Below, one piece after another: positions 1 to 64,000 of a DNA stretch of 64,000 bases; position 1 is the first letter of the stretch, and every line of letters begins with the position of its first letter. The stretch spans positions 22,446,001-22,510,000 of the forward strand of contig NC_086097.1 in the NCBI RefSeq assembly GCF_963921235.1. The letters are read 5' to 3'. The notes beneath the pieces were generated by a model. It worked only from the letters and a program-made list of their open reading frames with translations, did not search any database and was not told where the DNA came from. The DNA comes from Mobula hypostoma (Eukaryota). A program made the position numbers and the translations under genes.

Positions 1-2640
1 TCTTTGTCGGTTTCTTTGTTGGCTATCGCTGGGACTGTAAAGACCCAGAATATGCTGTCGATTTTTATTTTAGGTATAGTGTTCAACGACATATAGTGTT
101 CAAAATCAATTCTGATGGAGGACTCGATCAGTTTTTGTTTGCACACTCGAAAGTTACAGTTGTTGCTGCAAGGTTGGTACTTGCAGCTCACCGCAACTGT
201 AATATGCTCTTCATCCCTTATTGTTACTTTTCAATTGCTTGCAAACTTGGGTACTGTAGGGTAAATATGCATTTATGGCTCATTCTCAATCACACACTCG
301 AATGGTACTTTTTCAATGACCGGCGACTTCTAAAACGCTGTTAAATTAGAACGTACTTGAAATATGTTCAGTATAAGCACGTGTGTGCGAACATTGCGGT
401 AAGTCGCCCCGATATGAATACTGTACATAAAACTCCAGGTGAAATGCACAGCGTTGGAGAGTTCTGTTTCCATGAATAGTCTTCTTGCCCTCTTCTGCAA
501 TTTTTTAAAATTATATTTCAACACCACAATTATGCGGAGTCTATGGAAACATAAAAAAAAGATAAGCACCAGCCTCAGGCGAGACACTTTGCGCATTCTC
601 TCGGCGCAAGGAGCTGTTAACATCTTTAAATGGTCTCCTGCTCCTCTGGGATCTCACCCATTCCGAGGTCCACGCATGCTACGTCTGCTGTGACCACCAA
701 CCCCGGTGCGACCGAATTTATTCAATACATCCTTGAACAATGGCAATGCAAGCTGGAGCTAATTTGTAAGCTTTAAAAGAATATTTAGTAAATGTATTTA
801 TAGGAACGATATTGCAGCGCCCTGAGAACGGGGAAACAATGGGAACAGTTATTTGCCCTTGCAAATGTTGTGAGTTTATTACCTGAGTGCATTCTACTTT
901 TCTGACCCAAGGTTGCTGAAAGGTGGATTTTTAGAATATGGTAAGCAGAAATAGGCATTCCGACTAGACGACAAACTACGAGAATATACGGCTTGTAGTC
1001 TTCAATTGCGAATCTGTGTATTGGCCATGTTCAGTCAAGTGCTCTCGTACCATCTGGAGAGGTTTAAATTCTCCGTATTTATCTTTTTCGTCGTTTTAAA
1101 TCAGATTGTTTTGCAAATGCCGATTATTAATCGGGGAGGGGAGGAACACGTGGACCGGTTTACCATTGAAATAAATCCAGATTTTAGCGAATATTTGACC
1201 AGTCTTGGCCGGCATGTTACTTCAGCATCGCATTATATGAAAATATTGCGCCTATCTTTTCACTGAGGGGGACATTTCACAATTCGCCCGGTGTTTTATT
1301 TAATGCAACACAACTAACAGAACCCGTTTCCAGAAGATTCGTCAAATCGTTGAAGCATAACTTTTTTTAAAGTGACATAAGTATAAAAGGGGGTTATGCG
1401 CTCAGATACTGGTGAGCTAAATATAAAATATGGTTATTTAACATAAAACATTTTCAGCAAATGTTCGTTTCCACCAGCGAAATATGGACAGTTGTTGATC
1501 TAATTTGATACGCATTTCTCGAATTGCACAAACATTACCAAATGAAGGCGATTGCATTTCAAGAAAAAGAGATGGAGAAAAGCCATCGCCGATTTCCCTC
1601 TAACTACGGGGGGGGAAGGGGAATATCAGGTCAGTCAGTGAGCAATCCCACGTCTTTTCAGACACCTTTTCGCTATTTGAGTGGGTCGAGAAATGTATTT
1701 CTCTGTGAAATACAATAAACGCATACAGTGATTAAGAGAAGTTGGGGGTAGAGGGATGGGTTGGGGTGGCGGGGGTGAAGAAGTTCATTTTTGATCTTAC
1801 CGGAGTGCACTTGCACATTCGTCCTTTGCAAATTGTTAGTCAATAATATTATCGGTGTGCTAATGTGAGGTGCGCATATCTAGTCTGAACACTCGCTATC
1901 GCTGTGTCAGTTCGGAGTTCGAGCGTCAGGCCGAAGAACATAACAACTGGGGTTTAATGTCCCGAGTATAGGAGCTTTAAAGGTGTTTTTTTTTCGTTTA
2001 AGAATACAACACGATATGTTAATGGAAATCTATGCAAATATTTGCATCCCTGCATTAATGATATTATATTAGCGCTTTGAAAGAATATTTTCCAACCTTC
2101 AATGTCACTGTAAAGTGGAGAGGAGGGAAACCCGATACATTTCTCCATTTAATGCAGATGTAGAAAAGGCTTGAAGAGGATTATCGTCTTTTTAATTGCA
2201 TTGCTTTATTTTTGGATCTTTTTCCTAAATATAAATAAGGTGGGTGGGACAAGTTGGGAGGTAGTGGGCGAGCTCCAGAAATTGGGGCCGGGCGCCTTGT
2301 TTATGATCTTTCTGCGAGCGCGCGGCAGAAGCGAGAGCCTTGGTTGAGACGGTGGGGGGGGGGGTGTACGCATGCGCGCGGCGCCCGCGGGAGGCGCGTG
2401 GCGGATGAAAGGAAGGGGCCGCGCGGCACGCGCTCCGGGTTAGGCGGCTCGTGGGCGGCGCGAGGGACCGCTGGAGGCCCTGGGGTCTCGACGCCCACGG
2501 TCTGCGAGTCATACGTGACAGGCGCGGCTCTGCCTCGGCGTTAATTTTAAAGATCGGAACACAGCAAAACCCGAAGTAAAATTATTTCAAAAAATAGATG
2601 TGATCTATGGAAACTCCATCGCCTCATAAATTGCTTCGAG
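1..2640. promoter_or_regulatory. CpG-retaining region with a GC-rich core (~2265-2545); probable promoter/CpG island
   Basis: CpG is frequent here and scarce in non-repeat DNA elsewhere; no recognisable transposons. NRF1-like TACGCATGCGCG at 2367-2378; + strand donor-like GCG|GTAAGT at 399-404. Confidence 0.65.
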
Positions 2641-3199
2641 ACTAAAGAGTCAAGATTTCGGGCTGAGATCTCTCACTAGAAATTTGAACTGTTCACTTTC
2701 CTCCATAGATGCTACCTGACCCGCTGAGTTCCTCCAGCATTTTCTGTGTACTGACTCTGAAAATAAACAAAGATTGACTTTAATCTAGCTGCTTAAAACA
2801 GACTTGTACCTATGTACCTATGCACAAATTTAGTTCGTTGTGATACTGAAGTGCCTAAGAATATCCTGTATATTTATTCACTTTAGAATCTGATGTAAAA
2901 AAAATGTTTAGATTATATTTGTCTCCAGCTCCAGTGCAACTAACATGGCTGACCACAAGAAAATTATTTTAAGATTAAAGCCCACAATTTTAGTGATTGT
3001 CATTGAGGGCTGTGAGCACTTAGAACAAAATTAATGTTGACTAGCAAACTCAAATCATAAACAATTTGCTGGAGTAACTCACTGGGTCAAGCAGTGGGGG
3101 TTGGAAAAGGAGTGGATGTGGAATTATAATAGAAGTTTCAGGTCAAAACCTGTATAAAATATCCACAGTGAGTATTGTGTTCAATTCTGTTTGCCTCAA

Positions 3200-3795
3200 T
3201 ATTGGATGGATGTGGAAGCTTTGGAGAGGGCACAGAAGAGATTTACCAGGATGCTGTCTGGACTAGAGAGCATGCTGTATTGGGATAGGTTGATCAAACT
3301 AGGGCTTTTCTCTTTGGAGTTAAGGAGGATGAGAGGTGACTTAATAAAAGTGTAGAATATGATCAGAGACACAGGTCGAATGGACAGTCAGAGACTTTTC
3401 CCCAGGGCGGAATTGACTAATACATCAGGGCATAATTTTAAGGCAATTGGAGGAAAGTATAGGGGGATGTGAGAGGTAAGTTCTTTACACAGAGAGTGAT
3501 GGTTGTGTGACATGAAATCAAGCTTAGAATAGATGTAATCAGAAATCCACTTGTTCTTAAAGAAATCTTTGGTGGAGGACACTTTTCCATGAATGGTAAA
3601 ATGGTGAATGCTCTGCCAGGGGTGATGGAGGCAGATACATTGTTGACATATAAGAAACTTAGATAGGCACATAGATGATATAAAAATAGAGCACTATGTA
3701 GGAGGGATGCGTTAGTTTGATTTTAGAGTAGGTTGAAAGGTCAGCATAACATTGTGGGCTGAGGGGACTGAACTGTGCTGTAATCTTCTATGAAT
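3200..3795 (+). mobile_element. Degenerate CR1 3' fragment
   Basis: ggatgtggaagctttggagaggg...atttaccaggatgctg... resembles the CR1 ORF2 C-terminus and 3' UTR. Confidence 0.8.
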
Positions 3796-5249
3796 CAGGA
3801 TGGTCCTACTGCTGCATTTTGACAGGAAATGATGTTAGCTACTTCCCCCCAGATGGTGCTTGACACACCATTTTCCTCCAGCAGATCGTTGCTCCAGAAT
3901 CTGGTATCTGTAGTTTCTTGTGTCTCCAGGGAACTGAAGTTATTAGAAATGGAAAGGTAGACTGAATATTTGGTGTTTCTCAGGGATGAAGATATTCCCC
4001 CAACAGCATTACTAGTCATTGTTCTATCTTCTTTTATATATGTATTAATTTGGAACTGATCATTTTGTGCTGCATAGTATGGGTGGATCCAAATTCCCCA
4101 GCAGCATGATTGGAGTGCCTTTCAGTGCAAAATTATGTAATAGCACACCAGGTGGTGACAGAGAGTTTAGAAATTCAACAGGAAAATGTACAGCCTCATC
4201 AATGTCTGTCAATAGTCTTGTATCATACAATTTGTCTGGGTAGCTTCAAGAGAAGATCTTCATTCATAGCTAGTGCTGATTTATTTTATTAGAGTTAAGT
4301 TTGCTCTTTCATACAACCATTGGTAATTCAAATAGAGCTGAGTGACATTTGGGGAAATGGCTTGCTTCCGATCCTGAAATGATGTAACAATTCAGCCCAA
4401 GGCTTTCATCAAAATTGTTCCTGTTATGTCTTTAGGTTTATTGGATGCATATTCTTTTGTAAATGGATTACCTGTCAAATGTGATCACATTTTAGTTTTC
4501 AAGTATAATCATTGAACATTTTCTCAAATATATTTCAATTCATCGGTTGTAGCACCTTGTCGAACTATTGGTAGCATTTGTCAACAATCTCCAGCTAGCA
4601 CTAGAGTAACACCTACCCTTATCTGGAGAGACAAGAGTCTGAAGTAGTTGGAATTTGGAACAGCAGACAATCTGCTGGAGGAGCAGCCTATCAAGCAGTA
4701 ACTGTGAAGGGAAAGGATTTCAGATCGAAACCCTGCATCAGTAAACTTGCTTCTTTCTCTTGGATATATTTGCTTAGCTGGTTTAAAGCTAGATTTTCTC
4801 TTTGTAGTTCAGATAAATCAGAACTACTTAGCCCAGTTCCACCCAAAATTTTAATACCTCAGAAGCACATTGGAACAAAATCTCAGCAATATTCAGCAGG
4901 GAAAATTAAAATTTGGCCCACTGTGGGCAATGGATGGAATTCTACAGTGGGTTTAGTAAAAAATAAAAGGCTGGTGCATATCCTCATGCAAAATTTCAGA
5001 CTTCTAGGTTGTTGGATCATCGAGTAACGTGCAGGACACATGGACATTCTGTTACAAACAAGAGAAAGTCTGCTGTTGCTGGAAATCAAAGTTCCACATA
5101 CAAAATGTTGGAGTGACTTAGCAAGCCAGGCAGCATCTATGCGAAAGAGTAAATAGTGTATGTTTTGGCCGAGACCTATCAGGACATTCTATTATGTAAC
5201 TTCAAATTTCCAGCTGCTTCCGTTCTCTTTTTAATACTTTTACAAACAT

Positions 5250-5935
5250 ATAGAGTCTGAGAGCCTTCAGACTGGGCCTTCAGCCCTTCTAGTCCATACT
5301 GAACTGTTATTCTGATGAGTCTCATTGACACACAACCGGTCCTTAGCCCTCTAGGCCCCTTCCATCTATGTACTTATCCAAAGTTCTCTTAAATGTTATG
5401 ATAACTCACATCTACCACTTCTGCTGTTGGCTTGTTCCACACTCACGCCAACTACTGAGAGAAGAAATTCCCCCTTAGGTTCCCCTTAAATATTTCACCG
5501 TTAACCTATGTTCTTCAGTTCTAGTCCCACCCAACCTCAGTGGAAAAAGCCTACTTGCATTTACGATATTTTTACCTCTCATAATTCTGTACACCTCTAC
5601 CAAATCTCCCCTCATTCTCCTGCACTCCAGGGAATAAATTCCTAACCTATTCGACCTTTTCCTGTAACTCAGGTCCTCAAGATTCAGCAATATCTTTTAT
5701 AAATTTTCTGTGTACTCTTCCAATCTTAGTATATGTTTCCTGCATAGGTGACCAGAACTGCAGCCGGTACTCCAATTTGACATTAACAACATCTTGTACA
5801 ACTTCAGCAGAACATCCCAACTCCTGTACTCAGTACTCTGATTTATGAAGGCCAATGTGCCAAAATATCTGTCTATGGCCCAGTCGATTGTAAGTGTGAT
5901 GCCATTTTCAAGGAAATATGGATATGTATTCCTTA
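5250..5935 (-). mobile_element. Degenerate CR1 3' fragment
   Basis: Minus ORFs LGIYSLECRRMRGDLVEVYRIM and LAFINQSTEYRSWDVLLKLYK. Confidence 0.85.
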
Positions 5936-6484
5936 CATGATTCATATCAAAGCTAATGCCATGCCACATAAAGAGATATTAAAGCTAATAACCAAAACTT
6001 CTAATTAAGGGGGAAGATGTTAAGAATGTCTAAAGCAGAAAAGCCCAGTGGAGAGATCTAGTTTTATTTAAGAATACAATTTGGTAATTGTTCTAAACAT
6101 TGTAATAATTGCATCAGGGATTTTAGTGTTTGGGAAAAGTATTTCCCAGTCTCTGATGTAACTGCAAAGTGGAAAAGTTTACTTACTTTACCATATTTGT
6201 TTATTTAGTGCATTTTTGGGGGGAAGAAGATGGCAGGTTTTTTTTTGCAGAAGAATAATGTATTCTTAATTGGAATTGTCACTTGAGGCTCCCTGGAATT
6301 TTTTGTTCAGTTGCATGGTTTCAGAGGAAAATGATGTTTTTAAAATCAAGAGCAAATGTTTTTTGTTTTGGAACAGAAATAGACTAACCAGGTCCTAAGG
6401 CGTGTTCTCCCAATCAACATTGGCTAATCCTCTCACTCACCTAGATTAGCTCCAGAGTCCTTAATATTGTTATTTAAAAAAAAG

Positions 6485-6850
6485 AATCAGAATCAGATTT
6501 AATATCACCGGCATATGTCATGAAATTTGTTAGTTTTATGACAGCAGTACATTGAAATCCATGATAAATAAATATAGAGAAAAAAACTGAGTTACATTAA
6601 GTGTATGTATATATGTCTATTAAATAGTTAAGTCAAATTAAGTAGAGCAAAATAACAGAATTAAAAAAGTAGTGAGGTGGTGTTCATGGGTTTAAAGTCC
6701 ATTTGGAAATCTGATTTCAGATGGGAAGAAGCTATTCCTGAATTCCTGAGAATGTACCTCCAGGCTTCTGTATCTCCTTCCTGAGGGTAACAGTTTGAAG
6801 AGGGCATGCCCTGGGTGGTGGGAATCCTTAGTGATGATCTTACAAGTTTC
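6485..6850 (-). mobile_element. Rex1/Babar LINE 3' end
   Basis: gaatcagaatcag tail (reverse complement of (CTGATT)n); closely similar to 20429-20800. Confidence 0.75.
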
Positions 6851-7762
6851 TGCAACTTATTTCGATCTTGTGCAGAATACTAGGTTAATATTTTGTAGGA
6901 CTTCTCATGAGGAAAGCCTGGACACTTCATTTAGCTTTACGTAGATTGGAACAATCCTTGAGCAGTTGGAAAAGTTACGTGAAAGCTTTTTGTTCAGGCA
7001 ACCCAATCTAATAGTCTAGCTTTTTATTCAGGCAACCTAATTTAGTCAATCTAAGCAATGCTCCTGCCTGAATAATACACTTCAAATTTATTTTAGATGC
7101 TTGGACAATATTGTAACAAAATGGAAAGTTTAAGAAACCACTGTGTGAAATTTATTGTCAATGTATTTTTTCTGAAAATATTATTCTGACTAAATAACGG
7201 GACTCTTTCTTTTGAAACCCCTCAAAGAAGCTGTTATTTTCGGTGAATCCTTTCATTAAGCCTGTAAGACTGTGATACTAACCCCTCTAAGGCAGCTAGC
7301 TGGAAACCCATTGGAGTCCTGTCAACTACAGTGGCTCACTGTGATGTTTCATATTTAAGAATGGTTCGCAGGTGGATTTTGCCATAGTTTATAGGCTGCA
7401 TTCAAGTACCCAAGGAGAAAGAAGAGGAATTTAAATAATACTTTGCATTTATGTAGCAACTTTCACAATGCTCCAAGCTCAGAAAGGTTACAGAACAGTA
7501 GGAGCTGAAGTCTCTGCAAGCTTGTCACAGAAGCAACAATGCTAGAATGGAAAAATATGGAAAAATAATATTTCTATTCTATCATTGTTGGCCTTGTTGA
7601 CATTAATATCAATATTACATCTTGGTGAGAAATAGAAAAGGATGAACCCTACCTGTAATTAATGGCTTCTTTGTCTCTGATATTTAACTTTGACAAATGG
7701 TTATGGATCACATAGCTAATATAAACATTTATCAATGTTTTTTGGGCCACTCCAACTCAATA

Positions 7763-7826
7763 TACAATGAGTGATTGATAAGTTCGTGGCCTAAGTTAGA
7801 AGGAGTAAATTTTAGAAAGCCTAGCA
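7763..7826. mobile_element. Mariner-derived MITE terminus, cut by a hAT insertion
   Basis: gtgattgataagttcgtggcctaagttagaaggagtaaattttagaaagcctagca is a near reverse complement of ~9238-9294. Confidence 0.75.
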
Positions 7827-8968
7827 CAGCGGTCCCCAACCACCGGCCCGCGGACCGGTGCCAGGCCGCAAAGCATATGCTACCGGGCCGCGAGGAAATG
7901 ATATGATTTGGCGATATGAGTCAGCTGCACTTTTCCTCATTCCCTGTCGCGCACTGTTGAGCTTGAACGCACGCGAGGTTATTACCCACGTGTCATCTAT
8001 GTCAGCGCGGGAAAAAGATCAAATCCTCGAGCTTGCAAATGACGGTGGGCTGAAACGTATGTTTGACATAACATCTCTGCCGGCATTCCAGATCAAAGTC
8101 AAGGCTAAATATCCTGAGATAGCCATGAAAGCATTGAAAATGTTGCTTCCATTTCCAACATTTCTCTGCAATGAATGCAACGAAAACTAAATTGCGGAAT
8201 AGACTGGACATAAGGAACTCCCTTCGAGTATCGCTGTCTCCCATCACCCCTCGATGGCACCGTCTTGTTGCAGGGAAACAAGCCCAGGGCTCCCATTGAT
8301 TCAGCGATATTGGTGTGTTGCAATGATTTTATATGTTCATACGGGGAAAATATGTGCTGTGTGTTTAATATCCAAACGTTACTTAAAATGTTATGATGCT
8401 ATTGACTTATATAACATATAACAATTACAGCACGGAAACAGGCCATCTCTGCCCTTCTAGTCTGTGCCGAACGCTACTCTCACCTAGTTGCACCGACCTG
8501 CACTCAGCCCATAACCCTCCATTCCTTTGCTGTCCGTATACCTATCCAATTTTTCTTTAAATGATAATATCAAACCTGCCTCTACCACTTCTACTGGAAG
8601 TTCGTTCAACACTTACTTCAAGCTCCCCTGTCCTCCCCTGATAATTGACGTATCACTACATTCATGCGAGGAAAATATGCGCTGTGTGTTTAATATTAAA
8701 TTCGTTAGATAAACCCTTTCAGAAATGAAATTGAGTGTATTAGCCACTTATCACCTATATTCCGGTCGTGATTAACACCCCCCCCCGAACAAAATTGCCG
8801 AAAACAATTTGCAGAAAAAATTGGCATGTACACGCATGTGCACACAGATGCCCGCGCAAGGCTTCATGGTCATAGTAGTCTTTCTCTGGGTAAACACAAC
8901 GTATTTGACTGCTACTCTTGTCCGTTGACAACCCTACCCCCCCCCCCCGCCCCCCGGTTGGCCGGTCC
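7827..8968 (+). mobile_element. Non-autonomous hAT (Charlie/Buster-type) element with transposase C-terminal remnant; right TIR missing
   Basis: TIR CAGCGGTCCCCAACC at 7827; preceding 8-mer GCCTAGCA fits the nnnTAnnn target. Peptide KYPEIAMKALKMLLPFPT, then in a shifted frame TKTKLRNRLDIRNSLRVSLSPITPRWHRLVAGKQAQGSH (hAT dimerisation region). Carries a minus-strand CR1 3' piece at ~8412-8612. Confidence 0.85.
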
Positions 8969-8972
8969 AGCT

Positions 8973-9301
8973 GGGGTGATTGATAAGTTCGTGGCCTAAG
9001 GTAGAAGGAGATGAGTTATACAGTTCTCGTTACATGTACATACAGTTCAACTCTTTGAGTGAAAATGCAGAAAGTTTGAAGTTTCTCCTCATCGGCTTCT
9101 ACCTTAGGGAACAAACTTATCAATCACCCCTGCTGTGGACCACTTCTGGAGGTCCAAGACGCTGACTTCTACAAAGAAGGGATCCGTATGCTCCATGACC
9201 GCTGGAATAAGTGGGTAAGTGTAGGAAAAAATAAATGTGCTAGGTTTTCTAAAATTGACTCCTTCTACCTTAGGCCACGAACTTATCAATCACCCCTGGT
9301 A
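8973..9301 (+). mobile_element. Mariner-derived MITE with an extra internal TIR and transposase C-terminal remnant
   Basis: TIR GGGGTGATTGATAAGTTCGTGGCCTAAGGTAGAAG at 8973, inverted copies at 9097-9130 and 9260-9301; 9146-9226 encodes LEVQDADFYKEGIRMLHDRWNKWVSVG. Confidence 0.85.
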
Positions 9302-10718
9302 AATTTTGTTGCGTTGCTGATTGTATAATGTGGTTAGTCAATATATTTTAAGCCTATAAAATGAAATATATTGGCAAATATTTGCTTGAAATTTAATTAC
9401 TTGAATATTGATGCATATCAACAAAATGACAAGTAGATATTGTTATAGTGATCAATAATAGAAGATACAATTATGACCATATCATATATTCAGAAATCAT
9501 TCATTTGTATCAGAAGAGATGGATACAGGAACAGAAATTAGAAAAAAGTGCTTCCTCTTTTGAAAGTATAGCCATTGGTTTCTCTCCTGCATTACAGGAA
9601 ATTTACTATTATTGGTGACTTGACCATGTGAAATCAATGTAGCTGGAAGCAGCGAAAGACTTGAGGATATTTTTTCAAGCAATATGACAAAATGGAATAA
9701 AGATGTTTGATATTTCTTCCGGTGAAATGACTGCACTGATATTTCGAGGCAAAGTTTTCAGGTGGTTATCATAAGATATGGCTACTGTTGTGTATAACTT
9801 GTTGCTTTTGTCCCTTTGGCATAAAATAAGTTTTGAAATATTGTGGTTTTTCCTTTTGTACTACCTTGATGTACTTACGTTTGGAGTGATCTATCTAGAC
9901 GGCATGCAAAACGATACTTACGGCAATTATTAAAACAATTACCAATTAGTTACAAATATCAGTTACTATAGTAACTTGAGGGTATCGGAATGCTCGAGGC
10001 TACAGCTATTTTATACCTAGTATCAAACTGATAGCCTAGTATCTGGGCATGAAGTTACCTCAGGTATGAATATTAAAGTCATCATTCAGTTTCATATTGC
10101 TTGAAAATTTCTTCTGCTGCACCTAGATTGCAGTGTGGAAATGGGCATGAAAAGAATTTTGGTGTTCTGTGACAGGCATTGGAATGATCTCTTAAAAATA
10201 TGTTGAGAGCATTACTCAAGCCTAGGTTGTTCTTAGACCCAGTTACTCACAGTAGTGCATCCTGCTTCTAGTCAGTAAATGGTCAATTCTCTTTTGCCCC
10301 GTGGTCAGATCCTTAAGACATCTTCAGTGACATTATCCTTAGCATTCATCTTTGTCCTTAAGTATAAAACCAGGAATGCTGTTGGTGAGAGCCATCTGGA
10401 GCAACTCAGTGGGCTGAGCAGCATCTGTGGACATAAAGAATTGTTGATAAACACAATATATTCTGCAGATGCTGAAAATCTTGTGCAACATACACAAAAT
10501 CCTGGAGGAACTCAGGAGGTCAGGCAATATCTATGGAGTAAACAGTCAACATTTAAGGCTGAGACCTTAAATGGATTCTGTTCTCAGGGTGTTGCAGCAT
10601 TGATGCAGCATTGCCATGCATGTGTAATGGAATTCAATGGCCAGACTCTCCCAGAACACAGAAAGTTTCTTTGACTCCTGAAATGTGTCATGAAAAGGTG
10701 GTCATTTGGATTTGTTTA

Positions 10719-11404
10719 CAGGGCCTATAAAAGATGTTCACCCCCTCCTCCTGGAAGTTTTCATATTTTATTGTTTTACAGCATTGAATCACAGTGGATT
10801 TAATTTGGCTTTTTTTGACACTGGTCAAAAGAGAAGACTCTTTCATGTCTTAGTGAAAACAAATTTCTACAAATTGGTCTAAATTTATTACAATTATTAA
10901 ACACAAAATAATTGATTGCCTAATTACTCACCCCCTTCTAGTCAGTATTTGGTAGGTACACCTTTGGCAGCAATTGCAGCCTTGAGTCTGTGGATAAGTC
11001 CTTATCAGCTTTGCACATCTGGACACTGCAATTTTCCCCCATTCGTCTTTACAAAACTGCTCAACCTCTGTCAGATTGCATGGGGATCGTGAGTAAACAG
11101 CCCTTTTCACATCCAGCCACAAATTCTCAATTGGTTTGAGGTCTGGACTCTGACTTAGCCACTCCAGGACATCAACTTTGTTTTTAAGCCATTCCTGTGT
11201 AGCTTTGGCTTTATGCTTGGGGTAATTAGCTTGCTGGAAAACAAAAGTTCTCCCAAGATGCAGTTCTTTTGCAGACTGCATCAGGTTTTCCTCCAGGATT
11301 TCCCTGTATTTATTTTACCCTCTACCTTCACAAGCCTTCCAGAGCCTGCTGCAGTGGAGCATCCTCAGAACATGATGTTGTGACCACCATGCTTCATGGT
11401 AGGG
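10719..11404 (-). mobile_element. Tc1 (DD34E, IR/DR type) transposon, 3' part
   Basis: TA|CAGGGCCTATAAAAG end with ~210-bp TIR; minus ORF FVFQQANYPKHKAK...LEWLSQSPDLKPIENLW; truncated by a Penelope-like copy at ~11405. Confidence 0.92.
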
Positions 11405-11954
11405 ATCACAAGCAAAAGAAAATCTGCAGATGCTGGAAATCCAAGCAATACACACAAAATGCTGGAGTAACTCAGCAGACCAGGTAGCATCTACGGAAAA
11501 GATTATTGTCGACGTTTCAGGCCGAAACCCTTTGGCAGGATTGGAGGAAAAAAGTTGAGGAAGATATTTAAAAGGTGGGGGAGGGGTGGGAGAAACACAA
11601 GGTGATAGGTGGATCCTGAAAAGGGAGGGATGAAAGAGTTTGGAACTTGATAGGTGAAAGAGACAGAAGGCCAAGGAAGAAAGAAAAAGGGGGATGAGCA
11701 CCAGAGGGAGTTGATGGATGGACAAGGAGATAAGGTGAGAGTGGAAAAGGGGGATGGGAAATGGTGAGGGAGGGTGGTGGAGGGCATTACCAGAAGCTCG
11801 AGGGATCGATGTTCATGTCATCAGGTTGAAGGCTACTCAAATTAAATATAAGGTGTTATTCGTCCAACCTAAGTGTAGCCACGCCATGACAGTGGAGGAA
11901 GTCATGGATAGACATATCGGATTGGAAATGGGAAGTAGAATTAAAATGGGTGGC
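11405..11954 (-). mobile_element. Penelope-like element 3' end: GIY-YIG C-terminus plus pseudo-LTR
   Basis: Minus translation ATHFNSTSHFQSDMSIH...TLRLDE*HLIFNLSSLQPDDMNID; pyrimidine-rich 3' region; decayed hammerhead at ~11505-11545. Confidence 0.85.
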
Positions 11955-12995
11955 TGCATTTGCTGCTCTTGATGTGGCCTTTTCTACATTGGTGAGACCA
12001 GCTTCAGATTAGACAGCTACTTTGTTGAGCACTCAACTTAGCATGCCATGATTACTAGCCATTTTAACTCTCCTTCCCTTTCTCAGAATGACCTGCCTGC
12101 CTTTGGGCTCCTCCATTGTCAATGTGAGGCTAAATGCAAACTGGGAGGATTGTATCCCATATTCTGCCTGAGTAGTTTACAACCTGATGGCATGAATATT
12201 GAATTCTCCACTTTCAGATAACCTTGTCTTTTTATTCAATAGTTCAATAGTTCCATTTAATATCAGAGAAATGTATACAATATACAACCTGAAATTCTTA
12301 TTCTTCACAGACATCCACAAAAACAGAAGAGTGCCCCAAAGAATGAGTGACAGTAAAAATGCTGGACCCCAAAGCTCCCCTACTCCTCCCATGCACAGGC
12401 AACAACAGAGCATCAACCCTCCCCTCCCCCTCTTACTTCAACAAAAAAATTGCATCAGCACCATCCAGTGACTAAGCAAGCAATAGCAAAACCCCCAAGA
12501 AAGACCAGGACCTGCAGTACAAGAAAAACAAATCATTCTCCTACTCTTTGCAATTCTGTCTGCTCTCCACCCTTCCAGCCTCCCTATCACCCTCTTTCAT
12601 CCCTCCTCTATTCACTGCATCGGACCACCATCCACTCACGCCTTCCACTGGAACCCTTATTGTTCCCATCCCTTTAGTTGGCTCCATGTCCACTTTCCTT
12701 CTGAGATTCCACCATCTGCAGTCCTTCGTTGTCTCCATCCATCACCTTACAGCCTCTGTTGCTACTTTGAACCTTCCCGTATTTCACCTCTCCTCACCTA
12801 CATCCACCTTTCACTTGCTAGCTCTAGCTCCACCCCTTTCACCTCACTTGAGACTCAGTGAGCCGAATAGCATTATGTTGCTCCTATGTCCGGAGAGCCT
12901 CTTAATACTCACCATCTCCCCTCTGTCTTTCAGTCCAGATGAAGAGTCTGACCCAAAATGTCGACTGTTCATTTCCCTCCAGAGATGCTGCAAGA
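11955..12995 (+). mobile_element. Older Penelope-like element 3' end (GIY-YIG remnant plus pseudo-LTR), interrupted at ~12221-12550 by another repeat
   Basis: CICCS*CGLFYIGETSFRLDSYFVEH...SHFNSPS...LQPDGMNIEFSTFR*; decayed hammerhead cagtccagatgaagagtctgacccaaaatgtcgactg at ~12931-12967. Confidence 0.8.
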
Positions 12996-14501
12996 CCCAT
13001 GTAGTTCAAGAGGGCAAGTTCAACAGACAGAACAGGCAGGAGCATTGACCACTTCCTCTGGCGTCTCATTACCACAACCCACTGTGTAATGAAGTTACCT
13101 CTCAGATCTTTTTTTAACTTTCTCCCGTGTTATCTTGTATCCATGCCCTCTAGTTTTGACCATAAGACCATAGGACATAGGAGTGGCTTCAGGCTGTTTG
13201 GCCCATCAAGTGTCCTCAGCCATTCCATCATGACTGATTTATTATCCCTCTCAACCCCATTCCCCTGCCTTCTCCCCGTAACCTTTGCCACCCATGCTCA
13301 GCAAGAATATATCAATCTGTGCTTTAAATATACCCAATGACATTGCTTCTACAGCCGTCTTTAGCAATGAATTCCATGGATTCACCACCTCTGGCTAAAG
13401 AAATTCCTCCTAATCTCTGTTCTAAAGGGATGTCCTATTTTGAGACTGTACCTGCTGGTCCTAGATTTCCCCATGACCAGAATTTTTCTCTCCACATCCA
13501 TTCTATTTAGACTTTTCAGTATTTGATAGGTTTCAATGAGATCCCACCTCATTCTTCTAAACCGCAGTGAGTACCGGCCCAGAGCCATCAAATACTTCTC
13601 ATACATTTGATTCGTGGAATTGTTCCCATGAACCTCCTCTGGACACTCTCCAATGCCAGCACATCCTTCCTTTGATAAGGGCCCCAAAACTGCTCATAAT
13701 ACTCCGTGTGGTCCGACCAATTCCTTATAAAGCCTCAGCATTACATTTTTGCTTTTATATTCTAGTCTTCTCGAAATGAGTGCTAACATTGCATTTGCTT
13801 TCCTTACCACCAACTCAATCTGCAAGTTTGCAGGAACATTGCGGGAATCCTGCACTAAGACTTCCTAGTCCTTTTGCACCTCTGATTTCTGAGCTTTCTC
13901 CCCTGTTTAGAAAATATTTTACATCTTTATTGCTTCTACCAAAGTGCATGACCATAAACTTCCCTGCATCATAATCTACCTGCCACTTCTTTGCCCATTC
14001 TGCTAATCTGTCCAGATCCTTTTGCAGACTCCCTGCTTCCTCAACACTACCTGCCCCTCCATCTACCTTCATATTGTCCACTAACTTGGCCATAAAGCCA
14101 TCAATTCTGTCATCCAAATTATTGACATGTTTCATGAAAAGAAGCGATCCCAACACACTGGTCACCAGCAGCCAAATGTTCCCCTTTGTTCCCACTTCTT
14201 GCTTCCTGTCGGTCAGCCAATCTTCCTACCCATGCTAGGATCTTTTCTTTATTGCCATAGGCTCTAATTTTGTTCAGCAACCTCATATGTGGTACCTTGT
14301 CAAAGGCTTTCTGAAAATCCAGGTAAACAACATCCACTGACTCTCCTTTGTCTATCCTGTCTGTTATTTCTTCAAAAAAGCCCAACAGATTTGTCAGGCA
14401 AAATTTCTCCTCAAGGAAACCATGCTGACTTTGGCCTATTTTGTTATATGCCTCAAAATACCCTGAACTCTCATCTTTAATGGACTCCAACATCTTTGTA
14501 A

Positions 14502-15207
14502 ACAACAGGAATTCTGCAGATGCTGGAAATTCAAGCAACACACATAAAAGTTCCTGGTGAACGCAGCAGGCCAGGCAGCATCTCTAGGAAGAGGTGCAGT
14601 CGTCGTTTCAGGCCGAGACCCTTCGTCAGGACTAACTGAAGGAAGAGTGAGTAAGGGATTTGAAAGTTGGAGGGGGAGGGGGAGATCCAAAATGATAGGA
14701 GAAGACAGGAGGGGGAGGGATGGAGCCAAGAGCTGGACAGGTGATAGGCAAAAGGGATACGAAAGGATCATGGGACAGGAGGTCTGGGAAGAAAGACAAG
14801 GGGGGGGGACCCAGAGGATGGGTCCTCCCCCTCGTACCCCATCTGTTACTTATTTTTATACATACATTCTTTCTCTCACTCTCCTTTTTCTCCCTCTGTC
14901 CCTCTGAATATACCCCTTGCCCATCCTCTGGGTTCCCCCCCCCTTGTCTTTCTTCCTGGACCTCCTGTCCCATGATCCTCTCGTATCCCTTTTGCCTATC
15001 ACCTGTCCAGCTCTTGGCTCCATCCCTCCCCCTCCTGTCTTCTCCTATCATTTTGGATCTCCCCCTCCCCCTCCAACTTTCAAATCCCTTACTCACTCTT
15101 CCTTCAGTTAGTCCTGACGAAGGGTCTCGGCCTGAAACGTCGACTGCACCTCTTCCTAGAGATGCTGCCTGGCCTGTTGCGTTCACCAGCAACTTTTATG
15201 TGTGTTG
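14502..15207. mobile_element. Fold-back Penelope-like insertion (two inverted pseudo-LTR copies) with 17-bp TSD
   Basis: Arms 14535-14822 and 14920-15208 are near-identical reverse complements; TSD CTCCAACATCTTTGTAA at 14485-14501 and 15208-15224. Confidence 0.92.
15110..15145 (+). ncRNA. Minimal type-I hammerhead ribozyme motif (PLE-associated)
   Basis: AGTC-CTGACGA-A-GGGTCTCGGCCT-GAAA-CG-TC^GACT: core boxes, stem I AGTC/GACT, stem II, loopless palindromic ACGT stem III. Predicted cleavage after 15141. Confidence 0.7.
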
Positions 15208-15879
15208 CTCCAACATCTTTGTAATCACTTGTCAGACTAACTGGCTTATAATTTCTTTTCTTCTGCCTCCCTCACTTGCAATTTTCCAGTCCTCCAGAAC
15301 CATTCAAGAATCTAGTGATTCTTGAAAGATCACTGCTAATGCCTTCACAATCTCTTCAGCTAACTCTTTCAGAACCCTTGGGTGTAATCCATCTGGTCTA
15401 CCTTCAGACTTCTCAGCTTCCTAAGCATCTTCTCTTTAGTAATAGCAACTACACTCACTTCTTCCCTCAACACACTTGAATTTATGGAATACTGCTTGTG
15501 GTTTCCAAGTGATGACTGGTGCAGAATACTTAGTAAGTTCCTCCAGCATTTCTTTGTCCCCATTGTTTGCCTTAGTTTTACTCTAGATGTATCTGAAAAA
15601 GCTTTCGATATCCTATTTTATATTATTGGCCTGCTTACACTCATATTTATCATTTCTTCCCTTATTGCCTTTTTAATTTCCTCCTGTTGGTTTTTAAAAG
15701 CTTCCCAATTTTCTAGGTTCCCACAAATTTTTGCTATATTGTATACCCTCTCTTTTGCTTTTATGCTGTCTTTGACTTCCCTTATCAGCCATGGCTGCTT
15801 TATCTTCCTTTTACAATACTACTTTTGCACTTTCAAACCCTGGGGAAGACTAACCATGCATCGTATCCAAAACACCTCA

Positions 15880-17250
15880 TGATTTCCTAAACTCCTATGA
15901 GGCCAACCTTCATTTTATATTCTGAGTAATAAAGTGTGGGCAACTTCTTCCTATAACTCAGGCCCTCTGGTCCAAACAGCATCCTGTAATTCCCTTCTGC
16001 ACCACCTCCAGTTTGACAATGTCCTTCTGATAACAGGGTGACTGATAGTGTACACAATACACTAAGTGGTCTCACTAGTGACTTGTATAACTAAAACAAT
16101 GTCTCTAATCATAAACTTTATGTCATGACTGATGTATTCTAAACACTTTCTTCACCACCCTGTCTACTAATACAGCTGCTTTCAGCAAACTGTGCACTTG
16201 TACTCCCACGTCCCTTTTTTTCCTTTGTGAAGGGATACAATTTGTTCGGTGCCCTGCTATTCACTGCATAGGCCCTACCTGGTCTGAATGTCCAAATTGT
16301 ATCCACTCACATTATATAAATTGGAGACCATTTTCCATTAATTTCCCTAACTGATTAGGACCTCTTTGTAATCAACCTCATTATCAACATGACTTCCTCC
16401 CCCCCCACCACCAGTATAGTATCATTGACAAACTTGCTAATTGTGCCATGTACAGTCATATCCAAATCATTTACATAAATGATGAATAATGATAGTCTCA
16501 ACACTGACCCCTTGAGGCACACCACCAGCCACAGGCCTCCAGTCAGACAGTCAACCTTCAACCATCAGCCTCTGCTTCCTATCATTGAGCCAATTCTGAA
16601 TGCATCTCACTATCTCTCTTTCCCCATCCCAGGCTGAATCCTATGCAATCCAACCTTCCAGATCAGCCTACCGTGCAGGACCTTGTCAGGTGTCTTACTA
16701 GAGTACATTCACTCTCCTACCTTCATCTACTACTTAGTTACATCTTCAAAAAACTCCAAAAGATTCATCAGACATTTTCTACCTGTGTCACTGGTACCAA
16801 CATGTACAACAACCTCTGGCTACTCACCCTCTCCCCTTGAGAACCTTCTGCAACTGATCAGGGACTACCTTAACCTTGGCACTCAGAAGACAGCATAACA
16901 TTATGGTTTATTGCTTGCAGCCACAGAATCTCCTGTTTGTGCCCCTACCTATCGAATATCTATAGCTCTCTGTGTCTACAGCCTGCCCTACTATGCATGC
17001 ATCAGGTGCTATCATGATTCTCTGACTGATGGTGTTACTCTCCTCTGGAAGGATGTCTGCCCAAATAGTATCCAACATTTTATGTGTTATTGAGAGGAAT
17101 GGCCACAGGTGAATCCTGCACTCTCTCCCTTCCCCTTCTCTCAGTGGTCAACCAACTACCTGTCACCTTTAGTGACCACTTCACAAAAGCTCCTATCTGC
17201 GATGCTCCTGTGTGAATCCATCTGCTGCTCCCACCACTTTGCAAAGTAGT
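15880..17250 (-). mobile_element. Old CR1 fragments (ORF2 pieces and an ORF1 esterase-like piece)
   Basis: GSVLRLSLFIIYVNDLD...ISKFVNDT; ~16790-16835 reads GEGE*PEVVVHVGTSD on the minus strand. Confidence 0.7.
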
Positions 17251-18297
17251 GGATAGTAAATATTACCTAGTGTTTTGAAGCACCTTCCGTCAAATTTGCC
17301 TCAGTATCCTCAAATGGCATAGATGATCATTTGGGCTTGGAGAAATTTGGGGGTAGATGTCAAACACTTATAACATAGCCCTTTGGCCCATGATGTCTGC
17401 CGACCTTTTAACCTACTCAAACAATAATCTAACCCTTCCCTCCTACTTAGCCCTCTAGTTTTCCATCATCCATGTGCCTATCTAAGAGTTTTTTAGATTC
17501 CCCAATGTATCTGCCTTTAACACCACCCCTGGTAACACATCCACCATTATCTGTGATGAAAAGAACTAACTTCTGATTGTCCTCCACTCATCTTAAAATT
17601 AAGGTTAGTCAAGTCTGACCCAGAGACAAGTGATATTAGTGTCCGAGTGGGACACATCCTGGAAATGATTCCTGGTTGGGTTAGGAAAAAGAAAGCTCCA
17701 GGGGATTTGAGTATAAATAAGGTTCAGATTGGCTATGATCAGGCTGAATTTGGATGGAGAATTAATTGTATATGCCAACAGATGTCTACAGCATTAGCAG
17801 CCAAAGATGGTGGTTGGAGTGGAAATGGGATGGATATTTGAAGTGACAGGGATCTGGAAGCCTTTTTTTTCACTTTTGCAAACTGAATGAAGGTTTCTGA
17901 TACAGCTTAGAGCCAGGCTAGTTCCCTTGGCTACACCATTTATTTGCTGTAAATGAGTGGAGTTAAAGGAGAAACTGTGCAGTATGTGATCATTCAGTCA
18001 AGGGGAACTGATTGGTCCTTCCTCCTGTCTATCTTTTTGCCTTCCAAACAGGCTATTCCCTCTCTATTTACTCTTCCTGATTTTTCTCTGCCAATCTCTA
18101 CTCCCCTTCTCATGGTATATGTCCATTACCTTGCCTTCCCACCTTCAATAACCCCAAAAGCTCTTTTCATGTGAAGGATTGACCTTCTGCTAATTGAAAG
18201 TGAAAATGATGGAGCCATTAAACAGGTCAAGCAGCATCTGTAGAGAAATAGAGTTATTGTTTCAGGTTGAAGACACTTCATCTGAATTAATTTATTG

Positions 18298-18362
18298 CAG
18301 GGGTTCCCAGCCTGTGGTCAAGGATCCCTTAGTCCATGGCGTAAATAGTTTGGGAAACCCTG
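18298..18362. mobile_element. 65-bp hAT MITE
   Basis: Ends CAGGGGTTCCCA...TGGGAAACCCTG; 8-bp TSD ATTTATTG/CTTTATTG (nnnTAnnn). Confidence 0.75.
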
Positions 18363-19041
18363 CTTTATTGGTACTTCTTTGTTTTGTGATGAAAATGAAG
18401 TTTTACTGTATGCTGTAGATCACTTAAATTGGGGGGTGGGGGGCAGTGATCTGATAATTGAGATCTATACAACAATACAGCATGATACTGACCTTTCAGT
18501 CCATAATCTTGTGCCTGCCTTTTAAACTCCTCTGAGATCAATTTAACCCTTCCCTCCTACATAACCCTCAATTTTTCTATCATTCATGTGGCTATCTAAG
18601 AGTTTCTTAAACGTTGCTAATGTATCTGCTTGTACTATACCCCCGTTAGGGTGTTCCATGCAGCCAATTATTTTACCACTCACCGAAAAGTATCCTCAAC
18701 CAAAGATTTCTTAAAAGCTAGAATGTGAACTTGCAATTATATCTATTCTGAGCTTCTTGATTTCCGAAGCAACCACCACTCTCTGTGTAAAGAACTTGCC
18801 TCTGACATCTGCCCCATACTTTCCTCCAATCACTTTAAAATTATGCCCTTTGTATTAGCCATTTCTGCCATTTTCTGGCTATCCACTCAATCTACGTGTG
18901 CTTCTTATCATCTTGTACATCTCTCTTCCTCCTTTACTCCAAAGGGAAAAACCTTAGCTCTCTCAATCTAGCCGCATAAGACACCTTCTCTAATACAGGC
19001 AGCATCCTGGCAAAGCTGTTCTGCACCCTCTCTAAACCTTC

Positions 19042-19602
19042 GATGAGAAGCTTCTGTTGGTGGGGATCAACCATGGATGTGGCATCCTAGCAGTCTCGAT
19101 ACACAAGCCTGGGCAGTACAATATGGAGAGTAACCTGTTGCCCATTCAGCAAGCTCCCCTCCTCCAAGCATCTGATGAACCCAAAGGAACGGCAGAGACC
19201 AATACAGTTTTGCACCAGCAGCATTGCAGAAATTGCCAGTCAGTGTTTAAGTCAATGTAAGACTGCCTCTAGACTTCTCCCTCGAGATTTATTCCTGAAG
19301 CCTTCCCCATGAGTGGGTATAGCCACAAGGCAGTGTAGGTTTGTGATCAGAGTTTTCCTTCTAGATGAGCTGTCAACTATGGCTGATGAACCCAATCTGC
19401 CCAAGATGACTGATTTTAGGGCATCAGTAACCTGCTTTTGCCCCTTCTCCTGTCAGTAGAAATGGTTCCACTGGGCTTAGTAGCTAAGCCATATGTGAGG
19501 CCAGAAGCTGGACTTGATTTTCAGAGGCTATTTAAGGTGCACGCCATTGGGAGCATTTAGCAGGTGTCCATTACTACCCCAACTATAACAACCTTCAGGA
19601 AC
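19042..19602 (-). mobile_element. Short non-autonomous RTE-type retroelement inserted in a CR1 fragment
   Basis: TSD CTCTAAACCTTC (19030-19041) / CTCTAAAGCTTC (19603-19614); no ORF. Shares a middle segment and 3' end with the CORE-like SINE. RTE assignment is from recalled 5' UTR motifs. Confidence 0.6.
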
Positions 19603-20029
19603 CTCTAAAGCTTCCATGTTCTTCCTATAATGAGAACTGAGCTGTAACATTACCTCGTGGCTCTTGAGCTCAATCTGCTGTATAATGAAGGCTAACATAC
19701 TATATGCTTTCTTAACCACCCTATTAACATGTGCGGCAAGTTGGAAATGTGAAATTGTCCGTTTTATAAGGTAAAATAACCAGAAAGCATATCATTAAAT
19801 TCTGAGGGATCACAGCATTCTAATGAATCTGAGTTTTCCAATGGATGATTCTCAGAAAGCCAGTAAGTAGGTTCAGTAAGTAGTTAGGAAAGCAAACAAT
19901 GCTGTTGTTCAGTAGGTCAAGCAGCCGCAGTGGGGAGAGAAACAGAGTAGGCATTTTACATCAGGGACCCTTACTCAAGTTGCATTAAGGTTTAGAGATG
20001 GAGAAGGAGTTGAGAGAACAGTCAGTAAT

Positions 20030-21912
20030 AGAGGAAGGATGGCAAATGAAATGTTAGCACTTATCTTGAGAGGACTAAAATATAAAAGCAAGGAAATAAT
20101 ACTGAGGCTAAGGCGCTGGTCAGACCACACGTTGTGAGCACTTTTGGGCCTCTTTTCCAAGAAAGGATACGCTGGCATTGGAGTGACTCCAGAGGAGATT
20201 AAAGAGAATGATGCTAGGAAAGAAAGGATTAATGTATGAGGAGCATTTGATGGTTCTCAACTGGTGATTGCTGGAATTTTGAAAAAAGGAGGAACTCATT
20301 GAAACCTATTGAATATTGAAAGGCCTTGACAGAGTGAATGTGGAGAGGATGTTTCCTGTGGTGCGAGAGGTGCAGACCTGAGAGCACCGCTCCAGAATAC
20401 AAGGACCACCCTTGAGAACAGAGATGAATCAGAATCAGAATCAGGTTTATTATTATCGGCATGTGTTGCGAAATTTGTGAACTTAGCAGCAGCAGTTCAA
20501 TGCAATACATAATCTAGAAGAAAATAAATAAATTACTGTGTGTGTGTGTGTATATGTGTGTGTGTATATGTGTGTGTGTATATATATACACACATACACA
20601 TATTGAATAGATTAAAAATCATGCAAAAACAGAAAAAATAGATATTTAAGAAGTGAGGTAGTGTTCACATGTTCAATGTCCATTTAGGAATCGGATGGCA
20701 GAGGGGAAGAAGCTGTTCCTGAATTGCTGAGTGTGTGCCTTCAGGCTTCTGATGGTAACAGTGAGAAAAGGGCATGTCCTGGGTGCTGGAGGTCCTTAAT
20801 AATAGACACTGCCTTTCTGAGACACCGCTCCTAGAAGATCTCCTGGGTACTTTGTAGGCTCGTATCCAAGATGGGGCTGACTAAATTTACGAACCTCTGC
20901 AGCTTCTTTTGGTCCCGTGCAGTAGTCCCTCCCCCATACCAGACAGTGATGCAGCCTGTCAGAATGTTCTCCACGATACATTACAGAAGTTTTTGAGTGT
21001 ATTTGTTGACATGCCAAATCTCTTCAAACTCCTAATGAAGTATAGTCGCTGTCTTGTCTTCTTTACAGCTGCATCGATATGTTGGGACCAGGTTAGGTCC
21101 TCAGAGATCTTGATACCCAGGAACTTGAAACTGCTCACTCTCTCCACTTCTGATCCCTCTATGAGGGTTGATATGTGTTCCTTCGTCCTACCCTTACTGA
21201 AGTCCACATTCAGCTCTTTCGTCTTACTGATGTTGAGTGCCAGGTTGTTGCTGTGGCACCACTCCACTAGTTGGTATATCTCACTCTTGTACGTTCTCTC
21301 ATCTCCATCTGAGATTCTACCAACAATGGTTGTTATCATCAGTGTATTTATAGATGGTATTTAATCTATGCCTAGCTACACAGTCTTGATATATAGTGAG
21401 TAGAGCAGTGAGCTAAGCACACAGCCCTGAGGTGCACCAGTGTTGATCGTCAGTGAGGAGGAGATGTTATCACCAATCTGCACAGATTGTGGTCTTCCGG
21501 TTAGGAATTTGAGGATCCAATTGCAGAGGGAGGTATAGAGGCCCAGGTTCTGTAACTTATCAATCAGGATTGTGGGAATGATTGTGTTAAATGCTGAGCT
21601 ATAGTTGATGAACGGCATCCTGACATAGGTGTTTGTATTGTCCAGGTGGTCTAAGGCCTAAGGGATAAGAGGAATTTGTTTAGCTAGAGAGTGGTGAATT
21701 TGTGGAATTCATTGCCATAGACAACTGTGGGTGCCAAGTCATTGTACATTTAAAGCAGAGGTTGATAGGTTCTTGATTAGTAAGAGTGTCAAAGTTTACA
21801 GCAAGAAAGCAGGAAATTAGGGTTGAGGGAAACAATAAATCAGCCATGACAGAATGGGAGAGCAGTTTCGATCGACAAAATGGCAGAATTCTGCTCCTGT
21901 TTTATGTCTTAT
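20030..21912 (+). mobile_element. CR1 3' fragment split by a Rex1/Babar insertion (CR1 parts ~20030-20428 and ~21661-21912)
   Basis: CR1 sequence ...cttgagaacagagatga resumes as ...gaggaatttgtttagctagagagtggtgaatttgtggaattc after the insert. Confidence 0.8.
20429..21660 (-). mobile_element. Rex1/Babar LINE, 5'-truncated RT region and 3' UTR containing a (TG)n tract
   Basis: SSAFNTIIP...[40 protein letters not shown]...FKFLGIKISEDLTWSQH; (CTGATT)n tail. Confidence 0.9.
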
Positions 21913-24900
21913 CATTTCATAGGTGAAATGCCTTTGATAGGTGGTTACAGATCAAAACTGATCAAATTGTTTGTTTACACCTAGTTACTATACATTTTGT
22001 GAGCCTCCCCTCATTTTTTAACCCTCTCTTCACGATATGGCTTCTTTCAATCTGTTATTTTTTTTATTAGATAATCTTAAATGTAGTTGTTACCTTGACA
22101 GCTTCAGTGAAAGGTCCTTAACCTGAAACAACATCTCAGTTTCGTTTTCCCTGGAACTGTCGGACTTACTGTGTACTTCCATGTTTTCTGTTTTTTGTCT
22201 CAGATTTCGAGCATCTGCAATATCTTGCTCCAAGGGGAATTGATTGATAAAATATGGAGGACGTTTCCTTTGTATAGGCCAGTGACAAGAACATTTCTGG
22301 AGTACTCTATGTATTGGTTTCCTTGTTTAAGGAAAGATGTTAATACTTTGTCAGCAGTTCAGTGGATGTTTACTGGGTTAGAACGAGGAACACTACAGCA
22401 CATTGCAGGTCTTATAATCCATGATGTTGTGCTAACCTTTTAACCCACTTGAAGATAAATCTAACCCTTCTCTCCTACAAATTCCTCTATTTTTCTATCA
22501 TCCATGTGCCTATTTCAGAGTTTCTTAAATGCCCCTAATGTATCTCTCTCCACCACCAGGGTGTTCCACATACCCGCCACATTTAGTGTTTAAAAAAAGC
22601 TTACCTCTGACATCCACCCCTGTACTTTGCTCCAATCACCGTAAAATTATGCCTCTTCTTATTAGCCATTTCTGCACTAGGGAATAAATCTCTGGCTATC
22701 CATCTGGGTTGTCTTATAAGGAAAAGATGAATGGATTCGGCTTGTAGCCACTAGTGGTTAGAACAGCAGGAGGGGATGTGATTGAAACATGTGAGACATT
22801 GAGGGACTTTGATGTGGGGAGTACTGGTTTATTATTGTCATATGTACTAAGATACAGTGAAAAGCTTCTCTTACATACTTTTTATAGAGACAAAATCATT
22901 ACGTTGTGGTAGAACCTCATCTTATGGGAGAATCTGTAGCTAGGGATCATTAAAAATAGGATGTTATCCATTTACAAAAAAGATTGTGAATTGTTGAAGC
23001 ACTCTACCTCCCAAGGGCGGAGAAGTATAATTTTTGAATATTTTCAAGGCAGAGGTGGATAGAATCATGATAAGATTTAAATAGATTTAATGATTTTTAA
23101 AGATGAGCTTTATTTGTCAATGAACACCGAAACATTGTAACATACAGTGAAGTGCGTCAATGACCAACACCATCCAGGGATGAGCTGGGGAAAGCCCACT
23201 AGTATCGTCATGCTTCTGGTGCCAGCATAGCGTGCCCACAACTCACTAGCCTAATCCGTACATGTCTGGAATGTGGGGGAAGTCGGAGCATCCATAGGAA
23301 ACCCACTCAGTCAATTTCTCCCTGAGCCCCAATCGGTGATCGCTGGTGCTGTAGAGCAATTACGCTAATCCCTATGCGACTGTGCCACCCAAAAGGGGAG
23401 TGGAAGCATAGTTTTTGAATAGTTTTGAGGCATGGGAAGTTTTGGGCCTGCCCTGGCTGTTCTGGGCTTTGTGTCTGAGAGCTTGGCGATGTTCTGCTCT
23501 ACTGTGTGATGAACTGAGGCTGAGGCTGAGGCTGTGGCCTGCTCTAGCTGCTCCAGGTTTCATGTCTATGGACTCACTTTCGTTCTGAATGCAGTTGCTT
23601 GCTTTTGTTGTTTGCATGATTTGTGTTTTTCGTCACTGTCCGTGCACTGGGCGTTTGTTGGTTTTTTTAATGAGTTCTTTTGGGTTTCAAGTTTTGCGGC
23701 TGCCTGTAAGGAGGCAAATCTCAAGATTGTATAACGTGTGCATACTTTGTTAATAAATGTACTTTGAACATTGTGAAAAGTTACCATTGGTAACTAGAAA
23801 AGCTGAGTAGAGAATATAATCAAATTAAAAATCTAATTTGATGGTAATCTAAATTCAAAGAGCCAAGTGGCCAACTCTTTGTTTTTAATTTGTGTGCTTA
23901 TGATACCACATTTGGTGATCACAATGCAGTGTCTACACTGGGGAAACCATTTGTAGCTTGGATGGTCAGTATGTAGAGCACCTTTCTTCAGTCTGCAGAA
24001 GTGAGGCCTGAGCTACCAACTTCCTATCACTTTAATTCTCCATCCTACTCTAACTCTGATCTCCCTTTCAAAAAGAAATTTGGATGGACAATTTATGGAA
24101 AATTTGCAGGGCTTTGGGAAGGAGTTGGGAAGTGAGACTGATTATTCCAAGTAGCTTCCTATGTATTAAGCTTTGCCATATTATTGAATGTAAAACCAAC
24201 TTTCAATTTATATTATACCTGGCATCTTTAAATAAAAGTGACTCAGTAAACTTAGCAGTGAGATCAATACGAATATCGCCCCAGCTGCTAGAGTTTGAAC
24301 CAGATTTGTGTCTGAAAAATTTGGGCAATGTCTACCAATTTCTAACCTCAAGTTTTGCTGAAACCTTGAACCTGAGGATTAACTCCAAAATTAAAAATTC
24401 ACACTGTCTTCAATTCACTGATGTTCTTAGTGATTGTGTAGTCCAGTAAAATAATCATCAATGTCTTTTGTATTTTGTCCATAGACCATTATGAGGCTTA
24501 ATGCAGAAGGCACTATCTTCACCCATCGATATATAGATTGGATTCTGGGCACTTCAGAATATATCAGACCTTATTTTTTTCTTGTTCAGTTGCGTGAATA
24601 ACAGTAATGAACAATTATCATTTTACTTGGTCTTTTTGTCCTAACTGTTTCAATCTTGGTTACGTGGAGTGGGGAACAGCTCTCATATACATCAATATAC
24701 TTTGAGTAATTGTATTATCACTGCATGTACTTGCATTGTCTGAAACCATGTATCATTTGGTGTTTTGTTACAGAAACAGAAACCATTCTGAATAAAAATT
24801 CATTAAGAACTGCAATCAACAGTGCAATAGTGATCGTAGCATTCAAGTGTGTAATCTCTGCAGACAATCTTATTATTAGCAATGATCCATAATATTTATT

Positions 24901-25446
24901 CCAGACCATACTTCTCAAATTACAATTGAAGTCTTCTATTCCATTAGTATACAGAAGAAATTTTACATAGTATTGGATAGCAGAGCACCAAATTTAAAGG
25001 TTTTATGAAATGTACGGCCAAAGAGAATTAGAAATTATTCCTGTCCTGGAGGTGTGTAAAAGATTAACTAGAAAGGTTCCAAGGCTGAGGAATTTCAGTT
25101 TTAGGATTAGACTTGAGAGGCAGGAGATTTTGTCAGAAGATTTTAGAACATAGAACAGTACAGCCCTTCGGCCAACAATGTTGTGCTTAACCAATTAAAT
25201 TAGTGATCAAATGGCTAACTAAACTAATCTCTTCTGCCTACAATGTCCATATCCTTCCATTTTCTTCACATTGATATGCCTATCTAAATGTCTCTTATAT
25301 GTCCTCAATGTTTCTACCTCTACTACCAGCCCAGGCAGTGCATTCCAGGCATTCACATCTCCTTTGAAATTATCCCTTCTCACCTTAAATCAATGCTCTC
25401 TGGTATTAGACATTTCAACCCTGGGAAAAAGATACTGTCTGTCTAC

Positions 25447-25550
25447 ACGAGGAAATCTGCAGATGCTAGAATTTAAAGCAACACACCTAAAAATTGCAGG
25501 TGAACACAGCAGGCCAGGCAGCATCTATAGGAAGAGGCCCGAAACGTCGG
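25447..25550. mobile_element. Miniature Penelope-like insertion with inverted junction and TSD
   Basis: TSD CTGTCTGTCTAC at 25435-25446 and 25551-25562. Begins acgaggaaatctgcagatgct (minus 3' end) and ends with a plus-sense hammerhead piece ggcccgaaacgtc. Confidence 0.75.
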
Positions 25551-25629
25551 CTGTCTGTCTACTCTATCCATACCTCTTGTAAACCTCTATCAGATCTCCC
25601 TTCAGCTTCTGCCACTCCAGAGAAAACAA

Positions 25630-26600
25630 CCATAAGACATAGGAACAAAATTAGGTTATTCGGCCCATTGAGTCTGTTCTGTCATTCCATCGTGGCTGAT
25701 TATCTGTAGATGTGAACTTCCCACTATTCAGGACATTTATAAAGACAGGTGTGTAAAAAGGGCCCAAAGGATCATTGGGGACCTGAGTCACCCCAACCAC
25801 AAACTGTTCCAGCTGCTACCATCCAGGAAACGGTACCGTAGCATAAAAACCAGGACCAGCAGGCTCCGGGACAGCTTCTTCCACCAGGCCATCAGACTGA
25901 TTAATTCATGCTGATACAATTGTATTTCTGTTATATTATTGTACATCCTATTTATTATAAATTGCATATTGCACATTTGGACGGAGACATAATGTAAAGA
26001 TTTTTACTTCTCATGTATATGAGAGATGTAAGTAATAAAGTTAATTCAATTCAATTTAGTCTCCTTCCTAACCCTATTCTCCTGCCTTTTCCCTGTAACC
26101 TTTAACATCCTGTTTAATCAAGAGCCCATCAACCTCCGCCTTAAAAACTGTATACCCAAAGACTTGGTTTGCATAGCCTTCTGTGGCAATGAATTGCACA
26201 GTTTCACCACCCTATGGCTAAAGACGTTTTCTCATTTCTGATCTAAATAGACGTCCCTCAATTCTGAGACTGTGCCCTCTGGCCCTAGACTTCCTCACTA
26301 TAGGAAAGACTCTCTCCATGTCCACTCTATTTCGGCCATTCAATATTCGATAAATTTCAGTGAAATCCTTCCTAATTCTTCCAAACTCCAGTGAGTACAG
26401 GCCCAGAGCCTTCAAAAGCTCCTCATATGTTAACCCTTTCATTCCTGGGATCATTCTTGTGAACCTCCTCTGGACCCTCTCCAATGTCAGCTTAGATAAG
26501 GGGCCCAAAACTGCTCACAATACTCCAAGTATGTTCTAACCAATGACTTACAAAGCCTCAGCATTACATTTTTGCTTTTGTATTCTCGTCCTCTTGAACC
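25630..26600 (-). mobile_element. CR1 3' fragment (hosts the Rex1 insert)
   Basis: [34 protein letters not shown]. Confidence 0.85.
25705..26056 (+). mobile_element. Rex1/Babar 3' end nested in a CR1 3' UTR
   Basis: Encodes SHPNHKLFQLLPSRKRYRSIKTRTSRLRDSFFHQA; (ATTCA)n tail. Confidence 0.8.
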
Positions 26601-26704
26601 CATTTTATAGAAACACACAAGGCTATGGATGGTTTAGGTAGAGTAAATGGAGAAAAGTTGTTTCCATTAGCAACTGGTTCAAAGACAAGGGAATATGGAC
26701 CTTA

Positions 26705-26883
26705 ACACGAGGAAATCTGCAGATGCTGGAAATTCAAGCAACACACACAAAATGCTGGTGGAACGCAGCAGGCCAGGCAGCGCCTATAGGAAGAGGTACA
26801 GTTGACGTTTCAGGCTGAGACCCTTCGTCAGGACTAACTCTTCCTATAGATGCTGCCTGGCCTGCTGCGTTCCACCAGCATTT
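26705..26883. mobile_element. Fold-back Penelope-like mini-insertion with 15-bp TSD
   Basis: TSD GGAATATGGACCTTA at 26690-26704 and 26884-26898; arms 26750-26795 and 26838-26883; minus-strand hammerhead motif at 26800-26835. Confidence 0.9.
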
Positions 26884-27344
26884 GGAATATGGACCTTACA
26901 ATGCTGGGCAAAGTTTTAAGAGGAATGTGAGGAAATTTTTCTTTAATCCAGAATTGTAATGATATGGAAGTCGCTAGATATCAAATTCAAAAGGAAAGAG
27001 ATAGTTACTTCAAAGAGTACAGTTGCAGAGCCAAAAAGGGAAAAGCAGAGGAAAAGGTCTTTTGTGATAGTTCCACTGGAGTTGGCATTTGCGCAGTGGG
27101 ATGCTCAGGATCCTCCTGTGCTGTGATGATTAAATAAACATTTAAAAAATAAGCTTTATATCATTGAATAATATATAGTTATTTAAAGTCAGACACCTAT
27201 TGTACATTATATTCGAGAAGGTGTTTTCTTTTGCAAAGGGAGATCAGAATTAAGAGTTACAAAATAGAAAATAAATCCAGAAGAAATTAATAGTGATGCA
27301 CGAAATGTTAGTGGAAGTCAGCAGGCCAGACAACATCTCTAGAG

Positions 27345-27423
27345 CAGGGGTTCCCAACCTGGGGTTTATGGACCCCTCAGTTAATAGTAGGGGTCCATGA
27401 CATGAAAACTTTGGGAACCCCTG
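27345..27423. mobile_element. 79-bp hAT MITE inside a Penelope-like copy
   Basis: TIR CAGGGGTTCCCAA / TTGGGAACCCCTG; degenerate TSD CTCTAGAG/CTGTGGAG; same family as 18298-18362. Confidence 0.75.
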
Positions 27424-27581
27424 CTGTGGAGGTTAATGGACAGTCAACACTTTGGTTCTAGACCCTTCTTCAGGACTGGAATCAAAGAGGGGAGAAAATC
27501 TGTATAATAGGGGTAGGGCAAGGATGGATTGACAGCTGGCAGCTGATAGGTGGATCGAGGTGAGATGAACTATGGGATGTG

Positions 27582-28547
27582 GACTATTTGATTTGGACTA
27601 TGGGATTAATGGATTTGTGGCTAAATCTGCCGATGATACAAAGATAGGTGGAGGAGCAGGTAGTGTTGAGGAAATAGAGGGCCTGCAGAGAGACTTAGAT
27701 AGTTTAGGGGAATGGGCAAAGAAGTGGCAAATGAAATACAATGTGGGAAAGTGTATGGTCATGTACTTTGGTGGAAGAAATAAACAAGCAAACTATTATT
27801 TAGATGGGGAGAGAATTCAAAATGCAGTGATGCAAAGGGACTTTGGAGTCCTTGTGCAGGATATCCTAAAGGTTAACTTCCAGGCTGAGTCGAATGTGAA
27901 GAAGGCAAATGCAATGCTGGCATTCATTTCTAGAGGTATAGAATATAAGAGCAAGGATGTGATGTTGAGGCTCTAAAAGGCACTTGTAAGACCACACTTG
28001 GAGTATTGTGTGCAATTTTGGGTTCCTTATTTTAGAAAGGATATACTGACATTGGAGGGGGTTCAGAGAAGATTCACGAGAATGATTCCAGGAATGAAAG
28101 GGTTACTATATGAGGAATGTCTGGCAGCTCTTGGGCTATATTCCCTGGAGTTTAGGAGAACGAGGGGAGATCTCATAGAAACATTCCAAATGTTAAAAGG
28201 CTTAAACAGATTAGATACGGCAAAGTTATTCCCATGGTAGGGGAGTCTAGGACAAGAGGGCATGACTTCAGAATTGAAGGACGTCCACTTAGACTAGAGA
28301 TGCGGAGAAATTACTTTAGTCAAAGGGTGGTAAATATGTGGAATTTGTTGCCACGAGTGGCAGTGGAAGCCAAATCATTGGGTGTATTTAAGGCAGAGAT
28401 AGATCGGTTCTTGATTAGCCAAGACATCAAAGGATATAGGGAGAAGGCAGGGGAGTGGGGATGACTGGAAGAATTGGATCAGCCCGTGATTGAACGGTGG
28501 AGCAGACCCGATGGGCCGAATGGCCTACTTCTGCTCCTATTTCTTAT
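27582..28547 (+). mobile_element. CR1 3' fragment nested in a minus-strand Penelope-like copy (~27295-28790)
   Basis: AKSADDTKIGG...[28 protein letters not shown]; 3' UTR gggccgaatggcctacttctgctcctatttcttatg. Confidence 0.9.
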
Positions 28548-29044
28548 GGAAAGGCAGGCAGGTGGGAATAATGTGAGAGGCTGAAAGGTGATAGGTGAAA
28601 GTGATAAAGGGCTGAAGATGATGGAATCTGATAGGAGGCCTGTATTGAGTCTTGTTGATGTAGAGAAGGCTGCACCAGAAGCATTGGATACAATTAGTGA
28701 CACGATGGATTTACAAGTTAATGACTGCCTCATCTCAAAGGACTGTTTAGGCCCTGAATCCGGCAGGTCTAACACTTAGCATGGTTACAGGGATAAGTGG
28801 ATGTCTGGAGAGTAGTTTGAATGCAGAATTTGCCTCTGAATGGAGTAATTGAAGTAACCAGCTCAGAGCTTGAGAAGCACGTAAGAGAGAAAAGAATAGT
28901 TTAACAGTTTTGGCTTAAAAATTAAAAAGCAGGGCTATTTCATTTTGTGCCTGTTCAACATTTATTCCCCAACAGATACCTTAAAAGCCTGCATAGTATC
29001 ACATTGCTGTATAAAAAATGGCAAAATTGAGTGTTCTCCATGAG

Positions 29045-30340
29045 TTTCAAGATTCAAGATTGCTTAACGTCATTTCCAGTACACAAGTGTAAAGGACAAT
29101 TAAATAATTGTTACTCCGGATCCGATGCAGCACAAAAAACACTAATTAGATAAAGAATGAAATAATAAAAAATAAATATAAATATATAAGATAGGTTATA
29201 TACACAGATCCTGTGACGCCAGGCACAAAAGGGTCTGTACGTAAGGTGACTCAACAGGAAATGATAAATTAGCGGTGGTGGAGGGTGTACAGTGGTGGGC
29301 TATTGGGTGGAGGTGTTGATCAGCCTTACTGCTTGGGAAAGGGAGCTGATTTTGAGTCTGGTGGCTTTGGCGTGAATCCCAGTCCCAAGCCTCTTCCCTG
29401 AGGAGTGGGACAAACAGACCATGAGCAGAGTGGGTGATGTTCTCAGCCCTTTACCAACACCTGTCTGTATTATTGTCCTTGATTGTGCTGGTGATGCAGT
29501 GGGCAGTTTTGACTACCGTTGTCGAGCTTTCCGATCCTGTGCCATGTGGTTCCCGCACCATGCACTGATGCAGCATGTTAGGATGCTTCTCTACTGCGCA
29601 TCTGTAAAGGGATCTGAATATAGATGAGCATAGACCAGCTCTTTTCAGCCCCCTCAGTAAGTAGAGGCATTGTTGAACTTTTCCTGATTGTGTATGGTTT
29701 GTTCTGGCAGCATGAGATGTCTTTCAGGACGTGTACTCCTAGGAGTCCGAAACTGCTTGCAGTTTCCACAGCTGTGCTGCTGATGTAAAGGGGGGTGTGA
29801 GTGGTGCAAGTTTTCCCGAAGTCAATAACCTACTCCTTCATCATGTTGACATTGAGGAAGAGGTTATTTGTCTGGCACCAGGCTTCAAGCTCTTCCATCT
29901 CCTCTCTGTGGGCCATCTCATTGTTGTTGGTGATACTGTGTTATTGGCGAACTTGACAGTGTGATTACTCAGGTACTTGGCTGTGCAGTCATGTGTGAGC
30001 AAAGCGTACAGCAATGGGCTCAGCACACAGCCCGGGGGGTGGGGGGGCACCTGTGTTGAGGATGATAGGGATGGAAGAGCAGTTGTGCATCCTTATTATC
30101 TGAGGTTTGGAAGTCCAACTTCTAATTGGACAGGGGAGAATTTAGATTGACGAGTAGGAGTTTGTTCACCAAAGTCTGTGGGACAATAGTGTTCAATGCC
30201 AAACTGAAATCCAGAAAGAGCATTTTAACACAAGTGTCCTTGTTTTCTAGGTGTGCCAGGGCCTGGTGCATGACAGATGTTATGGCATCTGCCGTAGAGC
30301 AGTTCTGTGGGTAACCATATGGGTGCGTGTCCAGTGTAGC
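29045..30340 (-). mobile_element. Degenerate Rex1/Babar LINE
   Basis: PPGCVLSPLLYALLTHDCTAKYLSNHTVKFANN; ttcaagattcaagat tail. Confidence 0.8.
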
Positions 30341-32239
30341 AGGAATGGAGTTTTTGTTATCAGCTATTCAAAGCACTTTCCTCCCAGATTCAGGTGAAGT
30401 ATGGATTAGGATTGGTGAGGTATGGACATGCCATTCTGGATGCCAGAAATGTGGCAACAGTTGCGAGCTGCCCAGCACAATACTCGCTGATTTGATTTGA
30501 CACAAACAATGCATTTCACTGTATGTGTGACCAATAAAGCTAATCTCCATGTCTGCCACATTTCCCAGCATTAGGACAAGACTGCACTTCAAGCCAGGGT
30601 TTACTTCTCTGCAAAATGTTTTTGAAGATACTGAGGGTATGAAAAGTGCTATTTAAAAGCATCAAAGTTCAGTAGTCATTTGTGAAGCATTGATTCTTCT
30701 GTGAGTATGGTGTAGGTATACAGAACTGTTCAATAATGATGTAGTAATGGTGACAAACTTATCCGGTCCCTTTGATGACATTATAGCTCAGCATGCGTAG
30801 ACTGATGCACAGCTAGTCTCAAAGCAATGGGTTGTATAACAAAGAATGATCAACAATAAAATATTTCCCTTTCCAGTGGTTTCAGCTGCCTTCTCTTTGA
30901 CTTGGTAAAGGGGCAGCTTTAATTACCACCATTAATGTAAAGATCTATTGTCATGTTTTGTTATTTCAGATTCAGACACATTAACTGAATCTGTGTATAG
31001 AGCCAGGAGCCTTTTCACAGGGTGAGGGTTTGACTCATGTTCCTTTACAACACGGTGGTTTTGAGACAATAACAGATACCAGCTGGAGCCTTAATAATCT
31101 GGATCCGTGTAACATTAGTAGTTGTATGTTGGTTGGGCTATCCATTACCAAAACGTAAAACTTAATAGCAGTGTGCATTAAATTAACAATGATAAGCAGG
31201 TGGTAAAAGGCTTGCATTATATTTCACATAATTTAGTTGCATGGTATTATTTACTGGGATAGGTAAACTGCTATTCATGTGTGAGACACAGCATAACCTG
31301 CAGCTCTGAATACATATTACATTTCTATTTGCACTTTTCCGCATAAGTACCAACTTTCCTGTGCATATGTCAAAAAGTGATTTGAAAATTGAAGATTTCT
31401 ACCATGGGCAGAAGTTTTACATTCCATTACTTCTACATGCCGTAGACATCTGTAGAGGCCAAGTCACTGGGCGTAGTTAAAGTGAAGGTTGATAGATTCT
31501 TGATTAGTCAGGTCATCAAATGTTACAGGAGGAAAGCTAGAGAGTGACATTCAGAGGGGTAATAAATCAGCAATGATTGAAAGGTGGAGTAGACTCAATG
31601 ATACAAATAGCCTAATTCTGCTTCTATGTCTTATGGTCTTATATGCATGTATGCGTTTTTAGAATGGGTTGCAATAACATTAAGAAATTTTCTTTTGCCC
31701 AGTGGTATTGCCGTTGGAGTGTGCAAATGTGAAAAGTTTATCTCTTGTTACTGCCTGCACGCTGTATATTCCTGCCTACTGAGTCGAGTGTGTGACCTTT
31801 CCATTCCAATTTCCTTAAATTCGTTGAAGAGGGAAAGCAAGTTCTTGCACACTTCTGGGTGAGGTAGTTCATTATCTTAATTTAGCGAGACTGCCTTAGG
31901 ATCACAGTAATGACATCTAAAACAACAAAGACGTAATGCTAACACATCCATATTTATTATTGCAGCAAACAAATGCATCCTGTTTTTGTAAAGATGAGGA
32001 TTACCTTTGTCATTTGTACATCGAAATATATAGTGAAATGTGCCACGTTCGTCAAAAAAAATCCGTGAGGATTGAGCTTCACAGCACGCAAGTGTTGCTA
32101 CACTTCTAGTGCCAAGTTGCCCACAACCCGTACATCTTTGAAATGCAGGCGGAAACCTGAGCACCTGGAGGAAACTCCCACAGTCATGGGGAGAACGTAC
32201 AAACTCCTTACAGCTTTGGCGGGAATTATTTTACTTTAT

Positions 32240-32525
32240 TTAGAGATTACAACATGGAACAGGCTCTTCCCGCCCAACAAGCCACGCAGCTCTGTAACCC
32301 ACGGCTATTTAACCCCAGCCTAATCACAGGACTATTTACAATGACCAATTAACCTGCCAATCGGTATGTCTTTGGACTGTGGGAGGAAACTGGAGCACCT
32401 GGAGGAAACCTAGGCAGTTCACAGGGAGAACGTACAAACTCCTTACAGACGTTTTCAGAATTGAACTCTGAACTCCAGAGAGCCCCAAACTGTAATAGTG
32501 TTGTGCTAACCATTAGGCTACCATG
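32240..32525 (-). mobile_element. HE1/V-SINE-like element (similar minus copies at ~23100-23390, 31990-32220, 35050-35235, 41600-41780, 41850-42270, 51200-51447)
   Basis: Reverse complement of the V-domain tgtaaggagtttgtacgttctccc...ggtgctccagtttcctcccacagtccaaagac. Confidence 0.75.
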
Positions 32526-32954
32526 ACATCTCCCCATGGTAATTAGGAAGCAAATGCATCGTTTTCGTGCTTTTGGAAACCCAAGTACTTTTCACTTAAT
32601 GAGGCTTCATGAACAGACAGTAAACCATTATAAGTATATTTGTGTAACGGCATTCCAAAAATATATGTAAGTAGATATTTTTGTACTGCTATTATAGGAC
32701 CTCTGTAAATTCCATATAACCATATAACAATTACAGCACGGAAACAGGCCATCTCGGCCCTTCTAGTCCGTGTCGAACCTCTTGTTTATCCTCAAATTCA
32801 ATTACTCCTTCATTAGCACTGGCCCATTTGACCCTGACTTCTACAACACTTCAACCTTTCTGCCTCACTGTCTGCTCTTTTTGCTGTAAAATAAATCTCT
32901 TGATTTTGGCTGTTTGTACTTACATTAAAAAAAAATCTTACATAGGTTATATCA

Positions 32955-33508
32955 TAAGATGCTAGAAGTAGAAGTAAAAAGAAGAATTGCCATTGCCAAA
33001 ACCAACTTCCAAAAAATGAAACCCATTTTTACCAACAGACACATTTCTATGACAACAAGGCTTAGCCTACTAAAATGTTACATCTGGTCAATCTTGCTGT
33101 ATGCTTCCGAAACATGGACCATAACACCAGAACTCCAAAGAAACTTAGAAGCAACAGAAATATGGTATCTTAGAAGAATGCTGAAAATATCATATAGAGG
33201 GTAACTAATGAGACAGTACTCCAACATGCCCATACAAAAAGATCTTTAATGAGAATATTAAATGAGAGGAAACTTTAATTTCCTGGGCCATTGTCATCAG
33301 AAAGGGAGAAATAGAATGCCTTACATTACAAGGCTGTATGCCTGAGAAACGCGGAAGAGGAAGGCAAAGAAGAAAATATATGGACACTGTGAAAGAACTA
33401 ACAAATCTAAATGTGCGAGATATCATTGACGCTGCGAGGGATCGTTCGATATGGAGAGCCATGATCGCCCAAGCTTATAACACACGAGGCACATGAAGAA
33501 GAAGAAGA
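32955..33508 (+). mobile_element. RTE-clade LINE 3' fragment
   Basis: EVKRRIAIAKTNFQKM...LLYASETWT...WYLRRMLKISY; GKRGRGR-like remnant; (GAA)n tail at ~33495-33508. Confidence 0.88.
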
Positions 33509-34389
33509 TGTAGGCTGATATCAACTTATGATTTATCTTGCTCTTGCAAAGCATCTTGGGACATTTTATTGTGTTACTTCTGTTATATGAAAGCAAGTTA
33601 TAGCTTTTAGGACTGAAGATAATTTTAAATTGTTCATATCAACATTCACCATTAGGAAATGACAAATTTTTGTTAAGATTTCCACTGATTTCTTGTTGGC
33701 ATATCCTGCTCTAATCTTCCTGCCTTGGCATATTGCAACTGAAAAGGGAGATTAATATGCTTGAGTGCTTGTTTTTTCTGTCCGTGAGAACAGCACAGAA
33801 TTTGGCCTGAAGTTGATTCTTTCCATGGAATTTTCTTCTGCTTTAAGCCCCCACCCTTCTCCCACCTTAATTGTCATGTGATTTTTTTGACATCAAGGCT
33901 ACAGCGGTATGGGTGAAAGAATTTATTTCCATTTAATTCTGTTTCACATGTACTGATCCATTGATCCCTCTGCTGATCTACATCTTTATTTCCATGTTGA
34001 ATGCTGATGAGGGGACAACAGAGACAAACTTGAAGGAAAGTACTAGATCTGACAGTGCTTGGCAGCTGGGTTATTATTGTGATAGTTGTCTACTTGTGGC
34101 AATTAACTTAAATTGCTTCTGTAATTTAAATAACCAGAATTATGTTCAGTTTAGTTCTCCCTCTCGAGCTCAGTGATTTAAAGAGTAAACAACTTCCCTT
34201 CCCAAGATGCCCCAGCTTTGCCACCGATTGTGTGAACTATCCCTCTCCCCTCCCTTTAATGTTTAAAGCAGTGACCTGGATCGATTGCATTCTTTAAAAT
34301 GAAGCTTGTTTATCAAGCTTTTGGTCATTTCCAATTGATCTGAAATGTAACAGTAGGATCCACGACTGACAGTCACTTGGCCAGCCAAT

Positions 34390-34785
34390 CAGATCAAACT
34401 CTTATGCCAGGATAATCAGGGACACGACCCACTCAACCAACACACTTTCCGTCCCTCTTCCCTCCGGGAGAAGGCTCAGGAGTTTGAAGACTCGTACGGC
34501 CAGATTTGGGAACAGCTTCTTTCCAACTGTGATAAGACTGTTGAACGGATCCTGACCCAGATCTGGGCCATACCCTCCAAATATCTGGACCTGCCTCTCG
34601 GTTTTTTTGGAACTACCTTACTTCTCCTTTTCTATTTTCTATTTATGATTTACAATTTAAATTTTTAATATTTACTATTGATTTGTAATTCAGGGAGTGT
34701 GAAGCGCAGAATCAAATATCGCTGTGATGATTGTACGTTCTAGTATCAATTGTTTGGTGACAATATAGTGTAAAGTATAAAGTAT
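34390..34785 (+). mobile_element. Rex1/Babar 3' end
   Basis: Encodes THPLNQHTFRPSSLR then ...RLRSLKTRTARFGNSFFPTVIRLLN; (AAAGTAT)-type tail. Confidence 0.7.
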
Positions 34786-35907
34786 AGCAGCCTATCAAAA
34801 AGCAAGATAAACAGAAAGTCCTCAGCAGAGCAGACTGCATCTGTGGTAGGAGAAAGGGGACTAATGTTTCAGGATTAGGACTTTTTTGGCGTAATTCTGA
34901 TGTAGGAAATAATAAGACTAGATTTTTTGGGGTCAGAGTTTTTTATTTTTTATTTAGAGATTTTATTATGTTCCATGACTGATGACTAGGCAGATTAATA
35001 GTTCATCATGGACTAGCTGGGCCAAAAGGCCTGTTTCTGTGTGATAATGTTCTATGACTCTATTTTTATTTGGCGGTGCAGCATGGTAAAAGGCCCTTCA
35101 GGCCCATCAAACACACGTAGCCCAATTACACCCGTGTGGCCAAAGAAACTACTAACTTGTATGCCTTTGGAATGTGAATGGGATCTGAAGCAAGTCTATG
35201 GGGTCACAGGGAGAACGTGCAAACTTCTCACAGTTGGAGAAGTTCAGAGAAGACTTCTTCTCCCCCCCCCCAACCCAAACAAACTAAACTAAAATAATAT
35301 CAAAAAGTCTAATGCTTTTGAGAAAGTCAAATACGCTTTTGTATACATTATGATGACAGTGATATCCTAAAACTTTCCATGTTAAACTGTGTCTGTCCCA
35401 AAGATCTTAATTTAGCAATTAGATGTTTCCTTTGCACCTTATAGGAGCTGCATTTAAACAATATATACTTCACTATTTCATGACAAGTGCTCTCCTTACA
35501 AATGCCCGTATCATGCATATTAATTCTGAATAAGGAATTATTCAGCCTAGTATGACTAATACATAAATGTGTGTAACTTCTTCTCTCCTTTTATACTCAC
35601 TTCCCGGTTGAGTTCCCACCATCCTCTGAATTTTATATAAATGCTATTCTTTTTTTTCCTTATCCCAACTATGTTGCCAGAATGAACAATAGACATTTTT
35701 AACACTGGCTATCACCTCCCCTTTATGCAAAGACACCATTACATTTATATCCTTAATTTTGATTGGTTGCTTGGCTAGAAGGTCTGCCACCTTGTTTCCT
35801 TGAACCCCAACATGGGTGGGGACCCATAGGTATACATAGGCCTAGATCTGAATGTTATTTGCTGCTTTTTTTTGGCACATTGGGCATTTGAGGGTCTTAT
35901 TATTTTG

Positions 35908-36134
35908 TTGGGCATGTGGCCAAGTGGTTAAGGTGTTTGTCTAGTGATCTGAAGGTTGCTAGTTCGAGCCTCAGCTGTGGCAGCGTGTTTGTGTCCTTGA
36001 GAAAGGCACTTAACCACACATTGCTCTAGTGTTTGTGCGAGGAGTGGCGCCCCACACAGACTTCAATCTGCACCTTGTAAGGCATGAAAATGCCCAACGC
36101 AGGCCTCTCATGGTCTGAGTCGACGTTCCCTCCC
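35908..36134 (+). mobile_element. tRNA-headed CORE-like SINE, variant with a different 3' part
   Basis: A box TGGCCAAGTGG, B box GTTCGAGCC, gtgtccttgagaaaggcacttaa; 3' half unlike the other three copies. Confidence 0.8.
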
Positions 36135-37017
36135 TTATTTTAATGGATTCTATTGGGAATCTTTGTTTTGGTGAAACCTTGAGGTTGTATAAAGTGAACT
36201 TTGATAATAAATGTACTTTGAACACCTGAACAACCTGTCACTGATGTACAATCACTCCTCATCTTGATCTTTTTCTGAAGGCCAAACTCAGCCACAGGTA
36301 AAGGGAAAAACCATGGATGAGAGACAGAAAGGGCTACACTGGGACCGTATTCCACATTAGGCATCCCAAGGTTTTGTGCCCATTCATTTCCCAGCCACCC
36401 AAAACTAAAGACCTTATGGATATGTTGCTTCCAACACTCTACTAATGTTGCCAATATTGGATGGCCAACTTTATGGTACATTAACGTAATAAGCCATTGC
36501 TAACTGTAATCTCTGTAGATATAAAGGTACTTCACACATTTCTACCAGTAATGCTGAAAATGGGGATGACTCAATAGCACCACACCATAATCTCAATGCT
36601 TGAGTTTGAACTTTATCTTGGGTCTTTAAGACTGCTGGTGAGACTGACCCATAAGCAACACGTCCATAATCAAAGACAGATCTGATTAAAGCAATTATAC
36701 ATTTGTTAAAGTGGCCTCCTGCTCACATCCCAATCAGACACAACTAAGGTCCTGGGTACATTTAGGGCTTTTTCACCAGAATTTTCTTCGCATCACCTTC
36801 CATGCTAGCCTTGTCTCCATCCACAGACCTAGAAACTTTACTGCTGACTCTTGTTTTAGAGTTTTAACGTATAACTTGAGATCAAATATGGGTGTAATGT
36901 TTCTTTTAGATAAACAAGTAACTTGAGTCTTTAAACAGAAAATTTAAACCGACATCCCCATTTTTCTACTTCATTAATAACTGCCTGCATTTTCCTAACT
37001 ACATAATTTATCTTTCC

Positions 37018-37233
37018 AAACACGAGGAAATCTGCAGATGCTGGAAATTCAAGCAACGCACATCAAAGTTGCTGGTGAACCCAGCAGGCCAGGCAGCATC
37101 TCTAGGAGGTACAGTCGACGTTTCGGGCCAAGACCCTAGTCCTGACGAAGGGTCTCGGCCCGAAACGTCGACTGTACCTCTTCCTAGAGATGCTGCCTGG
37201 CCTGCTGCGTTCACCAACAACTTTGATGTGTGT
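37018..37233. mobile_element. Fold-back Penelope-like mini-insertion with hammerhead at its apex
   Basis: TSD TAATTTATCTT(T)CC at 37004-37017 and 37234-37246; arms ~37055-37137 and ~37149-37234. Confidence 0.9.
37138..37173 (+). ncRNA. Minimal type-I hammerhead ribozyme motif (best-preserved copy)
   Basis: AGTC-CTGACGA-A-GGGT-CTCG-GCCC-GAAA-CG-TC^GACT; predicted cleavage after C37169. Confidence 0.75.
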
Positions 37234-37476
37234 TAATTTATCTTCCTGCCTGTCTTCCACACGGTACCATCAACAGCACATAACAATTTGTAAATGTCTG
37301 AACTGAATCTCTTGACCATGTCTGCATGCTTTTATGCATTGAGTTGCAACCACATGATTGGCAGATTAGATATCTGCATTAACGGGCAGCTGTACAGATG
37401 GACCTAATAAAGTGGCCACTGACTATCACTATATACTATTGTGAGATTCATTTTCATACAGGCATTCTCAGTAGAA

Positions 37477-37788
37477 TGACACATGGCCAAGTGGTTAAGG
37501 CATTCGACTAGCGATCCGAAGGTCGTGAGTTCGAGCCCCAGTCGAGGCAGCGTGTTGTGTCCTTGAGCAAGGCACTTAATCACACAGTGCTCTGCGACGA
37601 CACTGTTGCCAAGCTGTATGGGTCCTAATGCCCTTCCCTTGGACAACATTGGTGTCGTGGAGAGGGGAGACTTGCAGCATGGGCAGCTGCTGGTCTTCCA
37701 CACAACCTTGCCCAGGCCTGCGCCCTGAAGAGTGAAGACTTTCCAGGCGCAGATCCATGGTCTTGCAAGACTAACGGATGCCTTTACT
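37477..37788 (+). mobile_element. tRNA-headed CORE-like SINE with RTE-like body and tail
   Basis: A/B boxes; TSD TTCTCAGTAGAA at 37465-37476 and 37789-37800. Confidence 0.9.
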
Positions 37789-38640
37789 TTCTCAGTAGAA
37801 CAGATAAATACAATAGAAACAATGCAAAGCTACATGTAGACAAAGACTGAGAAGGTCCAATATATAAAAAGACAACAAGTCCAAATTTTAAAATATATAA
37901 ATAAATACTGAGGACATGAGTTGTAGATTACTTGAAAGTGAGTCTACAGGTTGTAGAATCGGTTCAGAGTTAAGATGAGTGAAGTTATCCACACTGGTTC
38001 AGGAGTCTGATGGGTAATAACTGTTGCTAAAATTAAATAAAGCCTGCTGATAATTTTGACATCATTTGAATTCAGGATTATGAGTAAATATGGTATTCAA
38101 ACAAAAGAGTAAAAGATAAGAATATTATTGAAAGACTCAAATGTATTGCGTCAAGACTGCCCTGATTGTGAGCAGTCACTTTGTTTGAAAAAGCTTATCC
38201 TTGTCTTATTAGTTTGCTTATTAGGTGCTGCAAACTGCCAGGTGGTTCACATCGACAGATGGTTTCTGCCTCATTCAGCGGTAATGGACAGTGTGTCGGT
38301 TTGCAGTTCCTGTCTGCTCAGTACACACTGTCTTCCCATTATCGGCAACTCAAGCACTTTTTGCAATGATGAAGCTTTTCTATGTCTTTGCTTAAGATGT
38401 TTTTGATAGCTATAAAGTTGTGCTCAATGATTTTGATGGGAAGAAGATATGTTTGTTCAATTGTTTGAAATTAAAATCGCTGGTTATATATAGTGCACTG
38501 TGCACTCCCTGGTAGAGTGCTGATTCATTATGGTACTCTACTCCAGTCCAAATACCCATAAATATATCTCACATTGTATGTTTATAAAAAATACCCGCTC
38601 TGACTGTGTGCTGCTGTGAGGGCAGGAATCCCTGCCAGCT

Positions 38641-38654
38641 TACACACACATATA

Positions 38655-38712
<58 letters not shown>

Positions 38713-38800
38713 CGTATACATATATATAAAAATAAATCTTTTTCCCTCTTCCCCCCCTCCCTCCCCCTCACTCCCTCTCCCCCCTCTCTCCCTCTCTCTT
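38641..38800. repeat. (CA)/(TG)n microsatellite followed by a C/T-rich tract
   Basis: Directly visible. Confidence 0.95.
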
Positions 38801-39029
38801 ACAACTATATAAAATATGTTTTAGGGAATGTATCCTGAGTGCTAAACAAAACACCAGTGGGTCTGCTGTTTAAGTAGAAGATGAGGAAAACTGCTCGATC
38901 AGATTTACTTGGAAGAATGCCGAGTTTCAAGCTAGATAATAAATTTGCATAAACAGTAATAAAATAGGGCGTGAGTAAGATCTTTCCTGAAATTGTAGAG
39001 GGGGGTCAGTGAAGGGAAATCGGCTATTC

Positions 39030-40260
39030 AAGGATCAACTTCATTTGCCATATATAGCGGTTTAAGTATGGATACAGAATAAAATGTGGATAAATATGTA
39101 AATACCAGCATGTGTTTACAATGTAAATAACATTATAAAAAGTGGTTTAGAGTGTTTATGGTGCAGTGCAGTGACTGAGATAACAGGGGGAGGGGGCAGA
39201 GCAACGAGAATGGTTGATCAGATTAACTTCCTGAAGGAAGAAACTTTTAAGATGGTGTGAAGTTTTTGTTTTACTAGCCCAGAAGCAGAAGGGAGCTTTT
39301 GAAAAAGGCAGTTTGCAGGGTGGGTGGTGTCCACAATGATATTTTTCCTGCTCGCTTCTTTATCCTGGGCACACACACAAGTCCTGCAGTCATGGTAGAC
39401 TGCAACCAATGACATTTCCCGCTGCCCTGACAGTACCCTGTATTTTTCATGTATTGTGAGTGGATCCTGCATCAAACGAGACAGAAGTGGCTGAAATGAG
39501 GCTTCTCTCTATGATGGCAGTGTAGAATTGCACTGGTATTTTCTGGTGAAGATGGAATTTTACCAATTGCCGCAAAAAAGAACATCCTCTGCCAAGCCTT
39601 TTTGTTCATGAAAAAGATACGGTTCTCACATGAGGTCCTGTGCAATGTTCCCTCTAATTTGTAATGACCAGTGTGCACAAAAATCTTGTGCTGTGTAATT
39701 TTTTTGCCCAGTAACAACAACGTGTGCGCTGAATAATTTCTTCAGTAAAAACAGTACAAATAAGCCAGTTCTAAAATCTGCAGACAAATTATCACAAACT
39801 CCACGTTGTCAACACCATCCACATCAGAAACGGAAGGAAATGTGATTGTATACAATCATGAAATATACTTAACAGGGTAGAGGGTGACAACCTTTTGTGC
39901 ACAGTTTAAATTCCTTTGTGCACTAATAGCAAAAGACGTGTGCACGTGCACACCTTAGAGGGAACGTTGGTCCTGTGATGCCCAAGAACCTGAATGCTGA
40001 AATTGTGCAGACTGTAGAGTTGTTGATGATGAGTGTGTGGCAAGGAGACACACTTCTCCTAAAGTCACTATGCGTCTCCATTGTTTCGAGGGCATTCAGT
40101 TCCAAGTTGCTGCAACTGCACCAGGACAGTAGCTTGCCTGCTTCTCGGTGGTACTTGAATTTGTCGCCTCTGGTAATGAGTCCAATAACAGTGGCATTGT
40201 CCACAAACTTTATCAGCTTAACTGATGGATCACTGGAGATGGAGAGTCACTGGTGTGGAG
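39030..40260 (-). mobile_element. Degenerate Rex1/Babar LINE fragments
   Basis: TVIGLITRGDKFKYHRE...WCSCSNLELNALETME...FRFLG; THPANCLFQKLPS. Confidence 0.75.
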
Positions 40261-42749
40261 AGAAAACAGGAGGGGATATGTTCAGGACTGGGGAGATATG
40301 TTCAAGGTGAACACTACCGATTTGTGCTGAGGAGCTTTTGCATTAACGGAAGTGGCATTCTTCAGCTGAGCTATTATACGTGTTCTTATGTCTCAGAAAA
40401 TCCCCATGGTGTTATTTAAAGGAAAGATGGAAAATTCTTCCTGTCATTCTGATTTAGCTCTGAGATCTAACCATAGCTAAACCATTTATCCATGCAGTTT
40501 GTGGGATGTTGTTCTAATTGTTTGTTTGTAATACCAACAACATTCCTTCTCCAAGTAATTGATTGCGAAGCTTTTTTGCTAAGTGCCTCTTCCTGCCAGG
40601 AATTTGTTTGCAAAACTAATCTGTCATCAGAGATTTGTGCTTTCTAAAATTATATGCCTTGGCATTCTATACACTTGCTTAGTTGGGTGTAAAGACTTGG
40701 GAAAGGAGAAATTGCAGTTCATGTTCCAGTCTTTGATTATATTGAATCTATTTCCATTGATGTGACTGTAATGTATGCATACACATTTGCCATTTTGCAG
40801 TCAGCAAGGGCAATGAGAAATTGATCTACTTATGATGACATTAGAGGAGTGTTGCACTCTGTAAGCGGAATATTTCAGTTGGACTCACCAACATAAAAAT
40901 TGATAAGATCTGGGAAAATGTGGCTATAATCCTTTTATAATAGTTCAAAGAGGCTACTTGATGGATTATGCTCCATTCCACGCATTTCCCTTCTGGCAGT
41001 TGAGAAAAAAATTTATTGTTTAATTTATTTAGAGATACAGCATAATAACAGACCCTTCCGGTTCAATAAGCTCACGCCATTAAATTATTACACTTCAACC
41101 ACCAGATATCTGAATCAGTGTGGAGAACTTCACTCACCTCAACTCTGAACTGATTCCATAACCTGTGAACTCATTTTCAACTCATGTTCTCAGTACTTAC
41201 TTGATTATTTATTATTCCTTGAATTCTTTTGCAAGTCTGTCTTTTGCTCATTGGCTGTTTGTCAGTCTTTGTGCGCTGTTTTTCATTGATTCACTTGTAT
41301 TTGTCTTTTGTACTGAGAATGCCTGCAGGAAAAGAAGGCAGTGGAGGTCAATTCTCTGGATTCTTTCAAAAAAGAGTTAGATAGAGCTCTTAAAGATAGT
41401 GGAGTGAAGGGATATGGGGAGAAGGCAGGAAAAGGGTACTGATTGTGGATGATCAGCCATGATCACAGTGAATGGTGGTGCTGGCTCGAAGGGCTGAATG
41501 GCCTACTCCTGCACCTATTGTCTATTGTCTACTGAAAAAGAATCTGAAGGTAGTATATGGTCACAGTGTGTACTTTGATAATAAATTTACTTTGTACTTT
41601 AAATTACACCCATGTGAAAAATTATCTTACTAACCCATACATCTTTGGAATTTGGGAGGAAACCGGAGCACCCAGAGGAAACCCACAGGGAGAATGTACA
41701 GACTCCTACTGACAGAGGCAGATTTGAACCCAGTTCATTGGTGCTGTAGTAGTGTTACCCAACTGCTATGCTACTATACTGGCTGCATTATTGTTAATAT
41801 CTTAACCAGGTTGTGCGAGTTTCTTCTTGCTCACTTACCTAAGGATAAAGATCGGCTTTATTTGTCACATGTACATTGAAACGTTCGGTGAAATGCGTCG
41901 CTTACATCAAATCAAATCAAACCAAATCAGCGAGGATTGTTCTGAGTACCCTGTACGTGTTGTCATGCTTCTGGCCCCAACATAGCATGCCCACGTCTCA
42001 CTAATCCTCCCAACTGTACCTCTTTGGAATGTGGGAGAAAGCCAGCATACCCGGAGGATTATATGTGCTGTACGTGGCTGTTGCTAATGTGTTTTGCATC
42101 TTGTCCCTGGAGGAATCTGTCTCACTTGGCTGTATCCATGTGCATGGTTGAATGCCAACTAAACTTGAACTTGAAACCCACCTGGTCACAGGGAGAACGG
42201 ACAACCTCCTTACGGATCTTACTGCTGGCGTGGTATAGCCTTACGCTAACCGCTGCACTTCAGTGCCACCCATATCTCTCTGTGATTCTCTTTTATGCTG
42301 CCATCCGTCAACCGTTCCTGAGCAGTTAATGTTACCTTCCAAATTATTTGCCCTCTGAAAGTCATTATTTTCCATTTTAATTGCTTTTTTTTGTGGACCT
42401 GAAGTCACATTTAACGACATCTAATTTTCTTCTCCAAAGGACAGAATCAAGTATTTTTAATACTGGTGAACTTTATGGTGCCATCAGTAATTGTGGCTTC
42501 TTCTACTCCAATTGAATTTAAATCCTCCAGCTGCTATCTGAGGGTTAAACATGAATGTTATGGACATTCTCTGGATTATTGGTTCAGCAATGTAGCAATT
42601 GTGCTATGAGTCCTGATGAAGGATCTTAGAAACGTCAACTGTTTATTCCTCTACATAGATGCTACCTGACCCGCTAAGTTCCTCCAGTATTTTCTGCGTG
42701 TTGCATCTGCAGAATCTCTTGATTATATTATGCTGCCATAATTTTTCTA

Positions 42750-43058
42750 GTGGGCACGTGGTCAAGTGGTTAAGGCATTGGACTAGCGACCTGAAGGTCG
42801 TGAGTTCGAACCCCAGCCGAGGCAACGTGTTGTGTCCTTGAGCAAGGCACTTAATCACACATTGCTCTGAGATGACACTGGTGCCAAGCTGTATGGGTCC
42901 TAATGCCCTTCCCTTGGACAACATTGGTGTCGTGGAGAGGGGAGACTTGCAGCATGGGCAACTGCTGGTCTTCCATACAACCTTGCCCAGGCCTGTGCCC
43001 TGGAGAGTGAAGACTTTCCAGGCGCAGATCCATGGTCTCGCAAGACTAACGGATGCCT
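42750..43058 (+). mobile_element. tRNA-headed CORE-like SINE with RTE-like body and tail
   Basis: TSD TAATTTTTCTA at 42739-42749 and 43059-43069; near-identical to 37477-37788. Confidence 0.9.
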
Positions 43059-44284
43059 TAATTTTTCTAATCCTTCTGTCTTTTCATTCCTCATTCTGGT
43101 TCCTCGCTTAGCCCTCTCTTCTCCTCACTGACCCATCACCTGCCCCTGGTGTCCCTTTTTCCCTTTCTCCCATATTCCATTCTCCTCTCTCCTCTCAGAT
43201 TCTTTCTTCTTCAGCCCGTTAGCATTTCCACCTATCACCTCCCACCTATCCATCTTCCCAATCACCTGCCAGCTCGTACTCCTTCGCCACCCCCCTCCTA
43301 CATGTTCTGGCATTCTGCCTCCTTCCTTTCCAGTCCTGATGAAGCAACATTACTATTATGCTAAGAGCCCTGATGAAGGGTTTAGGAGACGTTCACTGGC
43401 TGAGTTCCTCTAGCATTTTGTGTAAGTTGCTCTGGATTTCCAGCATCTGCAGAATCTCTTGTCTTTTTATTATGATACCATATTCACTGTGTTGCTTTGT
43501 CTATGCAATTCAATGTAAATTCTTTTTGTTACTGGCTGTGTCAAGCTTGAAATAGAGCACATAACCCTTGGTTGACTTGAGATAAATGGATGGCTTTAAT
43601 AATTAATAATGATTGTCTTTCCTTTAAAATAAATGAAAGCAATTCTTAAAGCAGATGGTCAATGATCTGGGAAACCTAGAACATGCAGTATAGCCATTGT
43701 TAAGTTTCAATTAGATTTTAGCATTAAATTTCTTTTAAAAATAAGTTAAAAGAATACCTCAGCTGCATTTTGTGCTTTGCAAAATTAACTTTTTTAGAAG
43801 ACAGTGATGATGTAGTTGGTCTCATTCTCACGAGGGACCTGATTATGTACTTAATATTCTCGAGAGTGGTGTGGGTGTGATTATCATGTACAGTCCTTAA
43901 TTATGTCCGTTAGTTCCTTGGTTATTCCTCTTTGAAATGCAAAGGATATTTTAATATAAATTTTAATGTAAAATGAGGCAAAGAGGATAGATGCTAAATT
44001 AATGAACAGACAAAATAACTGCAACTGCTGAGCATTTGTAATAAATGCAGATTATATTGTAACTGCACAGTTAATCAAATTTATTAATGACATGATATGC
44101 CTTATAGGGATTTTATCATCTCTGCTATGCCTCTTTTGAAGATCTAAGTAGCACAAGGCTCCTACTTTTTCCTCATAACTTTGTACATTTTCTCCTCTAG
44201 GATATTTCTAATTCTTTCTCCCATTACCTTTCATACAATGCATTCGAACCTCAACAACATGCTGTGTAAATGTCCTTCCTTAAG

Positions 44285-44505
44285 TTGCCGAGCACCTTCG
44301 CTCTGACTGCAACAGGCAGGATTTCCTGGTGGCCACCCATTTCAATTCTACTTCTCTTAAAATTCCAACATTTTGGTCTGTGGCCTCCTCTACTGCCACA
44401 ACGAATACACTCTTAGGTTGGAGGAGCAACGCCTCATATTCTGTCCTGAGGAAGGGTCTTGGCCCGAAACGTCGACTGTTTATTCACCTCCATAGAAGCC
44501 TGACT
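44285..44505 (+). mobile_element. Penelope-like fragment (GIY-YIG C-terminus joined to a hammerhead); host PLE resumes at ~46552-46989
   Basis: VATHFNSTS, then LRLEEQRLIFC in a shifted frame; hammerhead CTGAGGA...GAAACGTC at 44446-44473. After the CR1, tgggtagcctccagcatgacaacatgaacattgatttc continues the PLE. Confidence 0.8.
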
Positions 44506-44511
44506 TTATAC

Positions 44512-46545
44512 CCGTGGCTGACAAGAGAAATTAGGGATAGTATCAATTCCAAAGAAGTAGCATACAAATTAGCCAGAGAAAGTGGCTCACCTGAGGACTG
44601 GGAGAAATTCAGAGTTCAGCAGAGGAGGACAAAGGGCTTAATTAGGAAGGGGAAAAAAGATTATGAGAGAAAACTGGCAGAGAACATAAAAACGGACTGT
44701 AAAAGCTTTTATAGATATGTAAAAAGGAAAAGACTGATAAAGACAAATGTAGGTCCCCTGCAAACAGAAACAGGTGAATTGATTATGGGGAGCAAGGACA
44801 TGGCAGACCAATTGAATAATTACTTTGGTTCTGTCTTCACTAAGGAGGACATAAATAATCTTCCAGAAATAGTAAGGGACAGAGGGTCCAGTGAGATGGA
44901 GGAACTGAGCGAAATACATGTTAGTAGGGAAGTGGTGTTAGGTAAATTGAAGGGATTGAAGGCAGATAAATCCCCAGGGCCAGATGGTCTGCATCCCAGA
45001 GTGCTTAAGGAAGTGGCCCAAGAAATAGTGGATGCATTAGTGATAATTTTTCAAAACTCGTTAGATTCTGGACTAGTTCCTGAGGATTGGAGGGTGGCTA
45101 ATGTAACCCCACTTTTTAAAAAAGGAGGGAGAGAGAAACCGGGGAATTATAGGCCGGTTAGCCTAACGTCGGTGGTGGGGAAACTGCTGGAGTCAGTTAT
45201 CAAGGATGTGATAACAGCACATTTGGAAAGCGGTGAAATGATCAGACAAAGTCAGCATGGATTTGTGAAAGGAAAATCATGTCTGACGAATCTCATAGAA
45301 TTTTTTGAGGATGTAACTAGTAGAGTGGATAGGGGAGAACCAGTGGATGTGGTATATTTGGATTTTCAAAAGGCTTTTGACAAGGTCCCACATAGGAGAT
45401 TAGTGTGCAAACTTAAAGCACACGGTATTGGGGGTAAGGTATTGGTGTGGGTGGAGAATTGGTTAGCAGACAGGAAGCAAAGAGTGGGAATAAACGGGAC
45501 CTTTTCAGAATGGCAGGCGGTGACTAGTGGGGTACCGCAAGGCTCAGTGCTGGGACCCCAGTTGTTTACAATATATATTAATGACTTGGATGAGGGAATT
45601 AAATGCAGCATCTCCAAGTTTGCGGATGACACGAAGCTGGGTGGCAGTGTTAGCAGTGAGGAGGATGCTAAGAGGATGCAGGGTGACTTGGATAGGTTGG
45701 GTGAGTGGGCAAACTCATGGCAGATGCAATTTAATGTGGATAAATGTGAAGTTATCCACTTTGGTGGCAAAAATAGGAAAACAGATTATTATCTGAATGG
45801 TGGCCGATTAGGAAAAGGGGAGGTGCAACGAGACCTGGGTGTCATTATACACCAGTCATTGAAAGTGGGCATGCAGGTACAGCAGGCGGTGAAAAAGGCG
45901 AACGGTATGCTGGCATTTATAGCGAGAGGATTCGAGTACAGGAGCAGGGAGGTACTACTGCAGTTGTACAAGGCCTTGGTGAGACCACACCTGGAGTATT
46001 GTGTGCAGTTTTGGTCCCCTAATCTGAGGAAAGACATCTTTGCCATAGAGGGAGTACAAAGAAGGTTCACCAGATTGATTCCTGGGATGGCAGGTCTTTC
46101 ATATGAAGAAAGACTGGATGAACTGGGCTTGTACTCGTTGGAATTTAGAAGATTGAGGGGGGATCTGATTGAAACGTATAAGATCCTAAAGGGATTGGAC
46201 AGGCTAGATGCAGGAAGATTGTTCCCGATGTTGGGGAGGTCTAGAACGAGGGGTCACAGTTTGAGGATAGAGGGGAAGCCTTTTAGGACCGAGGTTAGGA
46301 AAAACTTCTTCACACAGAGAGTGGTGAATCTGTGGAATTCTCTGCCACAGCAAACTGTTGAGGCCAGTTCATTAGCTATGTTTAAAAGGAAGTTAGATAT
46401 GGCCCTTGTGGCTACAGGGGTCAGGGGGTATGGAGGGAAGGCTGGGTTCTGAGTTGGATGATCAGCCATGATCATAATAAATGGCGGTGCAGGCTCGAAG
46501 GGCCGAATGGCCTACTCCTGCACCTATTTTCTATGTTTCTATGTT
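44512..46545 (+). mobile_element. Young 5'-truncated CR1-clade LINE: 646 uninterrupted ORF2 codons (RT; endonuclease missing) plus 3' UTR
   Basis: [62 protein letters not shown]; stop ends at 46452. 3' UTR hairpin GGTGCAGG...CCTGCACC and tail TTCTATGTTTCTATGTT. Confidence 0.95.
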
Positions 46546-46989
46546 ATCTTTTACTCTGTCTGGGTAGCCTCCAGCATGACAACATGAACATTGATTTCTC
46601 CTAATTCCAGTGATTTCTCCCTCTCCCCTTCCCTCTTTTTCCATTTCCCATTCTGGCTCCCCCTCTTACACCTTCTCCTCTTTCTAGAAACCTCCCCTAC
46701 TGCTTCTGTTTCTTCCATGCTCCACTCTTCCATCAGATTCCTCTTTCAGCCCTTTACATCTTCCACCTGTCACCTACCGTTTCTTACTTCATCCCTCCTC
46801 CCCCACCCACCTACTTTCCCTATTACCTGCCAGCTTCTACTCCTTCCCCTCCCACAATTTCTTATTCCAGCTTCAGCCCACTCCCTTTCCAGTTCTGGTG
46901 GAGGGTCTCGGCACAAAACTTCAACTGTTTATTCCCGCCCATAGTTAAGTCCTGAGCTGTGAGTTTCTCCAGCATTTTGTGTGTTACTT

Positions 46990-48004
46990 AGAACTATAGA
47001 ACACTACAGCACAGAAAACAGGCTATTTGGCCCTTCTAGTCTGTGCCGAAACTTTATTCTGCTAGTCCCATTGACCCTCCAGACCCAGTCCATAACCCTC
47101 CAGACCTCTCCCATCCATGTACCTATCCAATTTATTCTTAAAACTTAAGAGTGAGCCCGCATTTACCACATCAGATGGCAGCTCATTCCACACCCCCACC
47201 ACTCTCTGAGTGAAGGGGTTCCCCCTAATGTTCCCCCTAAACTTTTCCCCTTTCATGACCCTCTCATATTTATCTCTCCTATTCTAAGTGGAAAGAGCCT
47301 ACTCGCATTTACTCTGTCTATACCCCTCATAGCTTTGTAAACCTCTATCAAATCTCCCCTCATTCTTCTACGCTCCAAGGAATAAAGTCCCAACCTGTTC
47401 AATCTTACCCTGTAATTCAACTCCTGAAGACTCGGCAACATCCCAGTAAATCTTCTCTGCGTTCTTTCAATCTTACTGATATCCTTCCTATAGTTAGGTG
47501 ACCAGAACTGCACACGATACTCTAAATTTGGCCTCACCAATGTCTTATACATCCTCACCATAACATCCCAACTCCTATACTCAGTACTTTGATTTATGAA
47601 TGTCAGGATGCCAAAAGCCTTCTTTTAAAGCCCTGTCTACCTGTGATGCCACTTCCAGGGAATTATGTATCTGAACTCCCAGATCCCTTTGTTCCTCCGC
47701 ACCCCTCAGTGCCCTACCATTTACTGTGAATGTCCTACCATGATTTGTCCTTCCAAAATGCAACACCTCACACTAGTCTGCATTAAATTCCATCTGCCAT
47801 TTTCTGGCCCACTTTTCCAGTTGGTCCAGATCCCTCTGCAAGCTTTGAAAGCCTTCCTCGCTGCCCACAATGCCTCCAGTCTTCATGTCGTCAGCAAACT
47901 TGCTGATCCAATTTACCACGTTATCATCTAGATCATTGGTATAGACAACAAACAACAATGGTCCCAGCACAGATCCCTGAGGTACACCACTAGTCACGGG
48001 TCTA
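46990..48004 (-). mobile_element. 5'-truncated CR1
   Basis: VTSGVPQGSVLGPLLF...ISKFADDMK; VRPNLEYRVQFWSP; possible TSD GTTACTT at 46983-46989 and 48005-48011. Confidence 0.9.
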
Positions 48005-48635
48005 GTTACTTCCATATGCTACTGCTGTTTTTTTTCTAAAAAAACCTAAAACTTATTCTGCTGATTACCGACCATTCTGTCAGTACTCTATGAAAACCTT
48101 TTATCACATTAACCTTCATACAATTCCCCTTAAACCTTTACTGCTGTTATAAGAACAGTGACTACTGAACACACCTCTAGTCCTGTTCTAGTAAATCTCA
48201 GGATCTTAACATCCTTTTTAAAGTTGAAGTACGAATCTCCATCTGGGCTCTTCTCATATTTCAAGAAAGGTTTGTGAGTAATTTTGATACTTTTGTTCTC
48301 AAGCCTGTATTTATAAAGTCAAGGATCCAATACATCACCTACAGACACCTCACGCACCTTTCTTTTCCTCGGTGTTATAATAATTGGGTTGTAATGCTTC
48401 TCGTCATTTCCCCAGCAACATGAAACAGTTCTCTGCATGAACTTTCATCTGGCATGTTGCCTGCTTATTTCATCAGATTCTTCGCCCTTTGAAAGTCAAT
48501 ATCATACTTTCTTCTATTCCTGACTTTACAGAGTTTAAAACCATCCCATTTGCACACAGATCTTGTACTCAAGTCCTTTGAGAATGCCCTTTAAATTCAG
48601 CTTTTGTGCAAGATTCAATGATTCTGTAACAAGGT

Positions 48636-49209
48636 CAGTGACCACTTTATAAGGTACCTCCAAGACCTAATAGAATGACTTCTGAGTGTATGTTCATGGT
48701 CTTTTGCTGCTGTTGCCCTTCTACTTCAAGGTTCCATGTGTTGTGTGTACAGAGATGCTCTTCTGCACTCTGCTGTTGTGACAAGTGGTTATTTGAATCA
48801 ATATTGCCTTCCTGTAGTTCTTGAACCAGTCTGGTCATTCTCCTCTGACCTCTCTCATTAACAAAGCATTTTCAATCGTGGAACTGCTGCTCCTTGGATG
48901 TTTCTTGTTTTTCGCACCATTCTCTGTGAAATCTTGAGACTGTTGTGCGTGAAAATCCCAGAAGGTAAGCACTTCCTGAGATAAACCACCACACCACATC
49001 TGACACCAACAATCAGTCCATGGTCAAAGTCAGTTAGATCACATTTCTTCCGCATTCTGATGTTTGGTCCCAACAACATCTGAACCTCTTCACCGTGCCT
49101 GTATGCTTTTATGCACTGAGTTGCTGCCTGATGATTAGCTGATTAGATATTTGCATTAATGAGTAGTACTGTATACAGGTGTACCTAATAAAATGGCCAC
49201 TGAGAGTAA
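48636..49209 (-). mobile_element. Internally deleted Tc1 element (fragment of the same family at ~37295-37422)
   Basis: Inverted ends cagtgaccactttataaggtac / gtacctaataaaatggccactg; minus ORF MRKKCDLTDFDHGLIVGVR (Tc1 N-terminal HTH start). Confidence 0.85.
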
Positions 49210-49277
49210 TTAGACAGTGGACAACCACAGACTTTTTCCCAGGGCAAAAATGACTAATGCAAGTGGGTCTCATTTTA

Positions 49278-49490
49278 AAGCAACACACTTAAAATGCTGG
49301 AGAAACTCAGCAGGTTAAGCAGCATCTATAGAAAGAAATAAAGTATCGACGTTTCAGGCTGAATGAATGGTCTTGAACCGGAAACATCGACTCTTTATTC
49401 CTCTCCTTAAATGCTGCATTAACCTGCTGAGTTTCTCCAGCATCTTCTGTGTGTTACTCTGGATCTTCAGCATCTGTAGAATCTCTTGTG
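49278..49490. mobile_element. Older fold-back Penelope-like insertion inside a CR1 3' fragment
   Basis: aaaatgctggagaaactcagcaggttaa is inverted relative to ttaacctgctgagtttctccagcatctt. Confidence 0.75.
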
Positions 49491-51499
49491 TATATAACTG
49501 TAAGGAGTTGGGAGGCAAGTATGGAGGGATGTCAGAGGCAAGTTTTTAAACACGGAATGGTAGGTGCATGGAATGTGCTGCTGGGGTAGCGGTAGAGGTA
49601 GATACATTAGGGACATTGAAGCGTCCTTTAGAGCGGTACGTGGATGATAGAACACTGGAGGGCTATTTAGGAGGGAAGGGTTGGATTGATCTTGCAGTAG
49701 GTTAATGGGCCGTCATAACTTTATGGGCTGAATGGCCTGTACTGTTCTATATTCTAATTCTATAGACATATATTTGACTATGTCTAGAATATAGTTCTGT
49801 GAGGGTTCTTGGGGAAGTTCCACTACTCTTGGGTATAGCAAACAGTATAATTTCTTCCTTTTCTCCTCTACATCTGTTTTATAAGGAGAGATTGGAGAGG
49901 TTGGGAACATTAGAGGCTGAGAGGTGAGCTCATAGAGGTTTATAAGGTAATGAGGGATGTAGATAGAATCCTCTTCCAATGCCAGGGGTGTCTAGGACTA
50001 CAGGACACTGGTTTAAAGTGAGAGGGAAGAAAAATCTGAGGGGTAGGGTTGACTGCATAGAGGGTAGGGATTATTTGGAATAAGCTTCAAGAGAAGATGA
50101 CACATATACAATTACATTCCAAAAGCATTTGGATATGTACTTGGATAGGAAGAACAAAGAGGAATACTGGCAGCCAAATGGGATTAGTACAGTCAGCACG
50201 AGGATGTGTTTGAGCTAAATAATTCTGTCTTCCCCTTCCTCTTTTAAGATGGCCCTAAAAACTTACCTCTTTCATTACACTTCTGTCCTAAAGTTTCCTT
50301 ATTTAGCTCAGCATCCATTTGTTTAACTGATAGTGTCTGATGATAACAGGAAACCTGTGTGGGGGAGTTTTTAAAGTGCAAGAGCCATTGAACTGGGTCA
50401 GTTCCACTTTCTTGACCTCAGAAGTTTGGGTCCACTGATACAAACAAGTGTCACAAATTGGGGTCTTCCTTGGGTGCAGCAGATGACCAAGACATCTTCC
50501 GTGCCTCATCATGCCTGCCGCTCTCCACGGAGCGTCGCAGAACCGCCTTCCTGGATGTTGAATCTCACTGTAGATCTCAGCCACCCAGTTCACCAGAGCT
50601 GATATCGCATGCTAGGATAGACGTGTCCCTATCTCATCGGGGTACGAGGCCACTGGTACCCTCACCTGGTTTAGCCCACCTGTCGACTCGGTGTACCAGA
50701 GTGTGGCCACTGACGCATGCAAACAGCTTGTTGGAGCCAGAGGTGAGAGCTGAGTGTCTGGTGGGGACCAAGGTTGAATGTGCTGCCTCGGAACGGACAT
50801 GACAAGCCCCTTTACTAGAGGTGCTCCCTTCCTGTTCACCCAAACATCCGATCTGTTTAATGACACTCCTAAGAAATGCCTTCAGATGGGTTATCTCTGT
50901 GCAAAAGGCCATAGAGGCATCTTATGAGGCTCTACGTACATATTGCTGCAGTAGCAATGAGAACGCTCAGCGAGGTGGAGAGACTTTGGAAGTCATCAAA
51001 TTTTACTTTGGACCAACAAGGGTCAGGGAACGTTTAAAATAGGTGCTGAAAACTGTTGGGGAAGGTCTTGATGGACATGGTTTATCACTGGAGTTCACAC
51101 CCATAGACCCTACGTGCCTGTACTCACTTGGGCGAGATGGAAAGGTGGTTCAAGTTGGTGGGGGGGGGGCGCAAAGATTCTGAGATAAATGGGTTATTTT
51201 TTTTTAAATTACAGATACAGCTTAGTAACGGGCCCTTCCAGCCCAACGAGCCCACACTGCCCCATCACACTCACGTGACCAATTAATTTACTAACCCCTA
51301 TGACTTTGAAATGTTGGAAGAAATTGGAGCATCCCGAGGAAACCCACGTTGTCTGTAGAAACTCCTTACAGAGAATGGTACAATTAAACCCCAATCATAC
51401 AGCTGGCACTGTATGTTACACTAACTGCTACACTACCGTGCTGCCCTGATTTCTGATAGCATTACCCACATGGCCCACAAGTAAATACTTAAAAAAAAT

Positions 51500-51945
51500 A
51501 AGATATAGGAGAAGATTTGGCCCCTTGGCCCATCAAGTCTGCTCTGTTATTTCATCCTTGCTGATCCATTCCCCTCTCAGCCCCAATCTCCTGCCTTCTC
51601 CCCATTTCCTTTCATGCCCTGACTAATCAAGAATCTATCAACCTTTGCCTTAAATCTGCCCGATGACTCCACAGCCACCCGTGGCAATGAATTCCACAGA
51701 TTCACCACTCTCTGGTGAAAGAAATACCTCCTCATCTCCGTTCTAAAAGGATGCCTCTTTTTTCTGAGGCTGTGTCCTCTGGTCTTAGTCTCCCCCACCC
51801 TCGGAAACATCCACTCTATCAAGGCCTTTCAACATTCAATAGGTTCCAATTAGGTCACCCCTCGTTCTTCTGAATTCTATTGAGTACAGGCCCAGAGCAT
51901 CAAATTTTCCTCATATGACAAGCCTTTCAGTTCTGAAATCATTTT
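51500..51945 (-). mobile_element. CR1 3' fragment
   Basis: GETKTRGHSLRKKRHPFRTEMRRYFFHQRVVNLWNSLP. Confidence 0.85.
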
Positions 51946-52508
51946 CAGGATTGAATGTCAAAATAAAGATTAAATAATGTTAATTAAAAATACAGAATTA
52001 CCTGTATGAAAATATAAACATTGATGTAAAATAATTACTATATAAACTATTTCTCCATTGCCTTCTATTCCTCAGGTGTGAAATCCCCTTTGAAATCTCA
52101 AGAGTTAAAATCCCAAGTCATGTTTCACCTGGCATAGAATCCGAGTGGCATTATCCTCGATAAAGCTGCCACATTCCAGCAAGACTGGGCTGCACATGGA
52201 TTCCAGCAATGGAATGTGTTGACAAATGCTGCACCATCTGTCACACAGTAAGCCTTGGACTTGTGCATTGGACTGGAGAGTGACAGCAGTTACAGTTGTA
52301 ATTTTCAAATGGGAATTAAATGTATGTATTAAAACATGGATTTTGTAGGTCTGTGAGGAAAGAATGGCAGAATTGGTAGCAGTGGTAAGCTCAAGTTCAA
52401 TTATCATTCAACTATATTCATGAAAGCAGTCAAAGAAAACAGTGTTGTTCTGGGGCCAAGGTGCAAAACACAGTACCAACAGTCACACACAGCACAAGGC
52501 ACATCTAA

Positions 52509-52821
52509 AGGCATCCATTAGTCTTGCGAGACCATGGATCTACGCCTGGCGAGTCTTCACTCTCCAGGGCGCAGGCCTGGGCAAGGTTGTATGGAAGACC
52601 AGCAGTTGTCCATGCTGCAAGTCTCCCCTCTCCATGACACCAATGTTGTCCAAGGGAAGGGCATTAGGACCCATACAGCTTGGCACCAGTGTCGTCACAG
52701 AGCAATGTGTGATGAAGTGCCTTGCTCAAGGACACAACACGTTCCCTCGGCTGGGGCTTGAACTCACGACCTTCAGGTAGCTAGTCCAATGCCTTAACCA
52801 CTTGGCCACGTGCTCATATAC
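52509..52821 (-). mobile_element. tRNA-headed CORE-like SINE with RTE-like body and tail
   Basis: Reverse complement of 42750-43058; possible TSD CACATCTAA/CACATTTAA. Confidence 0.88.
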
Positions 52822-53910
52822 CACATTTAATCACAATAGCAGTAAAATATGCAGTCACAAAGAAAAATAAATAATATCATCCAAGTCCCTGAGTGTCATG
52901 GCTTGAAGATTGATGGTGCACGGCATATTGTTCTGGAGCCACATTTCTGCAAGGACAAGCATGCAGCATTTCTTTGAGATGAACTAGTGTAGGCGCAGAC
53001 CAACACAATCCAGCTTGTCTTCCATCGAGTGAACATTGGAGGGTAGCACCAACGGGACAGGCCAGCACCCAACCCAGCCACGCCACAGTGTCTCTGGCAT
53101 CTCCTCCGCTGCACGGCTGCAACAGGCGACCCGCATCATGAGAGGCTGGTCAGCATGACAACTGATGCCACGCGGCTCTCCTGCTGTAAATCTCACCAGT
53201 GAACCAGACTTGCAGTATTCTACATTACCAATGTCCAACAGGGTCTTGCATTCACAAGAAGAACAACCAAGACCATCATTTGCACCATTTTTGGACCATT
53301 GCACCAGCTCCGAGGCCTCCCTCCTTGGGTGGGGGACGCAGGAAACACAGCACGTAGCAAGTCTGGCTCCACTGCTATCACACAACTTGCTGGTCTGCAG
53401 TACCTGGTGTTCTTAGTATCCCACAGTGACTTGCAATCATTAAAAAGGCTTAAAAGATGAACAATTACACCTTTGTTTGCACCTGGAGAGGCTGCTGCAT
53501 CTGAGCATACTGCCATTTTACCAGAAATGATCAAGGGGTCATCATAGGCATAATAGCCTTCTCCCTATTGCTATACAATTTCATATAAGTAGAAGTATTG
53601 TTGTCAACAAGTGAAATGTATCTCTATTATGGCATGAGCATCAAACTCACAATAGATATAATTACAAACCCATTTTCTGGTTTTTAAGAAATCTTTGGCG
53701 AGGAGATTTTTTCAGACAATGGTAAATCAATTGGGGTGCATGTAAAGTCATAAGACTACAAAACAGAGGAACAGAATTAATCCATCGATTGCATCACTAG
53801 GGGTGGTGGCTGAGGCAGATAAATTAGGGGTATTTAAGAAAATCTTAGATAAGTACACGGATGGTAGAAAAATGGAGGGCTATGTGGGAAGGAAGGGTTA
53901 AATTGGTATT

Positions 53911-54225
53911 AGTTACTTACTGCCTATTTTGCCGTTGGCATTTAGGGCAGCAATGAAGGTCCTCCATCTCTGTCTGTATAGAAGGATTCTTCATTGCTGT
54001 TTCCGTAACAGTTGTTTTTTGAACAGTCAGATTTGTTCTCCCTGAGCTGAACCCCCAAACCTGGAGGACTGGTGGAGCACTCTTGGTCTGGCCTCTACCC
54101 TTTGACCTGTTTGGGTGACCCTACCAAGTGCTGAAGCACAGGGCCCTGACTCCAGCCTCTCCGGGTCATTGAAGCATGCAAGCCTCTAAACCCAATGACA
54201 AGGTTGTAGTCCTCTTGGAGGAGAT
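53911..54225 (-). mobile_element. Short RTE-type non-autonomous element nested in a CR1 3' UTR
   Basis: (AAGT)n-type tail (ttacttact); motif aacctggaggac...ccctttgacctgtttgggtgaccctacc recalled from RTE 5' UTRs. Confidence 0.55.
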
Positions 54226-54636
54226 TGATACTTGAGTAGGTTAAAAGGTCGGCACAATATCATGAGCTGGAGAGCCTATACTGTGCTATAATGTTCTAAA
54301 TGTTCTATGTTCTAACCATATACACAGGTTTACAATTTTCTGTCTGGGATCTGAATTCTTTCATGAATATTTTAGACCAGAATGTGATATACTGTGTCAA
54401 TATTAATGCATTGTAATTTTTAGTGTACAGAAATGATGCTGATAGAGTTGTGTATTTATGCAGGTTATACTCTTCCAATGAGTTCACAACAGATTTAATT
54501 TGCTAATCCTGGATAAATGTGCTGTTTATTAAGATTGTGGTATCAAAGCGTAATCAGTACACAGACCAAGAAAAACTGATTAATTTGGAAAATAGTATTT
54601 ATGATTTTTAATGACATCTATTAATTTTCTTTACAG

Positions 54637-55180
54637 GTTTTGAGGCAAGATTCAAGGTTTGTGGCTTCTTTGAGGCAGTGGCAACTGCAAATGTATCCCA
54701 GCATCATGTGGTGTGTCTGGATTCTGGCTGCGACACACAAAAACTGATGTAAGGATTAATCTGTGAACTCTTGACAAAAATAAAAATCACAGGCAAAATA
54801 GTGCCTCTTCACTGTAGATGGCAGAATTAGCCTTGACAGCTTGAGGTTTGATTGAAATCCCAGTTTACTTGTTTATTGCCAGCCACCTACTGAAGACTTC
54901 AGCACATTCACAATTTCTCAGCTCTAATCAGAAGCTTCCTATGAATGAATTGATGTGGGTTGACTACAGTTAAAAGCTCGGGAAACCGTAACCATCCTGT
55001 GTTCTGCCTTTGTTTGATTTGACCTAACCAACGCTGTTGACGTAGGCTAAAATAACCTCTCAAATGAGCATTTCTATTAATGTGGATTTAATCCTCTCCA
55101 ACAAACTGCATCTTTTGTGAGCAGTCCTACAGTTTGCTTTCTCCCTGCGTTCCACTGATTTTGTGCATCTTGTGATAAAC
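54637..55180 (+). other. nrxn3: Probable 5' UTR portion of the nrxn3 first coding exon
   Basis: Acceptor ttaattttctttacag|G at 54636/54637; no recognisable repeat between it and the ATG. Mammalian NRXN3-alpha also has a long 5' UTR in its first coding exon (recalled). Confidence 0.65.
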
Positions 55181-55865
55181 ATGGATTCCTTCTGCTTTGC
55201 GCTGTTACTAAGTTCTTTAGCGGGGCTTTGCCTGGGCATTGAATTTACTGGAGCACCAGGACTGTGGACCCGCTATGCGCATTGGGATGCAAGCACCAGG
55301 AGCGATCTAAGTTTCCAGTTCAAAACCGAGCTCTCCAGCGCTCTGATGCTTTACTTTGACGACGGAGGATACTGCGATTTTGTGCAGCTGATGATAGTGG
55401 AGGGGAAAATTCAGCTGAAATTGAGCATTGACTGCTTTGAGACTGAGATCAATATGGATAAGCCGGTGAGTGATGACAAATGGCACTTTCTCATGATATC
55501 CCGCAATAACCTGAGAACAGTTCTCGTGTTGGACGGAGAAACGAAGTCGGCCGAAGTCAAGCCACAGCGGCAGTACATGAAGATTGTAAGTGATCTGTTC
55601 ATAGGAGGCGTCCCACAGGATATTCGGAAGTCAGCATTAACTTTGAATGGGGTGCAAAGCAAGCCTCCTTTTAAGGGATTTATCGAAGACTTGAAATATG
55701 GGGACTCTGCACCGGTGCTGTTGGGGAGTCAATTCGTGAAGCTGGTCAGGGAAGGCATTTGCACCGAAAGCCCATGTGAAAATGGTGGAATTTGCTCTTT
55801 GATCGAAGGGGAAGTCACCTGTGACTGTTCTAGCACAGGATATATGGGGAGGTACTGCACTGAAG
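55181..55865 (+). CDS. nrxn3: First coding exon of alpha-neurexin-3: signal peptide, laminin-G/LNS domain 1, EGF-like domain 1 (partial CDS; gene continues downstream)
   Basis: Translation [24 protein letters not shown]...[15 protein letters not shown]...[10 protein letters not shown]...[20 protein letters not shown]...PCENGGIC...[15 protein letters not shown] matches the neurexin-3 alpha N-terminus as I recall it ([15 protein letters not shown] distinguishes it from NRXN1/2). ATG at 55181 has strong Kozak context (AACATGG). Donor GAAG|GTGAG after 55865 is phase 1. The ORF-track start 55163 is a GTG, and its tail ERKALNCIH is intron read-through. Confidence 0.95.
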
Positions 55866-58616
55866 GTGAGAGAAAGGCTTTAAATTGTATACATTAAAAT
55901 GTCAGACCCTTGTAATAAAATGACCTTTTTTGGATTAAATTGCATTTTTTGTTGAAGTTAACTGTTACTTATATATTGGGGTTCAGCAAGTGGTTGGTTG
56001 ATTTTGATCCCCAATTAGCTCATTCCAGATCCCTTCTGGACTCGATTGAGTTATCATATCACAGTTGAGAAAGCACTTAGATAGTTTTAAACCTGGGTTT
56101 ATACAAACTTTGTAATTGGTTAAGGGAAAAAAAAGCAATTAGCTTTGATTTCTAACTTGAATTGCTTAATATTAATCTACTCTATAAATGTCTTTGTTAT
56201 TTTAGTTAGAAGCCCTATTGATATCTTGAACCATGTTCACAGGTCAAAGGTTAAAGATGAAGAATGATCCCTTGGGGTGGGGTAGCATGGTGAACACTGA
56301 ACTTGGTAAAGGTTATTAAATAAATTTGGATTTCACCCTTGATTAAACTACCTGAAACTCTCAATTATTTTCAAATCTATCTATCAATATTAAGTAGTAC
56401 CGATGTTATAAAAGAAATAGCAGAGATGTATATTATTTTTTCTCTGTAAATGTCGTTTCTTAAGGAATTAATTTAAAATCTCTGTTTATTCTATGTTTCG
56501 TTGAGTATTTTAAACTATTATGTTTATGTGAATAACAGGCTGAAAATACAAAGCAGTTTAAGAAGCTATTTTTGCAAATATGTGTCAGTGCAGAAATGGA
56601 ATATTGCATATTTTTCAATTGACTGAAAACCTATGTAAATTATTGGAGAAGTTTAATGCATTTTGCCTGTGAATGTTACTTTTATTTGATTTTAACCTAA
56701 CTCAGCTGCATCATTTTACAATATAGCACTCATCTGACAAGATCGGACATGAGCACTACTTCATCGACTACCGTTAAGATGTCTATGTGTGTATTTTTGT
56801 GTGTATACATTTGGTATTGTAGCCCTAAGGCTTGTCATGGCGTTTCCTGATTTATGCATCTAAAAGTAGTGTTGCTACCAACATTTCTGTTGTTGGCATG
56901 CATCTTTAGAAGTAAACTTATAGATCTTTAAAAATTTATATCAGTTTGTATTTTCCTGAGTATATTCAGATTTCTTATCTTTTTATATTCCATATCTATT
57001 TTAGAACAAAAATATGAGTTGATGATATTTGCACAAAACAATTCTACTAGATTTAGTTATGTACAAAGTTGGATTTCAACTGTACAGTTAATCCTTGGTT
57101 TTGGTTCAAGAGTAGACTGTTAACCTGTTAAACCATGGAACGGTAGGCCAGATGTGCCTTACCGTGTGGTGGGTTATTGGTCGTCTTGGGGATGTCTTGC
57201 AGGACTTAAAATCTTTCTGCAAGGAAACAGAAGTTTAGTCATAAATTTGTCTTGCAAAATTGTTCCTGGCCCACAAATGGTCGCAGAGCAACATGGTGGA
57301 ATCTCATATAGAGTCAAAGCTCTAGTCATTCTGCATTCAGTAATAAGCAATAATTCCACAAGAGTTTGTTATAGCTGAAGAATTTAGAATTAATTACATT
57401 ACTGTTTGTGAAAAATCTTGAAAGCAGTGGTGAGTTTATATTTGCCTGACAAACAAGGAACTTGTGATCTATTTAAGTAAGTTGCTTATTTGTGGTCTTA
57501 TTTCTATGTTTCTTTTGCACAGTAAATAACTGTACAATCACTAAACGTGCAAACAAAGTGGTTAGTGAGGAAGTTTTTTTAATAACAAGAGCAATACGTA
57601 TCTCAAAAAGAAAGTTCATCATTGATCAAAGTAGAATTGGTAAAGAATTGGGAACAGGAGGTTTGTGGATGAATTTTGTGTGGTTTCCCAGGAGCTCTCA
57701 TTGCAGATGTTTCAAAATACTTGGTATTTTCTGAATGAACTTGGGTCTTATTTTGATTAATGAAACCATTTTATAAAGCTCTTCTTTCCTGTGCTTTTTA
57801 TTTCTTCCAAGTATAGATATTTATTATAAGCCTCCGAATATGCAGCTTGCTTTCACTATGGCTAAAAATCCATCCTTCAACATGAGGTGTTTAAAAGGGG
57901 ATCATAAAATGCTTATTTTTTTTATGTAGAGACTCAGCTGGATATTTGGGTGAAGATCTATTTTCAGAAATGCCTCCAATCTATTCCTGATGTAGAATAA
58001 CACTAATGCCCTCAGATAATTTAGAATCCATGAATTGTTATAGATTTATGGTCAATCAATATTTGGAAGTTAAATAATTAAAACCCAAAGGACCACAGGT
58101 AAATTATTAGTGTTCCAATTGCTTTTGCTTCTAAATTGATCTTGGGAACAATTCATTTACTTTTATTTTGCATTTTCAATACCTTCTTTAGCGTTTAATA
58201 TTCAACACAGTCACTGTATCATGAATAAGTGCAATTTCGGGGGTAGAAGTTCACTCTTGGTTGTATGCCCTCAACACGCAATGCCATTAAATGAAATTAA
58301 ATTTCCGAAGCATCAGAAATTTGGATCTTTTTAACTGAAATTTCAGAGACTTTGTGCAGGTGCAGCTGTATTCTGTGCTTATTGCATGCAACTAAGTAGA
58401 AATCATTAGTAATTTCAGAGAATTTAATTAGGCATCTTCATTTATCAAAATGCCTAATTAAGTTATCCTAGTACTGCAGCAAAATCTCGAACAGAATTTG
58501 CCATGACTGAGTGGTTATATTTTTTAAAACCACATTAAACAGACTATTTCACTATACCATCAAATTTCTTAACTCATTTTTAAGGGGGATAATATAATAT
58601 ATTAATATATTTGCAA

Positions 58617-58850
58617 TGGCACAGTAGCGTAGTGGTTAGCACAACACGTCACAGTACTGGCAACTGGGGTTCAATTCCCACCACTGCCTGTAAGGAGTTT
58701 GTACGGTCTCCCCATGACCGCGTGAGTTTCTTCCAGGTGCTCCAGTTTCCTCCCACAGTCCAAAGACGTACTGGTCGGTAGTTAATTGGTCATTGTGAAT
58801 TGTCCTACGATAGAGCTAGGATCAAATCGGGTGGCTGCTGGGTTGCTGGG
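58617..58850 (+). mobile_element. HE1/V-SINE-like element
   Basis: tRNA head (gtagcgtagtggttagc...ggttcaattccc) followed by the V-domain. Confidence 0.85.
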
Positions 58851-58931
58851 TTTCTTCAATAGAAAAAAGAAAGGCTTAACATATTAATGTACATTATTCA
58901 TATTTTTAATATTTCTGTATTTAAAATATAT

Positions 58932-59109
58932 GGTTGGGTAGGGTTGTTCTCCGATCTTGGCAATTTACTTGTAAACGTGTGATCACTATGAAAGGAGACA
59001 TTATCAGTGCTTTCAGTGCACATCAACAGTGCACTAATGATGTCTCCTCATCTGGTGACAAAATGTTTGCAAGTAAATTGCCAAGATCGGAGAGCAGGTC
59101 TACCAACCC
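58932..59109. mobile_element. Fold-back element, probably a second Penelope-like family with a decayed hammerhead
   Basis: ctccgatcttggcaatttacttg is the exact reverse complement of caagtaaattgccaagatcggag; arms ~78 bp. Confidence 0.65.
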
Positions 59110-60724
59110 TCCGTATTATTTTCAATATTAAAATATTGTTTAAGAAGGATAATATATACATACACACAACATACAGTATACACAGACTTAAAAAAACACT
59201 CATGGTAGGATTAATTTTGGTCTTGACATTTTATTCCATTTTGCTTACATTCTCTTAATATCATTCTCTTCCCATGACTGCTCTCTCGGCTACTGATGGC
59301 CATAAATCCGTCAGATGAATAGATGACCATGGGCTGTTCTGTGACATCTGAGTCCTTGGTCTTACAAGAGGTGACTTACCAGAGTAAAAACAAAATCAAA
59401 GCGACACCAATCAAGGCTTTTTAGTTGCCAGGTTCAAATATGTTATTCAGTGTCTGAGATACAGATTTCAGAAACATTTTAGTAAACAGCTTCACTGGGA
59501 ATGGAGTTGTATAATGCTGTTTTTTTCAGCGTTATTTGATTGAAAGGCAACATGATAATAGGTCTATCCAGATCATTTTGAGTCAGTTATAGAATTCAGC
59601 AGTTATATCCTGGTCATTGCAATCCTGACATGATTTCTATGTCAGGACATAATGGGATGGTAACATTATCTGTGCAGTGCTCCTTCTGCATGTCACAGGG
59701 AATGTGTGCAACAGTGTTCTGGGGGTGGGGGCACTCTCAGGGTAGGCAATTTGATCTTCACTCTGCATCTGCAAAGAGTGTACAGTACCTCAGCTTCTTG
59801 CATTCTGTCCCCATAGAATGCCTCCTGGTTTTCATCTGAACCCCCTCTCAATCTGGCATCCTCTCCAACCTCAAAATGCCCCAAAAATTGACGGCCCCCA
59901 TTTTCCCCTTGCTCACCACCACCTTCACGATAACCCCTGATTGTTTCAATCTCTTTACCATGTTGAGAAAATGGAATGGCTTCCTATTACCCGACTCCCA
60001 TCTCCTGCGCCCAGCCTTCAGCACCTCCCACTTTGCGACATTATCACTTCCCCATTTTCCTAATTGGTACGTCTGTACTAATAGACATATGACAGTTAGC
60101 TACAATTGAGTTTTAAATGGGGCTAATAGTTCACTGATCTGCCCCTAGAGAGTGTTGAGCGAAGCATATTAAATTTTAGAGATGTCTGGATTTCTTCCAA
60201 TGAAAGATTACTCAGCTTTTCACTGATTGTAATTTGTTAATGCAAGTTAATTCACAAGGGATTATACCTTCAACTAACAAAACTACTAGCATAAATAGGC
60301 TTGAGCAAAATGGTGTAAATGTTGTAGATTGGCAAGGTGGTGGGGTGGGGGGATGACGTTAGTATTTAGCTCAAAGGTTCAAAGATACGTTTACTATCAA
60401 AGTAGTATGCAGTATACAATTCTGAGATTTGTTGTCTCCAGATACCTATGGAACCCAAGGAAGCCATTCAAAGAAAAGCATCAACCACCCCACACAAAAA
60501 AAAACAAATCTCTTAAATAGCAACAAGATCATCACCGGAAATAGTAAATATTTAGACTGAGATTAATTATTTTATTGACTGTTTTATGAAGTATATCCTG
60601 ATTCACATTGTGCTAAGTCAAGACTGTCTATGCAAACTATCTGACGAAGAGGCAACCTTGACTTTCAAATGATGTTTTGTTGAAACATTCAGCCAATTGT
60701 GGTTTCGTTAAACCAGAACCTTTT

Positions 60725-61270
60725 ACACACACACACACACAAAGTGTTGGAGGAACTCAGCAAATCAGGCAGCATCTATGGAGGGGAATAAACAGTCAAT
60801 ATTTTGGACTGGAGGGGAAGAGGAAGAAGCCAGAATATGTGGGTGGAGGGAGGGGAAGGAGTACTAGCGGGCAGGTGATAGCTGGAAGCAGGTGAGGGGG
60901 AAGACGGGTGGGTGGGGGAGGAGTGATGAAGTCAGAAGCTGGGAGGTGAAAGGTGGAAAAGGTAGAGGCTGAAGAAGGAATCTGAGATGGGAGAGGACAG
61001 TGGACTATAGGAAAAAGGGAAGGGAGAAGGTGGGTGAGGGAGGGCTAATGATGTAAGAAGCCGGGAGGTGAGAGGTGGAAAAGGTAGAGGCTGAAGAAGA
61101 AGGAATCTGAGAGGTGAGGACTGTGGACTCTGGGAGAAAGGGAAGGAGAAGGGCCACCAGGGGAGAAGATGAGAAGGCGTATGAGGGGATCCAGAATGGG
61201 GAATGGAGAAAGAGACAAAAAGGAGGCGGGCAAGGTTACCTGCAGTTAGAGAAACCCAATATATTTTCCA
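60725..61270 (-). mobile_element. Penelope-like pseudo-LTR with an internal tandem duplication
   Basis: gttggaggaactcagcaaatcaggcagcatctatggag start; block gaagc(t/c)gggaggtga(a/g)aggtggaaaaggtagaggctgaagaag at ~60935 and ~61057. Confidence 0.75.
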
Positions 61271-62254
61271 AATTTCACTGGCAGAGCACACAAAGTTTCA
61301 GTTTAAAGCTGCCCTAAATGGAAGAGTACAGTATTCTATTTGGAAAGATAATAGCCAAAACTGAAATTCTCAACTGAATGAAAGCTTTGTCCAAAACATA
61401 ATGCCAGACCTGGTCATGTGCCAGAAATCCAAACCATACTCTATGCAAGTGAAGCATGTATGTGCAGAAGCCAGTGGAGGGTTAAGACCTTCTAATCTTT
61501 TGACAGTCTTTAATTCTGCCCCAATCATCACTCCAGACCCTCACTCATTTCAAATCCCACCCTCAGGTTTTCTCCACTCTCCTACTAATATTTTCTCTAT
61601 TTTTCTCCACTAATCATTTCAGCATGTGCCCTACATTTATTCCCTTCATTCAGCGATCAAAAAAGTCTGTATATGTGATACAACCTGGTATAATGAGAGA
61701 TTGGAGCCCCTCCACAAGTTGTCAGAAGCTTCTTTGTACTACCTCTTCTACATGTTTTGATAAGTTGAAGTTTCAACCCTCTATTTGAGCACGACTGAAG
61801 ACAGAGTAGATAGGCAACGCTGTTAATGAAGCACACAAGATCCATAGCTTTCTGAACTAAGATTATAAATGATTCTACTAAACCATTTGGAAATGCTGTC
61901 TTAGCCTAAATGGGTCCATTTATGAGCACTTAATTTTAGGAAGGATATGGAACTTTTGGAGATAAGTATGGGGACATTTTCTTGTACATTTAGAGAGATG
62001 AGGAATTTAACTTGTGTGAACAACTGACGGAAGATGTATATATCTGTGTGTAGCAAAGGCCATAGGGAGATTTAAAACAAGAGTGTTGAATAGATTGAAG
62101 AAGCTATTTTCATTGGCTGTAGGTTCAATAACCACGGGGCACAGGTACAGACTTGTTGATAAAAGAGACAGAAGTTCATCAATGAGAAACAGAGGACAAA
62201 CCAGGGAGGACTTGCATAGGTACTGATAAACACAAGCAGATTCTATTGATGCTG

Positions 62255-63217
62255 GAATGGCCACCCTTTTTAATTCCTCTTCCCATTCCCATTCTGACAT
62301 GTCAGTCCATGTCTGTCTCTACTGCCGTGATGAGGTCACACTAAGATTAAAGGAGCAATTCCTCATATTCTGTCTGGGTAGCCTCTAACCTGACGGCATG
62401 AACATTGTTTCTCCAACTTCTGGTAATTTCTCCTCCTCCCCTTCTCTCTTTTTTTCCATTTTCCATTTCCGGTTTCCTTTTTAACTTTTCCCTTCTCCTC
62501 TGTTGCCAATCATCTCTGTCTGATGCCCCTCCTCTTCCATGGTCTACTCTCCTCTCCTATCAGATTCCTTCTTCAGCCCTTTACCTCAAAAGTCAAAAAG
62601 TCAAAGTCGGAGTAAAGTTTATTATCAGAGTTCATACATGTCACCACATACAACCCGGAGATTCTTTTTCTATGCGCATACTTATCAAATCTATGGTATA
62701 CTAACTGTAAACAAGACCAATGGACAATGAACTGTGCAAATGCACATATGAATAAATAACAATAAATAATGAACATGAAATAACAAGACATAAGCGTCCT
62801 TAAATGAGTGTAGTTATCCCCTTTTGTTCAAGAGTCTGATAATTGAGGGATAGTAACTGTTCTTGAACCTGGTGGTGCAATTCCTGAGGCATTTGTACAT
62901 TCCACCTGATGGCAGCAGTGAGAGAAGAACATGGCCTTGGTGGTGAGGATCTCTTCCAGCTTCTCACTTCATCCACCCTCCCCACCCATGCCACCTTCCC
63001 ACTCACCTGGTCTCAACTTTCACCTGCCAGTTTGTACCCCTCCCCCTCCCCCTCCCCCTCCCCCAACCCCCTGCCCCACCACCACTTTCTTATCCTGGCT
63101 TCTTCATGTTTCCATTCCAGTCCTGATGAAGGATCTCGATACAAAACTCCGATTGCTTTATCTCCTCTATAGATGCTGCCTGACCTGCTAATTTCCTCCA
63201 GTGTTTTGTGTGTGTTG
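62255..63217 (+). mobile_element. Penelope-like 3' end interrupted by a Rex1 3' end (~62586-62950, minus)
   Basis: ATLFNSSSHSHSDMSVHVCLYCRDEVTLRLKEQFLIFCLGSL*PDGMNI; decayed hammerhead at ~63118-63156. Confidence 0.8.
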
Positions 63218-63766
63218 GTAGGGCACTGAGGAGTGTGGCAGAGTAGAATCTAGGAATACAGATACCGGTAGATAGGGTTGTAAAGAACCTTTGGCACATT
63301 GACCTCCATAAGTCAACATATTTAGCACAGGAATTGAGATGGTATGTTGAAGTTACTGGTGAGGCTGAATGCGGAGTATTGGGTGCAGTTCTGGTCAACT
63401 ACCAAGAGGAAAGATATCAATAAGTTTGAATGTGAGTGAAATTTACAAGGATGTTACCTGGACTTACAGACCTGACTTATAGGAAAAGTTTGAACAGGTT
63501 AGGACTTTATTTCCTGGAGCATAGGAGATTTAGAATTTGATAGAGGTATAAACACGATGAGGGCTATGCATAGGATTAATACAAGCAAGCTTTTCCCACT
63601 CATGTTAGGTGAAAGTAGAACTAGAGGTCATAACTTAAGGGTGAAAAGTGAAATATTTAAGGGAAACATCTCACTCAAGGGGTGGTTTGAGTGTGGGACG
63701 ATCTGCCAGCAGAAGTGGTGGACGTGGGTTCGATTACAACATTTAAGAGAAGTTTGGATAAGTTCA
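63218..63766 (+). mobile_element. Degenerate CR1 fragment
   Basis: RINTSKLFPLMLGESRTRGHNLRVK. Confidence 0.8.
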
Positions 63767-63768
63767 TA

Positions 63769-64000
63769 CAGTGCCTATAAAAAGTATTCACTCCCCTTGG
63801 AAGTTTTCATGTTTTACAACATTGAATTACAGTGGATTTAATTTGGCATTTTTTTGACACTGATCAACTGAAAAAGACTGTTTCGCGTCAAAAGTGAAAA
63901 CAGATCTCTACAAAGTGATCTAAATTAATTACAAATATAAAACACAAAATAATTGACTGCATGATTATTTACTCCCTTTGATATGACACACCAAATCATC
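63769..64000. mobile_element. Tc1 terminal inverted repeat (same family as 10719); element runs off the window
   Basis: TA|CAGTGCCTATAAAAAGTATTCAC...; similar to 10719-10935 and then diverges, so probably the opposite (5') end. Confidence 0.85.

What the first reader, a model, noticed from the sequence alone, without database searches (positions are those of the whole stretch)
37138..37173. Abundant Penelope-like repeat family carries a minimal, probably dimer-dependent hammerhead ribozyme
Seen: AGTC-CTGACGA-A-GGGT(CTCG)GCCC-GAAA-CG-TC-GACT has both hammerhead core boxes, stem I (AGTC/GACT), stem II and a GUC cleavage triplet. Stem III is only the loopless palindrome ACGT, and there is one extra A after A9. 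Core-intact copies also lie at 15110-15145 (+), 44443-44477 (+) and 26800-26835 (-), with more than 15 decayed relatives in the window. Several sit downstream of GIY-YIG remnants. Known: Penelope-like elements carry minimal type-I hammerheads in their pseudo-LTRs, thought to cleave as dimers. Inference: this is a very high-copy ribozyme-bearing repeat, and sense copies may lie inside the nrxn3 pre-mRNA.
Basis: partly seen in the sequence, partly recalled or inferred. Interest (0 to 1): 0.72.

Follow-up and report, generated by a model that had tools for sequence, protein, structure and literature searches.

The report
Masked hammerhead in Penelope retrotransposon stub
This is the tiny hammerhead-ribozyme motif already known from Penelope-like jumping genes, here in about 96,000 places in what is likely a shark or ray genome; the flagged copy lies in the first intron of a neurexin gene but sits inside a long mirror-image insertion predicted to mask it, so it is likely inactive and ordinary.

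Summary
The motif is real: 4,891 exact genome copies, and 96,264 core-pattern matches against 14 for the reversed control. It fits the published minimal hammerhead of Penelope-like elements (PMC4209133) point by point, including the extra nucleotide after A9 and the loopless palindromic stem III. It lies in the pseudo-LTR of a Neptune/Nematis-type element; a near-complete pLTR-ORF-pLTR copy was found. The flagged copy is one 217-bp head-to-head insertion (37018-37234) with a target-site duplication. Its long hairpin is predicted to abolish both hammerhead stems. RNA contigs place it, sense, in intron 1 of the neurexin gene, but no unmasked partner for dimer cleavage lies nearby. The core is conserved between subfamily consensuses but decays like its flanks after insertion. 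Family data point to uncleaved templates: 5' ends pile up at the ribozyme's front edge (2.35 per 100 nt) and not at the cut site (0.45). All 45 inverted pairs carry one long and one short end. An older subfamily spread with an A6C core. Cleavage was not tested. The scan found this same family and pattern before, in this genome and others. Known kind, low interest.

The parts
37138..37173 (+). Minimal type-I hammerhead motif; predicted cut after C37169
   Evidence: Sequence; consensus features in PMC4209133
37137..37234 (+). Right arm: 5'-truncated pLTR end from -1 to +96 (0 = 37138), ending at the short RT-start site
37018..37137 (-). Left arm: inverted pLTR end from +11 to +133, with the ~35-nt tail; lacks CUGANGA; pairs with and masks the right arm
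37004..37014 (+). Target-site duplication, left copy (11 nt exact; 13-14 nt with one indel)
37234..37244 (+). Target-site duplication, right copy
14497..15209 (.). Second head-to-head insertion of the young subfamily; hammerheads at 14598-14633(-), with U16.1 mutated, and 15110-15145(+), core intact but masked; 17-nt shared flank
26704..26880 (.). Third head-to-head insertion; hammerhead 26800-26835(-), antisense to the neurexin gene, with a stem I mismatch; 15-nt shared flank
44287..44502 (+). Older copy: GIY-YIG C-terminal remnant joined directly to a core-intact hammerhead (44443-44477) by an internal deletion; 3-bp stem I
54637..55865 (+). First coding exon of an alpha-neurexin-type gene (LamG + EGF). 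Its upstream exon ends 1,361 bases left of the window, so all window copies left of 54637 lie in intron 1

Best explanation
The motif is the minimal hammerhead carried in the pseudo-LTR of a very abundant Penelope-like retrotransposon with a Neptune/Nematis-type linker, and the flagged copy is a head-to-head insertion stub whose mirror arm is predicted to mask the ribozyme, so it is likely a passive intronic relic. Shown: the motif, its link to the element's RT and GIY-YIG ORF, the copy numbers, the target-site duplication, the one-long-one-short ends and the intronic position. Inferred mechanism: the element's endonuclease nicks both target strands about 11-15 nt apart. Each nick primes reverse transcription at one of two internal RNA sites (about +97 and +133), as shown in vitro for the Anolis element (PMC11167929). 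Both cDNAs stop early, mostly near the ribozyme's front edge, and are joined head to head. The templates were mostly not cut at C17. In the source element the ribozyme is kept by selection and likely cuts only slowly, as a dimer or with help from the element's protein, as a side step that insertion does not need.
For: The motif matches all four emergent min-HHR features of PMC4209133 except covariation. GIY-YIG C-termini lie about 300-350 nt upstream of the motif in many family loci. L149 is pLTR-ORF-pLTR and L135 has a 1,075-aa open frame with RT motifs and the GIY-CxxC-YIG region. The CX4CxxC linker is in 15 of 20 long copies, which marks Neptune/Nematis (PMC8557442). All 45 of 45 head-to-head pairs have one long and one short 3' end (p=3e-14 against 50%). 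The TSD flanks the whole pair. 5' ends: 31 of 133 at risk fall in -5..+5 (2.35 per 100 nt) against 8 of 164 at +27..+37 (0.45). 22 of 30 ORF-bearing copies keep sequence across the cut site and none starts at +32. Young and old consensuses differ at 2 of 36 ribozyme positions, both neutral, against 22 of 76 flank positions (p=0.006). Post-insertion decay of core against flank is 1.9% vs 0.9% (young) and 11.2% vs 9.4% (old). The hairpin folds at -168 kcal/mol, z=-21; stem I and II probability is 0.00 in context.
Against: No cleavage assay and no raw RNA reads with molecule ends were available. Folding energies ignore core tertiary contacts and co-transcriptional folding. The subfamily comparison rests on two consensuses, and flank +50..+69 is as conserved as the ribozyme (1 of 20). 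No two-sided compensatory changes stand out within the genome, only G-C/G-U and U-G/U-A. The samples were anchored on exact matches, mostly on one end of contig C1. Missing 5' ends at +32 could also arise if cut RNA is religated or destroyed. Neptune versus Nematis was not resolved by a tree.
Confidence: 0.85

Rival explanations
1. Sense copies cut the neurexin pre-mRNA in intron 1, alone or as dimers between copies, and tune its expression.
For: RNA contigs of two runs (X2, X4) join an upstream exon to 54637, which puts 15110, 37138 and 44443 sense within intron 1. Their cores are intact.
Against: 15110 and 37138 are masked. 44443 has a 3-bp stem I with about 0.01 pairing probability, and its nearest core-intact sense neighbour is 7 kb away and masked. 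The active dimer (-14.7 kcal/mol) is less stable than two rods (-23.8). Published min-HHR monomers did not cleave and dimers did so weakly (PMC4209133). At about 28 motifs per Mb, a few in a 56-kb intron are expected.
Confidence: 0.05
2. Ribozyme cleavage defines the ends of the transposing RNA, which may circularise and be copied as more than one unit (the model of PMC4209133).
For: The core is conserved between subfamily consensuses. Partial tandems exist: 11 of 30 ORF-bearing copies carry at least 386 nt of upstream pLTR. Religated circles would leave no 5'-end peak at the cut site.
Against: There is no 5'-end peak at +32. An older subfamily spread with A6C: 1,781 matches against 548 for the A6G control, and 24 of 30 sampled have old-type flanks; A6C strongly lowers Mg2+ cleavage (PMC7151607 passages). 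Ribozyme mutants did not affect insertion in vitro (PMC11167929).
Confidence: 0.15
3. The short hairpins are a self-copying MITE-like or retrozyme element rather than by-products made at each insertion.
For: Short fold-backs are common: 45 pairs among 186 young arms.
Against: The turning points differ from copy to copy and arm lengths run from tens of bases to over 1.4 kb. There are no tandem arrays: only 6 of 71 core-intact arms have a same-strand intact neighbour within 5 kb. Non-LTR retrozymes are defined by tandem units (bioRxiv 10.64898/2026.07.22.740005).
Confidence: 0.07

Closest known systems
Minimal hammerheads (min-HHR) in pLTRs of metazoan Penelope-like elements (Cervera and De la Pena 2014, PMC4209133; read parts 1-2 of 4, and searched supplement file 2)
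   Same: Type I, 4-bp helix I, unpaired nucleotide between 9 and 10.1, G10.1-C11.1, palindromic 15.2-16.2 without loop 3; mostly single dispersed copies, with some opposite-strand pairs 100-700 bp apart.
   Different: Helix II is short (3-4 bp). The count is about ten times that paper's Xenopus (9,000) and coelacanth (4,000) figures, though the descriptors differ. No shark or skate entry was found in supplement file 2; file 1 could not be searched.
EN+ Penelope-like elements, Neptune/Nematis clades (Craig et al. 2021, PMC8557442, passages; Arkhipova et al. 2013, PMC3846280, passages)
   Same: Single RT plus C-terminal GIY-YIG ORF, CxxC inside GIY-YIG, CX2-5CxxC linker, pLTR, adjacent inverted 5'-truncated copy, one-sided 30-40-bp tail, TSD.
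   Different: The one-sided tail is strict here (45 of 45 pairs), and 5' ends cluster at the ribozyme's front edge, which the passages read do not describe.
PAc, Poseidon of Anolis carolinensis (Frangieh et al. 2024, PMC11167929; read parts 1-2 of 4)
   Same: Two internal RT starts bounding the tail; both strands cut and extended; uncut RNA as template; ribozyme dispensable for insertion.
   Different: Different clade (no linker Zn-finger in Penelope/Poseidon). In PAc the ORF starts inside the ribozyme; here the first ATG of the long frame in L149 is about +173.
Non-LTR retrozymes (bioRxiv 10.64898/2026.07.22.740005; read part 1 of 5 and passages)
   Same: Type I hammerhead related to PLE pLTRs; reported in one chondrichthyan.
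   Different: These copies are not tandem arrays; they are 5'-truncated ends of an autonomous element.

Membership tests
Hammerhead ribozyme (min-HHR) | CUGANGA and GAAA boxes, A15.1-U16.1, H17 | tested here: met
Hammerhead ribozyme (min-HHR) | Extra nucleotide 9/10.1, G10.1-C11.1, palindromic 15.2-16.2 without loop | tested here: met
   against PMC4209133; a young branch has G-U at 10.1-11.1
Hammerhead ribozyme (min-HHR) | Core conserved across subfamilies more than flanks | tested here: met
   2 of 36 against 22 of 76, p=0.006, two consensuses only; one older branch has A6C
Hammerhead ribozyme (min-HHR) | Compensatory covariation in stems I and II | tested here: inconclusive
   Only one-sided pair-keeping changes are common; the stems are nearly invariant in this genome
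Hammerhead ribozyme (min-HHR) | Active fold accessible in the flagged copy's RNA context | tested here: not met
   Predicted stem I and II probability 0.00
Hammerhead ribozyme (min-HHR) | Self-cleavage after C17 | not testable with these tools
   Needs an assay; only contigs were available
Rfam hammerhead families | Covariance-model score | tested here: not met
   No hit at gathering score or at E<=10; the models expect a closed stem III (recalled)
EN+ Penelope-like element | RT plus C-terminal GIY-YIG with internal CxxC, flanked by pLTRs | tested here: met
   the Pfam GIY-YIG score was weak (E=0.098)
EN+ Penelope-like element | Inverted 5'-truncated pLTR, one-sided tail, TSD | tested here: met
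Neptune/Nematis clades | CX2-5CxxC linker between RT and EN | tested here: met
   15 of 20 long copies and 94 of 120 homologs
Neptune versus Nematis | RT phylogeny with named references | not tested
   No named reference set was in hand
Penelope/Poseidon clade | Absence of the linker Zn-finger | tested here: not met
   Linker present
Non-LTR retrozyme | Tandem units each with a hammerhead | tested here: not met

The most novel reading that the evidence does not exclude
This family is copied mainly from an uncut RNA that begins at the ribozyme's first bases (a transcription start at about -4 to +1, behind a TATA-like TTCAAA at -31). Both target nicks prime at different internal sites in every inverted insertion, and the hammerhead's catalysis is dispensable for spread, as an A6C subfamily shows. 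Tens of thousands of copies would then be a natural readout of the unresolved Penelope insertion mechanism and of what the ribozyme is for.
Probability: 0.4. Interest if true: 0.45.

Novelty: new member of a known kind. Interest (0 to 1): 0.2.

Why it matters
The pairing of ribozyme and transposon has been known since 2014, and this copy is predicted inactive, so the locus itself matters little. The family has some value as test material. The role of the hammerhead in Penelope-like elements is stated to be unclear (PMC8557442 passages), and this genome holds about 96,000 motif copies whose end positions argue against cleavage defining the inserted RNA.

Tried and rejected
Rfam scans found no hammerhead, only generic hairpin microRNA models far below gathering score. 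My first label, Poseidon, was dropped after the linker motif was found. A splice explanation for the 5'-end pile-up was considered, because a pyrimidine tract and AG precede the motif. It got no support: solo copies share no upstream exon sequence, and the three contig joints that reach the motif are not GT-AG (only the best-supported joints were shown). One genome pattern was one base too long (230 matches) and was rerun. A guessed tail-stem register was wrong and is ignored. No listed run is on record as RNA; the exon-shaped contigs behave like spliced RNA but cannot show molecule ends, strand or level. Paper searches listed no paper on this shark or ray family. Most subscription journals and Repbase are not covered, and supplement file 1 of PMC4209133 could not be searched and may list such elements. 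PMC3088659 was seen as a listing only.

Full report
Observation. The three other named copies keep their catalytic nucleotides, with weaker stems. A profile built from natural copies finds 27 relatives in the window and none in the reversed sequences. In the whole 3.48-Gb genome the exact 36-mer occurs 4,891 times (control 0), a 28-mer from just downstream 67,345 times, and the core pattern 96,264 times against 14 for the reversed control. That pattern does not test stem I or the inner stem II pairs; in my sample 71 of 186 young arms had the core plus a 3-bp stem I. Rfam has no hit.

The element. Positions below count from 37138 = 0. In many of the 30 best genome matches, a GIY-YIG C-terminus ends about 300-350 nt upstream of the motif. 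Walking upstream gave RT motifs, a 1,075-aa open frame in L135 (Pfam RVT_1), and a pLTR-ORF-pLTR copy with an internal deletion, L149. A CX4CxxC linker between RT and endonuclease is in 15 of 20 long copies and 94 of 120 homologs. PMC8557442 (passages) gives this linker to Neptune and Nematis and not to Penelope/Poseidon. The best named homolog is from Chiloscyllium punctatum at 71%, so the host is likely a cartilaginous fish.

The flagged copy. It is not a lone motif. 37018-37137 on the minus strand (+11 to +133) and 37137-37234 on the plus strand (-1 to +96) form a head-to-head pair, flanked by an 11-nt exact duplication at 37004 and 37234. It is therefore one insertion. As RNA it folds at -168 kcal/mol (z=-21), and both hammerhead stems have pairing probability 0.00; the same holds for 15110. 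Alone, the 36-mer prefers a rod that pairs G5-G8 with the cleavage-site strand (0.54 against 0.0008). The active dimer scores -14.7 kcal/mol against -23.8 for two rods. These energies omit tertiary contacts.

Host gene. 55184-55867 encodes a LamG and an EGF domain; the neurexin reading fits my recall of alpha-neurexin first exons, and the paralog was not tested. Contigs of four coded runs (RNA by guess only) start or end at the exon borders, and none covers the flanking intron. The loose 5' end in X2 and X4 maps to an exon ending at G000:C1:22,444,639, 1,361 bases left of the window, followed by GT; X3 uses another exon ending near 52246. At about 28 motifs per Mb this is expected by chance.

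How the family inserts. I scored 186 young arms (at least 85% identical, 3' end at +80 or beyond) from 93 ten-kb loci plus the window; the loci were anchored on exact matches and lie mostly at one end of contig C1. 3' ends fall into two groups, about +97 and +133. All 45 of 45 head-to-head pairs have one of each (p=3e-14); solos split 52 short and 45 long. This matches the two internal RT starts and the two-strand cutting shown for the Anolis element (PMC11167929, parts 1-2) and the one-sided tail of PMC8557442 and PMC3846280 (passages). 5' ends: 31 of 133 at risk fall in -5..+5 (2.35 per 100 nt) against 8 of 164 around the cut site (0.45); for solos, 15 of 79 against 2 of 87. Thirteen loci anchored on the 36-mer favour ends at or before 0, but the earlier sample without them gave 47 of 161 in -10..+9. 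Seven solos begin exactly at +1, five of them directly after the duplication. Among 30 copies that include the ORF start, 22 keep sequence across the cut site and none begins at +32 (one is the query's own locus). The templates were thus mostly uncut. The pile-up most likely marks an RNA 5' end (my odds about 0.55; initiator-like sequences at -4 and 0 and TTCAAA at -31 are read from the sequence, with the consensus recalled). Rivals are arrest or microhomology at the self-complementary motif (0.3) and splicing (0.15, unsupported).

Selection. Young (168 copies) and old (92 copies) consensuses differ at 2 of 36 ribozyme positions, N7 and a G-C to G-U wobble, against 22 of 76 flank positions (p=0.006), though +50..+69 is just as conserved. 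After insertion the core decays no slower than the flank. No two-sided covariation stands out. An older branch carries A6C: 1,781 matches against 548 for A6G, and 24 of 30 sampled have old-type flanks. A6C strongly reduces cleavage in Mg2+ in other hammerheads (PMC7151607 passages). So the motif is usually kept in source elements but is not essential for spread.

Comparison and verdict. PMC4209133 (parts 1-2) describes this architecture, including the extra nucleotide and the palindromic 15.2-16.2, in Xena, Poseidon and Neptune elements of fishes; its monomers did not cleave and its dimers cleaved weakly. My searches listed no paper on this shark or ray family, so it is a new member of a known kind. 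Earlier notes of this scan describe the same family, hairpins and 5'-end pile-up in this genome and in others. I had measured the pile-up first and do not count those notes as support. Cleavage remains untested. Interest 0.2.

Noticed in passing
G000, pattern matches; L181-L210: An older subfamily carries a natural A6C core variant (CUGCYGA), about 1,800 pattern matches; the same change makes a phage hammerhead prefer Mn2+ (PMC7151607).
   Followed up: partly
L151-L180: Among 30 ORF-bearing copies, none has a 5' end between -35 and -385, while 11 extend to -386 or further; a functional upstream pLTR may need a minimum length. The sample is small and picked by score.
   Followed up: no
window 15090-15111 and family copies: A branch-point-like sequence, a pyrimidine tract and AG precede the motif in young and old subfamilies; sense copies might act as cryptic splice acceptors in host genes. 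No such splice was seen.
   Followed up: partly
window 52075-52246 (+): Alternative 5' non-coding exon of the neurexin gene, joined to 54637 in one contig of run X3 (flagged as probably DNA by the tool, and from another organism).
   Followed up: partly
window 44500-46452 (+): Long open RT frame (Pfam RVT_1, E=4e-34) of a CR1-like LINE (family recalled) directly behind the 44443 hammerhead copy, sense in intron 1.
   Followed up: no
L135 ORF, L149: The N-terminal part of the element's ORF holds a duplicated ~60-aa proline/serine-rich block before the RT.
   Followed up: no
window 25445-25554: Short insertion with a 12-nt shared flank in which a +38..+131 arm meets a 19-nt inverted piece of the hammerhead's 3' half.
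   Followed up: partly
window 1-2600: CpG-rich stretch next to the mapped first exon of the neurexin gene, likely its CpG island.
   Followed up: no
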